This document shows positions 1 to 64,000 of a stretch of DNA of 64,000 bases, piece after piece. Positions within the stretch are counted from its first letter, which is position 1. The number at the start of each line of letters is the position of its first letter. The stretch covers positions 96,001 through 160,000 of the forward strand of contig CAVRAO010000012.1 in assembly GCA_963719035.1 (NCBI GenBank), given 5' to 3'. This DNA is from Methanobacteriota archaeon (GTDB lineage Archaea > Halobacteriota > Bog-38 > Methanoflorentales > Methanoflorentaceae). A program made the translations under genes and the position numbers. The notes under the pieces are model-generated. The model was not told the DNA's origin. It did not search any database and saw nothing but the letters and a program-made list of their open reading frames with translations.

Positions 1-436
1 CAAGTTTTATTTCAAACTGGGTAAATTTGCGAGTGTTGCCTCTAGTAGAAGGACGATGGACAGCGTACCACACCTTCCTGCGGGAGAGACTTATGCAACT
101 ATGTACGCTCCCTTGGAGAAGACACCGTTCACCCCGCAGGTAATCGTAGTTATTACCAATCCATGGGCTATGCTCAAACTTGCGCAATCTACGTTGTTCC
201 GGCTGGGAGGAAGAGTGCACGCCGAGTTCTCAGGTATCCAATCGGTTTGTTCGGACGCAGTCGCGCAGACCTATCTCACCGGAAAGCCGAACTTCTCGCT
301 TGGCTGCGATGGTTCAAGAACGTTTTCCGGGATTGTCGAGGATGAGATGGTGATGGGATTTCCTGCGGAAATGCTCAAAGAGATTGTGGACGCGGTAAAA
401 ATCATTGCGCAAGCCCCCGGATCGTCAAAAACATAA
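1..436 (+). CDS. DUF169 family protein, C-terminal part (starts before the window)
   Basis: GIQSVCSDAVA...NFSLGCDGSR motif typical of DUF169; coding-like sequence continues upstream of the ORF start at 56. Confidence 0.8.
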   Translation, partial: KFYFKLGKFASVASSRRTMDSVPHLPAGETYATMYAPLEKTPFTPQVIVVITNPWAMLKLAQSTLFRLGGRVHAEFSGIQSVCSDAVAQTYLTGKPNFSLGCDGSRTFSGIVEDEMVMGFPAEMLKEIVDAVKIIAQAPGSSKT

Positions 437-523
437 ACTAATTTGTAACATTCGATAGCACCTAAACCTTAAATAATGCAACTGACACCGGTCCAGTGAC
501 GTGCAAAAAAACAAGGGGTAATT

Positions 524-1702
524 ATGACAAAAGGCTATCTATCTGAAGACAACAAGAAATTCAGCACTGTACCGCTGAATTGGAAGGAAGTGTGGTACAC
601 CAATTGTCCAATGGTGTCTGCCAGCAATGTCGACCAAGAGCTGGGGTGGACCAAGGAGGAGTTCAAGAAGATCGGCGTGAAGTATGCCTTCTTCCGCTCC
701 ACCCGCGAAAACGACTTCTACCCCCACTACATCCACAACCTCGACAACATCATCCGCTTCGGCGGCTTGTTCCCTCCCGTCAACGTTCACGCGGACATCC
801 GCAGATTGAAGCTCCTGGGGGCGACCAGCCAATACGAAGGCGGCTGCATGCTGGTGCGCGCCAAAGACGACATCTACCGGATGGTCGAGCTGAAAGGTAA
901 GAAGATCGGCCTCACGAAGAGCCTGAACACCATCAAGAACGACTGGTGGCGCATCACGGAGGAACAAGGCATCGAGCTGATGCTCAGGGTGAACGGCATG
1001 ACCCGCGACGACGTGGAGATCGTGGAATTCCCCTACCCGGATGACTGGTACGATGATCCTGCGATGCTCGAGCCCATGGAAAACCCGTCTGACTTGTGGC
1101 TTCAGCGTGACCACAAGCACGACCTTGCCTTCCGCCCGCTGGAGGTGGCGTTGGAGCAGGGTGTCGTCGACGCGATCTATACGCAAAGCAAGCAGTTCCA
1201 GCATCTCCAAGAGGCGACCGGCAAGTTCAAGACAATCGAGGACCTGTCCAGGTATCCGGACTGGACGCTGCAGGTGAACAATATCCCCACCATTATAACG
1301 TGCACCGAAGAGATGGCCGAGCAGCACCCCGAGCTCGTCGTCACGTATATGAAAGGCATGATCAAGGTCGGGCGCTGGGCTAACGAGCACAAGCACGCCG
1401 CCGCGGCGATCCTCGACAAGCAGACGTTCTATCTTGACGTTGAGGACACGTACAGAAACATCAAGAACATCGACATGGTGCCCACCCTGTCGCCCCAGAA
1501 CCTGGCCGCCATTGAGATCGGCAAGGATTTCATGCTGAGCCACGGCTACATCAAGAACGACTTCGATGTGTATAAGTGGGCTGCACCAGAGTTCCTTGAA
1601 CAGGCGGCGAGGGAACTGCTCGAGGAACAGTGGCGGAAAGTGACCGCAGCGAAGCTTCCCGAGGTGTCAGAGCCGCTGGCGTCTGGACGGCGGCTCGGGT
1701 AG
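524..1702 (+). CDS. DszB-like desulfinase / sulfonate-binding-fold protein
   Basis: WYTNCP (Cys), HYIH (His) and IIRFGG (Arg) match the DszB catalytic residues; SsuA/THI5-like fold; no signal peptide. Confidence 0.75.
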   Translation: MTKGYLSEDNKKFSTVPLNWKEVWYTNCPMVSASNVDQELGWTKEEFKKIGVKYAFFRSTRENDFYPHYIHNLDNIIRFGGLFPPVNVHADIRRLKLLGATSQYEGGCMLVRAKDDIYRMVELKGKKIGLTKSLNTIKNDWWRITEEQGIELMLRVNGMTRDDVEIVEFPYPDDWYDDPAMLEPMENPSDLWLQRDHKHDLAFRPLEVALEQGVVDAIYTQSKQFQHLQEATGKFKTIEDLSRYPDWTLQVNNIPTIITCTEEMAEQHPELVVTYMKGMIKVGRWANEHKHAAAAILDKQTFYLDVEDTYRNIKNIDMVPTLSPQNLAAIEIGKDFMLSHGYIKNDFDVYKWAAPEFLEQAARELLEEQWRKVTAAKLPEVSEPLASGRRLG

Positions 1703-1709
1703 TCGGGAG

Positions 1710-1765
1710 GCAGCGCAGCAGAAAGCGTGTGCAGCTGTGCCTATCACCGGTCGCTGTTGCGCTGC
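1710..1765 (+). repeat. 12-bp inverted repeat (stem-loop) between the DszB-like and rhodanese genes
   Basis: GCAGCGCAGCAG (1710-1721) pairs with CTGTTGCGCTGC (1754-1765), one G-U pair. Confidence 0.6.
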
Positions 1766-1813
1766 TCAAGGCGGTAGCAGTTCATCGCGCACAAATTTAA
1801 AGGAGACAATATC

Positions 1814-2350
1814 ATGACGATTGACGAAGGATCAACCTCTGAACCGAGCCACCAAGTGCCTAAAGGAAAGCAGACAAGCTTGGGGCTTTATGTAACGGCG
1901 AAAGAGGCGTACGAGATGTGGAAGGCTGAGCCGGAACGGGTCAACATACTCGACGTTCGCACCCCCGAAGAATATGTTTTCGTTGGCCATCCGGAAATGG
2001 CGAGGAACATCCCCCTCGTCTTTGTAAAACACGAGTGGGACGCTGACAGCAACCAGTTCGCTATGGAGCCTAATCCCGATTTCATCTCCCGCGTGAAGGG
2101 CGTACACACGTCCACGGACACGCTCCTAGTCATGTGCCGGTCCGGGGGCCGTGGCGCCAAGGCCGTCAACGCGCTTGCCAAAGCCGGGTTTGTGAACGTC
2201 TACAATGTGATCGATGGCATGGAAGGTGACAAGGTGGACGACCCCGGAAGTATCAACCACGGAAAGCTGATGAAGAACGGCTGGAAGAATTCCGGATTGC
2301 CTTGGACCTACGATGTTAACCCAGAGCTGATTGGCTTACCAATCGTCTAG
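1814..2350 (+). CDS. Rhodanese-like sulfurtransferase
   Basis: LDVRTPEEY..GHP motif and active-site loop CRSGGR; SD AGGAG upstream. Confidence 0.9.
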   Translation: MTIDEGSTSEPSHQVPKGKQTSLGLYVTAKEAYEMWKAEPERVNILDVRTPEEYVFVGHPEMARNIPLVFVKHEWDADSNQFAMEPNPDFISRVKGVHTSTDTLLVMCRSGGRGAKAVNALAKAGFVNVYNVIDGMEGDKVDDPGSINHGKLMKNGWKNSGLPWTYDVNPELIGLPIV

Positions 2351-2472
2351 AGATAACTTACTCTTTGACGATGTCCTGCACCAGCGCCTCAGCCCAGCAT
2401 TAAAATCAAAGCTCCGGCCTTGAAGCTCTGTGGGGGTGGCGGGGATGCGTGCTCGCACCGTTAGGAGATACC

Positions 2473-2736
2473 TCACAGGACAGTGCCGATTAAGTAGAGA
2501 AAGATGACCACCAAGGCTCCTGGGATCCCTGCTATGGCGCTGATCGCCACTGTGATCCAATCGATCGGCACGGCAATGCCAATGAGATTGGCCACGCCAA
2601 GTATAATGATGCCTATGATCGCGTTGGCGAGCAGATACCAAATGATCCGAAAGCCCCACCGTATGATCATACCGACAATGATCAAAATCAGAATGATGAT
2701 CACGGCTGCGGCCAGGATACTGACTAAGTCTACCAT
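2473..2736 (-). CDS. BofA-family (pro-sigmaK processing inhibitor-like) small membrane protein
   Basis: NAIIG...IPIDWITVAISAIAGIPG-type pattern; three hydrophobic segments. Confidence 0.75.
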   Translation of the reverse strand: MVDLVSILAAAVIIILILIIVGMIIRWGFRIIWYLLANAIIGIIILGVANLIGIAVPIDWITVAISAIAGIPGALVVIFLYLIGTVL

Positions 2737-2920
2737 CTATCAAGCAAGCGCCGTCGAGCTAAATTAAGGTTGCGCTTTATGTCAGCGAAAAGAACGCTTT
2801 GCTACGCGGCCGGCCTCTGGACGAAAGTCGTCAGCGATCTCAAAACCAATATATATGCAGATCACAATTCAGGCTAACAAAGACTGTTTAAACCCATTGT
2901 GAATAAACAGGGGATAGATT

Positions 2921-3391
2921 ATGGGGATCAGAGAGGAATTTACCGATGAGGAATGGCAGGAGCTTCTGAGCATTCCATATGCAGTCTCATTGACGATAGT
3001 TACGGCGGCCCCATCATTCTGGGGCGCCTTTGGCGAAGTAAAGGCATTGATTACAGAGCCGGCCAAGCTGGCAGCTTCAAGTGGAAGTGATCTAGTTGGC
3101 ATCTTATCAGGCGAGATGCAATCAAAGGCCAAGGATTTGATTAAGCAGCAGGAGGATCTGTTCAAACACGATAAATCCGGCTTCAGATCCACGACCATCG
3201 AGGCCTGCACGTCTGCTTTGGCAATCTTATCGAAGACCACTGCAGAAGAGGCAATCACCTACAAAAAGTGGGTGCTGGCTATAGGACAGAAGGTAGCTGA
3301 AGCTGCCAAAGAGCACGGCGTCGCCGTCAGTGAGCCGGAAAAGACCGTTCTCAGTGAAGTCTCCGCTGCTTTTGGTATGAACGACGTTTAG
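2921..3391 (+). CDS. Conserved hypothetical helical protein
   Basis: Clean 156-aa ORF with FTDEEWQ...VAEAAKE..VSEPE pattern. Confidence 0.7.
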   Translation: MGIREEFTDEEWQELLSIPYAVSLTIVTAAPSFWGAFGEVKALITEPAKLAASSGSDLVGILSGEMQSKAKDLIKQQEDLFKHDKSGFRSTTIEACTSALAILSKTTAEEAITYKKWVLAIGQKVAEAAKEHGVAVSEPEKTVLSEVSAAFGMNDV

Positions 3392-3524
3392 TTAGGTATA
3401 CAAGTGTGATTATAGGCTATGTTGTGCAATACCTTGCGATCAACAAGCTGCAAAAAGACGGGCTCACCAAAACGGATGGCTGTGTGAATGTCGATACAGC
3501 GGATAAGAACGACTTCATCGTAAA

Positions 3525-3941
3525 ATGTCCGGAACAGACGACGGTCTGTTCAGAACTGAACTATATTATTCAAGGGCTCAAGGTGCTGCAGGGTTCATGA
3601 AGGGGTCCAGCTTAGTCGCGAATATTCTAGAAGAATACCTCAAAGGAACTCGGACCGCTGATACTGAAACCGAGGACTTGAAGAAAAAGTTGGCGGAGAA
3701 AGAGGCCGCGTTAAGTGAACTTCACGCCCAGGACATTGTAATAACCGGACTACAAAACGAACTTGAAACGGTAAGAACACAGGTAAAAACCTTGGAAGAA
3801 AAGCTTGTTATCTACACCGGATTGAATAGCGACCTTAAAGCAGATAAGGAAGCTTTACAGAAGCAGCTTGAGCTCGTGACCTTGAGGCTTCCTGCTCCTA
3901 GGGTTGGATTCTGGGCCAGACTGTTCGGAAAAAAAGAATAG
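3525..3941 (+). CDS. Coiled-coil protein with C-terminal amphipathic FWARLFG helix (start uncertain)
   Basis: Heptad-rich central region; C-terminus RVGFWARLFGKKE. Confidence 0.55.
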   Translation: MSGTDDGLFRTELYYSRAQGAAGFMKGSSLVANILEEYLKGTRTADTETEDLKKKLAEKEAALSELHAQDIVITGLQNELETVRTQVKTLEEKLVIYTGLNSDLKADKEALQKQLELVTLRLPAPRVGFWARLFGKKE

Positions 3942-4368
3942 GACTAGTTAAGTCACTTTTCACCACTAGCATAAGCGTATGACGCCTGCAGCAGGTGCAC
4001 TATAAAGATACGGTAAAGCGAAATCACTGAGCCTTGGGTGTGATGGTTCAGGCTATACTCACTAGCCAAACCAAAAATTCCACCGCAGAATTGCACCGCC
4101 GATTATAACCAACAATAGCAACGCGAATATGATTATAGTGCCAACCCACCATTTCCGGTCCATGTTTTACCTCCTCTTGAACGAGTGCCAATTGGATCCG
4201 TTCAAATATAACTCTTATTCCCATTCCAGCAACTGGATGGAGAAATGTTTCAGAGTACTATTCACGAAAATCATGAATCTTGACCTTGCTCGTGATTTTG
4301 AGGGGCCACCTGACCCAAAGAGTTGTTACACATAAAGATCAATCTAAAATTCAACAGGAGGTGAAATA

Positions 4369-4524
4369 ATGGAGCAACAACAAATGAGCGCGGGTACGAT
4401 GATAGGACTTGCTATTATACTCGGAGCCCTTATAGCAATATTTCCAGGTTTAGTAATTTGGTTTGCTTGGTTAGGAGTTATCTTTTTGTTTATCGGTGGA
4501 CTTCTTGCCTTATTCACACGATAA
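4369..4524 (+). CDS. Small 51-aa two-TM membrane protein (absent from the ORF track)
   Basis: SD AGGAGGTG, then MEQQQMSAGTMIGLAIILGALIAIFPGLVIWFAWLGVIFLFIGGLLALFTR*. Confidence 0.7.
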   Translation: MEQQQMSAGTMIGLAIILGALIAIFPGLVIWFAWLGVIFLFIGGLLALFTR

Positions 4525-4794
4525 TTCAGCTATAACCTTGAATCATAAAATCTCTTTTTTTTCTTTGGACATATATTTCAATATATCGCAGCGTTTGTTT
4601 CTATGGCCTATCTGTATGAACACTTCTAGAGTGAGATTCTCTAAAATAGCTCCAGCTTTGAACACCCTAAGCTTATATTGAAAGTAAGTAGGAATTGTTA
4701 AACCACTTCTCACCACTCGAATAAGCGTATGCAATCGAAGCCAATAACTGCGAATTAGAGTTGAGAAATCAAAGAACTTCGATAAAAGCTAAAA

Positions 4795-5073
4795 GTGATT
4801 CGCATGGATGATCGCATCACGATGAATGAAAACGGAACGCTGTATCTTGATGTCACGGAGCAAGAGCAACCCGAACAGGTTCTAGAAATTGAAGCATCAC
4901 ACGGACTGTTATACTACCTTCTTTTGGCAGTGGTTGGTTTAATAGTGATATTTGGAATAATAGCGATAGCATTTTTCGGGTTTCTGTTTCTTTTATTATT
5001 ACCGCTATTTTTCGGGTTACTGCTTCTTTTTCTCATAGCTCGTTATTTCTTTTGGCGTTCCTCCGAAAGATAA
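4795..5073 (+). CDS. Small membrane protein
   Basis: Acidic N-terminus followed by a long hydrophobic hairpin. Confidence 0.6.
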   Translation: MIRMDDRITMNENGTLYLDVTEQEQPEQVLEIEASHGLLYYLLLAVVGLIVIFGIIAIAFFGFLFLLLLPLFFGLLLLFLIARYFFWRSSER

Positions 5074-5469
5074 TTCTTAGCGGGCTCTAATCCGATCCCA
5101 CCAAGACTTTTTAGGCTTTGCTCCACTCAAAAACCTCTAGGCCAGCACGGTATAGCGTGTTCCTATAATCTATTCCTTTTACTCGTTATTTCTTTTTTCG
5201 ATTTAGCCAAATAACGCTTGTATTGTTCTAGATAAAAAAATATTCTCTTAACACACACCTGCTAAAAGAAAAAATAACATGCTGCTTCCTCCTCACACTA
5301 CTCAGTGAAAGCACCTCTTAGCGCTCTGCCTTTCCCTTCCCCCAACATTCCCCTTGCCCACCGCAAACCAGCTCGCGTCTTCCCGGCTTCAGGGCGCGAG
5401 TGACGATTGCAACCAAAGACAGCGATTCGAGCAGGATGATCTCATTATGTGCATTGAACATGATGCGCG

Positions 5470-5587
5470 GTGTGGTGACGGTCAGGGGAACTTATCTTGA
5501 TACGTAACGGTGGATGATCCGATGTCATTCAGGCAGATATTGAATCCTAATGGCGTGATTCACGTTATTGATTCAGTCCTTGCCTAA
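5470..5587 (+). pseudogene. Fasciclin (FAS1) domain remnant
   Basis: Translates, with a frameshift, to DVIQADIE..NGVIHVIDSVLA*, the FAS1 H2 motif; upstream part degraded. Confidence 0.6.
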
Positions 5588-5662
5588 TAACCGCATTACG
5601 GGCCCGAAATTCGCTTGTAGGCACTCATTGGGATACAGAAAAAAGAGAAGGGGGTGAATGGG

Positions 5663-6175
5663 TTACATCCACCTTCCCAAGAGCCCTGATACTATCAACT
5701 CTAACCCGAATATAATTAGAGCTATCGCGACTAAAGCTATGGCCGTGATCACGCCGGAGATAGGATCGAACAGCGCGATAAAACCAAGTATTATCGCGAT
5801 TATTCCGACGATTGTCATCCCCGTAGTGCCGCGTGACGCTACCGCAAAACCAGCGAATATCAATGCCAAAGCTACCAGCCAGCCAAGGGCTACTCCCCCC
5901 ACGATAATCGGGTAGACAGGTACTGCTATTGCTAGTAAAAGTGCGATAATTGATAGACCTGCGTTCAAAAGTCGACGCCATCCTGAGATACCCTCTGAGA
6001 ACACCCGGACGAATTCAATGCCGGCGATGACAAAGAGCCCGACTGCAAGGAATGCGATCAAAGTCGCTGCCGTTACTCCCGGATACGCAATTGCGTAGCC
6101 ACCCAATATAAGGACGATTAGGCCAGCGACGATCTCGCCTATGCGAAGCCACATCGAAGTTTTTTGTTCATCCAT
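5663..6175 (-). CDS. HdeD/DUF308-like membrane protein (paralog 1)
   Basis: Six hydrophobic segments with repeated G-rich DUF308 units; SD AGGAGGTG. Confidence 0.75.
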   Translation of the reverse strand: MDEQKTSMWLRIGEIVAGLIVLILGGYAIAYPGVTAATLIAFLAVGLFVIAGIEFVRVFSEGISGWRRLLNAGLSIIALLLAIAVPVYPIIVGGVALGWLVALALIFAGFAVASRGTTGMTIVGIIAIILGFIALFDPISGVITAIALVAIALIIFGLELIVSGLLGRWM

Positions 6176-6295
6176 TTGATTTTCACCTCCTATTCAGTTT
6201 TTTAACATCAACAACTGTTTATGTCCTTCGGAGTATTTAACGCGCCCCCTCTCTTTTGACGGTGCGCTGCGCCCTCCCGATTTAAAGGCTGCACC

Positions 6296-6397
6296 AATGT
6301 CACTGCCGAGTTGCAGAAACTGGCTGATCTCCACAAATCAGGCGCACTAGCGGACGATAAGTTCGCCGCGATGAAGAAAAAGCTCTTACGATTTTAG
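6296..6397 (+). pseudogene. SHOCT domain remnant
   Basis: NVTAELQKLADLHKSGALADDKFAAMKKKLLRF*; no in-frame start codon upstream. Confidence 0.55.
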
Positions 6398-6599
6398 AGG
6401 AAAGACAACCTATTTGAAACAGTCCCTTGCAAGCCCGACATATACCAACGGCCTCTGGCGCGGCTGTAAGAATGAAGCGGGCTCCGTTATCGCAGGATAT
6501 AACCCCATAACGAGAGGGAGCAGGTAGCTCGCGACGAGAGGGGCGTTGTACCCATTTGTAGACGTTCCGTACTTATTGTCCTGAAATTAGGTCTCAGTT

Positions 6600-6969
6600 T
6601 TACTGAACGACAATCGTCCCTGTCTCAGGGTGGATGTTGCAGCGGTAGGGAAACGTTCCGGTGGTGTTGAACTGAAACGTGTAGGTGTCGCCCGCGCCAA
6701 ACATCGGCGATGAAAAAACTCCCTTGCTATCTGATGTAATCTGATGGTCGACTGAATCACCGTTTTTCCACGTCACGTTCGCCCCCTTTTGAATCGTGAG
6801 CGTTGAAGGGGTAACCGTATAATCTTTGATCACAACCGTATTTTGACTTGCAGTGCTGGTAAAGCTGGTGATTCGGACTTGGACTCGGATTTGAGGTCGA
6901 GGTACAGCCAGCGATCAGCACAGTGACGACCACTGATGCAGCTAACACAAATAGAGTATATTTCTTCAC
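6600..6969 (-). CDS. Cupredoxin (plastocyanin/azurin-like) lipoprotein, frameshifted near 6865
   Basis: Lipobox IAGC, then VTWKNGDSVDHQ and YRCNIHP copper-site motifs in a second frame. Confidence 0.75.
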
Positions 6970-7336
6970 TTTTTTGCCTCCACGTCGCAGGGATCGGATT
7001 TGCGTATTTGCCATCGCTCTGTCATTCTTCGCTCGCTTAATCAGTTTTCCCTGCGGAATTCATTGTGAATTGGATTTATGCGTTTTCTTGTGTTGTGGCG
7101 GTGCTAAAAAGCTTTTGGAACATCAATCTCAAGGAAAAGTAAAAAAAATACGCAATAGCGAAATTGTCCAGTTTTTTCTGGAAAATGTTTTAAATGGAAC
7201 CCCCTTTTTTATTGTAGCACACGGTTGAACACTCAAGCACAATAAAGGGAATAGTTAGGGGGAGACCAATGGACCTATGTTGCAAGAATTATTGCGATTC
7301 TGCTCGAGGGGGCCGTTTCTCTAAAGAGGAATGATC

Positions 7337-10244
7337 ATGAGTAAGGAAGAAGAAGCATCCAGGGGATAATCTGGTCATTATGGCCGGTTATCAGGCTATA
7401 GAGCCAGCCGAGAAGGACTTCGACCAGCTCACACAACTGGTAAAGGACAAGAAAGTGAAGTGCGAGGGCTTGATCCTTGTCGAGCGCGACAAGGAAGGTC
7501 AGTCGAAGATCGCTGCGACCGTTGACAGTCAAGGCCGCCAGGGGACGGGCTGGACCGGTGGCGTCGGCCTTATGGTGGGCCTCGTCTCGCCGCCGCTGCT
7601 GTCCTCGGTCGGTAGGAGCGCTGCAACTGGTGGCCTGATCGGTAAATTCGCCGAGCGCAAGGTGGAGAGCGGCATCGAGAGTGGGCTCGGCGACAAGCTT
7701 AAGCCGGGCACGGCAGCTATCATCGCCATCATCGACAGCAAGGACCGGCTCGCAGCCGAGCAGGCGCTCGCAGACTCGCCGGCCAAGTCGGTTGCGCAGA
7801 TGGACCAAAAGGGCCTTAAGGGCCTTAAGGAGAGCCTGGCAGAAGCGGCCGGCAAGTTCACCCCCGACCGCACCGTGCTGCCGATCTCAGACCGCGGCTT
7901 CGGTGGGACAATCGGGCACACCTTAGACAAGTCAGTTCCGGATTGGCTCATCGTCCCTGGGCCCGAGGCGCCGGACGACGCCCCCAACGTCTTGGTCGTC
8001 CTGATCGACGATGCCGGGTTCGGCAACCCTGACACGTTGGGCGGACCGATCCGCACCCCCAATCTCACACGGGTGCAGGACATGGGCCTCACTTCAATCG
8101 CTTCCACGTGACGGCGGTGTGCTCCCCTACCCGTGCTGCATTGCTCACCGGTCGCAACCAACACCGCGTGGGCTTCGGTTCGGTAGCTGAGTTTCCGGGC
8201 CCCTTCCCAGGCTACTCAGCGGCTAGGCCGAGAAGCTGCACGCCCTTCCCTCGTCTTCCAGGAGAACGGTTACGTGACGGGTGGGTTCGGCAAGTGGCAC
8301 CTCACCCCGGACTACGTTCAGGGAGCCGCGGGCCCGTTCGACCACTGGCCCCAGTCGTGGGGCTTCGACCACTGGTGGGGGTTCTTGAGCGGGGCGGCCG
8401 GCCAGTACAACCCCATCATCACGCAGGACAACGCTGTATTAGGCGTCCCGGAGGGAAAGGGCGGCACACAGTACTACTTCCCAGACGACCTGACCGATAA
8501 GGCTGTAGAGTGGTTACATGCGGTGCGTGCCCAGGACGCAACCAAACCGTGGATGATGTACTACTCCACCGGCTGCAGCCATGCACCCCATCACGTGGCG
8601 AAAAAGTGGGCCAATAAGTACAAAGGGTGTATTCAACCAAGGCTGGGACAAACTCCGCGAGGAAACGCTCGCGCGGCAGAAGACGCTAGGGTAGCCCCCA
8701 GACGCCGAACTGACCGAGCGGCCCGACCTCTTTCCGGCGTGGGACTCGCTAAATGACGCGGAGAAGAAACTCTATATACGACAGATGGAGGTCTACGCAG
8801 GCTTCTCAGAGAATGCCGACTGGAATGTTGGCCGACTGCTCAACGCCATCGAGGAGATGGACGAGCTCGACAACACGCTCATCTTTTACATCTGGGGCGA
8901 CAACGGCGCCGGCATGGAGGGAACGCTTACCGGGTCGTTCAACGAGATGACCTTCCTCAACGGCGTCGTTCTCGACGCCGAGCAGCAGCTGAAACTCATC
9001 GATGAGTACGGCGGCATTGAAAACATCGGAGGAATTGATACCGCACCGCGTTACGCTACGGCGTGGGCTCACGCCGGTAACACACTTCCAGTGGGGGAAG
9101 CAGATGGCCAGCCATCTCGGGGGAACACGCGATCCGATGATCGTCGCGTGGCCGAACCGGATCGAGCAACGAGGCTTGCGCACGCAATTCACGCACTGCA
9201 TCGATGTTGGTCCGACTGTCCTTGAAGCGGTAGGAATCCCCACACCCAAAAACGGTCGACGGCATCGGGCAGGAGGCCTATGGACGGCACGAGTTCTATA
9301 CCTTCGACGACGCCAACGCCGACGAGCGGCACACCGTACAGGTCCTTCGAGATGTTTGGCAGCCGGGCGATCTACAAAGACGGGTGGTGGGCATGCACGA
9401 GACTCGGACAAGGCCCCATGGGACTTATCGCCTGCAACGATGAGCCGATTCGCACCTGGGACTTATGACCCCGAGAACGACCTGTCGGAGTCTACTACCT
9501 ACCCGAAGACTTTTCGCAAGCCCGGGAAAAGCTCCCCGCCGCTCAAACCCTGAGAAGCTGGAAAACCGCAGACTTGGGTGGGAAGAGGCCGAGCGCAACA
9601 GGGCTCTGCCCGCTACTTCGGCGGCTTGTCCGTCTTTTTCGGGATACTGCCACCGATGCCTACGATAACCCGGTTTTGAGTTCGCCGGTGACGTCCAGAA
9701 CGTGCAGCACGGTTTGATTCCGCGCATCTCCGGACGCTCGTATGCCATCGAAGCCCGGTTTTCAACGTACTTGACGGAGGTGCCGAAGGCGTGATTCTCG
9801 CTAATGCCGACTTCATCGGCGGGTTTAGTACTGGGTCGACGACAAAGGGATGCTCAATCACACCTACTCGTTCCTGGGCGTAGAGACTTACAAGCAGACC
9901 GCTACCGAGAGGCTCCCCGACGGGCGACATCACCGTCCGCATGCAGTTTAATGCCGACGAGAACAAGCCAGGCACCGGCGGGCAGGTCGCGCTGTTCGCG
10001 AACGGCAAGAAGAGATCGGCGAGGGCAAGATCCCGCGGACGGTGCCCATATTCTTCTCGAGTTATGCCGGGCATGGACGTAGGCCGCGACAACGGTCTGG
10101 TTGTTGACCGGGCGTACAGAGAGCTCGTCCTTTACCGGCACGGTCAAAAAAGTAGTATTCGACCTCAAGCCCGCAGCCTACGAGGATGAGAAAGATCATG
10201 AAACCGTGCGGCATCCCAGCATCGCTCACGGAGCCTCAGGATGA
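7337..10244 (+). CDS. DUF1269-like domain fused to a formylglycine-dependent arylsulfatase (many frameshifts)
   Basis: PNVLVVLIDD, CSPTRAALLTGR, GKWHL and WGDNGA motifs spread across frames; N-terminal Gly-rich membrane domain. Confidence 0.8.
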
Positions 10245-10264
10245 ATTTAAGTTAGACCTAGAAG

Positions 10265-10400
<136 letters not shown>

Positions 10401-10509
10401 CGCAACATACTCTTAGAGCGGAACTCATTTACGCGGGTGTGGAAAATAGTCGTTGGAACAAGCGTTGCTGTGCACCGGCGGGCAACTCGGTGAGCAGCAT
10501 GGACAAGGT

Positions 10510-11775
10510 ATGCATTCTACGAACTCGCCGCCAGCCTTTCACATTCTCGCGAAACCCACTGGCGCCATCTGCAATCTGAACTGTTCGTATTGCTTTTTCT
10601 TGGCGAAAGAGCACCTCTATCCGGACAGCCGGTTTCGTATGACTCACGAGGTCCCGAATCGTATCTGGATCAGTACCTCTCCGCGCAGCGAATCCCGTAC
10701 GGACGGGTGCATGGCAAGGCGGTGAGCCGACCCTTATGGGGCGCGATTTCTACCGTCGTTCTATCCGTGTGAGCAGAAATACGCACCTTCTGGCATGACC
10801 ATTGAACGCACCTTGCAAACGAACGGCACGCTCTTAGATGAGGAATGGTGCACCTTTCTCCGCGAGCATCACTATCTCGTCGGCCTAAGCCTTGACGGGC
10901 CACAGGAACTACACGATGCCTATCGCGTAGACAAGGCGGACACCCGACGTTTGACCGGGTGCTGCACGCTGCACGTCTGTTGGAAGAACATAAGGTTGAG
11001 TTTAACATTCTGTGCGCAGTTAGTGCTGCCAATGTAACGCATCCCATCGAAGTATACCGGTTCTTCCGCGACGACGTGGGGGCACCGTTCATTCAATTTA
11101 TACCCATCGTCGAGCGGAATAACGAAACGGGCTTCCAAGAAGGGAACACGGTAACGGATCGCTCCGTGACCGCAGAACAATGGGGTCGTTTCCTTATCGC
11201 CATCTTTGATGAATGGGTCACCCGCGACGTCGGTCGCGTGTTCGTGCAGCATTTCGACGCAGCGTTAGGGCGTGGGCAGGGGAGCCGCCTGCCGTCTGCA
11301 TCTTTTCTCCGACCTGCGGCACGGCACTCGCGCTCGAACACAACGGCGACCTCTACTCATGCGATCACTTCGTTGAGCCAAAATACCTGCTGGGCAACAT
11401 CTTGGACACGCCGCTTATCGAACTGGTGTCCTCAGACGCGCAACGTCAGTTCGGACTGAACAAGCGCGACACGCTTCCGCGGTACTGTCAGGAGTGTCCG
11501 GTCCACTTTGCGTGCCACGGGGAATGTCCCAAAAACCGTTTTATAGAGACACCAACGGGTGAATCTGGGCTCAACTACCTCTGCGCGGGCTATCGGGCGT
11601 TTTTACGCGCATGGATCAGCCAATGCGACAGATGACGGCGCTCTGCGGCAGGGGCGTGCACCGGCCGAGGTGATGAGCACCTCCGGCCGCCTGCACCCAC
11701 AGACAAAAGGCAGGCCGCAACGATCCGTGCCCGTGTGGCAGCGGATTGAAGTACCAAATGTCACGGGGAGCGTAA
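10510..11775 (+). CDS. Anaerobic sulfatase-maturating radical SAM enzyme (anSME, SPASM domain plus SEC-C tail), frameshifted
   Basis: [33 protein letters not shown]...CHGECPKNR and [10 protein letters not shown] motifs. Confidence 0.85.
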
Positions 11776-11867
11776 AAGGGGTTTCAAAAGGAAACGGAAT
11801 CTAGCACACTTCAGTGTTGAAGGTGAACGAATTGCTAACGACTTTCAACGTGCGGATAAATATTGTG

Positions 11868-12155
11868 CTAGTATGATAATCTCCCGCGCTCGGCGTTACC
11901 GACTTCGACGAGGATGCTGGCCGAGGCCTGGCCGCGCGTCGCCCAAGGATTGCCGCTGCCGAGCACCGTCACTCCGCATCTCGCCGTCCTCGAGCTTCTC
12001 TTCACCAGGGATAAACATCTCGGCGTATTCCGTCGCGGCACGCCGACGACCGGAGTCGTGGTGATCGCCTTCGTCCCACCCGCAAACACCGGCATAGGCA
12101 GGGACGTGGACTCGGGATCGATCGACTTCGAATCTCTACTACCTGTGTTTTCCAT
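11868..12155 (-). pseudogene. Truncated N-terminus of an RNase Z/AtsA-like MBL-fold hydrolase
   Basis: Across frameshifts reads EMFIPGEEKLEDGEMRVTVLGSGNPWATRGQASASILVEVGN, then stops before any HxHxDH motif. Confidence 0.55.
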
Positions 12156-12597
12156 GAGTAATCGCCTTGTCACGTTATTGTTTAGATTATCGGACTGATG
12201 AAACACGCGTGCCTGCATTAAAGCTTTCCCTGTTTAACTTTATTCGATTTTACGGCGAAAATCACGCCGTGATTGCCAAATTCAAAGAGTCCTTTTCGGA
12301 CCTTCGCTCGAGCGGCAATCCACTTCGTCGCCAAGCGACTACTAATGGCTGACGCTCGCCCAAGCAGAGCGAATCCTTATAGTTAATTGTTCAGTGCCGC
12401 TCACCACCACGAATAACGAACGGCGTGAAAGCCCAACGGCTCTAGCACGGCACGGCGGATAGAGTCCACCTCGTTTGCGCAGCGACGTGATTTGACGCCT
12501 CGCAACCGCTGCGGATTGCGTTAGCAGGGCGCAGCGATGATAAACGATATCTACCAGTCACTATAATGACGTTAGACAATAGGCCAAGCAAAGGAAA

Positions 12598-14282
12598 ATG
12601 GAGCCGAAAATAAGGTCAGAAGTCTGCTCCCAATTCTGAAGTGGCTGCCGAACTATGACTGGAAAGACATTCGCTTCGACGTGATTGCTGGCATCGCCGT
12701 CGCAGGCCTGGTAATCCCCGAATCGATGGGCATCGCCGGTGTGGCAGGAGTCGAGCCGCAGCACGGCCTTTACGCAGCTCTTATAGCACTTTTTCTGTAC
12801 GCCATCTTTGGTTCCGGACGTCGCTCGGCAGTTAATGCCGTTAGCGCTATGGCTCTTCTCACCGCCACGGCCATCGCCACCATGGCCCTCACCAGATACG
12901 AGGATGTGCTCGCGGCGGTCGTGACTATCACGTTCCTTACTGGCATCATCCTGCTCATCATGGCGGTTTTGCGCATCGGATGGTTGGCTAATTTCATCTC
13001 CTATCCGGTTGTGAAGGGGTTCTTGTTCGGCCTGTCATTGACGATCATCATCGGCCAGGTGCCTAAGCTTCTTGGCGTGGCAAAAGGGGAAGGAAACTTC
13101 TTCGCGCAACTGTGGGATATTATCGGAGCGCTCAGGCCAGGCGAGCCTGGTGACCCTGGGCCTGTCCGTAATCGCGGTGATCATCCTCTACGTGCTTCAA
13201 GAGCGTTTCAAGAGTGTCCCAGGCGTGCTGCTACTCTTTGTCATAGGTCTTGGGGCCTCTTATATTTTGAATTGGGAGTCTATTGGGGTTGCGTTGGTGG
13301 GAAGCATCCCTGCCAGGGTCCCTTCGTTTTCAGTCCCGGGCTTGAATCCCGATCTGATATTCATTGCCATACCCGCCGCTATCGGCATCACCTTCGTATC
13401 TTTTCGCAATCAGTGGTCGTCGGGGATGAGGTGTCAGAGAGGCACAACGAAGAGGTGGATTACAACCAAGAGTTGGTAGCAATGGCAGCAGCCAACATCG
13501 GCGCGAGCTTCACCCAAGGAATAGGAACGGGGGTGGGCCATATCCACCCTCTAACGTGGGCGACAACAGTGGCTCCAAGTCCCAAATGACTCTGATCGTG
13601 GCCGGACTAGCGGTGGCGGTCTCTTTGCTCTTCCTGACAGGGGTGTTCTACTATCTCCCTGAGTTCATTCTGGGTGTCATCGTCATCTTCGCCGTGAAGG
13701 GGGCGTTGAAGGTGCGCCTGATGGCCAGCTATTATAGGACGCTGCGCAGTGACTTCTATGCGGCCATGCTAGCGCTGTTTGGGGTGCTGTTTTTCCAGGT
13801 GCTGGTGGGCCTGTTGTTTGCAGTCATCATCTCCATAGGGGTGATCATCTGGCGGATTAGCTCGGAAAGCGGCTCCTTACTGGGACAGATGCCTGACGGC
13901 CGGTTGCACGGCTCTCAGCCTGCACCCGGAGGCTAAGGAGATAGAAGGAGTGAAAATCATTCAGTTGAACGTAGCCATTTTCTATGCCAACGCGCCCGTA
14001 ATCAAGACACGCTTGCTAAATCTGATCAGAGAGGATCCCCGGCCGAAGCTGTTAATCATAGATATGGGAGCCCACAACTTCATGTTCGGAATCAGTGTGA
14101 CTCGTGCCCTTGAGAAGGTGGTCAGGGAGGCGCAGGAGAGGGGTGTGACGGTGACGTTCGTTGACGTGAATAAATTGACAATGGGTGATATGGAAAAGCA
14201 GGGATTGGTTGAATTGATTGGCAGGGATCGTTTTAAGGACACAATCCAAGAGGCTCTGCTCGACATAGGAGGGAAGTCTTAA
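12598..14282 (+). CDS. SulP/SLC26 anion (sulfate) transporter with STAS domain, frameshifted
   Basis: DVIAG...IPESMG.A..AG..P..GLY, DYNQEL.A and IFYANA STAS motifs. Confidence 0.85.
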
Positions 14283-14554
14283 GCTGAGGCCGCTGACTGC
14301 TCCGCGAATTGACTTTAAATCTCTGTCTTATCACGTCTATGGTACAGCTGACATATTAGGGGAGAAGGGGGAGAGAATTATTTCGAAAACCAGCAAGTGT
14401 AAGTCTTTTGTTACAGCGTGCACGCAGCCACAGGATAGTGTTTGAAACAGAGGGCCTTTTTATACAATTTCAAGCGATGTGACAACTATGTTATATCACA
14501 GGCGACCGGGCTTGGAAGCTCAATTAATCGATAAAAGAACACTAAGCTAGTATT

Positions 14555-15886
14555 ATGAGTAACGGGAACACACAGCAAGGCCCTACGGGTCAGCAGCAAC
14601 TGCAAACGTATGCAAAAAAGAGGGCGGAAGTTGATCTATCCTGACGTTGTCATCCTTCTCGTTGGCGGCGTATTCTTCCTCCTTTCCGGGCTGCTTCTGT
14701 TTCCAATCAGCCGGTGCGCTCCCCTATAGCAAGGACGGCAGTGTACAGGGCTTTTCGTGGTGCTTATCTCCATGCAAATCATCACGATGGGCAAGACCCA
14801 GTTTTGGCGATCTCCTTCGTTCGTGGATCGTGGTGATAATTGGATTAGTCACCGCAGTTCTGGGGACGTTGGCCATTTCCTTTCCCGGATATCTGACAGT
14901 GCTGATTCAAGGACTCGCTGGCTTGATCCTTTTGGCCCTAGGGATCCTGGGTCTGCTGCAATTGTATGCTTCTGAAGAAAAAGCAAGAACGTGGATGAAA
15001 GCTCCGGAATACTGCGGCACCTGACCGTTGCTTGCAGCGTTCTGAATGTTGTTGAGATAATCCTAGGCGCAATCACGCTCAGTCCCCGGTCCCGTGTCCT
15101 ATTCGTTGACGGCTGTGATACTCATAATCTTTGGCATCAGTTTATTCAATCTGGCGACATGGTGTATTCACAAGATTACCAGCTCGTATAGTCCTGAAGA
15201 AACACGTCATATCCTTAAAGAGACAAGTAAGCCTGCGCGTGAATAAATGACCTCAGAAAATCCCCCCTCACAACACAGCTTCATCTTGGCCCGGGAGGTA
15301 TCCCTCCCTGTAGGAAATTCATTCAGCGTCTTCCAAGGGGTTCTCATGATTCTCCTTGGATCCCTGATTCTGCTCAGGGTTCTGGGCGTTTTCCCACCGC
15401 TTAATGCGGATAGCGAGCTTGGTCTGTTGCTGGTATTGACGTCCCTTCAAATGCTGGCCTTGGGGGAGGTCGTGGGAAGCCATTTGACGCGCTCGTGGTT
15501 GTCTGGTCACTTATTGGAATGGTGTTTGCCGCACTGGGAATTTTTTGCATCGTATCGTTCCTCAAAATTAAGCCGACATGATTGAGCCACTCCTCGGAAT
15601 TCAAAACCTCATCACGGGAATAGTGCTTTTAACAACACAGATCATTGCTCCAACACTTTACGGAATAGAAAACCTCCGCCCAAAAGATCAAGCTTTCCCC
15701 TATTATCAAAAAAATGTACGTTGTTATAACAATAACAAGCATCGTCATAATTCTGTTTGGGATCAACACGCTCGCCACTCCTCCTTCCAAGTCTGTTAGG
15801 GAACTTTGTATATGTGCTAATCCTCCCGGTACTTGTCATAATTATGGGGTTGCTTACATTTTACAGGGGTCTCTTCTCAGAAGTTA
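14555..15886 (+). CDS. Multi-pass membrane protein, heavily frameshifted
   Basis: Internally repeated hydrophobic segments (Q..MGKTP/RSW and Q.LALGE..RSW) in alternating frames. Confidence 0.5.
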
Positions 15887-16002
15887 GTGCGAGGGCTCCA
15901 AAAAAAGGAAACCGACACTGCAGCCAACCTGGCAGCGTAAAACCTCACCGTATGTGGAATTTACAGACGAACATATAAGGTTGAGAAGACTATTTTGCGC
16001 TT

Positions 16003-16404
16003 ATGAAAAAGAAGATCAAAGGCATCGCTCGCGATGCATTGAAATTTATTTTAGAAGTGAGTTCATCCTTCTCACCCTAAAAAGATTCATGGGGATGCTA
16101 TCTGAGACTAATCAGATTCATAACCGATGTAGATGTTCCTGTCGCGGAGTCTTCACACGTGAATGAGGTCATGGATTTGTTCACGTTGCCCGTTGATACA
16201 CATATTGTGGGATCGGTCCGCAGCCATCCAGCTGGGGGGCTCGAACCGTCGGAAACAGATATTCGCATGTTTATGCAAAATGGCGGCGATTATCATATCA
16301 TCGTTTGTTATCCTTATGAAATCACGAGCTGGGCTTGTTATGACAGAATCGGCAATCTGAGACAACTCGATGTGCTTGACGTTAAATGTGAAGAAAGCCG
16401 GTAG
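16003..16404 (+). CDS. Mov34/MPN/JAMM-family protein, frameshifted
   Basis: MKKKIKGIARDALKFILE start; GSV(R)SHP...PSETD JAMM-like motif. Confidence 0.7.
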
Positions 16405-16608
16405 CTAGAGACATAGAAGAGTTTTTGGGTGACGACAATAGTTAGGGTGTGAGTTTTTCTATGTTGCTGGAAAGCTTCAATCGACAGCTATCTTAATATT
16501 CGTTGTTGGTTGAATAATCGGCCTCATCCGGTTCTTCATTTATTGTTATTCTTAGAGCTCTCAACAGAGCGCAACGCCGCATATTCCACAGCAGCGCGAA
16601 GGCTGCAG

Positions 16609-18972
16609 CTAATCCCTCATAATCCACCCCATAACTTCTTTCTCGTGGTCCACGAATGGCTCACCGGCAACGTCCACCACTACTCTGTCAATGGTTCCGC
16701 CGGTGAAAGTGAAAGGCGGCGCATAGTCTGGCGAGACCGGAGACGCACTGTCGCGACCAACGCACAGCCCTTCGCCCACGAGGCTAAAGTAGCCCGGTTG
16801 CGTCTTAATCTCGGACTGCCCCACTTGCTCGGTATCAACAAAGAGGGTGAGCGTGCCGAGGGTGCTCCTGGTCTGCGGGTCTTGGGCCGTCCTGCCGAAT
16901 TCAGCAGTGAAGACGTGCCGTCCAGTGCCAATCTCAACGTTTGAGGTGATCTTTTGAATGTCTTCCCCGAGCCAATTGTAGACATAGTGGAGCCTCTTGT
17001 CCTTGATGTATAAGGTGTGGCCACCCATGAGGTGACCTTGGGCGAAGAGCACACCAGCCGCCTCAATAGTATCAACTACAACGGCTGCGGCTATCGTGTA
17101 TGAACGTCCACGGATGTTAACTGCGACGCTCTCAGAGACGTCCGCGGTGTTGGGATAGTAGATATAGCGGTCTCGTGGCTTTGCTGGTTGTGGGCGCTCT
17201 GTCATCATAATTTCAAGCGGCGTCCGATCATCAAGTGGCAGTGCGTTGTAGACGCCGGCGAAGTAGTTCCATAGACCCTTGAGGAGTTCCAGTTTATCGG
17301 GATATTGGCTAGAGATATTGTTCATTTGCGCCCGATCCTCCTGAAGGTTGTACAGCTCCCATACGTCGAGGGCGAAATTTCCCCATCCTGAGATAGGGGG
17401 GTGCACCGTGTTCGCCAGCCACCCCTGATGGTAGATGGCGCGCTGGCCGAGCATAGAATAGAACTGGGTCTCCTTTTCCGGCGCACTCGGATCGTCACTG
17501 GTGTGCTTGAAGCTTTCGCCCTCAATGGGGCTCTGCGTGTATCCGTTGAGCACTGCGGGCGGTTCTATACCAAGCAGGTCGTAGATGGTAGGCACAACGT
17601 CGATAGCGTGAATGTACTGGTGTCGCACTTCACTTCGTGCCGGAACTCCTTGTGGCCACGCGACGAGGCACATGTCTGCAGTCCCCCCTTCGTAGCCTGC
17701 AAAGCGCTTCCAGTAAGGGAAAGGCGTATCGAAGGCCCACGCCCAGCCTGTATTGTAGTGGTTGTAGGTCGATGGGCTTCCCAGTTCTTCAATATGCTTT
17801 ATGTTCTCTTCTATCGTGTCAGGAACATTGTTAAAGAATTTAACTTCATTAACGGAACCGTTCGGACCGCCCTCCCCGCTCGCGCCGTTGTCGGAGGCGA
17901 CGACGACGATCGTGTTGTCAAGCTGACCCGACTCCTCGAGGTAATCGAGCAGGCGACCAATATGGTGATCGGTATACGATATAAACCCTGCATACACCTC
18001 AGCCATGCGAATAAACATCCTCTTCTCATCGTCGGACAGCGAATCCCATGGGCGAACCCAATCAAGCATGGGCCACGGCTTACCATCCGGACTAGAGTAG
18101 TGAGGCTCTCCGTGCGGGTTGATCGGCGAGAGGCTCGTGTTCTCTGGCAATATCCCCATCTTCTTTTGGTTGGCAAGGATCGCCTCACGCATCGCCTGGT
18201 AGCCCATGTCAAATTTGCCCTTGTACTTGTCAGCCCACTCCTTGAAGACGTGGTGCGGTGCGTGCGCACAGCCGGGGCAGAAATACATGAAGAACGGCTT
18301 GTCCGGCGCGACCACCTTGGCGTCTCTGATGAACTCTATGGCTTTGTCGACGAGATCCTTAGAAAGGTGATATCCGTCCTCAGGTGCGTACGGCTGGTCG
18401 ATGGGGTGGTTATCGTAGATGAGATCAGGGTACCACTGGTTCGTCTCCCCGCCCATAAACCCGTAGAAGCGTTCAAACCCGCGCCCGAGCGGCCAGCGAT
18501 GCTTCCATGCAGAGGCATCTTCCTCCTCTGCGGGGGTCAAATGCCATTTCCCCACGGCGTAGGTATTCCACCCTCGCTCGTTTAGGACTTCAGCGATCGT
18601 CCCATTCTCGAAGGGTATGCGCCCGCTGCTCCCCGGAAATCCATTCGTCCCTTCGGTAATACACGCCATGTTGTTGCTGGTCGCGTTTCGTCCTGTCATT
18701 AGGCATGAGCGCGTCGGTGAGCACAGCGCGGTGGTGTGGAAATTTGAATAGCGCAGTCCCATCTCTGCGATGCGACGCATCGTGGGCGTCTCGATGGGCC
18801 CGCCAAAGACGTCCATCGCCGAGTATCCAACATCATCCCAGATGATGAAGAGGACGTTCGGTGCGTTCTCCGGTGCGGTGGGCTGCACGAACGGCGTCCA
18901 GTCAGGAGTCGCCTCGCGGATATCGACGGCCAATTTGCCCTTCCACGGTTCAGGCATCGTGTGCCACCTCAA
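16609..18972 (-). CDS. Formylglycine-dependent arylsulfatase (intact)
   Basis: PNVLFIIWDD, CSPTRSCLMTGR, GKWHL and SDNG motifs; C-terminal beta domain. Confidence 0.92.
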   Translation of the reverse strand: MRWHTMPEPWKGKLAVDIREATPDWTPFVQPTAPENAPNVLFIIWDDVGYSAMDVFGGPIETPTMRRIAEMGLRYSNFHTTALCSPTRSCLMTGRNATSNNMACITEGTNGFPGSSGRIPFENGTIAEVLNERGWNTYAVGKWHLTPAEEEDASAWKHRWPLGRGFERFYGFMGGETNQWYPDLIYDNHPIDQPYAPEDGYHLSKDLVDKAIEFIRDAKVVAPDKPFFMYFCPGCAHAPHHVFKEWADKYKGKFDMGYQAMREAILANQKKMGILPENTSLSPINPHGEPHYSSPDGKPWPMLDWVRPWDSLSDDEKRMFIRMAEVYAGFISYTDHHIGRLLDYLEESGQLDNTIVVVASDNGASGEGGPNGSVNEVKFFNNVPDTIEENIKHIEELGSPSTYNHYNTGWAWAFDTPFPYWKRFAGYEGGTADMCLVAWPQGVPARSEVRHQYIHAIDVVPTIYDLLGIEPPAVLNGYTQSPIEGESFKHTSDDPSAPEKETQFYSMLGQRAIYHQGWLANTVHPPISGWGNFALDVWELYNLQEDRAQMNNISSQYPDKLELLKGLWNYFAGVYNALPLDDRTPLEIMMTERPQPAKPRDRYIYYPNTADVSESVAVNIRGRSYTIAAAVVVDTIEAAGVLFAQGHLMGGHTLYIKDKRLHYVYNWLGEDIQKITSNVEIGTGRHVFTAEFGRTAQDPQTRSTLGTLTLFVDTEQVGQSEIKTQPGYFSLVGEGLCVGRDSASPVSPDYAPPFTFTGGTIDRVVVDVAGEPFVDHEKEVMGWIMRD

Positions 18973-19439
18973 GTGAAAATGGGGCTGCTTTTAACAGTGC
19001 AGTTGTTTTGGGTGCATTTGTATTCATTTTCAATCCCTCCAGATGAGAGGTATAACGGCTGCGGTAATGATAGCCCACGAATGTTATAAGAGTTTTGTAA
19101 CAAATGATTCTTTGCTGAAGCCCATAGGACTTGCCGGAAAGCGTTTTCGACGTCAATCGTTATGAGTCGCCACCAAAATCAGATTAAGCTTTTCAAATAG
19201 CATTTCGGCAATCACTTTTGGCGTGTTAGGCTTTAAATCGCTTACTTAAGTGGTGAGGCCTATCAAATCATGCCCAACAGCGGAATTATCCATTTCTTCC
19301 GACAACATAATATAGGACGGGTTTTTGACAGCGTGAAATCGGAAGAAATAAAGTAAAGACAAACAATGAGGCTGCAAAATTGCTATAAACACTCAAGGAC
19401 TCACAACTTGATAAACAACTCTTTTAGAGAAATGAGAGT

Positions 19440-20741
19440 ATGACAGGTCCAGAAACACCAGAAAACGCTGCAGAGTGCCCACCTGAACCTAAAAAAGGCG
19501 ATCGCGTTCCAAGGTTCCCCCTGATTATATTCATCGCTCTTATTGCCGTCGCTTTCTCACTGGTTTGGTTTGCAGCAGTACAGCTCCTACATACGTCTTT
19601 TTGGAAAAGTGATTTTGTCATTGCCAACCGCTGGATGATCCCGGTCGGCGTCCTCTTCTTTTCGCTGCTCGTCGGGCTCTGTGGGAAGTACCTGCGCGCC
19701 CCAAACGTAATTAACGGAGGCTTCGAAGTTGTTTTGAAGGGGGAGCGTCTTGATTACACCACTTTTCCCGGCACGCTGCTTACGTCCTTCTTTTCGCTGC
19801 TCTCAGGAGCGGCCATCGGTCCTGAAGCCCCCCTAACCTTTCTTGTGGTTGAAATCGCCGAATGGATTGGTGATAAGGTCAAGCTGGCTGAAGAGACGAG
19901 GCTCGGCTTCATAATGGCGGGAATTGCCGCGGCGTTCAATGGCCTCTTTGGCAACCCCCTCTTCTCGGCGGTCTTCGCCACCGAATTGCAGGAGGATAAA
20001 GGAAGCATACGTTTCCTCGCGTGGAACCTGGTTGCCGGGGCCATTGGTTACGCGCTTTTTTCGTTGATTGGGTTCCCAGCATTCGCCAGCAGCCTCCCCA
20101 TGACACCGGTCACTGCGATCACGCTGCCGTACGCGATCTTTGCGATCGTTCTTGGCACCATTGGGTCCATTTTGGCGATTTTCATCGGCATATCATTCAA
20201 AGGATTCGGCACAATCATGGATAAGGTGTTCAAGGATCGGTTAATGGCGCGCATCATGGTTGCTGGCGTGATTATCGCCGTCGTCGTTTACTTTGTCCCC
20301 GAAGTTATGTTCTCAGGCGAAGCTGAAATCCACACGATAGCCGCTAACCCGGCAGCATACGGCGTACTGGTTCTACTTGGCTTCGCCATTCTTAAGGTCC
20401 TCCTCCTTGCGCTTTCATACAAGGCGGGGTATCTCGGAGGGCCCATCTTTCCGACGATGTTCGCTGCCATCATGATAGCCCTTGCCATCAACCTGGTGTT
20501 CCCGAGCGTGCCAGCCGGTTTGCTCGTAACGTGTATCGTGACAGCAGCGATCACGTTCGCTTTGGGCGTCCCATTTACTGCCATCTTGCTTACCGTTACC
20601 TTTGTGACGTCTACCACACAAGAGCTTGGATATATCGCCCTCGCCGCTGCGACCGCGCTTGTCATCGGAGCGGCTTTTAAGGAGCGGATGAGCCGACGTG
20701 GCGCGCGTCAAGGTGATTCTGCGGACGATGGCCCGGTCTGA
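19440..20741 (+). CDS. CLC-family chloride channel/transporter
   Basis: GAAIGPEAP and GGPIFP CLC motifs. Confidence 0.85.
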   Translation: MTGPETPENAAECPPEPKKGDRVPRFPLIIFIALIAVAFSLVWFAAVQLLHTSFWKSDFVIANRWMIPVGVLFFSLLVGLCGKYLRAPNVINGGFEVVLKGERLDYTTFPGTLLTSFFSLLSGAAIGPEAPLTFLVVEIAEWIGDKVKLAEETRLGFIMAGIAAAFNGLFGNPLFSAVFATELQEDKGSIRFLAWNLVAGAIGYALFSLIGFPAFASSLPMTPVTAITLPYAIFAIVLGTIGSILAIFIGISFKGFGTIMDKVFKDRLMARIMVAGVIIAVVVYFVPEVMFSGEAEIHTIAANPAAYGVLVLLGFAILKVLLLALSYKAGYLGGPIFPTMFAAIMIALAINLVFPSVPAGLLVTCIVTAAITFALGVPFTAILLTVTFVTSTTQELGYIALAAATALVIGAAFKERMSRRGARQGDSADDGPV

Positions 20742-20925
20742 CTGCGTAGGTTCTCAAAAATCTTCCCTTTTACTAAACAGGAGGCAGCGTCAAGCTTCCG
20801 GCGCTAAGCTTTCCCTGTTTTGTGACGAAGGGCTTGCGACACGATAACCGTCCAGCGTTTATGATACGTCGATTAACGCCTTTTTGTGAGGGGAAAAAAC
20901 TACAAAAACTGAGCGAAAATAATAC

Positions 20926-21135
20926 CTAAGTCAAATCTTCAATCGGCCCACCACATCGAATGCAACCTTCACTACCCCCCTCCCTATAACATTCAATACA
21001 AAATGACGTTTCACATTTTGAGCACTTAAGGCGCGGGCCCACGAGTTTTTTTCCACACCGACTACATGTAACATTTACGCTCCCCGAGCGTTGACTGCCA
21101 AAAACTGAAAACCAGTCCTTCCAAGACATCTTCAT
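20926..21135 (-). CDS. Small Cys-rich zinc-finger protein
   Basis: Four CxxC pairs; N-terminal amphipathic SWKDWFSVFG. Confidence 0.65.
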   Translation of the reverse strand: MKMSWKDWFSVFGSQRSGSVNVTCSRCGKKLVGPRLKCSKCETSFCIECYREGGSEGCIRCGGPIEDLT

Positions 21136-21309
21136 CGCCGGCCTAAAATGATGTCGCGATATATTTAAAAGTAGGTTTTCCGGTCAAACCCGTGCGATTG
21201 CTATCACAAATTCCAAAAACGTAATTCAAGACAAAGCGAATACATCCGGAAAATACCGCGAACGGAGAAACAAAGCAAATATAAAAAAAAGAAGGGTGGG
21301 GTTACACCC

Positions 21310-21846
21310 TTACACCCATCTAGCCAAAAAGCCTGACACTAGCAACTCTAAGCCGAAGATTATCAGGAACACTGCCGTGAGTGCTACCATCGTCCACCCG
21401 CCGATAACGGGGTTTATCATCACGATAAAACCGGCGATAACGCCCAGTATACCGACGATTATAGCTCCAGGTGTGCCACGCGTCATGCTCGCCAAACCGG
21501 CAAACAACAGCCCGAGGCCCAGTAGGAAGATGATCGTAAATATCCCAAGCAAGATATTTCCGATTATCATTGCGGCGATAGCGATCTCTATAATTGACAA
21601 GATCAGGTTGAGAAGTCGTTGCCATCCGCTAATACCGTGATCAAAGATCCGCACGAATGACAGAATTCCAAGGACAATCAGAGCAATTGCTAGAAAAGTT
21701 GCGAGCGTTGCCAATGCTATTCCTGGATATGCAAGAACATACCCGCCGAGTGCAATGACGATAATGCCTGCGATGATTTCAGCGATTCGCACCCACATAG
21801 AAGTCTTTTTTTCATCAGCTGCCATAATTTCCATTTCAATTTTCAC
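21310..21846 (-). CDS. HdeD/DUF308-like membrane protein (paralog 2; start probably 21834 or 21825)
   Basis: Clearly homologous to 5663-6175 (DEKKTSMW.RI.EI..G...GISGW.RLLN). Confidence 0.75.
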   Translation of the reverse strand: MKIEMEIMAADEKKTSMWVRIAEIIAGIIVIALGGYVLAYPGIALATLATFLAIALIVLGILSFVRIFDHGISGWQRLLNLILSIIEIAIAAMIIGNILLGIFTIIFLLGLGLLFAGLASMTRGTPGAIIVGILGVIAGFIVMINPVIGGWTMVALTAVFLIIFGLELLVSGFLARWV

Positions 21847-22024
21847 CTCCTATCCGTTAAACATGAAATATTATCCCTCTCTAAGTATTTAACCCGCTCG
21901 AAATGAAAACAATAGCGAACGGAGAAACGGAAGCCGCAGTCAAAAAAGGGGCGGGGGCAGGTTAGAATACCCTCTCACCATGGCCATTCGTGACTCCAAT
22001 TCGGCCCCCGCGCTCGTTTATCTC

Positions 22025-24860
22025 TTATGCTAGGAACTTTTTCTGCAGATCGCGCGACAAATGCAGCTCCATCTTGAGCCCCAGCTCGCGACAAATGGCC
22101 TCCTGTTCCCCGAAGAGCTGTTTCGCGCCCTCCCGGTCGCCTTTTATGGCCCTAATGACAGCCTGATCGCCCAGGCATCGCTGCAGCTCTCTCTTCTGCC
22201 CCATGGCCAGGAACATGCCTTCGGCCTCTTTACAAAGCGCCATAGCCTCGTCCAGCCGTCCCCGCTGCAGCAAGACCCTGGCCTGCCCGTTCAACCCCAT
22301 GGCCAATCCATAGTAAAAGCCTCGCTCCCGGGAGAGCTTAATTACCTCGTCGAACAAGGCCGCCGCCTCGTCCAGCCGGCCGAATGTCTGGAGCGTGTCC
22401 CCACGGAAGACCATGGCATTGAGGTACGGCTCTTGCTCGCCGAACTCGCAGGCTATCTGTTCGGCCTTGCTGTATTTCTCGATCGCACCCGCGCCATCAC
22501 CTGAGAATAGCAGGGCGTAGCCTTCCATGATCCGGCACCAGATCAGCTCCTCCCTCAGCCCGTGTTCCCGATCGATCTGTTCCGCCTCTTTGATCAGTTT
22601 CATGACTTGGCCTATGTCAAACGTGAGGCTCATGGTAGCCATCGCCTGCCAGACTAGCGCCTTACTGACGTGGGGCATGTCACCAGCTCCGAGGGCGATC
22701 TGGTGCATATCCAGGAGGACGGGCATCGCGGTGGCCATATCGCCCGTCACCGTGAGGATAAGACCCTGGAGGTACAGGGCCTTTAAGAGACCAGCGTCGT
22801 CGCCGAGCTTCCGGCAGATGGCCTCCTGCTCCCGGGCCAGTTGCATGGGCCGTTCCCAGTCGGCCTTGGCCAGTAGGGCGTAAGCATAGCTGCTCAACGA
22901 TAAAGAAAGGCTGTGCAAGTCTCCGTTGCTGCGGAATAGGTCTGTCGTGAACTCCAAGACACGTACGGCTTCGGCGAAGGGCCCTCGCACGGCTAGGATG
23001 CTGGCGACCGCCAGCATGCCCTTGCCGTTGGCCGCGTTTGCCGCTAGGTCGAGCCGACCGAAGATGTCCCCGATCTTCAGGTTAGTTTTACTCTCGATCA
23101 GGGCGAAGTTCGCCAGCAGTTTGAACTGGTCGGCCTCCCAGGCGGCGCCGATGAAGTCCAGGTCCGCGAGCAGCGCTTCCAGCTTGTGAACCCCCCGCCA
23201 TGGTTAGGTGTACCGGCAGGTATGATAGTAAATAGGGCGACCATTTCCCCGCCTTATAGTCTGTCCACCCGCTTTCGGCCAGGATCCGGTGGCCTTCCTC
23301 GACACTAACAAAATAAGGGTCCTGCTTGCCCTCGTCAGTGAGCCAGTCGGTCACCGACCGGTGGAACGGAGTGATGCCCCGGTCGAAGTTGAACAGCGGG
23401 CTAAGCAGCTGGCGGAACTTCCGCTCCTCGTGGACGCTCCAGCCAAAGACTGCGGCCAGCTGTTTCAGGCTCAACGGCTCCTGGGCGGCCGCCACCACTT
23501 CCAGCGCGGGACGAGCCCGGGCATCCCACTCGCTGACGTCCGGGAACTGCCGCTCGAACAGGTCTAAATAGGCGCCGCCCAGCCCCTTTGGGAACTTGTC
23601 GAGTCTATCTAAGGATAGCCGGCCGCTCCTGAGCTCGGCCACGACCCAGGTGGCGTAGAGGAACAGGCCGCCTGTCTTTTCGGCGATGCGATCAGCGATG
23701 TCCGGGGCGACCGACGGCGGGAGCTCCCGGGCCAAATAGGCCTTGATGTCCTTCTCGTTCCTCGGATCGGAGATGTCCAACGTGTAGTGGGAGTACGCCT
23801 GCAGGGGCGCTAACACCTCGGGCGTGGGGCGGCTGGTGATGATCAGCCGGAGCCATCCCGGCGTTTTTTCGAACCCGGAGGCGATGAAGCTGGCGAGCTC
23901 GTTACGGCCACCTGCCGTGGCCTCGTCGAGGGCGTCGATAAGGATAACCATCTTGCGTTGCTGTGCTGGGTAGTTCGCGGCCAGCGGTTGGACAATGAGG
24001 TGGTCAAATAGTGTTTTAGCGTCCTGGCCCTCAAGTTCGTCCAGCTTGACCCGGCGCAGCCGCATCTCATAGTCTGGCAGCTGCGTGCTCAACTGGTAGG
24101 CGATCGACATGACCGCCCGGCGAGGATCACGTTTTTGCACATTATCATAGCTGCAAAAGTGGAAGGCTGCGATCTCCGGGCGTCGAACAGTTAGGTAGGA
24201 GGATATGGCCGTCTTCCCCACGCCCGGGCCCCCGGATATCCAGAAGATACGCGAAGCGTCAGGGTCCTCAAGCCACTGGTCGACCTCCTCAAAAACCCAC
24301 CCACGACCTATGAACCTGTCAAAGTTGTACCTCACCTCGGAATCGAACGATAATGGTTTTAAAACGTTGAAAAGATGCGAATGGTAGCCTTCAAAATCGA
24401 GCATATCACGCTCAAGGGCTTCGAGGAGCTGCCGCTGGAACGTCACCCCATACTTTTCCTTTCGTTCTTCCAGCGGTAAGCAGTCCTGCATATCCACCCA
24501 TTGGATACGACAGATGCTCAAAGGCGGCTCACACCACACGAGCATTATGGGGATTATTTTAAGGTTCTTCGTCAGCGCCCTGGCAAGCTCGTTCAGGCAA
24601 AACCCACCCGGGCGCCGCACCGAATGGGGAGTCATGATCAAAATGACACGACCATTACTGTCCCTGGCGGCCCAATTCAGCCCATCCTCAATATAACTCT
24701 CCCAGTCGACCCCCGGCTTGAGCCGGTCGAGGTCGAACCAGACCTCGTGGCCCCGGGTTAACAGGTCCTCCTTCAGTTTCAAGGCAAGACCAACGTGTTC
24801 GTCGTGACCATAACTGATAAAGATGCGCAGACGAGAATTGCTTGACGCACGGGCGGCCAT
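22025..24860 (-). CDS. TIR-NACHT-TPR STAND (NLR-like) protein with a single frameshift in the C6/G6 run at 23191-23196
   Basis: IFISYGH and FCLNEL (TIR with catalytic Glu), GGPGVGKT Walker A, IDALDEA Walker B; after the shift reads HKLEALLADLDF into TPR repeats. Confidence 0.85.
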
Positions 24861-25209
24861 AAATCTATCCCCATTAAATATCAAGTGAAATGCTAGCTGT
24901 ATCTATCTTCACACTAAATTTATATATAACAGCCGTGGTTTTTAGCAGAGAGTAAAAAGATGCCTAACTGAGGTTAGTGAAGGCGAAAAACACGAGATCC
25001 ATTCTCTAAATCAACTGCAGGTTTTTTTATGCTGCCCGTTTCGCGAAACCACGACGTAAGTCTATTGATTGTTGGTCACGCTGCGAACTAAGAGCGAATA
25101 AAACTGCAAAAGATATTAACAAAAACATGTGATAACTTAAGAGCGATTGTCATTCGGTATTTGCCCGAAACTATAGCAGCGCACATTACAAGTTCACGTC
25201 CATAAGAAA

Positions 25210-26841
25210 GTGCCGGTGTTTGCGATGGAAGAGAAGCCACAGTTCAAATGGGGAGTCGTCGTAGTTGCGTGCATCGCCATCTTCATCATCGTTCTCGATA
25301 GCTCCGCCATGAACGTGGCCATATCGGCAGTGGTAGTAGACTTAAACACTGATTTGAGCACGATCCAGGCTTTAATCGCTATATACGCATTAACGATGGC
25401 CTCCCTCATGCTTACCGGCAGCAAGTTGCAGGGCGTTTTGGGGAGAAAGAAGACCTTTTTTGTCGGCCTCATCATATATGCCTGCGGAACGACGACGGCC
25501 ACACTGAGCGTTAACGTCCTCATGCTTCTCATCGGCTGGTCACTCCTCGAAGGCATCGGGGCCGCTCTGATGTTCCCCGCGACGACCACCATGGTCAGTG
25601 CGGCGTACGAGGGCAAAGACCGGCTGACGGCATTTGGCATCTGGGGAGGCATCGCCGCCATGGGAGCTGCTATCGGCCCCCTCTACGGAGGGGCTCTCAC
25701 TTCCTTCGCCACTTGGCGGTTGATCTTTGCGTTCGAACTGTTCGGGGTCCTCGCTGTAATCCTGATGAGATCGTACCTGCGTGAATCCACGCCATCACTT
25801 GGGTGGCGCGACATAGACCTTGGAGGCGTCGTGCTCTCAGTCACCGCGCTTTTCTGTCTTGTATTTGGCATTTTGCTCCTCGGGTCTCCACAGTACTGGC
25901 AGTTGGTGCCGTTGTTCATAATCGTCGGCCTCATCCTTTTTGCCGCGTTCCTTCTATGGCAGAGGCGGCGCATTAACCACCACGCGGAGCCGTTGTTCGA
26001 TATCTCGGTGCTTAAAAACCGGCTCTATGTCTTGGGCAGCGCGACGTCGGCGATCCAGCAAGTCGCCTTCGGCGGCGTGCTGTTTATCCTCCCTGTATTT
26101 CTACTGCAAGTCACGCGCGTGAGCGCCTTTACGACCGGCGTCGCATTGCTCCCGATGTCGATCGCAATTTTCGTGCTCTCGGTCACAGGGGGCAGACTCA
26201 CATCCATTGTATCGCCTAAGGTCGTCTCCCTCATCGGATTTCTGATTGCCGCTGCAGGTGCGTACCTCTTGCGCGACGTCTTCAGCCAGAGCACTCAGCC
26301 TGTCGACATCATCCCTGGCACGGTGATATTCGGCATCGGAGTGGGGTTGCTGCTGTCTCAGTTGACCAATCTCACCATGTCCGCGGCGCGGAAAGACCAA
26401 GAGATCGACGCCTCAGGATTTCTCAACACGGCAAAGAACTTGGGCTACTCTGTAGGCACAGCGCTCATCGGCGCTATCCTCCTCGTAGGAATCTTTAACG
26501 GGCTCGTTGCAGGGATCAGCACGTCCACGCTGGTGAATAACACAACGACCCAAGAGCAGATACAACAGAATCTGTACGCGTACGCCCAAAATATGCAGAC
26601 AAGCGCGCCGCCCAATATCCCCCAGAGTCTCATTCCCGAAGCGCAGCGCATCCTCGACAGCACGATCAGCTCGGCAATGCACCTCACGTTCGTCTCACTT
26701 ACTTTGATTCTGCTCCTTGGCTTTGTAATAACCGCTCTTCCTGCCTCGGTCAGCGAAATAGGGCTTGAAGCCCTTGCTGATGTACATGTCACTCTCGACG
26801 TTTCACTTTTGAAACGCAAGATCAGTCACAACATAGATTGA
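25210..26841 (+). CDS. MFS DHA2 (EmrB/QacA-like) transporter
   Basis: LDSSAMNVAI, GSKLQGVLGRKK and AAIGPLYGG motifs; about 14 TMs. Confidence 0.88.
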   Translation: MPVFAMEEKPQFKWGVVVVACIAIFIIVLDSSAMNVAISAVVVDLNTDLSTIQALIAIYALTMASLMLTGSKLQGVLGRKKTFFVGLIIYACGTTTATLSVNVLMLLIGWSLLEGIGAALMFPATTTMVSAAYEGKDRLTAFGIWGGIAAMGAAIGPLYGGALTSFATWRLIFAFELFGVLAVILMRSYLRESTPSLGWRDIDLGGVVLSVTALFCLVFGILLLGSPQYWQLVPLFIIVGLILFAAFLLWQRRRINHHAEPLFDISVLKNRLYVLGSATSAIQQVAFGGVLFILPVFLLQVTRVSAFTTGVALLPMSIAIFVLSVTGGRLTSIVSPKVVSLIGFLIAAAGAYLLRDVFSQSTQPVDIIPGTVIFGIGVGLLLSQLTNLTMSAARKDQEIDASGFLNTAKNLGYSVGTALIGAILLVGIFNGLVAGISTSTLVNNTTTQEQIQQNLYAYAQNMQTSAPPNIPQSLIPEAQRILDSTISSAMHLTFVSLTLILLLGFVITALPASVSEIGLEALADVHVTLDVSLLKRKISHNID

Positions 26842-26991
26842 GGGGACGCTTAGCAGTTTTTAGTTTAACACCGTGCACTTCGGTTTAGACTGCTGCCACA
26901 AAAGCGTTTCACGCTAAGTATCTGAACCTCGTAAGGACAAGATAGCTGACTTTATTTCGCAAGACTAAAGTAGCTGTTTGTTTAACGCAAT

Positions 26992-27411
26992 TTGATGGGA
27001 AACGAACCACCTAAGGGCTCTAAGCGAATAGTGCGGGTCTTTGAAGCTTCTGAGCTAGTGCTTTACAGTGCTGTAGCCGTTTTGCTCATCGTTATTGCGA
27101 TCATCTCGCTTGTAGTCGAGGTATCGAACATTAGCACTTATGTGACTAGTGCTTCACCGATACTTGGACTGCAAGAGCTATTCGTCACCATCATTGTTCT
27201 GGAATTGCTAATGACGGTCGTCGGCTACATTAAGCGAAGATCGATCAACCTCGGGCTATTACTAGGTGTGGGCCTGACTGCCATGATTCGGAAGATCATA
27301 ACGGTTGGGTACTCGTCCACCAATAACCAAGAATTTGCTCTCGTGTTGCTCGCGACGGCTATTCTGGTAGCAGCGATAATATTCGTGGGAGATAGGACAG
27401 TAAAAGCCTGA
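26992..27411 (+). CDS. PsiE-family membrane protein
   Basis: IIVLELL.TV...L.VGLTA.IRKII pattern. Confidence 0.75.
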   Translation: MMGNEPPKGSKRIVRVFEASELVLYSAVAVLLIVIAIISLVVEVSNISTYVTSASPILGLQELFVTIIVLELLMTVVGYIKRRSINLGLLLGVGLTAMIRKIITVGYSSTNNQEFALVLLATAILVAAIIFVGDRTVKA

Positions 27412-27482
27412 ATAGGGCGTCGCTCTCGCTGCGGCAACCGGCCCGCTTAAGGGCACGTTTCTCTGAAATAAAACCTACTTAA

Positions 27483-28886
27483 TTACGATACCGGATGCGA
27501 TTCTCGTGGCGATCGCTGCTTCACTATTGTCTTTGTCTTTGGCGCCAGCAAGGCATCATACGCCCTTTTAACATCTTCAACGAACAAATCCGCCATATCG
27601 CGACTGAAGTTTTGTCTGACGACGACGCGCATGATGGTAATGTCATCAGCATTAGGCGGCAGCGTATAGGCGGGGACGATCCAACCACGCTCACGCAGCT
27701 TAGCCGACAGATCGTGCACTGAGAAGTCGACGGGTTCCTTGAGCTGCAACGTGATAACGGGTAGGGCTTCAGCTGCGTTGAGTATGTCGAAATGCCCTAA
27801 ATCGAGGAGGCGCTGTGTGAGGTACTGTGCGGTTTCGAGCACCGCATGAGCGGCCCTCTCGTACCCCTGCCAGCCGAGTCTGAGCAGGTTGTAGTACTGA
27901 GCGAGCAGCATTCCGCTCCCACGAGAGAAATTGAGCGTATAGCTGGCCATCTCATCGCCGAGGTAGTTGACGTAGAACATAAGCTCTTCAGGCAAGTCGC
28001 TTGTATCGCGGAAGATAAGCCAGCCAAGGCCAGGATACACCAGCCCGTATTTATGAGCGGACACGTTGATGGATTTTACCTGCTCCAGCCTGAAATCCCA
28101 CTTAAACTGCGGTTTGCTAAAGGGCAGGATGAACCCGCCGATGGCGGCATCGACGTGAATGGGGATATCCCACCCACGCGAGCGCTTCACATCGACGAGC
28201 AGGTCGTTAATGTCCTCGATCGGATCGATCTCACCGGTAAACGTCGTTCCCAAGACAACGCCGACACAGATGGTGTTCTCGTCAATGAGTTCAGCAACGG
28301 CCTCTTTCGTGATCGTAAAACGATCCTGCTCGAGCGGAATAACCCGCGGCTCTACGTCGAAGTATTTGGCAAATTTATACCAGCAGATATGCGCATCAGC
28401 ACCAAAGATGACGTTCGGCTTATCATAGGGCCTTCCTTCCGCTTCACAACGTTTCTTCCACGTCCACTTGTGGGCGAGCAGTCCGAGCATTACTGCCTCA
28501 GAGGATCCTACCGTTTCGGTTCCTGCAAATGTCACTAGTTCTGGGGCATTGAAGAGGCGGGCAAGCATGTTAATGCACCGCTTGTGTATCACCTCAGTCT
28601 GCGGATACTCGAACTGATCGGCGAAGTTCTTGTGAATGTTCTCTATGACAAGTTGTGTCGCCTGCGGCTCCATCCAGGTCGTCACAAAGCTTGCAAGATT
28701 GAGGGCCGGATTGCCATCCAAGTTCATCTCGTCGTGCACTAACTGATATGCGCAGTCCGGACGCATGCCAGTTTCAGAAAGCTCATACTTAGGCACTGGC
28801 AACGCGCAAAAGCGTGAGGTGTAAGCCGGCCCGACTACTTTCTCAGGCTCAGTAAGGTTTTCGAGGTCTACTTTGTGGGAGAGCAT
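27483..28886 (-). CDS. gadB: Glutamate decarboxylase (PLP)
   Basis: NLASFVTTWME, GSSEA, HVDAA and SAHKYGLVYPG (PLP Lys) motifs. Confidence 0.93.
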   Translation of the reverse strand: MLSHKVDLENLTEPEKVVGPAYTSRFCALPVPKYELSETGMRPDCAYQLVHDEMNLDGNPALNLASFVTTWMEPQATQLVIENIHKNFADQFEYPQTEVIHKRCINMLARLFNAPELVTFAGTETVGSSEAVMLGLLAHKWTWKKRCEAEGRPYDKPNVIFGADAHICWYKFAKYFDVEPRVIPLEQDRFTITKEAVAELIDENTICVGVVLGTTFTGEIDPIEDINDLLVDVKRSRGWDIPIHVDAAIGGFILPFSKPQFKWDFRLEQVKSINVSAHKYGLVYPGLGWLIFRDTSDLPEELMFYVNYLGDEMASYTLNFSRGSGMLLAQYYNLLRLGWQGYERAAHAVLETAQYLTQRLLDLGHFDILNAAEALPVITLQLKEPVDFSVHDLSAKLRERGWIVPAYTLPPNADDITIMRVVVRQNFSRDMADLFVEDVKRAYDALLAPKTKTIVKQRSPRESHPVS

Positions 28887-29131
28887 AGCATAAAGAGAGC
28901 TAGAATCGGTAAATAGTTGTCGAACTCCACCACAGAAACGATTTGACCAAAAACCGCCTATGAAAGCTGCTCTTAGCGAGTTCTGCCCTCAATTCTTCCT
29001 GCGTTGCCTGCTCGTAAACACCGTCTTGTTGCACGGCAGGTATTTTGCGTTATAGACCACAAAATACACTGATTCAGGCACGTGCGCTCCAGTTGTATCA
29101 GAGTATATATATTAAGCGCTGCAGAGGTTAG

Positions 29132-29593
29132 ATGATGGATAGAGGGCGCGCCTTTGTTGTTTGCTTGATGCCCGCGCTGCTAACGTTCACCATTGTCATG
29201 GCCGGATGCACGTCAAGCGTCAATAACAATAACACCTCGACTGTGTTAACAGAAACGAGTGAAAATGTGTCGATGACCACAACAACGAACGCTACAAACG
29301 TAACGCACGCGGAGCCTATGACCGCGGCACAGGGGCAAAATTTTACTATAACGCTCCGTTCAAATCCTTCTACGGGGTACCACTGGGAACCGCAGTTCGA
29401 CAGCACAGCACTTTCGCTGACGGACAGTGCGTTTGTGAGCGATCCGAACCCGCATAATCTGGTTGGAGTGCCTGGATCTCAGGTTTTTACGTTTCAAGGC
29501 CTTACGAAAGGAACGACGACAATCACGTTCAATAACGTTAGTCCGGCACAGATTATTACTGAACAGACGGTTTATGCGGTGACGGTCACGTGA
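29132..29593 (+). CDS. Chagasin/I42 cysteine-protease inhibitor lipoprotein
   Basis: MAGC lipobox; SNPSTGYHW and LVGVPG motifs. Confidence 0.85.
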   Translation: MMDRGRAFVVCLMPALLTFTIVMAGCTSSVNNNNTSTVLTETSENVSMTTTTNATNVTHAEPMTAAQGQNFTITLRSNPSTGYHWEPQFDSTALSLTDSAFVSDPNPHNLVGVPGSQVFTFQGLTKGTTTITFNNVSPAQIITEQTVYAVTVT

Positions 29594-29631
29594 AGCGGCG
29601 AAGTGTGAGGGCGCAAAACTAGCGAAATCTT

Positions 29632-31566
29632 ATGTCATACGTTATGCTAACACCGTCCAACGGGAGTTTATCACCAAACGCAGAAAGACGCAACGAGGTT
29701 TACTGAAGCAGCCAATAAAGCACTGCTGAACGAACTGAGCTGGGACGACACCCAGGATTTTGAATTTGCCAGCCGTGGCTTCATTGCCAGCTTGCACGAG
29801 CTGGTAATCACGCGACGCCAACGGTCGGCTGGTCTGGGATTTGAATGCGTACCCTTTCCTTGAAGAGGAAGCAGCCCCGCCGTCGGTTAACCCCAGCCTG
29901 TGGCGGCAATCGCGCTGAAGGCGCTCTACCACGGCCTGTTCAAGTCACCGAGGGTGTCTATCAGATTCGCGGCTTTGATTTATCGGTGATGAGCATCATC
30001 GAAACCGACACCGGTTATATTGTCGTGACCGCTGATTTCAGCCGAAACCGCCAGGGCTGGCATGGAGTTGGTATACCAGCATGTAGGCCAAAAACCGATT
30101 GTGGCTGTTATTTACACCATAGCCATATTGACCACTGGGGCGGCGTCAAGGGCGTTATCTCCGAAGCCGACGTCAACGCCGGCAAAGTCAAAGTGATTGC
30201 CCCGGAGCATTTCTTGGAACATGCTATCAGCGAAAACATCATCGCCGGCAACGTGATGAGCCGCCGCGCAACCTATATGTACGGCAACCTGCTGCCCAAA
30301 GACGTCGAAAGGGCAGGTGGGCGCCGGGTTGGGGCAAACGACATCATCGGGGTTGGTCACCCTGATCGAGCCGACCGACTACCATCACCGAAACCGGCCA
30401 AGATATGACGGTTGACGGCCTGGAAATAGAGTTTCAGCTGACCCCAATACCGAAGCCCCGGCAGAGATGAACTTCCTCTTCCCCAAATACCGGGCGCTCT
30501 GCATGGCCGAGAACTGCACGCACAACATGCACAACCTCTACACCCTGCGCGGGGCGCAAGTGCGCGACGCAAAGCCTGGGCTTACTACATCGACGAAGCC
30601 ATCGATCTTTCGCTGGCAGGTATGACGTACTATTCGCCAGCCATCACTGGCCCACTTGGGGGACCGACGCCGGTGTTGACTTTCTGAAAAAGCAACGCGA
30701 CATGTACAAATATCTGCATGATGAAACCCTGCGGCTGGCCAACCAGGGGTACACCATGCTGGAAATCTGAGATGATTCAACTGCCGACAGCGTTGTTCCA
30801 GGCGTGGCATAACAGAGGGTATTACGGCAGCATCAACCACAACGTGAAAGCCATTTATCAGCGTTATCTGGGCTTTTTTGACGGTAATCCGGCCAACTTG
30901 CACCCGCTGCCGCCACAAGAGGCCGCCAAGAAGTGATGTCGACTTTATGGGCGGGGCCGAAACGCTGCTGGCTAAAGCCCGCCAATCATTTGCCGAGGGC
31001 GACTATCGCTGGGTAGCTCAGGTGGTAACCATCTGGTGTTTGCCGACCCCGATAACAAGGAAGCGCGCGCTTTGCAGGCCGATGCCCTGGAACAGCTGGG
31101 CTATCAGGCAGAATCCGGCCCGTGGCGCAACTTCTACCTCAGCGGGGCCAAAGAACTGCGCGATGGCGTGATGGATTTGCCAGCTCCACAATCAGGCACT
31201 CCGGATGTTATCAGAGCTACCCCGCTGGACATGTTCTTTGACCTGCTCGCGGTACGACTCGTAGGTCCCAAAGCCGAGCGCAAAGTTATCACCCTCAACA
31301 CAATCTTCACTGACGTTAATGAGCAGTACCTGCTGACGGTTGAAAACGGGGTGCTGAATTACACCAAAGGCAAGCAGGCTGACCAGGCCGATGTCACCCT
31401 GACCACGACCCGCACCGCGTTGAATCAGGTTGTCCTGGGAGGGGCCAAACTAGCCGACAAACTGGCGACGGGTGAAGCTAACATTGAGGGCAGCCAGGAA
31501 AAACTGGTCGAGTTTCTATCGTTGATGGACACCTTTGAATTCTGGTTCAACATTGTTACGCCTTAA
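29632..31566 (+). CDS. Alkyl sulfatase (SdsA1/YjcS/BDS1-type MBL plus SCP2 domain), frameshifted
   Basis: [39 protein letters not shown] and C-terminal FWFNIVTP. Confidence 0.88.
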
Positions 31567-31674
31567 ACGCCAAAACCCGTCCAAAAGAGCTTCAAAACTA
31601 CGTCGAACAGGGGCTAGCACGTTACAGAGAATAGCAATCTGGGCGTGGGACAAACTACGGTATACAAAATGAGT

Positions 31675-32028
31675 TCAACGCTGCCACGCACGAAGTGATT
31701 TGGACAGTGCTGTGGTCTCAGCGACGCTAGCTCCTAGCAGTATTGCAAGAAAGATCTGATCTTCGAGGGCACCGAGACGCTTTGCCCCCTCAACGTGTGT
31801 ATCCAGACAATATTCAGATCCGAGTGCAGCCGCCGCTCCGATCGCGATGAGCTCTTTAGTTAGTCCAGGCAGTGCCTTGTCAGTCGCCAACTGCTCATTT
31901 TTGTAAAAAAAGGCTTTGAATGCCTCTGGGTTTCGCTGGAGTTCTTGATAGATTCGGGGAACAAAGCCATAGTAATTCGTTATTCTTTCCAATATCGTGC
32001 GCACTTCCGCATCATCTTCTTCGTGCAT
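31675..32028 (-). CDS. Carboxymuconolactone decarboxylase/AhpD family protein
   Basis: KELIAIG.AAALGSEYCLDTH motif. Confidence 0.85.
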   Translation of the reverse strand: MHEEDDAEVRTILERITNYYGFVPRIYQELQRNPEAFKAFFYKNEQLATDKALPGLTKELIAIGAAAALGSEYCLDTHVEGAKRLGALEDQIFLAILLGASVAETTALSKSLRAWQR

Positions 32029-32414
32029 CTCAAACCTCTTCAGCTCTCCAACACACCACTTTGGATCCTATTGCTAGTAGTTCGAGAACCTAGCATGCAT
32101 CATCGATAGCACCGTTATAAGGATTACGCACCCAGCGCGTCGGTACCGCGTAAAGCGCCGAATCCGCCAACTGGCTTAGGCTTTTTGAGGGCGCGAATGT
32201 CTGCGAGCTCCTCTTTTCAAGCGGCCACAGAATCGCTGTCCATTCTTAGACGAGCGACTATGTTTTAGAAAGGCACCCGCACTTTGACCTGTGGGTCAAG
32301 AAAAAATACAGATACTGATACATATCTCAGGCCAGGGTTGATCACTTTCACACTGCTCGTCAGTCATTGATAACAAGGCGGACGTTCATTCCGCCAGCTG
32401 GACTAGGTGAAATT

Positions 32415-32621
32415 ATGACTAATAAAGTGCAGCTCTATGCGAGAAGGCGGGAGATGTGCCGTCTTTATGCTCAAAAATCGAACATGACTGAGATTCTTGA
32501 TAAGCTCTCCGCAAAGTACAGCATACCCAAGCGGGCTCTGTGGCAGGACTGGCAAAAGCGCACCGAGTGGGTTTATGACGTCTTGGATCTTGAGCCAGCG
32601 CGAGTCTTACTGCCGGTCTGA
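32415..32621 (+). CDS. Small HTH-like protein, copy 1
   Basis: SD AGGTGA; close paralog of 63614-63811. Confidence 0.55.
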   Translation: MTNKVQLYARRREMCRLYAQKSNMTEILDKLSAKYSIPKRALWQDWQKRTEWVYDVLDLEPARVLLPV

Positions 32622-33269
32622 TTTGTTAGCAGGGGCTTGGACGTGCGTAAGCATACGGTAATGCTACTTGACGTCGGCAAGTTGATCTTTGCATTGCTTG
32701 TTTGTGTCTAATTGCAGCCCGTTATGATTGCTTATTATAAAACGCGAAATTACGTCATACCAATTTTGGAAAAATTGAGATTGAAAAAATTAGATTGGCT
32801 CTATGGGGTATGTGGGGCAAGAAAGACTCTTGTTGATGGTGTGTTTGAAAGCCAAATTTCTTTGTCTTAAAAACATTAGAGCAAACGTTAATTCGCTCCG
32901 TCATTAACAATTGTTGTTTTCTTCTCCACATCACCCATAGAGGGTAAATGACTAAAAGTCACTACTAGAAGTAGTATCTTTCACATAACTTTCGTGGTTT
33001 ATAGCAAAATATTGGTGGAAAATTGTTAAAAAGGACCACAATTGCCCATTTTCTGAGTAGTAGCGTTATATCTGAAAATAGCCGGCAAACAATTTTCAGT
33101 CGCGTCGCTTCGCCGAACCCATTTCGAGGCGCTGCGGTTCTGCCATCAAACGATGATAGTCTTTGTTGTGTGAGCTAGCTTCTTTTTCACACGCTGCTCG
33201 TTTGGTCACATTTGTTTACGGAAAAGTATTAACGCCTCTGGTCTCGAAATCTATTACGAGAGTGTAAGG

Positions 33270-35003
33270 GTGAACGGAGAAAAAGCGGTAGACGGACGCG
33301 TCAAGCGAGGTGTCACCTCGCGTATTCCTACCTGCCACGGCGACTTTCAGCTTTGTTTGTATACCGACGGCGAGGACGCAAAAGAGCATTTCGCCCTAAT
33401 AATGGGCAACGTGCGGGGAAAATCGAATATCTTAGTACGGGTTCAATCAGAATGCTTTACCGGTGAAGTGCTCGGCTCTAGTCGCTGCGACTGTAGAGAA
33501 CAACTCAACTTGGCAATGCGGAACATCGCGGATGAGGGCTGTGGGGTCTTGATCTACTTGCGCCAAGAGGGGCGCGGAATAGGTCTCCGTGATAAACTGC
33601 GTGCATACAACCTTCAAGATCAAGGTTATGACACGGTCGATGCGAACTTGCTTTTAGGGCATCAGGCTGACGAACGCGAGTATACCCTCGCGGCTCGTAT
33701 TCTCGCGGATTTACAGGTACGCTCTGTGCGGCTCCTCACGAACAACCCTCGCAAAGTGGCGTGTCTGCGCGAGCTGGGGGTGAGCGTGAAGCAACGGCTA
33801 CCACTGCATCCGACCGTGAACGAAAGCAACTTCAGTTATTTGCTTACCAAGGCCGTGCGCATGAATCACTCGCTGAACGTCGGTGCCACGTCGCATTATC
33901 GAGAGGATGGGGTGATCGCCGGTGTCCCGCGTGAGGTTACGTCTTTGGGGCCTAGCATCAGCAAGGGGGAGTTGCTTGAAAGAAAGCCCGTCAACCAGAC
34001 AACGTCGCTCTATTTCACCGCCCGACGGCAAGTGAGCGTCCGCGAAGAAAAGCTTCCTAAACTCAAAGCCACCCAGGTATTAGTCGCAACGTTGTTCTCG
34101 GCCATCAGTCCCGGCACTGAATGTCTCATTTATCGTGGCGAGTTTCCAGAAGGAATGGCCGTCGACGAGAGCATCGTGGACCTTTCAGGCGAGTTCGCCT
34201 ACCCGTTAAAATATGGCTATGCGGCAGTCGGACAAGTAGTCGCAACAGGCGCGGACGTGGAGACCGACTTGGAAGGTAGTCTCGTCGTGGCATTCCATCC
34301 CCACGAAAGCCATTTCATCGCCGACCCGTCGACGCTGCTTCCGGTGCCCGAGGACATAAACGCAGAAGACGCCGCATTCCTCCCAACGATGGAAACTGCC
34401 GTCAATTTTGTAATGGATGGCGCGCCGGTGATCGGCGAAGATGTGCTCGTTTTTGGCCAGGGAATCATCGGTTTGCTGACTACAAGCATTTTAGCGGGTT
34501 TTCCGCTCGCTAATCTGATTACTTTGGATGAACACGCATTGCGCCGCCAAACGTCATGCGAGGCCGGGGCGCAGGCATCCCTCTATCCTGACGACGCGGC
34601 CTTCGAAACGTTGCTGCGTGATCAGTTGCCAAACGGGGCAGATCTGACGTACGAGATCTCAGGATCCCCCGCTGCTTTAGAGCAGGCTCTTACGGTAACG
34701 GGCTTCAACGGTCGCATCGTTATCGGCTCATGGTACGGGAGCAAGCGTACCACTCTGAACCTAGGCGGAAGCTTCCATCGCAGCCGTATTCGCATGATCA
34801 GCAGCCAGGTCAGTAGCATGGCGCCAGAATTTGACGGTCGATGGACAAAGATGCGCCGTTTTGAGGTCGCGTGGGAAATGATCCGCCAGCTGAAGCCGTC
34901 TCGTCTCATCACGCACCGTTTTCCGATCGAACAGGCGGCAGAGGCCTATCAGTTGCTCGATAAGAACCCTGAAAAGGTAATCCAGGTTTTGTTGACCTAT
35001 TAA
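33270..35003 (+). CDS. ribA: GTP cyclohydrolase II fused to a Zn-dependent (MDR) dehydrogenase-like domain
   Basis: RVQSECFTGE..GS.RCDC, QEGRGIGL and LLTNNPRK, then SAISPGTE, HPHES and GQGIIG with no intervening stop. Confidence 0.85.
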   Translation: MNGEKAVDGRVKRGVTSRIPTCHGDFQLCLYTDGEDAKEHFALIMGNVRGKSNILVRVQSECFTGEVLGSSRCDCREQLNLAMRNIADEGCGVLIYLRQEGRGIGLRDKLRAYNLQDQGYDTVDANLLLGHQADEREYTLAARILADLQVRSVRLLTNNPRKVACLRELGVSVKQRLPLHPTVNESNFSYLLTKAVRMNHSLNVGATSHYREDGVIAGVPREVTSLGPSISKGELLERKPVNQTTSLYFTARRQVSVREEKLPKLKATQVLVATLFSAISPGTECLIYRGEFPEGMAVDESIVDLSGEFAYPLKYGYAAVGQVVATGADVETDLEGSLVVAFHPHESHFIADPSTLLPVPEDINAEDAAFLPTMETAVNFVMDGAPVIGEDVLVFGQGIIGLLTTSILAGFPLANLITLDEHALRRQTSCEAGAQASLYPDDAAFETLLRDQLPNGADLTYEISGSPAALEQALTVTGFNGRIVIGSWYGSKRTTLNLGGSFHRSRIRMISSQVSSMAPEFDGRWTKMRRFEVAWEMIRQLKPSRLITHRFPIEQAAEAYQLLDKNPEKVIQVLLTY

Positions 35004-35010
35004 GACGACT

Positions 35011-35400
35011 ATGTATGCCGTTGCTATCACACGAGATTTCGTCGCTCAGCATCATCTGATAGGGGGGGATTGGGGGGAAGAGAACCGCAATCATTACCAT
35101 CAGTATAAGGTAGAACTCCAGCTGGAAGGGGAAGAACTGGATTACCACGGGTATCTTGTGGATATTGTTGACCTGGAAGCTCAGTTAGAAGCGCAGGTGC
35201 ACTACTATGCGGGCAGAACGCTCAACGATTTGCCCGAATTTGCCGGACTGAATCCCAGCATCGAGCGTTTTGCATTTATTCTATGCAATAAGCTCTCAGC
35301 GAGAGTACATACCCCCGCTGTCCGCATCATCACCGTGAAGATTTGGGAAAATGACAATGCATGGGCGTCGCACAGCTGTGTAAAGCAAAGCAGTATGTGA
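35011..35400 (+). CDS. 6-pyruvoyl-tetrahydropterin synthase/QueD-family protein (PTPS-IV-like)
   Basis: F.AQHHL.GGDWG.E..HYH, LNDLPEF.GLNPSIE and WEN motifs. Confidence 0.85.
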   Translation: MYAVAITRDFVAQHHLIGGDWGEENRNHYHQYKVELQLEGEELDYHGYLVDIVDLEAQLEAQVHYYAGRTLNDLPEFAGLNPSIERFAFILCNKLSARVHTPAVRIITVKIWENDNAWASHSCVKQSSM

Positions 35401-35441
35401 CGCGTGCCCGTGCCCGAGGCTCTGAATCTCGATAAACGACT

Positions 35442-36542
35442 ATGCGGATTGGGCTCGTAATTTACGGAAGCTTAGACACGCTCTCTGGTGGCTACTTATA
35501 CGACCGCACGCTGGTTGCCGCGCTGCGCGCAAACGGAGATACCGTGGCGATCGTCTCCTTGCCCCGGCGAAATTATCTGCGAAACCTGGGTGACAACTTT
35601 TCACCCTACCTACGTCGTCGTTTGCTCGAGCTCCAAGTGGATATCATGCTTCAGGATGAGCTTAATCACCCGTCCCTGTTCCTGCTCAACCGATGTGTGC
35701 GCGAGCAAATCAACTGTCCCGTTGTTTCCATCGTCCACCTTCTCAAAAGCAGCCTTAATAACCCGGCTTGGCAAAGTTCCTTTTACCGCAGGGTGGAGCG
35801 GCGGTATCTTTCAGGCGTTGACGGACTTATCTACAACAGCGCTACGACGCGTCGAGAGGCAGAGCATTTACTCAGCGTCGCTCGCGCTCCGAAGCCGGCG
35901 AGTCTTGTTGCGTATCCTGGTAGCGATCGCTTAAATCCACAGATCAGCACCGAAGAGCTGATGAATCGAGCCCTTGATGATCCCTTGCGGCTGCTGTTCT
36001 TAGGGAATGTGATCCCGCGCAAGGGGCTACATCTCGTTCTAAAGGCGCTGGAAACGTTGCCTGATGACCAGTGGACGCTTACGGTGGTTGGTAATCCTCA
36101 GGCACGCCCTTTTTACGCTCGTGCAGTGAGCCGCCAAATCTCGCAGGCGGGATTGGCCGCGAACGTGCAGTTTGCAGGCATATTGTCCGATCAGGAACTG
36201 TCGAAGTACTTGCAAGCGAGCCATGTCCTTGTTATGCCATCCTCTTACGAGGGATATGGCATAGCCTACGCAGAAGCTATGGGTTTTGGTCTACCGGCGA
36301 TCGGCACGACAGCTGGCGCGGCAGGAGAGATCATCACGCACGGTCGTGATGGTTTCCTCATATCACCAGACGATACGGTTGCGCTCGCAAGCTATTTGAC
36401 TAAGTTGGCACAAGATCGGCCGCGCTTACTTGAAATGAGCCTGGCAGCCCACGATCGCTATAGGTCCCTCCCTACTTGGAAAGGGTCAATGGATGCCATT
36501 CGAACCTTCCTGATCGAACTCGTAGACGATGCTGCTTTCTAA
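35442..36542 (+). CDS. Glycosyltransferase family 4
   Basis: SGGYLYD, GNVIPRKG and EGYGIAYAEAM motifs. Confidence 0.9.
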   Translation: MRIGLVIYGSLDTLSGGYLYDRTLVAALRANGDTVAIVSLPRRNYLRNLGDNFSPYLRRRLLELQVDIMLQDELNHPSLFLLNRCVREQINCPVVSIVHLLKSSLNNPAWQSSFYRRVERRYLSGVDGLIYNSATTRREAEHLLSVARAPKPASLVAYPGSDRLNPQISTEELMNRALDDPLRLLFLGNVIPRKGLHLVLKALETLPDDQWTLTVVGNPQARPFYARAVSRQISQAGLAANVQFAGILSDQELSKYLQASHVLVMPSSYEGYGIAYAEAMGFGLPAIGTTAGAAGEIITHGRDGFLISPDDTVALASYLTKLAQDRPRLLEMSLAAHDRYRSLPTWKGSMDAIRTFLIELVDDAAF

Positions 36543-36678
36543 ATCACCGGTAGCTTCAGTCGTCTCCGTCTTTCACATGCGCTGGAAAATTCTTCATTCG
36601 CTGCATTGCTGACCAAAGCTCCTACGCCCGGAAAAATTATTTAAAGACTTGAATTGAACGTTTCTGCGGTGATTATAA

Positions 36679-36975
36679 ATGGAGGAGATAGAGCGAATCC
36701 CAGTCGTGCCGACTATAGCGCTTGGTCACGATAAGGACAACTATACAATCGAAGTTGAATTACCAGGGGTACACAAAAAGGATATAGAATTTGAAGCCTC
36801 TGAGAACAGTTTTTGTCTTAGCGCTCCGAGAGATGACATCGAATACTTTGGGTGCTGGATGCTTGCGCACGCCATAGACCCGAAAAAGGCAGCAGCTACG
36901 TTCTCGAATGGACTTTTGAGGGTAACAGCACCGTTAGTAGAAAGTTGTGAAGGAATAAGGGTACCAATAAAGTAA
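36679..36975 (+). CDS. Small heat-shock protein Hsp20
   Basis: ELPGV.KKDI and ATFSNGLL.V motifs. Confidence 0.85.
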   Translation: MEEIERIPVVPTIALGHDKDNYTIEVELPGVHKKDIEFEASENSFCLSAPRDDIEYFGCWMLAHAIDPKKAAATFSNGLLRVTAPLVESCEGIRVPIK

Positions 36976-37093
36976 TCTTGAAGCAACAAGCCCGCCAAAG
37001 GGCTTGTTCTCTATATTTTTTTGAGCCACGTTAAAAGCAATAGCGTCTGCGTTTTTCCAGTCACTACGTAACCTTCAAGCTCCAGAGCATCGC

Positions 37094-37318
37094 TTAGCGA
37101 CTAGACTCTTTCTTCTTGTATTTCTCTAGCTGCTTTAAGATGTGCTGGTATTTACGCTCTGTCTCTTTGTTCTCCGTCTTCAGTCTGTTATTATCCTTTT
37201 TCAAGCGTTGGACTTCTGCGCGCAATCGGTTAAACTCTTCTGATCGCTTCGCGTGCAGCGTTTCATTTTCTGCTTTTAAGCGCTCGTTTTCCACAACAAG
37301 CAAAGATTCCTTGAGCAT
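37094..37318 (-). CDS. Short coiled-coil protein or remnant
   Basis: Repeated ENERLK/ENETL heptads. Confidence 0.4.
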   Translation of the reverse strand: MLKESLLVVENERLKAENETLHAKRSEEFNRLRAEVQRLKKDNNRLKTENKETERKYQHILKQLEKYKKKESSR

Positions 37319-37457
37319 AGCTGATCATAAGGCATAATAGCATAAATATGGGCATCGCTACGAAAACGACATTAAGCTCGTCAAGAGCGACGCAAACCAA
37401 TGCAACCGTTAAAGCGCTCAGGATGAGCTCAGTTTGGGAAGCAGCTACAAACTGCGG

Positions 37458-38587
37458 TTAAACTATTCCCGGAAGAGAATCTCCTTGAGTTAGCACTTCA
37501 CAGCCGTTATCAGTGATGCATATGACGTCCTCTTTTCGGTAACCTCCGATGCCTGGTGCCGCCAATACCGCGTGCCCAACGGTCACCGTCATACCGGCCT
37601 TGAGGACGATCTCACCGTGTTGTGGGTAGTGACTCGGGTGGGGTACTCCTCAGCCTCAAGTCCAACGCCGTGGATGTAACCGGGAACGACGTACTTACCG
37701 AACTCGGTCTTTTTGATGGACTCAGCCATGAACTGCGTGACCTCCTTGACCTTCCAGCCCGGCTTTACCGCGTTTATGACCCCCTGTTGGGCCTCATTAT
37801 AGGCATCAGCAAGCTTGACGAACGCCGTGCTTACGGGCTTTGCTACCATGCCACCTGCCGCTTCGCCGCATACGAAGGTGCGGGCCATATCACAGGCATA
37901 GAGATCAGCGACGGGGTGAAGGTCAACGATGACCGGATCTCCCGCGTTCATAACCCTGTGAGAGACATAGCCGTGCAAGCCGAGCGAGCGCTCACCTGAG
38001 TTAACAAAGGTGAGAAAACCCAGACGCTCCGACCCCGCCTTTCGTAAGGCGTATTCAGCCTCTCGAGCAACGTCGTTCTCCGTTGCGCCGGCGACGAGCG
38101 CATCTGCCGCTGCCATCATCCCGAGCTCTGCGATGTGAGCGGTCTTTTTCATACGTGCAATTTCGTCAGCCGACTTCACCATACGAAGCTCGCTCATGAT
38201 CTCGTCGTTCTCGACCATGTTAATCTCGGGATTGAGCTTTCTGAACCGAAATACCTCAAATCCGGGAGCGGTGTGCGTATCGAAACCGACCGTCGCTTTA
38301 CGAAGGTCGCTCTCCTTCATAGCGTTAAAGAAGTGCTGCATGAGCTCGTTGACGCTGCTCCAGCCGCGGACGTCGTTCACCCACGTGTGCGCACGAACCT
38401 GCTCCACCTCGGGCTGGAACACGATGATCGTAGGATCAGCGTCTTTATAGAACAACATTCGAGCCTGCCGCCGATAATCTCCCGTGATGTAGTAGTAGTT
38501 CTCAGCCCCTGCAATGAGCATCGCATCGACGCCCTTTGCTCTCATAAGCTCTTGAATCTGCTTTTTTCGTTTGCCGTAGACAGCCAT
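37458..38587 (-). CDS. M24 Xaa-Pro peptidase-family protein with one frameshift near 37640
   Basis: LRMVKS..EI, DLH, CDMART and IHGVGL motifs; the corrected frame continues to GGYRKEDV and a stop at 37458. Confidence 0.85.
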
Positions 38588-38635
38588 TTTTCCTCCGAAC
38601 GTAGATGAAAACTCAGCAAGCAGGCGAAATAACCC

Positions 38636-39007
38636 TTACCGGCGAACCACGTACATGCTACTCTCGACCGACTTCTCAAACGTACGCACGTGCTCTGTGC
38701 GTGTAATAAGGTAGAGCCGTCCGTTTCGTTCTTCGATGTATTTCTGTTCTTTAAGCTCAGATATGCCAGCGTCAATCAGGGATTCTGGCGTAGCTGCGTC
38801 GTCCAAGCTACATGCAGCACACGCTTGATGTATCTCGGCGGAGGTGAACCCTTCGCGTTGTGCTGGTTCTTCTTCTCCCTCTTCGATGAGCATTGCGTAT
38901 AAGACGCTTTGAGCCCCTGGACTTAGGCTTCGCACTTTATCGATTAATTCCTGACTTTCTGGGGTCTCTTCGCCTGTGTAAGGGACTCCCTTTGTTTCGT
39001 TTTTCAT
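38636..39007 (-). CDS. Hypothetical winged-helix-like protein
   Basis: SD GAGGT; LS..AQ.VLY and ELKEQKYIEE..GRLY pattern. Confidence 0.55.
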   Translation of the reverse strand: MKNETKGVPYTGEETPESQELIDKVRSLSPGAQSVLYAMLIEEGEEEPAQREGFTSAEIHQACAACSLDDAATPESLIDAGISELKEQKYIEERNGRLYLITRTEHVRTFEKSVESSMYVVRR

Positions 39008-39039
39008 GAGTTATACCTCGTAATTTGTATTTGTGCACC

Positions 39040-39369
39040 CTATGCGCGAATCATTGTCAGAAGCATCTTGAAGCGGTTTTTGGCTTGAAGCGCGTGAGGG
39101 ATGTTTGCGGGCATGACGACCATGTTTCCCTCGTTGGCATGAACAGCGTTGCCTCCGATTGTAATCTCAGCATCGCCATCGATGATCTGTACAACCGCAT
39201 CGTACGGCGCGGCATGCTCGCTCAAGCCCTGCCCTGCATCGAACGCAAACAGCGTGATAGTGCCCGCTTTCGTGTCGATAAGGGTCTTGCTTACTATAGA
39301 ATCAGCCGCATATTCGACAAGTGTTTTTGTGTCAACTGCTTTACCTTTGTACATCTCAATTTCGCTCAC
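39040..39369 (-). CDS. Cupin domain protein
   Basis: LFAFDAGQGLSEH...MPANIPHAL. Confidence 0.9.
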   Translation of the reverse strand: MSEIEMYKGKAVDTKTLVEYAADSIVSKTLIDTKAGTITLFAFDAGQGLSEHAAPYDAVVQIIDGDAEITIGGNAVHANEGNMVVMPANIPHALQAKNRFKMLLTMIRA

Positions 39370-39432
39370 GTTTATACCTCCAATAGGCTAATCATCCAAA
39401 CCGTTCTTAGTTAAACTCTGTTTTAGAAAACT

Positions 39433-39550
39433 GTTGTTGCGTTCAGCAACCCCCTATGCGCATCGGTGTTCGTGTTCTTCGCCGCCACTTTGTTCTTGCT
39501 TCACACGAGCGTAAAGGTGGTGAGAATAAACAACGAAGTTTGATGTACGC
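39433..39550 (+). ncRNA. Candidate small structured RNA (short hairpin plus ~87-nt G-U-rich hairpin)
   Basis: Hairpins at 39433-39450 and 39460-39546; the long one has seven G-U pairs on the plus strand; TTAAA box at ~39411. Confidence 0.45.
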
Positions 39551-39712
39551 CACGATGAATTCCCGTCCTGCTCTGACGTCGTTTACTCTATAGTTCCTTG
39601 TTGAGAGTTATCGTAATGTGCCCCTGTCCTGAAATACGTTCGCGTGTCCCCACATTTCACACCTTTTCGCTTGGCTACCTAGTCGAACAAATGACTAATT
39701 GGGCGAAAAGCT

Positions 39713-40924
39713 ATGTTGAATTGGTTGCATGGTGTATTTGCAGCGAAGGACATGAATTTGAAAGACACGAAGCTCAATCGCATCGACCTTATCTTCTTAG
39801 CACTCGGTGTGATTATTTTTCTGCTTTTTGTTCTCGACCTATTAGGCGCCAGAATCTTGTTTTACGGCGACGCGAGCGCCGCAAGTTTCTTGTTGAGTGC
39901 ACTCCCCCAAAGTCTTGCCGCGCTCTTTGGCATAACGTTCTCCATCTTTATCATCGCAATTGAATTTTCAGCGTCTAAATATACGCCAAAAGTGTTGCAT
40001 TTTCTCCTTGCCTCAATTTTCAAAGATTTTCAGATTATGGGCATTATCGTGTTTTTCGTTGCGACAATGTTTGTCAGTTTTATAACCTTAGCCCACATAA
40101 GTGGGGTCAACATCTCTAACGAAAACAGGGTTTTGACGTCGCTTAGCGTGGCGTTAACTGCATGCTGCTTTTTGTTGCTTCTAAATTTATTTAGGCGTGT
40201 TCCGCGTTTCTTTAATCCAGAGGATATCGTTAATGATGTTAAAGCGAAAGCGCTCAGCGAATATCGACCAAAGGAAAATGCCGAACTTGTTGAGATCTTA
40301 GGAGACGTCATCAGAAAAGAATCGCTGCAGGGAAATATTGACGTGGCCAGCGACGCGCTCACTACGCTTGAAGAAATTTCTGTCTACAACTTTCAGAATC
40401 GCCGAGAAGGGTTCAATGATGTCGTGCTAGAGCAGCTGTATGAAATTTCACGGACCGCAATTAGAATCGACGATACCAATACGTCGAATGAGGTCGTTGA
40501 CGCGATGCGCGTTTTCTGTGGGACTACCATAGATGTCGATAGTCAATATCTCGGTGGCTTTAGATATTTGAGAGATATTGGAACGCTCGCGCTTGATCGC
40601 GCAAAAGGGGTCGTCCACTCCCAACTGTTGTTGTCCGTGTCTCACCTTTTTAGCGAGTTGATATTATCTGCAAAAGAAAAAGATCGAAACACACACGCTA
40701 TGTTTTCAATCATGCAATTCTTCATCTTAGGGAGTTTCTATAATTCCAATCACGAGTCTATCGCAAACCACATAATTGAGGATATCACATCGGTTTGCTC
40801 GCAAAAAGAAGTTGAAGTCGCTTACACCGGGTTGATAGAGAAAAAAGAGACATTAAGATCATATTTTGGAGGGGAAGACCCCCAACACGCCCTTAGTGAC
40901 TTTTACGACGTTTTGATGGCGTGA
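39713..40924 (+). CDS. DUF2254-like membrane protein
   Basis: ITFSI..IAIEFSASKYTPK motif, four TMs, helical C-terminal domain. Confidence 0.7.
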   Translation: MLNWLHGVFAAKDMNLKDTKLNRIDLIFLALGVIIFLLFVLDLLGARILFYGDASAASFLLSALPQSLAALFGITFSIFIIAIEFSASKYTPKVLHFLLASIFKDFQIMGIIVFFVATMFVSFITLAHISGVNISNENRVLTSLSVALTACCFLLLLNLFRRVPRFFNPEDIVNDVKAKALSEYRPKENAELVEILGDVIRKESLQGNIDVASDALTTLEEISVYNFQNRREGFNDVVLEQLYEISRTAIRIDDTNTSNEVVDAMRVFCGTTIDVDSQYLGGFRYLRDIGTLALDRAKGVVHSQLLLSVSHLFSELILSAKEKDRNTHAMFSIMQFFILGSFYNSNHESIANHIIEDITSVCSQKEVEVAYTGLIEKKETLRSYFGGEDPQHALSDFYDVLMA

Positions 40925-40940
40925 TTGCCCATTCAAGCAG

Positions 40941-41135
40941 TTATAATTTTACGTCGGGAATATGACGTTTATCCGCGCATTTAAGATCGTACAACTCTGC
41001 TTTGGCCTTACCGATTGGGCAATCAGAAGAGTGCTTGTCGGGCCCACAGTGAAGGCAAGCGTTCTCTAAAGCGTCAAGCGCGTCACTCACTTGGTCAAAG
41101 GAAACCTCTTTTCCGCTGTATTTCCATATAGTCAA
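40941..41135 (-). CDS. Small Cys/His metal-binding protein
   Basis: SD AGGTGA; CLHC....H...C motif. Confidence 0.6.
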   Translation of the reverse strand: MTIWKYSGKEVSFDQVSDALDALENACLHCGPDKHSSDCPIGKAKAELYDLKCADKRHIPDVKL

Positions 41136-41196
41136 ACGATCACCTTTTCCACATAGGTATGTTAATTATATGGTGTTTAGAATATAAAGAAGCAAG

Positions 41197-41679
41197 GTGA
41201 TTTCGATGGTTCAAACGGAAGTAAAAATGGTTGAAGAAATGCGAGCAGCGTGCATATTCCACAACGGTGCTGTTTCAGCGATTGGCGATGATATGGGGCG
41301 TCTTATAGGTGAGCTGATGGGATGGGTGATGAAGCGCGGGGTGAAAACGGAAGGGCCCCCATTCGCGGTCTATTACAGCAGCCCCGACGACATGGCGCGA
41401 GGTGAAATGCAGTTTGAAGTGGGTATCGCCTTTGTCGGAGAGGCTCAAGAGGAGGGCACTATCCGGATTAAAACATTCCCAGCGCAAAATGTGCTCTCAG
41501 CGATCCATAAAGGACCGTATAACCAAATAGCGCCTGTTTATGCAGCATTAATGGAATATGCTACGAATAACGGATACGAGGTAATCGGCCCACCTATGGA
41601 ACTGTGGCTAACGAATCCTATGGAAGTGGCAGAAAGCGAATTGCTAACAGAAGTGCGCTTCCCCGTGGCAAAGGGATAG
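41197..41679 (+). CDS. GyrI-like small-molecule binding protein
   Basis: GPPFAVYY, HKGPY and E.WL..P......LLTEV.FPV motifs. Confidence 0.88.
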   Translation: MISMVQTEVKMVEEMRAACIFHNGAVSAIGDDMGRLIGELMGWVMKRGVKTEGPPFAVYYSSPDDMARGEMQFEVGIAFVGEAQEEGTIRIKTFPAQNVLSAIHKGPYNQIAPVYAALMEYATNNGYEVIGPPMELWLTNPMEVAESELLTEVRFPVAKG

Positions 41680-41699
41680 GCGAACTTGTGTTTTTGTGC

Positions 41700-42211
41700 G
41701 TTTCTTATTCAGTCACTTCTTCACTATCGTACTAAAGTAGGTATGCGAGGATTTATCATATTTCCAAGGTCGTCGACGCTCTAGCATAAAAACTACAAGT
41801 GATTTCACTGTTTTCCTCCCGTGAAGAGACACTTGGACCAGTTTAATCTTATGGTAACTTGGCAAGGTATTGGTAGGAGCATATCTTGTACCTTCGCTGA
41901 ACTCGCTAGATAAGCGTTTCATTAGAAGGCTAAGATAGCGTTTAAAAAGGAATTAATCGCTATTAGCTTTTTAGATCCTGTGGACTCTACCGAGCAATGC
42001 AGTATGAACTATTATGGGTGTGCACATCCCCTAGGTCATACTAGTCTAAGGTTGCCTCCTACTTGGGTATGACTCATTGAGGAGCCTAGGTCGCCTCTGT
42101 CATGTTAAATCGAGATTAACCCTCATCTGGGCATTTCAAAAGAGTACGCAGCCTTCCACTAAAAGGTTTCCACCATTTCCTGTGCAACGGCTTCGTAGGT
42201 TAGGTTATAAC
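41700..42211 (-). ncRNA. Candidate large (~510 nt) highly structured non-coding RNA
   Basis: More than 12 nested or long-range helices, no credible ORF, TATA-like TTTTTAAG ~25-30 nt upstream on the minus strand (details in findings). Confidence 0.55.
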
Positions 42212-42764
42212 TAATGTTTTCAAGAGCTTTAATCTTAAAAATAGCAAATTATTAAGATCCTTTAATTATTCTAAGGTTATTTTTAGTCATATAATTAAAA
42301 TAGAGCCCATTATGACTTTTTTTAGCATCGCTCGCTGGGCGCATGTGAGACGGCAGTCGAAATGGAGCTAGAAAATATTTAAAAAGACGCCAGGGGGCCC
42401 GTTGGACGGTGCTTCCAATGGAACCTTAGCGGCTTTCGAATTCATATGTAGATATACGCTGGACTTCGCGCATTTATAAAAAGAAGGGCATCTTGGCTAT
42501 AGTAAACCTTTATTTCTAGTCCAGATTTCCAAACGGAAGTCAAAATGGAACCGAAATCGTTAAATATAACTCTTACAGTGTTTAATTCGTCGATGCTGGA
42601 GAGCGAGGGCCCGCTGTGTGGCCCTACCTCGAACCGTCTTTTAAATGCATGCGGCGGACCCCGCTCTGTATTGACTAAAGAAGTTATTATGGATGCCTCT
42701 TAAAGCGTGCGCAGCATTTTAAATTGCGTTTAACGTCTATAGCGCAATTGGCACGTTGAAGAGC

Positions 42765-43493
42765 TTATCCTGTTTTTTGTACCGTTCCAACTCCTGTGAT
42801 CTGCTGATGAACCTCAGGGCTACCGTGGTACCTCACGGAACCAGTTCCTGTTATGCTGACGTCTAAGCTTTTCGTCACGGTCACTTCAGCTGAACCAGCT
42901 CCTTCTATTTTAATTGAAGTCGTGTCGGTGGCGAGTTCGGAACTTCTTAGACTTCCCACGCCGGTTAATACTGCGGTGTGATTAGTTGCGTTGCCACGCA
43001 AGTTTGCGGTACCTGCGCCCGAAATCCGCGTTGTGAGTTGCGTCGTGTTAAGATGGATGTTGAACGTGCCGGCACCTTGCAGCGTAAGGTTCAACGCGTT
43101 TGTGGTCAGTAGAGAGTCGCTTATTACGGTTCCTGCCCCGTCATTGTTTATCCCATCGATGGCTGAGAGCGACACGTAGACGTTGATAGGTTTGGTCGTC
43201 ACTATCGGTTGCGCAGCGTCCACGGTTAAGATGCCGTTCGAGACCTCCGTTCGAATGCGCGAAATAACGTCGCTTTCTGCATCAACTTTTACCGACTGTG
43301 CATCGCTTTGAGTCACGCGTAGCGTGCCCGGAACAGCAAAGTTGACGCTTGTAAACGTAGCGACGTTCCTTGTTTCTGTAGCCATTGTCCCAGATCCTTT
43401 GCTTTGGTTTGTTGTGATCTGAACGCACCCGCTAATGAGAATGACGCTTGTTAGTGCTACTGTTAACACATATGCTGCCTTCATTCTCGCCAC
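42765..43493 (-). CDS. Head GIN/DUF2807 domain lipoprotein
   Basis: ISGC lipobox; GSG...ETR.V..F; repeated I.GAG motifs. Confidence 0.85.
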   Translation of the reverse strand: MARMKAAYVLTVALTSVILISGCVQITTNQSKGSGTMATETRNVATFTSVNFAVPGTLRVTQSDAQSVKVDAESDVISRIRTEVSNGILTVDAAQPIVTTKPINVYVSLSAIDGINNDGAGTVISDSLLTTNALNLTLQGAGTFNIHLNTTQLTTRISGAGTANLRGNATNHTAVLTGVGSLRSSELATDTTSIKIEGAGSAEVTVTKSLDVSITGTGSVRYHGSPEVHQQITGVGTVQKTG

Positions 43494-43558
43494 GCCTCCC
43501 TGACTGTGGGCTAGTGCGTTTGAGATCTATTTAGGGATTTCGCAAGAGGACGTATCAT

Positions 43559-43870
43559 TCACACTAGCAATCTCAAGACAAACCGGGCCCCGCGTCCTTC
43601 GTCGCGCTCCACCACGATCGCGTCATCATGTAACTCGACAACGCGCTTGCAAACGGCAAGGCTAAGGCCAGGGCCTTTTGTTTTATTCGTAAAAAGGGGG
43701 CTGAAAAGCTTATCTTTGATATCAGCGCGAACCGACGCCGGCATCTTCCGCGGTTATGCATACCGCTCCGTCAGAGGTGCTGCGGGGATCGCAAGAGTTC
43801 CACCCTTGGGCATCGCTTGAATTGTATTATGATGAGATTTGTAAAAACGCGTTGCTGAGCTGAGGTTACT
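43559..43870 (-). pseudogene. Histidine kinase HATPase_c remnant
   Basis: QRVFTNL..N.IQAMPKGG, ED.GVG, LFSPLFT.K.KG.GL.L.VCKRVV with frameshifts; no N-terminal part. Confidence 0.7.
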
Positions 43871-44033
43871 TGTAAGCTCAGTTCTGATCAAATCTGCAGG
43901 CATGCAAGTCTCAGATTCAAGCGCTTTATGAATGACAGTTAAGCAAATAGCAGCCCCTCTTTAAACATCTAGAAGGCCATTTCTGTGAATAAAAATTAAT
44001 AGCATTAAGCATCTGGGTTAGTGGGGTATACGC

Positions 44034-44213
44034 ATGGATGACGCTGTAGATCACGTATTTGAGGCGCTTTTCGCTCTAACCGACTTGCGAGTGCTACTTC
44101 GCGAGACCGCCCCTTCACACAAGCTCGATGAGGAGCAGCTGTTGCAGGCCAGCGAAGCTCTCGTCCGAGCAAAAAACGCGCTTGAAGAGCTTGAAGAGGA
44201 GCTTCAAGAATGA
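44034..44213 (+). CDS. SepCysS-associated small protein (SepCysSn-like; absent from the ORF track)
   Basis: MDDAVDHVFEALFALTDLRVLLRETAPSHKLDEEQ...ELQE*; stop overlaps the pscS start (ATGA). Confidence 0.7.
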   Translation: MDDAVDHVFEALFALTDLRVLLRETAPSHKLDEEQLLQASEALVRAKNALEELEEELQE

Positions 44214-45382
44214 AAATCGCTGGGAACATACCGATGCGAGAGGTCGAGGAGCGCTATATCAACATCCAGCCGATCCAAGCAGCAGGCCGTTTGACTGCGG
44301 AGGCGATGAAGGCGCTCATCGTCTACGGTGACGGTTACTCGACGTGTGATCAATGTCGTAAGCCTTTTAGACTCGATAAAATAACCAAGCCACCCATCGC
44401 CGAGTTCCACAACGATCTCGCTCGGTTCCTCGGCATGGATGAAGCGCGTGTCACGCCCGGCGCACGGCGTGCGTTTCAAGCCGTTTGCCTAGCACTCGTT
44501 AAAAAAGGTGATACGGTTTTGGTCTCAGCTCTCGGACACTATACCGAATTTCTCGCCGTCGAAAACGCGAAGGCCGTAGTCCGCGAAGTTCCTGTAAATG
44601 AAGCTAATGTTATCACGGGCGACGTTATAGCGCAAAAAATCGAAGAAGTCACGCGTGAAAACGGTTGCCCGCCAGCCCTTGTCATGCTTGATCACTTCGA
44701 TTATTCACTCGCAAACGAGCATGATATTGCTGGGGCAGCGAAGGCAGCTCATCAGTACGATATTCCGATTCTGTATAACGGTGCGTATACAGTTGGCATA
44801 AAACCTGTTGATGGAAAATCACTCGACGTAGACTTCGTCGTTGGCAGTGGGCACAAGTCGATGGCGTCACCTGCACCAAGTGGTGTGTTGGCAACGACGA
44901 GCGAGTACACCGAGACGGTGTTCAGCACGACACAGATGATTGGTGACCTGACTGGACGGCAGTTTGGCGTTAAAGAGGTTCAGATGCTCGGCTGTACGCT
45001 TATGGGGGGCAACATCCTTGCCATGATGGCGTCTTTTCCGACAGTGAAGCATCGCGTTCAGGAATGGGATGAGTATGTCACGAAGTCGAATTATGTTATA
45101 GATACGCTCCTCGGCATAACTGGCAACACGTGCGTCAGCGAATACCCGCGCAAGCATACTTTGACTAAGGTGGACACGACCGGAAGCTTTGACACCGTCG
45201 CGCGGACACACAAACGAAGAGGCTTTTTCTTTAGCGACGAATTGAAGCAGCGAGGCATTGTCGGAGCTTTTGCTGGGGCGACGCGGGCGTGGAAGTTCAA
45301 CACATATGGCTTGAGCTGGGACCAGACACGCCATGTCGCAGACGCCTTTAGTGAAGTCGCTGGAAAGTACGGATTGTTATAG
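44210..45382 (+). CDS. pscS: O-phosphoseryl-tRNA:Cys-tRNA synthase (SepCysS)
   Basis: PIQAAGRLT, GDGYSTCDQC, GSGHKSMAS (PLP Lys) and LGCT motifs. Confidence 0.93.
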   Translation: MKIAGNIPMREVEERYINIQPIQAAGRLTAEAMKALIVYGDGYSTCDQCRKPFRLDKITKPPIAEFHNDLARFLGMDEARVTPGARRAFQAVCLALVKKGDTVLVSALGHYTEFLAVENAKAVVREVPVNEANVITGDVIAQKIEEVTRENGCPPALVMLDHFDYSLANEHDIAGAAKAAHQYDIPILYNGAYTVGIKPVDGKSLDVDFVVGSGHKSMASPAPSGVLATTSEYTETVFSTTQMIGDLTGRQFGVKEVQMLGCTLMGGNILAMMASFPTVKHRVQEWDEYVTKSNYVIDTLLGITGNTCVSEYPRKHTLTKVDTTGSFDTVARTHKRRGFFFSDELKQRGIVGAFAGATRAWKFNTYGLSWDQTRHVADAFSEVAGKYGLL

Positions 45383-45447
45383 CAAGCCGCGAACTGGTAG
45401 TTCGGCAAATACGCGTGAATAACTGCGTTTAAGGCTATGTGCGCAGC

Positions 45448-47442
45448 TTATAATTTCTTTTTAAACAATTCGTGCAGTTTTTCAGCGCCAATGATCTCCT
45501 CTTGGTCGAGCCCCCACTCGACGGGGTAAAAGACGAACGGCTTACATTGCGAGCCGCCCAATCCTCCGTGGCTCCCAACCAACTCCTCAAATGCGGCGAC
45601 TTCGTCGCTTTTCAGATCATAGACACTATTAACCAGTATGTCTGGGGCGTAACTAAAGCTGTCAGTGCGTCTCAAGTGATCGGCGGCGCGGGGGCCGAAG
45701 GCGGTGAGTGGATTCTGTCCTTCCCACCGGTCGTCGCGGAGATAATATATGCCATTGGCACCGGTTACGATTGATCCGTGCTCGTCCGATCGCACCATAA
45801 CGAAGCCTACCCACTCTTGATTGACGAGGCCCGGTATCAAATGGGGAAACGCGGCGTTGATCTGTTCGTAGCTCATGCGCTCTTGCCACTCAGTCAGGTA
45901 AACAAGACCCAAATTGCCGGAAGCCAAAACGATGGCCTGCGCTTCGTTGGCAGGCGTTTTACGGCCTCGTTTTTTTCCCCTTGTCCAGTCAACGACGGGG
46001 CTGACCTTTTGAGCGACCGCCTGTTTACGTCGAATGACGGGGTCTGCAAAGGCCTGTCCAAAGTGGTCTTGATTCGAGTCAAGAGCGCCGAATACCTTAG
46101 TATCTTCGCCCATAAGTCGTTTTACTAGGCTATCGAGATCGAAGCCACACCGTTGTTTGAACGTCGCCCCATTCGTCTGTCCGTGGTCGGAGAGGACAGC
46201 AAGCTGGTACGGTCGTGGGGCATAGTTGGTCGCGTGTTCCAGCCGGTGAAACTGCTTGTCCAGTTGTCTGAGCACTCGAAACGCAGCGTAGTCGGTGATG
46301 CCGTTGTGGTGGGCAACCTCATCGTATGCGACATACGTCGCGTAGGCCACGTCAACGCGGCCGGAGATGATGTCGCCAACTAACGTGTCAGTCGTGACCT
46401 CTCGCAGAAACACGTTGACACCGGCGCGCGTCAGGAAGTAGACGAACAGACCCTTTCGCAAACGCGGCGTGACGTTTAAGACGCGTTGCCGCACGCGACC
46501 GAAGAATTCTTCGACCACGTCCCAAATAAAGAGCGCGATTATACGGGGAAAATTCGAAGGATTCGAGTAAAAGAAGTACCACGATCTTGTGTAGAAGTTT
46601 TTCAGATCTTTCAGTCGGCTATAGGTAAAAATAGAATCGGCGGCGTCACCGGAGAAGAGGTTCGACCGACTCGCTCCATTGGTCGCTAAGAGTCCGTGCC
46701 CATTCGAAACGCGAGCTTCGATTGTGGGCGCATCTGAGAGGCCCGTTGAGACCGTGATCTTGTTGCCGTGTTCCTTTTCCACCCAGCGGAACGCGGGGAT
46801 ATCGTTATTGTTTCCGTGCAAAATGCCCGCCTGGCTCGCCCCCGTTTGACTGGATAAGTCGGTTTCCCACGAGGTCAGCTCGTGGCTTCCTCGTTTGAGC
46901 CAACTGGCGAGTGTCGGCATATATCCTTTGGTGAGAGCTTGTCGAAGCACCGAGTCTGCCAGACCATCAATCTCAAGGAAAATAACCCCTGCTGCGTCTG
47001 TCCGAACTGCCCCCTTTGCTTTCCGGGCCTCTTTTTGTAGGACATTGCGGTAGTACCACGCGTCATCATCGCTCGTGAGGAGGCTTGCGAGCACGACGTT
47101 TATCGCAGCCAATCCAATGGGGGTTAAAATGAGCGCTCCTAACCCTTCAACGGTCACACCGGGTACGAATTCGCTTGTAAGCCATATCAATAACGCGTTG
47201 AGCAGTAACGCCCCGACGCCGAAGGTGTAGGCGAGAAACGGCAGTGTAAGTCGAGAGAGGATTGGCCACAAGATAGCATTTAAAATACCGAGCACTGCCA
47301 CAAACACGAGGGCCGTTTCAAAACTGTTGACGCTCAATCCTGGAATCAAGCGGATAAGGAGAAGGAGTCCGAGTGCTTCACCGACCCAAATCACCAACGT
47401 TCGGTAGACGTAGCGCCAATAAAACCTTGGCCTGTTTTCCAT
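45448..47442 (-). CDS. Phage-holin-like membrane domain fused to an alkaline-phosphatase/nucleotide-pyrophosphatase domain
   Basis: Four N-terminal TMs; EIDGL, SQTGASQ, YDEVAHH, LSDHGQ and GSHGGLGG motifs. Confidence 0.8.
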   Translation of the reverse strand: MENRPRFYWRYVYRTLVIWVGEALGLLLLIRLIPGLSVNSFETALVFVAVLGILNAILWPILSRLTLPFLAYTFGVGALLLNALLIWLTSEFVPGVTVEGLGALILTPIGLAAINVVLASLLTSDDDAWYYRNVLQKEARKAKGAVRTDAAGVIFLEIDGLADSVLRQALTKGYMPTLASWLKRGSHELTSWETDLSSQTGASQAGILHGNNNDIPAFRWVEKEHGNKITVSTGLSDAPTIEARVSNGHGLLATNGASRSNLFSGDAADSIFTYSRLKDLKNFYTRSWYFFYSNPSNFPRIIALFIWDVVEEFFGRVRQRVLNVTPRLRKGLFVYFLTRAGVNVFLREVTTDTLVGDIISGRVDVAYATYVAYDEVAHHNGITDYAAFRVLRQLDKQFHRLEHATNYAPRPYQLAVLSDHGQTNGATFKQRCGFDLDSLVKRLMGEDTKVFGALDSNQDHFGQAFADPVIRRKQAVAQKVSPVVDWTRGKKRGRKTPANEAQAIVLASGNLGLVYLTEWQERMSYEQINAAFPHLIPGLVNQEWVGFVMVRSDEHGSIVTGANGIYYLRDDRWEGQNPLTAFGPRAADHLRRTDSFSYAPDILVNSVYDLKSDEVAAFEELVGSHGGLGGSQCKPFVFYPVEWGLDQEEIIGAEKLHELFKKKL

Positions 47443-48297
47443 TTACGAACTCTCTGAGCAAGCTAAGGTAAAAACCGTAATTTCAGGTGGGCAATTAACA
47501 CGGATCCAGAAAACGTTGGTTCCAAGACCACGACTCGTGTAATGGACCATGTCGCCGACTTGATAGCGGCCCAGCGGGTATTTCTTAGCGTGAGGCGCCT
47601 TCACTAACGTTCCTATGCCAGGGATGATGAATTGGCCTCCATGCGAATGACCCGAGATCTGTAGACTAAATCGCCCCGTCGTTGCGCTCACGTCAGCAAA
47701 GTCAGGTTCGTGGGCCAACAGGATTGCAGGACCTGAGGATGGAAGTTTGCTGAGCACGACATCCAGGCGGTGTTTGTGGAGGGAAACGCTGTCGACGCCA
47801 GCGATGTGTAACGCTGCCCCCCCTCGATGTAACGTATAGACATCATTACTGAGGTCGACGATGTTGCTTTGCCGCAATATCTCTCGAACCGCTCCCTCAT
47901 CGACCCAGTGATCGTGATTCCCGAGAACTGCGACACTCACGTCCTTTGGGTTTAGTTTAGTAAATAACGCAATCGTCTCCGTGGAATATCGATCAACCTC
48001 GTATGAGAAGAGATCGCCAATAATAGCGATCAGATCAGGGTGCTGCTGGTTGATCATTCCAATAACGCCGTCCAAGCGTTTTGGGTTGAGCCATTGGCCG
48101 ACGTGGACATCTGCAATGCTTGCTATCCTGTAACCGTCGAAGGCGGGATTTAGGTCAGGAATGGTCACGTATACGTGCTCGATCTGAAAAACGCTAGGCT
48201 CAAACCCGTCGCTTCCCATTTTTTCAGATAACGTTGTCATTGCCATCTGTAGGTTTTTTCGAAAAGCGAGGCTTCTCACATGGCGTGCTTTCTTCAT
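47443..48297 (-). CDS. Calcineurin-like metallophosphoesterase
   Basis: D.H, GD, GNHD, HEP and GHSHGGQ motifs. Confidence 0.9.
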   Translation of the reverse strand: MKKARHVRSLAFRKNLQMAMTTLSEKMGSDGFEPSVFQIEHVYVTIPDLNPAFDGYRIASIADVHVGQWLNPKRLDGVIGMINQQHPDLIAIIGDLFSYEVDRYSTETIALFTKLNPKDVSVAVLGNHDHWVDEGAVREILRQSNIVDLSNDVYTLHRGGAALHIAGVDSVSLHKHRLDVVLSKLPSSGPAILLAHEPDFADVSATTGRFSLQISGHSHGGQFIIPGIGTLVKAPHAKKYPLGRYQVGDMVHYTSRGLGTNVFWIRVNCPPEITVFTLACSESS

Positions 48298-48608
48298 AAT
48301 CCTCTGTTCTCGACTTGCGTTACGCTAATCGTGACCATTCTTTATATAGCGAATATTGTGTAATAAGGGTATTTCAAAGCTTTTTGACTAGTTAGTCGTC
48401 AAGAAGCGGATGTGGCTGGGACATAAACCTTTTGACCGACAAATCTACCAGGCTATTGCACAGATTTGGTCGGTGGCAAACGCCTCAGTAACATCGAAAC
48501 TCTCATACATAAAGATTAGGAACTGAGCGTAATAATACAACATAAGTAGAATCGCTGCTCTTTATGAAGTTGTAAGCGTTAAAACGCTCTTCGAAAGAAG
48601 CCTATTAG

Positions 48609-50057
48609 CTAGAGCAAAGCTGAAAAAAGGCGCGAAATTGACTCTTTTATTTTGACAGTGGAGGACCGGTGAGCATACCGTTGTGGGGTCAGCTCGGTGC
48701 AGACCTCTAGATCTTTCTCGAACGCATCTTTCAAGGACCGGGCAACTGTTTGATCGTAAATAATTGCATTGGTCTCAAAATTCAACCCGAAGCTCCGCAA
48801 ATCCCAGTTTGCACTCCCCACTGACGCTGCGACCTCATCCACGACGATTGTCTTTGCGTGAAGGAACCCATTTTCGTATGTATACGCTCGAACCCCTGAT
48901 TCGAGCAGTTGCCCCACGAAGGAAAGCCCCGCCCAATAGACAAAGGGATGATCAGGCCGGTTCGGAATCATAATCCGCACGTCAAGCCCAGACAGTGCTG
49001 CAATCCGCAGTGCGTCGCGCACGCTGTCGTCAGGGATAAAATAGGGCGTCTGCAGATAGACCGACTCAGTTGCGGAATTGATCATCTTAAGGTAAGCCTC
49101 TTTTATTGGGTTCCAGTAGGTGTCCGGCCCCCCTGAGACTACCTGTACGGCAGCTCCGGAAGACGACACGATATCAGGGAAATAACGATGCTGGTACGCC
49201 TGTCGCTCCCCTTTTGCTGCATAGTTCCAATCAAAGAAGAAGCGAAGCTGACAGGCCAAAGCTGCATCTCCTTCAATCCGAACGGCGGCGTCGCGCCAGT
49301 ATCCCCATTTCTTAACCTTGCCGAGATATTCGTCACCAATGTTGAATCCCCCAACAAAGGCGGTCTTTCCATCGATGACCGCAATTTTTCGGTGATTCCT
49401 AAAATTTGACCGCAGGTTCAGAAAGCGTATGCGTGAAGGGAAAAAGAACGCAACCTGCCCGCCCGCACTCTTTAGGTTACAAAAAAAATTTCGCGGTAGC
49501 CGAGCACAGCCGAGGCCGTCGCACAAAACTCTGACTTCGACGCCCACCGATGCGCGCTCCGTAAGCTCGTCTCGAAGCTTGTGGCTGAGTTCATCATCCC
49601 TCCAAATATAGTATTCGAGGTGAACATGATCGCGTGCTCCTTTGATTGCGGCAATAAGGTCAGCAAATTTTTCACTGCCATCAGTGTACGCTTTAATCTG
49701 GTTGTTCGTCGAAAGCATCGAACCGTTGTCCTCAATCAGCATCAAAATCATGCGGCGGAAGACACTAGACAAATGATTGAGGGCCGGAAATTCGCGTGTT
49801 TTCAGTTCGCTTTTCTGCTGTTCGATAAGGGTTCTTAAAGCCTCATCTGCATCCTTCTTAATTCGAAACATCTTCTTTTTGCGATAATTCTGACCAAGGA
49901 AGACGTACAGGACAAACCCGACAACCGGCAAGAAAAAGAGCACCATTAGCCATGCCCATATGACTGCGGGATTTTTTCTTTCGACGAAGACGACAGTAAT
50001 AGCGAAAAGAAGATCCGAGATAAGAATTGCGATCAGTATGAGGTCAATAATATTCAT
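48609..50057 (-). CDS. cls: Cardiolipin synthase (bacterial ClsA-type PLD)
   Basis: Two N-terminal TMs and two HKD motifs (HRKIAVID, HAKTIVVD). Confidence 0.92.
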   Translation of the reverse strand: MNIIDLILIAILISDLLFAITVVFVERKNPAVIWAWLMVLFFLPVVGFVLYVFLGQNYRKKKMFRIKKDADEALRTLIEQQKSELKTREFPALNHLSSVFRRMILMLIEDNGSMLSTNNQIKAYTDGSEKFADLIAAIKGARDHVHLEYYIWRDDELSHKLRDELTERASVGVEVRVLCDGLGCARLPRNFFCNLKSAGGQVAFFFPSRIRFLNLRSNFRNHRKIAVIDGKTAFVGGFNIGDEYLGKVKKWGYWRDAAVRIEGDAALACQLRFFFDWNYAAKGERQAYQHRYFPDIVSSSGAAVQVVSGGPDTYWNPIKEAYLKMINSATESVYLQTPYFIPDDSVRDALRIAALSGLDVRIMIPNRPDHPFVYWAGLSFVGQLLESGVRAYTYENGFLHAKTIVVDEVAASVGSANWDLRSFGLNFETNAIIYDQTVARSLKDAFEKDLEVCTELTPQRYAHRSSTVKIKESISRLFSALL

Positions 50058-50342
50058 GTTTTTCTTTTGAGAACTCGTCCGAGATAGCGCGCTGTTGCCG
50101 TGGCTTGAATGGTTTCAGAGCAGATATTCTCTTTGATTATGTTCGGGAGCACTTCTCGCTATGCAAGTGGCAGCTGAGCTGTGAGTCTGAGGGGCCCCAT
50201 TTTGCCAGACGATTGGCACTTTGTTCATAATAAGCCCTCTCAGCATCTTCTGACTGGATCGGTCATAGCAGCCGAAACTACTTCGGCATCAATGCTCAGA
50301 GAGCGTATCATTCAGAAAGGAGTTGATCCAGTCATTCAACAG

Positions 50343-50864
50343 CTAAGGCTGCTCCAGCAGGTGAGTAACGAGGGCTCCGAATTTGCGCGCGCTCTGTTCA
50401 TCAAGCTTGTTTACTTGCTTAATCGGTACCCCTATAAGTTTAGCAAAATCCTCTATGAGCTTCCTGTCCGTATCGGAGAGCTTGTTAACGTCGAGATATC
50501 CCCCAAACACCTCGATTGCTCGAACGCGCCCTTCAGCGCGCTCTTGCAAGTCTGCCACGTACCGATGCACGAGCTCCTCTTTAGGCACTGCCCCGTAGTC
50601 GACGCAAACAACGAAAAGCGCCACGTCTTTGTCGTTTAATTGATCGCGGTTCGCGGCAAGGAAGTTCACCACACTAGGCAGTGGATGCTCTTCGTAAATC
50701 GGAGAACCGATCACGATGAAGTCGAAACCGCCCGGATCAGCTTCGGCGACGTTCCGTACAACCACGTCGACGTGTCCTTTGCTCGCTGCCCCTTCAGCTA
50801 TCCACCGCGCAACGGTTTTCGTGGAGCCGTATCGCGTGTCGTAAATGATTAGAACGCGAGCCAT
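50343..50864 (-). CDS. Flavodoxin-domain protein (HemG-like)
   Basis: LIIYDTRYGST..VA..IA and IGSPIY; ATG at 50864 after GGCGG. Confidence 0.8.
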   Translation of the reverse strand: MARVLIIYDTRYGSTKTVARWIAEGAASKGHVDVVVRNVAEADPGGFDFIVIGSPIYEEHPLPSVVNFLAANRDQLNDKDVALFVVCVDYGAVPKEELVHRYVADLQERAEGRVRAIEVFGGYLDVNKLSDTDRKLIEDFAKLIGVPIKQVNKLDEQSARKFGALVTHLLEQP

Positions 50865-50898
50865 GCCGCCTGTTACACCGTCCGCATGAGTGCCAGCA

Positions 50899-51474
50899 TC
50901 ACGCGTGCAGTTTCTTAAGGAGCCACGCCATATTCTTGCCAAGGGTGGTCATCGTCGCCAAGCCCTCCGCATCATTTTGCACTTCGCCGACAGCTTGGCC
51001 GATCCCGATATTCCAGTAGCTCGATCCGGGAATGATCATCTGACTGATGAGAAAGAAGTGATTGATCGAGTCAAAAGCGTGGATGGCACCAGCTCGTCTT
51101 ACAGCAACGACTGCCGCACCGACTTTGCGCTGAAATATATCGTCATTTGCCCGAGCCACGAAGCCAGCTCGTTCAATAAGCGCTTTAAGTCCAGACGAGA
51201 GGTCAGCAAAGTAAGTCGGCGAACCCAAAATGATCCCGTCAGCTTCGACCATCTTTGCGATGTACTCGTTCACAGCATCGCCAGTCACAGCGCAGCATTG
51301 ATCTTGGTTCTCCTTGCACTCGGAACACGCGATACAGCCTTGGATGTGTGTTCCTGCAAGTTGAATAAGCTCGGTGTCTATCCCCTCTTTTTCGAGTTCG
51401 CTCAACACCTGCTTAATAAGAATTGCTGTGTTACCATCCTTGCGCGCACTGCCGTTAAAAGCTATAACCTTTAT
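50899..51474 (-). CDS. Iron-sulfur flavoprotein / NADPH-dependent FMN reductase
   Basis: KVIAFNGSARKDGNT, CIACSEC.....C and GSPTYF; codon at the Met position is ATA. Confidence 0.88.
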   Translation of the reverse strand: MKVIAFNGSARKDGNTAILIKQVLSELEKEGIDTELIQLAGTHIQGCIACSECKENQDQCCAVTGDAVNEYIAKMVEADGIILGSPTYFADLSSGLKALIERAGFVARANDDIFQRKVGAAVVAVRRAGAIHAFDSINHFFLISQMIIPGSSYWNIGIGQAVGEVQNDAEGLATMTTLGKNMAWLLKKLHA

Positions 51475-51774
51475 TGAAATTCCTCCTCTTTCCTGAGGTC
51501 CTTTGAACGACCCTTCATGGCCAGCACGGAAAGACTCCTTATAACTGTTACGTTGATAATCGGTAGCAGTTCGAAGCAAAGCCTATTGAGGCTATGTGCC
51601 ATTTGCAGCAAAAAACAACGCTGAAGTCTCCAGAATCTTTTCTGGCGGTTTGCGAAGAAGCGTCGTGTCAAAAAAGATCAAGGCGCTTTACGCACTTCAT
51701 CTGTCTGGTTAAGCTGTAGTCACTCTGAGGACGACTGCCTTAAAAGTTCAAACCTATCCCTTGCGCTTAAAATA

Positions 51775-51930
51775 TTAGCTTGAAATCTTGCTTTCGGCAG
51801 GCCATACCTCTTGTTTTGCCGTGTGTTCATTTTTTTCGATGCAAAACGGACATAAGGTGTAGCCATTAAAAGGGTTCATTCGTACCGGCTTGCCACAGCA
51901 GGTACATATTAACATTTCTGCCTCGGTCAT
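51775..51930 (-). CDS. 51-aa zinc-ribbon microprotein (absent from the ORF track)
   Basis: SD GAGGGG; MTEAEMLICTCCGKPVRMNPFNGYTLCPFCIEK... Confidence 0.6.
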   Translation of the reverse strand: MTEAEMLICTCCGKPVRMNPFNGYTLCPFCIEKNEHTAKQEVWPAESKISS

Positions 51931-52130
51931 ATAGATAGCCCCCCTCTTCTTGCGGCGATTTAATTCTGTTGCGGATTACTGGTTTAATCGACTACTCACA
52001 TTTAAGCTTTTCGAAGTTCAGCGTTTTCGCGACCAAAAAACGTTAATCGAGGCATTTTTCAGCCACTGCAGCCCTCAAGCTCAGCGAAGTCCGGTATTTA
52101 TACGACGAGTTGGATACATAATAGTAAGCA

Positions 52131-53321
52131 GTGAGGGTGGCAGGTTTGCTCAAGAGTGCAGCTAAGATTCCTCGCGCCACGTGTCAGCTCTTCGGTGCCA
52201 TAAAGGCGATCAGCAACATTAGAGACAGCGTCATTTTGGTTCACGGCCCTAAAGGTTGCGTTTATCACATCAATTACATACTGGGCATGCGGGGCGACAA
52301 GACCTCGAACGTCTATTCGACCTGCATGGATGAAAAAGACGTCATTTTTGGCGCCGGAGATAAACTCAAAAGCGCAATCATTGAGCTAGATAATGAGTTT
52401 GACCCCGCCCTCATCGCTGTGCTCTCGTGCTGTGCTTCCAGCATTATTGGTGAAGACGTCGAAAGTGTAGTAAAAGACGTTCAGACGAGGGCTAAGATAT
52501 TAGGTATAGACGCTGGTGGGTTTGAAGGTGATTATCGATCTGGCTATAGCGAGACGCTCAGGCGACTCGTTGAAGTGCTCGTTGAGCCCTCCCACACCCG
52601 CGAAAAGCTTTCGGTGAATTTGATTGGCCTGTTGAGGGCGGGCCCAGATCTCAGAGAACTCAAGCGCGTCCTAGCGCTTATCGGCGTCCATGTCAACGCA
52701 GTTCTTACGGCAGGTGCTACTATACGTCAGATCGAACACACAGCCTCGGCAGCCTTGAATGTGGTCCTCTGCGAGGCTACTGGCAAGGATGCCGCAGAGC
52801 AGTTGGAAAAGCAGTTCGGAATGCCGTATATTATAGAAGAGCTCCCTATTGGCTATGAAGCCACGTTGCGCTTTCTTGCCCGTGTAGCCGATGCGCTCGG
52901 CATCTCAATGGATCTGGAAGCTATATCTCCTAAGCACCGCATCGAAGCTCCCCAAATGATCGGCAAACGGGTCGCGGTGATGGGTGGTCCGACGCGGGCT
53001 ATTTCCGTTACAAAATTCCTCAAGGAGTACGGCGTTGAACCAGTGCTCGTCGTATCAGACTTTGACGTTAACACGGCCGAACGACTGAGTGGCATCATAA
53101 GTGACCGATGCGAGGTACTTATCGCTCCGGAACACGAGCTCATTCTCGAGCGATGCAAAGCGCAGCACGTCGATCTGATCCTCGGTGGGATGCTCGAGCG
53201 ACCGATCGCGTCACGTCTCGGTGTCGCGCATCTCGACATCATGCACGGAAGTGAAAAAACCGTCGGTTTTGCCGGTGCTGATGCACTCCTCAAACGATTG
53301 AAGGGTGAAGAACAGACGTGA
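52131..53321 (+). CDS. Nitrogenase component-1-like (NifE/NflD-type) oxidoreductase subunit
   Basis: TCQLFGA, VHGPKGC, EKDVIFG and SCCASSIIGEDV; three cluster-binding Cys. Confidence 0.85.
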   Translation: MRVAGLLKSAAKIPRATCQLFGAIKAISNIRDSVILVHGPKGCVYHINYILGMRGDKTSNVYSTCMDEKDVIFGAGDKLKSAIIELDNEFDPALIAVLSCCASSIIGEDVESVVKDVQTRAKILGIDAGGFEGDYRSGYSETLRRLVEVLVEPSHTREKLSVNLIGLLRAGPDLRELKRVLALIGVHVNAVLTAGATIRQIEHTASAALNVVLCEATGKDAAEQLEKQFGMPYIIEELPIGYEATLRFLARVADALGISMDLEAISPKHRIEAPQMIGKRVAVMGGPTRAISVTKFLKEYGVEPVLVVSDFDVNTAERLSGIISDRCEVLIAPEHELILERCKAQHVDLILGGMLERPIASRLGVAHLDIMHGSEKTVGFAGADALLKRLKGEEQT

Positions 53322-53809
53322 TCACAGAGGGATGTTTAGTCAAAAGCGAAGCGATTCGCGGAACGGTTGGTGCAATTATCCCGTACAAGGAGCGCACGTG
53401 TGCGATTACTGCAGGTCACGTTATCCGCTATGGTAGCGGTGGAGTCGGCACCAAAGTCGTCGTAGACGGATACGAAAGCACGGTCATCTGCCTCTTAAAT
53501 GACTATGATCTGGCGTTAATTGAGGTCCCCCATGAGCATGCAACGCTCTCAACAATTGGGCGTGCCTCCTTCGGTCCAGCTGAACTCGTCACTTACGATC
53601 GACGCATCACATGTCGGGTAATCAACACTGGAAAAAACCTCAACCTATTTGCATTTCCGTGTGGGAACATGCCCACGCCTGGAGACAGCGGTGCCCCGAT
53701 CATCCAGAAGGACGAGGTTATAGGGCTGCTTTCGTCAGTGTTGTACAACAACTGCACCGGGCTTGGAATCTCCTCTGAGGTCTTCGGTAATCCGTTGCGT
53801 TTGAGATAA
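53318..53809 (+). CDS. Minimal trypsin-like (S1) serine protease
   Basis: ITAGHV, DLALI and GDSGAP catalytic triad; GTGA overlap with the upstream gene. Confidence 0.8.
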   Translation: MITEGCLVKSEAIRGTVGAIIPYKERTCAITAGHVIRYGSGGVGTKVVVDGYESTVICLLNDYDLALIEVPHEHATLSTIGRASFGPAELVTYDRRITCRVINTGKNLNLFAFPCGNMPTPGDSGAPIIQKDEVIGLLSSVLYNNCTGLGISSEVFGNPLRLR

Positions 53810-53820
53810 CCAGCCAGTGA

Positions 53821-54807
53821 CTACACGCTCGGTCCGGAAGCGGATAAGTGTTCGTAACCTTCGGCCTTAAGCTCGTGTAAGACCCCATCGACGTCGAGCT
53901 GCATCTCAGATGCCGTGACTTTACCGATGATGGTGTAAGGAATGGGGATAGCGGCTAATCGCTCCTGTTTCGCTGTGAAAAGAAGTTCATAGTCACCGCC
54001 GCGATATACGGAAAGCGTGAGCTCATCCCATCGGTCGCTGCTTACCGATTTTGCCTCCTCGCTTATGGGAAGCGCAGCCGCCCGCACACAGAAGCCGCAG
54101 TTGCTTGACTTTGACAGCTCGTACAGAGAGAGACTGAGTCCATCACTTGTGTCGATGAGTGCGGTCACCGCGCCCGAATCGGCGAGCGCTTGTCCATAGA
54201 CAATTCTCGGCTGCGGCTCGAATAATTTCTTAAGGGCACTTTCCCGTAAGTGATGGTCTGCATATCGACTGTCGAGCAACATTCTAACGCCGGCGGCAGC
54301 GACGCCTAGTTCCCCCGTCACACATACTACATCTCCGACTTTTGCCCCTGCACGCGTAAGCATCTGATGCTGATTTACACTGCCTATAGCCGTGCCGACG
54401 AGCGTGAGTTCCTCGTGCTCATCGGTGTCGCCACCAAGAAGTGTGGTTCCGTTTTGCGTACAACACGCGTTACAGCCACGCATAACGTCAAGTGCAAAAG
54501 ACACTTCAGTATCGCGGGGAATGCCCATGGCCATCGTCACGCCGATAGGCGAAGCCCCCATCGCGGCGACGTCACTTAAAGTCGCGGCTGTGGCCATCCA
54601 TCCAACCTGATAACCCGACATCTCGCGTGGAAAATGCGTTTTTTTATGCAACATATCGGTCGTGACGACCAAATATCGGTCACCGTACGCGATTGCCGAA
54701 CAATCGTCAGCCCCTGGACAGAGCACTGCTGTACATTCAATCAACTCAGCTATCAGATTTACCAGCGCCCGCTCACCAAGTTCACCGACCTTCATCCGCT
54801 TTGTCAC
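53821..54807 (-). CDS. thiL: Thiamine-monophosphate kinase
   Basis: GE..L, DDC, LSDVAAMG, GGDT, DTSDGL and GGDYEL motifs. Confidence 0.93.
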   Translation of the reverse strand: MTKRMKVGELGERALVNLIAELIECTAVLCPGADDCSAIAYGDRYLVVTTDMLHKKTHFPREMSGYQVGWMATAATLSDVAAMGASPIGVTMAMGIPRDTEVSFALDVMRGCNACCTQNGTTLLGGDTDEHEELTLVGTAIGSVNQHQMLTRAGAKVGDVVCVTGELGVAAAGVRMLLDSRYADHHLRESALKKLFEPQPRIVYGQALADSGAVTALIDTSDGLSLSLYELSKSSNCGFCVRAAALPISEEAKSVSSDRWDELTLSVYRGGDYELLFTAKQERLAAIPIPYTIIGKVTASEMQLDVDGVLHELKAEGYEHLSASGPSV

Positions 54808-54870
54808 GTGAGCATTTATACCCGATAAGCGCTTCTACTCAGCAGCGCAGTGAGCCCGAGGTCGATTCTC

Positions 54871-55731
54871 ATGAAGGTATTTCCCGAATGTATCCCGTGT
54901 CTCACGTCGCGGGTGCTGTACAAAGCGAAGTTATCAACGAACGATGTTAAAACACAGCTCAAAGCTGAAGAGGCTGCAGCAAAAGCGATGTGCAGTACGG
55001 GGTTTGACGGCCCTATAGCACTGCTCTCGACAGACGTGCACAGAGCGGTGTACCGAGTGCTTGGCAATGACGATCCGTACCGCGAGGTGAAACGACTTGC
55101 CAACGAGACCGCGGTCAAACTCTTACCGACGGTTCGGTCAAATATTCAAATGAGCCGCGATCCCTTTCGCAGCGCTGTCATTGCCTCGATTATTGGGAAT
55201 ACCTTTGATTTTGGCGTACTTGGTTTTGAAGTAGCAACTGACGATTTTGAAAAGGAAGTCGCCACGATCTACCGACATGGGTTAGACATCGATGACACGG
55301 ACGCCATCAAGACACTCATCAAAGATGTAGTATACATCGCTGATAACGTCGGAGAGATTGTATATGACGGCCTTCTCATAGAGCAGCTACGCAAACTTGG
55401 CGGACAGGTAACTCTCGTCGTACGCGGAGGCTATATCCTCACGGATGCTACGATTGAGGATGTTTGGGAGTTCGGACTAGACAAAGTCGCGGACCGAGTC
55501 CTGACGACGGGTTCAAACGCGATCGGCATCAAACTCGATGAGATCCCGACTGAGTTGAGCGAGATTTTGCCCCGAGCTTCGCTTATTATCGCAAAAGGGA
55601 TGGCTAATTATGAAATGCTCTCTGAATATCCCTTTAAACCAGTCGCCTATTTGATGAGGGTAAAGTGCGCGCCCGTTGCAGAATCGGTAGGGGCAAACGT
55701 CGGTGATTTCATTGCGAAACTTGTGCGGTAA
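54871..55731 (+). CDS. DUF89/ARMT1-like metal-dependent phosphatase
   Basis: ECIPC, DPY, GN.FD, DN.GE...D and KGMANYE motifs. Confidence 0.88.
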   Translation: MKVFPECIPCLTSRVLYKAKLSTNDVKTQLKAEEAAAKAMCSTGFDGPIALLSTDVHRAVYRVLGNDDPYREVKRLANETAVKLLPTVRSNIQMSRDPFRSAVIASIIGNTFDFGVLGFEVATDDFEKEVATIYRHGLDIDDTDAIKTLIKDVVYIADNVGEIVYDGLLIEQLRKLGGQVTLVVRGGYILTDATIEDVWEFGLDKVADRVLTTGSNAIGIKLDEIPTELSEILPRASLIIAKGMANYEMLSEYPFKPVAYLMRVKCAPVAESVGANVGDFIAKLVR

Positions 55732-55740
55732 GATGGGTAG

Positions 55741-56532
55741 CTAACGCACAAACAGGAACGCAACCGCGTTGTTGAGCACGTGTAGCGTAATCGGAGCCAT
55801 TAGATTGCCCGTCTTCTCGTACACATACGCAAGAACGACACCTATAACGAATAACGGGGCAGCGGCCAGCAGCTCCAAATGGATGACCGAAAAGAGCGCA
55901 GCGCTCAGAACGATCGCATATGAAGGTTTGAAGCGATCCCTGAAAGCTTTGTAGAGGTACCCCCGAAACACGACCTCTTCTGCGATGGGGGCAATTATAA
56001 CCCCCGATAAGAAGACGATGGGCAAAAGTCCCGGAACGGCGGCAGAAAGCGACAAGGCTTCTTGAGTCGGGTCGACGCCGAACTCTTGTTGGATGGGGTA
56101 GCCGACGATGCCAGCCAGGATAAAGGCAACAATGAATCCCACCACGCCGTAGAGGAGCGCTTTTGGAAGTTTATTCGTGATAAATCCAAGTGACGAGAGC
56201 CTCTCTTTGTAGAAACCGAGGACGACTGCTACGATGAGTGCAATGGAAACGATGTTTGCGACGTTCAGCAACCAGAAGGTCCCTGCAGTAATACTTCCAC
56301 TGGTTACGCCGAGCTCGTCGCTGGAAGTGATTACACCCGTAGCGATGAGGATCGGCGGCAAAAACAGCGATACACTGAACTGACCGACTAAATACAGCAA
56401 AATGCCCAGGACGATTGACCACTTCTTCTTCGGTGGTCCACGCGGCACGTAGACGTCGTATGGACTCGTCGGATGGAACTCATCCCAATCGATGGCAGCT
56501 ACAGGCTCTCCGTTTTTGTAATCTGCGGGCAT
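55741..56532 (-). CDS. CPBP (CAAX-protease-like) intramembrane metalloprotease
   Basis: EE..FRG, FS..H and H..NN motifs. Confidence 0.9.
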   Translation of the reverse strand: MPADYKNGEPVAAIDWDEFHPTSPYDVYVPRGPPKKKWSIVLGILLYLVGQFSVSLFLPPILIATGVITSSDELGVTSGSITAGTFWLLNVANIVSIALIVAVVLGFYKERLSSLGFITNKLPKALLYGVVGFIVAFILAGIVGYPIQQEFGVDPTQEALSLSAAVPGLLPIVFLSGVIIAPIAEEVVFRGYLYKAFRDRFKPSYAIVLSAALFSVIHLELLAAAPLFVIGVVLAYVYEKTGNLMAPITLHVLNNAVAFLFVR

Positions 56533-56708
56533 CTTGCTACTCTCGTAGCTAACATGGCTGCCTGTTTATAAACCCTTGTACCTTGCGAGGCCCGGCGCCC
56601 CTTGACGAGCGAATACAGCCCGAAATACAATTACACCGTCTGACGGTATCTTTATGAGCTTGAGCGATCACATGTAATTAGATACGAACAATTAGGTGAT
56701 TACTTAAC

Positions 56709-57596
56709 ATGAAAGGTAAGTGGGGCAGCGATATCGGCCTTTCAGCACGTATGCTGCTGACGATGATGTTGCTTGGGCTCGTTTACGTCGCGTTCATTGG
56801 CATCATCTTACTCTACGTGGGTAACATTGCGTTTGTAGCCATCTTCGTCGCGCTGTTTCTCGGAGCGCAGTATTACTTCTCCGACCGGTTAGTGCTCGCT
56901 GCGAGTGGCGCCCGCATCGTGAGCGAAGATGAAGCTCCCGAGCTCCATAGTGCGATTGAACGCCTGTGTGCAATGGCAGACCTTCCAAAGCCGAAGGTGG
57001 CCATAGCAAACAGCCCCGTTCCGAACGCCTTTGCGACCGGCAGAAATCAAAAGCACGCGGTAGTGGCGGTGACGAGTTCCCTCCTCCAACAACTCGAAGA
57101 GCCTGAAATTGAGGCCGTGCTGGCGCACGAGCTGTCACACGTCAAGAACAGGGACATGTTGGTTATGACCGTCGCGAGCTTCGTCACGACGATTGCGGGC
57201 TTCCTCATGCGTTATTGGTTCTTTATTGGCGCGGGTGGCAACCGGAGGGACAACAATATCATCATCTTTTTTGTTGCACTCGCCGCGATATGGATTATCA
57301 GCTTCTTGATCACGCGGGCGCTCTCGCGGTACCGCGAGTATGCAGCTGACAGGGGCTCTGCCATTATAACAGCGCACCCCGCGAACCTCGCCAGTGCGCT
57401 CCTAAAAATCAGCGGCTACGTCGCGCGCGTTCCAACGGAAGACATCCGTAAAGTTGAGGGCATAAGTCAATTCTTCATTATACCGGCGATATCGAGAGGC
57501 TCTGCGCTGAGCCTTCTATCGACCCATCCACCCATCGAAAAGCGGATTGAGCGACTGCGGCAGATGGAGGCGCAGCTCGCTGGACAGAGCGCCTAA
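56709..57596 (+). CDS. htpX: Zinc metalloprotease HtpX
   Basis: PNAFATG, HELSH, SRYRE..AD and THPP motifs. Confidence 0.93.
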   Translation: MKGKWGSDIGLSARMLLTMMLLGLVYVAFIGIILLYVGNIAFVAIFVALFLGAQYYFSDRLVLAASGARIVSEDEAPELHSAIERLCAMADLPKPKVAIANSPVPNAFATGRNQKHAVVAVTSSLLQQLEEPEIEAVLAHELSHVKNRDMLVMTVASFVTTIAGFLMRYWFFIGAGGNRRDNNIIIFFVALAAIWIISFLITRALSRYREYAADRGSAIITAHPANLASALLKISGYVARVPTEDIRKVEGISQFFIIPAISRGSALSLLSTHPPIEKRIERLRQMEAQLAGQSA

Positions 57597-57614
57597 CGGG
57601 GAGTGAGTCGGTCG

Positions 57615-58352
57615 CTAAGTGTGTCGCTGTGTTGTGAGTTCGACCATCTCTACGACTTCTGCCATATCATAAATCTCAAAATCGGGACGCACTCCGTTCG
57701 TTGGTGTGCGCTGTCTTTTGTTATACCATATAGTGGTCAGCCCTGCTTTTTTTGCTCCGCAAATGTCGGATATGATCGAATCTCCGACAAAAGCAGCCTT
57801 TTCACGCGCTACTCCCATCTTCTGGAGGGTCTCGTTGAATATTCGGGGATGAGGTTTGTAGACTTCGAGCTCTTCGGAGGTGACGATCACGTCAAAAAGG
57901 TCGGAGATTCCGTTGAGATGAGCCGAAAGCTCCGCTGTGTCTCCGTTTGAAACCATTCCGAGCCGGATACCATTTGCATAGAGCGTATCGAGCGTCTTTT
58001 TGACGTTCGGGAGGATTGTAACCGCTTCGTCGAGCATTTTTTTATAGACACAGTTTAGCTCCTGAATGTAAGTGGCCCGCACACGTATCCCGTAACGATG
58101 AAAGACGTTCTGTGTGCTAATTCCATAAAGATCGCGCATATTTCTAAACTCGCCGCAGTAAGCGATCACGTCGTGAAAAGCGAGTTCAAATTCTTTATTC
58201 CAGTATGCGTTGAACTCGTCCACTGAGGTTGCGACGCCGAACAACGTTCTTGACTGTTGGACGACGTGTTGGGTAATATCGCGGTGATACGTTCCGACAT
58301 CGAGCACGGTGCCATAAGCGTCAAAGAGAATGGCTTCAGTGTCAGTCATCAA
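57615..58352 (-). CDS. HAD-superfamily hydrolase
   Basis: FDAYGTV, SNG, KP and VGDS..SD motifs. Confidence 0.88.
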   Translation of the reverse strand: MMTDTEAILFDAYGTVLDVGTYHRDITQHVVQQSRTLFGVATSVDEFNAYWNKEFELAFHDVIAYCGEFRNMRDLYGISTQNVFHRYGIRVRATYIQELNCVYKKMLDEAVTILPNVKKTLDTLYANGIRLGMVSNGDTAELSAHLNGISDLFDVIVTSEELEVYKPHPRIFNETLQKMGVAREKAAFVGDSIISDICGAKKAGLTTIWYNKRQRTPTNGVRPDFEIYDMAEVVEMVELTTQRHT

Positions 58353-58553
58353 CTAACGGTTTGCGTGCTGAGGTAAATAGCTATTTGTAAGGGAAAACGG
58401 CCCTGAGCTTATTAAGGGCTAAGCTTTATGCTTGTCTGTTTGCTCGACGAGTGTTTTGAATGCTGCTCGCGTAAAGCACTGCATACGGGTGTGACCTCTG
58501 ATATGCTAGGGGGCATTTTTATCTACTGATGAGGCAACATGCGAAAGCAATAG

Positions 58554-58802
58554 ATGCACTCTGATGAGAAACATACGAAGACGGTAAAAATCCGCTTGCA
58601 CGAGTTGCGAGAAGATTCGGATGCAGCCGAACTCGTCAAATTTCTTGCACGGCGAAAAGGAATACTAAAAGTTGAAGTAATCGCTGATTTGTTCACTGTT
58701 TACGTCAATTACGATGAGCGTCTAACATCACCAGCGCAGATCATTGCGGATTTGAGCAGCATTCGTTTTACCCCAGAAGGCTCCACTATCCTCAATGGAT
58801 AG
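58554..58802 (+). CDS. HMA-fold-like small protein lacking CxxC
   Basis: GI..VEV......V.V.YD....S..QI pattern; EDSD in place of CxxC. Confidence 0.55.
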   Translation: MHSDEKHTKTVKIRLHELREDSDAAELVKFLARRKGILKVEVIADLFTVYVNYDERLTSPAQIIADLSSIRFTPEGSTILNG

Positions 58803-58903
58803 CATCATCGATGCAATAAGAATGAAAAATCGCTAAGCGCACGAGCGTCGTAACTTCTCTCCGCCGCACGAAAAAATTTCGACGAGACTAACGGTCAATT
58901 GTT

Positions 58904-59461
58904 ATGGGATTTCTGGACTCACTGCTCGGACGGACAAAGGGTATAGCTCCAAAAGTGGCCGGTTTGTTTTCAATCGCGACTGTCTATATCACGCTAAGCA
59001 CTGAGTTTAGCTTGAGCCCGACGGGAAAGGCAGGGATCTGCTTCAAGCCCGTTGAATCAGGCGGCTTTGCTGAGTGTGAGAACGAGATTGTTGAATTGCT
59101 TAAAATAAGCGAAACCGCTTTTGAGATCAAACAAGATGAGTTTGGCTACGCGTGGGTTATCGTTTCTGACGTGCAGTTTGAAAATGTAGTAGCCGATATC
59201 CACGAGGTGAGCTCAACGCTTATCGACGGCGGATATGGCGAACAGATCCTATGCGCGGTTTTCCCTTTTCGGAACCAAAAGAGTGTTTTTTGGATTTACA
59301 ACTACAAACGTGGAAAGTTTTACCCATTTGTGCCTGTCGAACCGAAGCAACACAAACGCGACTATGCCTACGAGTTCAGACTTCGGTCAGTCTTGCAGCG
59401 TGAACTGCCGATAGAACAAGAACTCGAGCGTTGGTATCCTCTTTGGGATGTGCCGCTTTAG
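58904..59461 (+). CDS. PspA-associated protein (PspAB-like)
   Basis: MGFLD.LLGR N-terminus; YNYKRGKFYPFVP and WYPLWD.P motifs; next to pspA. Confidence 0.75.
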   Translation: MGFLDSLLGRTKGIAPKVAGLFSIATVYITLSTEFSLSPTGKAGICFKPVESGGFAECENEIVELLKISETAFEIKQDEFGYAWVIVSDVQFENVVADIHEVSSTLIDGGYGEQILCAVFPFRNQKSVFWIYNYKRGKFYPFVPVEPKQHKRDYAYEFRLRSVLQRELPIEQELERWYPLWDVPL

Positions 59462-59468
59462 TTCGTGG

Positions 59469-59748
59469 CTAGTCGGGAATAATACCCTCCTTGGTGAACA
59501 ACTTACGCGCCTCTTCTGGTGTGATATCAGGCGACGGAACAATCAGATCTGATGGGAGGATTTCTGCCGGATCGAGCGGCGTTCCCTTCTCTCGAATGGT
59601 GTGGATCATTTCGTGCAGACATGCTACTAAACTCGTCGACCTCCTCGTTGCTGAGGTGATCGACCATGCAGTTGTCGAGCTCATTGAGTTTATCGAGATA
59701 CTTGGTGTCGAGCACGTACTGGTTGTCGCCGAGGATTCGCACTATCAT
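59469..59748 (-). CDS. PspA-associated protein (PspAA-like), one frameshift
   Basis: MIVRILGDNQY..., then PSDLIVP.PD.T.EE....F..EG.IPD in a second frame. Confidence 0.75.
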
Positions 59749-60485
59749 TGCTGTGCCTCCTGGGTCTCTTCCGTCTTAGCTTTCTTCTTTGTAGGGACCT
59801 CTTGCTTCAGAATTTTGAGCTCTTGATCGACCTCTGCGCTCGACTTAATCTTGCTGAGCTCCTCTTCGACCTTTGTCTGATCTCCCGTCAAATCCTGGAG
59901 CGTACCGGCGTCAATAAGCTCATCGAGCGCCTGTGATCGTGCTTTCATTGATTCTGTCTTTTCCTCAGCACGTTGAACTGACATCCCGACGTCGGCCATT
60001 TCCTCAGAGATCCCAGTAACAGATTCAGTTATTTTGACTTGCGCTTCTGCAGCTGAATATTGCGCCTTTATGGTCTCCTTCTTCGTTCGGAACGCCTCGA
60101 CTTTGGCAGAAAGTCTCCTTTCAGTGCTCACGAGCTTTGTCTGTTCATTTTCGAGATCAGCAATCTGTGCAGTGAGTGATTCGATCTGCGCCATGGAGTC
60201 TTTTTTCCGTTCGAGCGCAATACGGGCGAGATCGTCGCGTCCAAGGCTTACCGCCTCTCGCGCCTGATTGTTCAGGCTTTCGATGTTTGACTCGAGTTTT
60301 GCTTTCTGAAGTTCAAGCCTCTTCTTCGCCGTAACGACGTCGGCAATGCCACGCTTAACATTGGTTAACAGCTCGAGCTGCTTTTCATAAGAGTAATCGA
60401 GCGTTTCACGTGGGTCCTCGTGCCGATCAAGAAATGTACTGATCTTTGCCTTAATCATCGTCATGAGACGATCCAATATTCCCAT
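59745..60485 (-). CDS. pspA: PspA/IM30 family protein
   Basis: MGILDR....IKAK....LD..EDP and GRDDLAR.AL motifs; coiled coil. Confidence 0.9.
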   Translation of the reverse strand: MGILDRLMTMIKAKISTFLDRHEDPRETLDYSYEKQLELLTNVKRGIADVVTAKKRLELQKAKLESNIESLNNQAREAVSLGRDDLARIALERKKDSMAQIESLTAQIADLENEQTKLVSTERRLSAKVEAFRTKKETIKAQYSAAEAQVKITESVTGISEEMADVGMSVQRAEEKTESMKARSQALDELIDAGTLQDLTGDQTKVEEELSKIKSSAEVDQELKILKQEVPTKKKAKTEETQEAQQ

Positions 60486-60625
60486 TTTTTCTCCTCCGTG
60501 TAGCCAGGGTAGCGTATCTTATACAGTCTAATTCGTCAATTGTGCTCCTTGACTAAATAGCTTCGTTGTTGCAGAGGCACGATGAAATCGAAACGCCTAA
60601 ACCCAATCCATTCATCTGTTCCCCC

Positions 60626-61315
60626 ATGGAGCCCTCATATATAGCAAAGGAAGCAGCCGGAAGGTCAATCGCCGAATTGGTCGAAGACGGAATGGTCATA
60701 GGGCTCGGAACTGGGACCACTGTGGCTCGTGCGATCGCCCATCTGGGGAGACGTATCGTTGACGAGGGGCTTTCCATTGCGGGTGTTCCAACGTCTCATC
60801 AGTCGATGCTGCTTGCGGTGAAGCATCGTGTCCCACTTACGACGTTGTACGAGCATGAATTCGTTGATATCGCCCTCGACGGCGCTGATCAGGTCGATGC
60901 ACGCCTTAACCTCATTAAAGGCGGCGGAGGGGCCCATACGCGCGAGAAAATAGTTGCGCGCTCGGCGAGGCGGTTCTGTGTTGCAGTCGATGCTTCAAAA
61001 CTGGCGTCGCGTTTGAATTTGCCCGTGCCGCTCGAAGTGCTGCCCATTGCATGTCCGCTCGTTCAGAACGAGGTCAATCGAATGGGGGCCACTGCAAAAC
61101 TAAGGCAATCTGAGAAAAATCGCGTCTCGGTTACCGATCAGGGGAACCTTATCCTTGACGCGGACTTCGGAGTAATCAAGAATCCAGAAAAGTTAGCAAA
61201 GGAGCTATCCACTATAACTGGAGTAGTGGAACACGGCATTTTTGTTGAGGTCAGTGAGGTGCACGTCGCGCGACTCGCTGGAAAAGCTGCCTCAGTTGAG
61301 ATCTTGATGAGGTAG
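60626..61315 (+). CDS. rpiA: Ribose-5-phosphate isomerase A
   Basis: GLGTGTT, DGADQ, KGGGGA..REK and GVVEHG motifs. Confidence 0.95.
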   Translation: MEPSYIAKEAAGRSIAELVEDGMVIGLGTGTTVARAIAHLGRRIVDEGLSIAGVPTSHQSMLLAVKHRVPLTTLYEHEFVDIALDGADQVDARLNLIKGGGGAHTREKIVARSARRFCVAVDASKLASRLNLPVPLEVLPIACPLVQNEVNRMGATAKLRQSEKNRVSVTDQGNLILDADFGVIKNPEKLAKELSTITGVVEHGIFVEVSEVHVARLAGKAASVEILMR

Positions 61316-61332
61316 TTCAAACGCTGAGTGGA

Positions 61333-61725
61333 CTATTTATCTATTCCAACGGTTCGTGAAAGGCTTCGTAGCATAGCGATGGTCTCTTCGTCTTGCTGCG
61401 CGTCGCGTTTCCGCACGTCGTCGAGTGAGTCGATGATATCGCAGAGTTGTGTGGAGAGACGGTAACACTTAAGCGGGCGCCCTTTGCCCTCTTTTTTTTG
61501 TTCCCATTCTTCAATCCAACCGCGTTCCCTCATTTCGCGCATCGCGATGCTCACTTCAGGCTGTCGCAAGCCGGCACCAAGCTCAATATTGCGGGAAACC
61601 GATTCATTGACGTTGGCTAGATACACCAATGCTTTCGCCAAGTTCCTCTTGACTCCGACATCGCAAAGAAGGCTTGCCATCACTTCTTCATCTTGGTCGA
61701 ATACCGGTAAGGATCCGTCCCTCAT
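61333..61725 (-). CDS. Archaeal winged-helix transcriptional regulator
   Basis: LRQPEVSIAM.E...GW...GKGRP...Y.L pattern. Confidence 0.85.
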   Translation of the reverse strand: MRDGSLPVFDQDEEVMASLLCDVGVKRNLAKALVYLANVNESVSRNIELGAGLRQPEVSIAMREMRERGWIEEWEQKKEGKGRPLKCYRLSTQLCDIIDSLDDVRKRDAQQDEETIAMLRSLSRTVGIDK

Positions 61726-61876
61726 TATATCCCCCTTACTATTTTTATCATATAAATTATATTGACGATATAAATACGTTTTCAAATTATTTCTTCGATT
61801 TTCGGTCAAAAATGCCTTATTTTAATTATAGGATAACATCTATATTATCTTTAATATAAACTGGTGCACGCGCGCG

Positions 61877-61894
61877 TCAAAAGCCTTTTATAGA
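61877..61894 (+). promoter_or_regulatory. BRE-TATA promoter of the tRNA gene
   Basis: TCAAAAGCC followed by TTTTATAGA, ~60 nt upstream of the mature tRNA. Confidence 0.6.
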
Positions 61895-61952
61895 GCGCTC
61901 GTAATAGCGGGAGTGTCTGAAGGGGCTGCTTAGCCTCTTGCAGCACCTCGCA

Positions 61953-62083
61953 GCCGGGGTGGCCTAGTAAGTTGTTGCAGACGTAGGCAATGATCTAGAT
62001 GGCTAAGGTGTCAGACTCATAGGGTAATCTAACTCGACACCTGAGATATCTGAAGAGCGCGGGTTCAACTCCCGCCCCCGGCA
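61953..62083 (+). tRNA. tRNA-Met(CAT), probably elongator, with two introns (61970-62000 at 17/18; 62022-62047 at 37/38)
   Basis: Spliced cloverleaf GCCGGGG-TG-GCCT-AGTA|GGCTA-AGGT-G-TCAGA-CTCATA|A-TCTGA-AGAGC-GCGGG-TTCAACT-CCCGC-CCCCGGC-A; both introns form bulge-helix-bulge motifs. Confidence 0.92.
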
Positions 62084-62187
62084 TGCTCTATTCTTTGAGA
62101 ATTAACTATATATCTCTGATTTTTTTAGATATGACTATTAAGTTTTATGAAGATTCGAAAGCTGCAGCTTCCAGGAAAATCGAGCAA

Positions 62188-63030
62188 ATGAAAAAAAAAT
62201 TGCTTTGTATAACAATTGTTTTGCTCATCGCCGTTACGATATGTGGGACCGGTTGCACATCAAACACCTCTGGCGCTAGGGTTCAGGTCGCTGGATCTAC
62301 AACAATCCAACCTCACGCTGAGGCGTTAGCGAAAGCATTCCAAACAAACAACTCCGGTATCACGGTGTTCGTACAAGGTGGGGGCTCATCTGCCGGCGTC
62401 ACAGCGGTCGGAACAGGCACCGCAGACATCGGCATGTCATCTGCAAACCTGACAGCAAGTCAACTAGCACGGTACCCGAATCTCAAGCCAGTACCAATTG
62501 CTGTAGATGGGTTAGCCGTTATCATCAACCCACAAAATCCCGTTGATAGTCTGACGCTTAACCAAGTGCGTGATATCTTTAGTGGAAGTATCAGTAATTG
62601 GAACCAGGTTGGCGGGCCAAGTCAGCAGATAAATACAGTCAATCGTGAGATCGGGTCTGGCACTCGCGATGGCATACAGAAAATAGTGCTGAAAAATGGC
62701 AGCTTTAGTAGCAGAGGAATCACCCAGTCGTCAACAGGAGCCGTCAGATCGTTTGTTGCTGCTGATCCCAACGCAATCGGTTACATTTCATTTGCGGAAG
62801 TCGACAATAGCGTTAAGGCCTTAGGGATTGATGGCGTTGTGCCTACATACGCATCTATAGCTAATGGAACCTACCCGATCCAACGCGACCTCCTCTTTGT
62901 AATAAACGGAGACCCGAGCGGCTATGCAAAGGCCTTTCTAGATTTCACACTAAGTCCTGCAGGGCAAGCGATATTGAAGGCCAATAACGAGGTGTCGATA
63001 AACGACGTTTCAGTGAGTGGGTCCGCTTAG
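62188..63030 (+). CDS. pstS: Phosphate ABC transporter substrate-binding lipoprotein
   Basis: TGC lipobox; AGSTT, GGGSS.G, RE.GSGTR and YPI.R motifs. Confidence 0.92.
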   Translation: MKKKLLCITIVLLIAVTICGTGCTSNTSGARVQVAGSTTIQPHAEALAKAFQTNNSGITVFVQGGGSSAGVTAVGTGTADIGMSSANLTASQLARYPNLKPVPIAVDGLAVIINPQNPVDSLTLNQVRDIFSGSISNWNQVGGPSQQINTVNREIGSGTRDGIQKIVLKNGSFSSRGITQSSTGAVRSFVAADPNAIGYISFAEVDNSVKALGIDGVVPTYASIANGTYPIQRDLLFVINGDPSGYAKAFLDFTLSPAGQAILKANNEVSINDVSVSGSA

Positions 63031-63613
63031 CCATCGGCGAAGACGTAAAGAAGACAAGCGACCCCCAATTACCTTTATCTTCACCTAGTTTTCAAAGGGA
63101 GTCTTCAGCATCACGCCAAAGACAGCAGCGCGTTCCCACAGATCAGCAGTCAAAGATGAAAGGAGCGTAGATCTCCAACTAACTTAGAGCAGTAACTCTA
63201 TATGTTAAACTTTTTTTATATAATTTTTAGATTTTCATCTAGATTCGTAAGGTTCAACTGATGGTAAATCGAGTTCCATTGGTCGCTTATGGTTTCTTTG
63301 GACTTTTAGTTTTATGCTGTAGATTCGGCCTAATATGGTGGATTCGGGACGAACATCTTCGCTTTGTGGCTCATACTGTCCATTGTGATCCTACCCGGTA
63401 TTTGATAGTGCAATCTTTCTTCTCGCAGGGTGGCTGCTGATGCCGATCTGGCGATGAAAGGAAACTCCATTTTTTCTAGAGAATAAGGTAAAGAACGTGA
63501 ACCGCTCCGCAGTATGCGTAGAGAAAGAGAGGTCATTCGACCTATTATTAGCGGGATTGTCCACAAAGTCTTTTACCAGGGTAATTGTGCGCGAGCTACA
63601 AAGGAGTGTAATT

Positions 63614-63811
63614 ATGAAGAACAAGGCACGGCTTTATGCGAGAAGGCGGGAAATGTACCATCTTTATGTGCAAAAAAAGAACATGACGGAGATTCTTGAT
63701 AAGCTCTCTGCTAAGTATAGTATATCCAAACAGGCGCTGTGGCAGGACTGGCAAAAGCGCACCTATTGGGTTTACGACGTCTTTGATCTCGAGCCAGCTC
63801 GAGCGCGATAA
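63614..63811 (+). CDS. Small HTH-like protein, copy 2
   Basis: SD AAGGAG; paralog of 32415-32621. Confidence 0.55.
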   Translation: MKNKARLYARRREMYHLYVQKKNMTEILDKLSAKYSISKQALWQDWQKRTYWVYDVFDLEPARAR

Positions 63812-64000
63812 AGAAATGGGTAGCCCCCTCCACTAGCAGATTGGTGCTGAAAAAGCAGAATCCGAAGGGTGCAAAGACGAGGGCTATTGAGATATATGGG
63901 GAGTGTGACTAGAGCTGGGGGCGACGGTTCCGTTGGCGCCGTGAGTAGGGCAGACCTCTGGGATTGGTACCTTCCTCACAAGCATTCTTAACACATTCTG

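Follow-up and report, generated by a model that had tools for sequence, protein, structure and literature searches.

A window of 64,000 nucleotides (the whole stretch of DNA that was analyzed, 64 kb in length) from contig C12 (CAVRAO010000012.1) of the assembly GCA_963719035.1 contains what is very probably a working, single-copy elongator tRNA-Met(CAU) gene of an uncultured, Mcr-bearing euryarchaeon, whose transcript would carry two introns spliced out by proteins. This conserved two-intron elongator tRNA-Met gene is real, and its transcript is almost certainly spliced. One of the introns occupies the canonical position 37/38, and the other interrupts the D-loop between nucleotides 17 and 18, where it is framed by a strict bulge-helix-bulge (BHB) motif. 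D-loop introns and multiple tRNA introns are already known; what is notable in this case is the 17/18 site, the class of the host, with its predicted α'2-type splicing endonuclease (EndA), and the failure of common tRNA finders to detect the gene. The host assembly (2.19 Mb in 13 contigs, 91% complete) has an archaeal 16S gene, with a tRNA-Ala(UGC) gene just downstream of it, and encodes McrA.

Architecture of the gene and its two introns

All of the features described below lie on the forward (+) strand. The tRNA(CAU) gene spans positions 61953-62083 of the window, with an acceptor stem formed by 61953-59 and 62076-82 and a discriminator A at 62083. Exon 1 (61953..61969; tRNA nucleotides 1 to 17) supplies the 5' strand of the acceptor stem, U8, G9, the 5' strand of the D-stem, and A14-A17, and it is followed by intron 1 (61970..62000), a 31-nt insert at the noncanonical position 17/18 in the D-loop, on whose removal the cloverleaf is restored. 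Exon 2 (62001..62021; nucleotides 18 to 37) provides G18 and G19, the 3' strand of the D-stem, the 5' strand of the anticodon stem, the anticodon CAU (62018-62020), and A37. Intron 2 (62022..62047; 26 nt) lies at the canonical 37/38 position, between A37 and A38, and is followed by exon 3 (62048..62083; nucleotides 38 to 73), which contributes the 3' strand of the anticodon stem, a 5-nt variable loop, the T-arm, the 3' strand of the acceptor stem, and the discriminator A. A search with the mature sequence placed the three exons at 157953-157969, 158001-158021, and 158048-158083 of contig C12. CCA is not encoded in the gene.

The 5' strand of the D-loop motif, BHB1 (61960..61978), consists of an outer segment (61960-63), a central segment (61964-67), a TAA bulge (61968-70; cut after 61969), and an inner segment (61971-78). 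Its 3' strand (61987..62005) consists of the corresponding inner (61987-94) and central (61995-98) segments, an ATG bulge (61999-62001; cut after 62000), and the outer segment (62002-05). The outer helix has 4 bp (U-A, G-U, G-C, and C-G), the central helix is the 4-bp CTAG/CTAG, and the inner helix has 8 bp, including 3 G-U pairs, with an 8-nt loop closing the hairpin. The motif is strict in that its two 3-nt bulges lie on opposite strands with exactly 4 bp between them and with outer and inner helices on the flanks. Its strand order (helix, central helix, bulge, inner helix) is that of the ordinary BHB2 (62011..62053), in which the anticodon stem (62011-15/62049-53) is followed by a CTCA/TGAG central helix (62016-19/62042-45), the bulges TAG (62020-22) and ATA (62046-48), and an inner helix of 3 bp (62023-25/62039-41).

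A prior sequence-only reading of this DNA had described a tRNA-Met gene with two introns, one of 26 nt at 37/38 with the central helix and bulges just given and one of 31 nt in the D-loop within a strict BHB; dissection by hand and by script bears out every coordinate that it gave, as well as the helices and bulges of both motifs. The same reading had predicted that cleavage after the second bulge base would restore A14-G15-T16-A17 joined to G18-G19. When both introns are removed in silico in this manner, at all four sites, a clean 74-nt cloverleaf is indeed regained, which ARAGORN identifies as tRNA-Met(cat) and in which the D-arm, variable loop, and T-arm are all normal. The spliced D-loop reads A14 G15 U16 A17 and, across the junction, G18 G19 C20 U20a A21, and A14, G18G19, the 5-nt variable loop, and a TTC-containing T-loop are all present.

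About 61 to 66 nt upstream of the mature 5' end lies a promoter-like element (61879..61899) comprising an A-rich stretch and TTTATA (61887-61892). This block is conserved 59 to 72 nt upstream in all 12 distinct sequences from the host genus (genus g1) and was not seen upstream in the 5 sequences from genus g2; going by the archaeal BRE/TATA consensus, it is a putative promoter. A T-rich tract just 3' of the gene (62091..62096), with a similar tract 3' of the orthologous genes too, might act as a transcription stop.

The D-loop intron is a conserved feature of the class

The class of the host is represented in the genome collection by 24 genomes belonging to one family and two genera, g1 and g2. 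A class-wide search recovered the two-intron gene in 18 of these, including all 5 of the high-quality ones, and the six genomes without a match are 60 to 78% complete. A DNA search of 41 genomes located both inserts in the host and in 17 further members of its family, which has 23 genomes besides the host; by genus, these are 12 of 17 in g1 and 5 of 6 in g2. There is exactly one match per genome wherever the gene occurs, and the D-loop insert, 29 to 33 nt in length, is found at the same site in all 18 genomes. A comparison of tRNA-Met across related genomes had been suggested by the sequence-only reading; in it both inserts proved to be class-wide, and the D-loop insert was absent from six orthologues outside the class (L020, L021, L022, L025, L027, and L028), in which the D-loop is uninterrupted and the 37/38 intron is kept, as it is in 18 of 18 class orthologues. 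Three weak outside-class matches (L023, L024, and L026), limited to the 3' part of the query, were left out. A pattern scan of one genome per species for 185,579 species, which required 18 to 48 extra D-loop bases in the conserved tRNA, recovered only 17 stretches, with sequences identical to those of the 17 known relatives. A single gain in the class ancestor, followed by retention, probably accounts for the D-loop intron.

The insert is no artefact of assembly, for 17 further species-level genomes share it at this site and contigs of four RNA-library runs contain it as well. The D-loop BHB is also more than chance would produce. When the 31 nt were shuffled 200,000 times with the exons fixed, a 4-bp central helix with at least 2 inner pairs arose at these boundaries 703 times, and at least 8 inner pairs were obtained in 3 of the same shuffles. 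A genome-wide scan for strict BHBs yielded 270,798 motifs among about 6.6 × 10^8 position-length combinations, and 131 of these motifs equal BHB1 (an outer helix of at least 4 bp and an inner helix of at least 8 bp).

In an alignment of 17 distinct orthologous sequences, the exons are almost invariant (positions 1 to 16 in 17 of 17, with position 17 nearly so), and the loop of intron 1 varies freely while the pairing parts stay fixed. When the double-BHB structure is laid on these orthologues, 97.8% of the 680 pair cells are paired, compared with 35 to 47% in a control in which the partners were slid by 1 to 3 columns. The bulge and 4-bp geometry of BHB1 is kept in 17 of the 17, pairing in the outer and central helices is complete (100%), and the intron-side CTAG is invariant; being nearly invariant, these outer and central pairs offer little evidence of covariation. 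The inner helix is 92.6% paired: six of its pairs show one-sided changes, one shows a two-sided change (U-A to A-U in five sequences), and six of the eight are paired in all 17 sequences, with the two innermost failing in the 5 sequences from genus g2. The anticodon stem and central helix of BHB2 are likewise 100% paired. A shuffle control gave 0 of 500, but, closely related as the 17 sequences are, this figure overstates the support; better evidence comes from the slid control and from the way in which the loop varies freely while the pairing stays fixed.

The RNA data, which are assembled contigs from four metatranscriptome runs of four studies, document the insert-bearing form in data sets of independent origin. 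Contigs from three of the runs span approximately 61895-62079 with both inserts, and three contigs from the fourth cover parts of the region; two G>A variants among them, at 61974 and 61992, leave the pairing of the inner helix intact. These contigs may derive from precursor RNA or from carried-over DNA. They are 151 to 214 nt long and all unspliced, with no joints, as they would also be if the 31 nt were retained and the mature tRNA bore an extra hairpin in an enlarged D-loop. The stability and conservation of the inner hairpin would suit such a molecule, and text from a preprint states that tRNAscan-SE draws unrecognized inserts as enlarged D-loops. Nonetheless, a mature tRNA of 74 nt is not expected in contigs of this kind, so its absence from them says nothing, and with extra nucleotides lodged between A17 and G18, the contact of G18G19 with the T-loop would be displaced. 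Moreover, the CTAG on the intron side and the two 3-nt bulges have been kept in exactly the arrangement cleaved by EndA, for which a mere hairpin has no need. We therefore regard retention of the insert as very improbable and favor its removal by splicing.

Folding of the precursor and a proposed maturation pathway

Nucleotides 10 to 13 are common to BHB1 and the D-stem, so only one of the two can form at a time. From this competition, the sequence-only reading had argued that splicing must precede folding, and the energy model does favor the BHB. Compared as fixed structures with the same remaining pairs, the double-BHB form has an energy of -44.1 kcal/mol versus -39.5 kcal/mol for the D-stem conformer; when one or the other is imposed on the fold, the energies become -48.3 and -44.9 kcal/mol, respectively. 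The unconstrained minimum of the precursor (-51.7 kcal/mol) contains neither BHB1 nor the cloverleaf and lies 7.6 kcal/mol below the double-BHB structure; hence, BHB1 was evaluated explicitly. As both BHBs can form together, no order of splicing is implied.

In the splicing pathway that we propose, nucleotides 8 to 15 of exon 1 would not enter the D-stem in the precursor; their partners would instead be the CTAG at the 3' end of intron 1 and, in exon 2, G19-A21. The two 3-nt bulges of the resulting strict motif would hold the 17/18 splice sites, and the anticodon arm would present a second, ordinary motif at 37/38. A homodimeric α'2 EndA would then cut after the second base of each bulge, and the three exons would be joined by RtcB, with the introns probably being circularized. 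Only after splicing could the D-stem (G10-U25 to U13-A22) and the contact between G18G19 and the T-loop form, and end trimming and CCA addition would finish the tRNA. Such are the cleavage, ligation, and circularization, and their order, that we infer for this transcript; the known mechanism of archaeal tRNA splicing is left unchanged by it.

Identity and copy number

ARAGORN in its -i mode reports 45 tRNAs in the host genome, none of them on contig C12. Besides the two-intron gene, the genome has two other genes with a CAT anticodon. Archaeal initiator tRNAs are marked by an A1:U72 pair and by an anticodon stem with three G:C pairs, and both marks are found in the initiator-like gene at C2:232180-232254. 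The third CAT gene, whose acceptor stem is of the GGGCC type and whose CCA is encoded, is on these features tentatively taken to be tRNA-Ile2, in which the CAU is modified to agmatidine. With a G1:C72 pair and the anticodon stem UCAGA/UCUGA, the two-intron gene is not of the initiator type. Its assignment as the elongator tRNA-Met is supported at the sequence level because the other two CAT genes look initiator-like and GGGCC/CCA-like, respectively. The mature tRNA-Met sequence occurs in the assembly solely as the three exons, and neither the tRNA gene calls nor the mature-sequence search revealed a second elongator-type tRNA-Met in the host assembly. The two-intron gene is thus most likely the only elongator tRNA-Met gene of the host, in which case translation of internal AUG codons depends on the removal of both inserts.

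Alternatively, the locus could be a decaying or nonfunctional copy, with the elongator tRNA-Met being supplied by an unassembled gene or by another CAU tRNA. An assembly that is 91% complete and in 13 contigs leaves room for such a gene, and tRNA-Ile(GAU) and tRNA-Thr(GGU) were also not found in it by ARAGORN, the spliced BHB scan, the T-arm search, or half-tRNA profiles. A decaying copy, however, would hardly show exons that are nearly invariant in 17 distinct sequences while the introns vary, or a promoter-like block conserved upstream throughout the genus. In addition, the assembly holds no other match to the mature sequence, and four class genomes that are each a single contig hold one match apiece, namely, the two-intron gene. 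We consider this alternative extremely improbable and retain the view that the two-intron gene is the working one.

The splicing endonuclease

Of 18 family genomes searched, 16 encode EndA as two PF01974 domains in one frame of 340 to 360 aa, and RtcB is also present in the lineage. Residues 23 to 332 of the 345-aa EndA of one relative (G017) align with the α'2 EndA of Archaeoglobus fulgidus (PDB codes 2gjw and 1r0v; E = 6 × 10^-34). In one pairwise alignment of this protein with that of A. fulgidus, the catalytic region of the C-terminal repeat is free of gaps and shows, near the catalytic His, no insertion of the specific loop that is linked to broad specificity. Judged by these sequence comparisons, the EndA of the lineage is of the Archaeoglobus-like α'2 type, with two tandem units per polypeptide. 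In the host assembly, the EndA frame is broken by a 2-nt insertion near position 672,345 of contig C2, between the two repeats, and is split exactly before a methionine codon.

The α4 and α'2 forms of EndA are described as cutting only the canonical or strict motif, with relaxed motifs requiring loop-bearing (αβ)2 or ε2 enzymes (PMC4033280, PMC5829648, PMC4090602), and reviews have the α'2 enzymes acting at the canonical position (PMC4090602, PMC4033280). The strictness of the D-loop motif therefore fits an enzyme type limited to strict motifs. The present case is one of a strict splice motif in the D-loop in a lineage whose EndA type is usually described as acting at 37/38 only.

Comparison with known tRNA introns

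The sequence-only reading had held that noncanonical and multiple introns are rare in Euryarchaeota, which agrees with the reviews (PMC4090602, PMC4033280, PMC5829648), although exceptions exist. These are Methanopyrus kandleri and M. thermautotrophicus, together with the long tRNA-Ser(CGA) genes of Methanosaeta and Methanohalobium (tRNAscan-SE 2.0 supplement). Multiple tRNA introns are recorded for Thermoproteales, M. kandleri, M. thermautotrophicus, Korarchaeum, and ARMAN (PMC4033280). The noncanonical sites named in excerpts of PMC4090602 are 20/21, 22/23, 25/26, 29/30, 30/31, 45/46, 53/54, 56/57, and 59/60 "etc.", along with 3/4; 17/18 is not named among them there. In the partial texts covered by a literature search, which did not extend to the primary catalogues (Sugahara et al. 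2008; Marck and Grosjean 2003), neither tRNA introns of this lineage nor an intron at 17/18 came up. As of 2014, euryarchaeal tRNA genes were seen as having one canonical intron only, and Korarchaeum was seen as the sole α2-type archaeon with noncanonical introns (PMC4090602, PMC4033280). That view had already been softened, since the tRNAscan-SE 2.0 supplement lists tRNA-Ser(CGA) genes of 124 to 151 nt in Methanosaeta and Methanohalobium.

Several known systems bear comparison with the present one. (i) The pre-tRNA-Glu(UUC) of M. kandleri is likewise euryarchaeal and has introns at 37/38 and in the D-loop, both of which have to be removed for viability (PMC5829648). Its D-loop intron, however, lies just before A21, its motif is of the relaxed HBh' form, and an (αβ)2 heterotetramer processes it (PMC5829648), whereas the intron described here is at 17/18 in a strict motif with an enzyme of the predicted α'2 type; the α'2 enzyme of A. 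fulgidus did not clearly release the M. kandleri D-loop intron (PMC5829648). (ii) The pre-tRNA-Thr(UGU) of Aeropyrum pernix also has a BHB-type D-loop intron, which is spliced in vivo, but it comes from a crenarchaeon with an (αβ)2 EndA carrying the specific loop and involves another tRNA and another site (PMC5829648, PMC3241643). (iii) The multi-intron tRNAs of Thermoproteales, M. thermautotrophicus, Korarchaeum, and ARMAN share with the present gene several introns, noncanonical sites, and transplantable BHB motifs; those lineages mostly combine an EndA of broadened specificity with numerous introns of this kind and with traces of intron transposition (PMC4033280, PMC4090602). In contrast, only three noncanonical inserts in two tRNAs were found here, and the genome has no intron look-alikes. 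(iv) The tRNA-Ser(CGA) genes of 124 to 151 nt in Methanosaeta concilii, M. harundinacea, and Methanohalobium evestigatum, which were new in tRNAscan-SE 2.0 (PMC8450103 supplement), are a euryarchaeal precedent. Methanosaeta and Methanohalobium belong to the group encoding an α'2 EndA (PMC5829648), and the tRNA-Ser(CGA) of the host genus is likewise interrupted. These genes differ from the present case in that another tRNA is concerned, and the supplement rows give coordinates and scores only.

Inserts in tRNA-Ser(CGA) and the retention of intron 1

The tRNA-Ser(CGA) of genus g1 has two noncanonical inserts, one of about 17 nt in the D-arm and one of 32 nt in the variable arm. The variable-arm insert forms a strict motif, and the D-arm insert is not strict, having a 5-bp helix or a 4-nt bulge. 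The interrupted gene was found in the host and in 14 of the 15 g1 relatives searched, with two of the matches covering part of the gene. Outside the class, the tRNA-Ser(CGA) of three genomes is uninterrupted, and that of one has an insert of about 41 nt at the same D-arm site. The host tRNA-Ser(CGA) has one extra C in its acceptor stem compared with all of its relatives. Together, tRNA-Met and tRNA-Ser(CGA) constitute a natural substrate set for the question of whether the α'2 enzyme is limited by motif shape or by position.

No function of intron 1 beyond its removal emerges from our analysis. The C/D-box motifs are RUGAUGA and CUGA, and a role as a C/D-box guide RNA, like that of archaeal tRNA-Trp introns, was considered and rejected, as no such pair was seen by eye and 31 nt is too short. 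Even if it is spliced out, intron 1 could still be selected for, whether as a shield against integrative elements that target tRNA genes or by tying the folding or modification of the D-arm (e.g., at G15) to splicing, ideas that belong to the general background on tRNA introns. Its class-wide retention at one site of an essential single-copy gene would be in keeping with this, as would the several tRNA-derived att-like relics in the host genome and the location of G15 inside the BHB1 central helix. The intron sequence outside the pairing parts nevertheless drifts freely, as is expected of a neutral passenger. Intron 1 also bears no similarity to any other locus of the host genome, where a similarity search found no further copies of intron 1 or intron 2. 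On balance, selection on intron 1 seems quite unlikely to us, and a spliced intron that is simply removed remains the preferred account.

A broader proposal is rather doubtful too, and we put it forward only tentatively. The predicted α'2 EndA has no specific loop near the catalytic His, yet the class has fixed at least three noncanonical introns (at 17/18 of tRNA-Met and in the D-arm and variable arm of tRNA-Ser(CGA)). If all of these were spliced by it, the position and number of introns might, contrary to the coevolution model, not be limited by the architecture of the endonuclease, and the class-wide retention of the tRNA-Met intron could reflect selection, be it for shielding from elements or for D-arm folding or modification coupled to splicing.

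Detection by tRNA finders and genome-wide scans

ARAGORN in its default mode calls no tRNA in the whole 64-kb window, and no Rfam family reaches its gathering score at the locus, where the Rfam tRNA model scores 26.7 bits against a cutoff of 29. In the -i mode, ARAGORN makes no call if the D-loop insert is retained, miscalls the gene as Ser(aga) if only intron 2 is removed, and reports the gene with its 26-nt intron once only the D-loop insert is removed. The suspicion that annotation may miss this gene was hence well founded for ARAGORN and the Rfam tRNA model; tRNAscan-SE 2.0 is described as containing a routine for noncanonical introns. Pipelines based on the former two would list this class without an elongator tRNA-Met, which bears on completeness estimates and on decoding inferences for an abundant class of peat and wetland methanogens.

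An intron-agnostic search for T-arms with acceptor stems produced 119 candidates in the host genome, none of them convincing beyond the known tRNAs and the two-intron tRNA-Met. The half-tRNA profiles yielded only att-like 3' halves of tRNA-Val. In a SPLITS-like scan, the 270,798 strict BHB candidates were spliced in silico and then passed to ARAGORN, which gave 38 matches with the junction inside a tRNA, mostly chance junctions near the ends of known tRNAs. One candidate, called as "Ile(gat)" at C8:151159-151269, was rejected on inspection by hand, being a tRNA-Gln(UUG) with an ordinary 38-nt intron at 37/38.

Genomic context of the tRNA-Met gene

The elongator tRNA-Met(CAU) gene (window 61953 to 62083, forward strand) is preceded by a conserved A-rich/TTTATA block at window 61879 to 61899, which recurs at the matching place in the orthologous loci of the host's genus, g1 (L003 to L014), and is followed on its 3' side by a second conserved, TAATAGCGGGAGT-like block. 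Both blocks are found in all 12 distinct g1 sequences, and genus g2 has a different conserved block upstream of its tRNA-Met. This pattern implies a leader about 35 to 40 nt long. Further upstream lie genes for ribose-5-phosphate isomerase A (60566 to 61315, forward) and, on the opposite strand, a 158-aa open reading frame (ORF; 61333 to 61809, reverse) with no Pfam match. Downstream is a PBP_like_2 solute-binding protein (62083 to 63030, forward), whose listed start coincides with the last base of the tRNA; given this 1-base overlap, its true start is probably located further downstream.

Interrupted tRNA-Ser(CGA) and the splicing endonuclease

Outside the window, the tRNA-Ser(CGA) gene of the host assembly (loci L055/L056; contig C2, 273262 to 273409, reverse) carries two noncanonical inserts and none at position 37/38: one of about 17 nt in the D-arm, whose motif is not a strict bulge-helix-bulge (BHB), and one of 32 nt with a strict BHB in the variable arm (C2, 273304 to 273335, reverse). 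Both inserts are shared across g1. Beyond the class, this tRNA is uninterrupted in three genomes, and a fourth (G024) has an insert of roughly 41 nt at the same D-arm site as in g1. The 5' acceptor strand of the host gene (C2, near 273,400, reverse) has one C more than that of every relative, breaking the 1:72 pairing, and this difference suggests that the assembly still holds indel errors.

The host gene for the tRNA-splicing endonuclease EndA (C2, 671970 to 673006, reverse) has a broken frame. In 16 of 18 relatives, EndA is a single frame of 340 to 360 aa; here, a 2-nt insertion near 672,345, lying between the two repeats and directly 5' of an ATG (…ECAYL|MRLGL…), splits it into frames of 259 and 131 aa. 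The break may reflect an assembly error, a genuine gene split or a pseudogene.

Other tRNA genes and tRNA-like fragments

ARAGORN in intron mode (-i) misidentified two intron-bearing genes, both on contig C8. Inspected manually, a "tRNA-Stop(tta)" at 151159 to 151269 (reverse) reads as tRNA-Gln(UUG) whose 37/38 intron is 38 nt long, and a "tRNA-SeC(tca)" at 441302 to 441389 (forward) became tRNA-Arg(UCG) with a 15-nt intron at 37/38 upon removal of a strict BHB. Neither tRNA-Ile(GAU) nor tRNA-Thr(GGU) was recovered from the whole assembly by ARAGORN -i, a strict-BHB splice scan, a T-arm/acceptor search, or half-tRNA profiles; their genes may carry heavier interruptions or be missing from the assembly.

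The assembly also contains orphan tRNA-Val-like 3' halves, extending from the anticodon loop to the acceptor end. They form two families, one at C9 (10625 to 10652 and 11798 to 11825), C11 (72572 to 72599), and C2 (710495 to 710522) and the other at C2 (508 to 535), C11 (83985 to 84011), and C8 (30501 to 30528, 121761 to 121788, and 382822 to 382845). Members of each family share similar upstream sequence, and the halves resemble leftover att sites of integrative elements.
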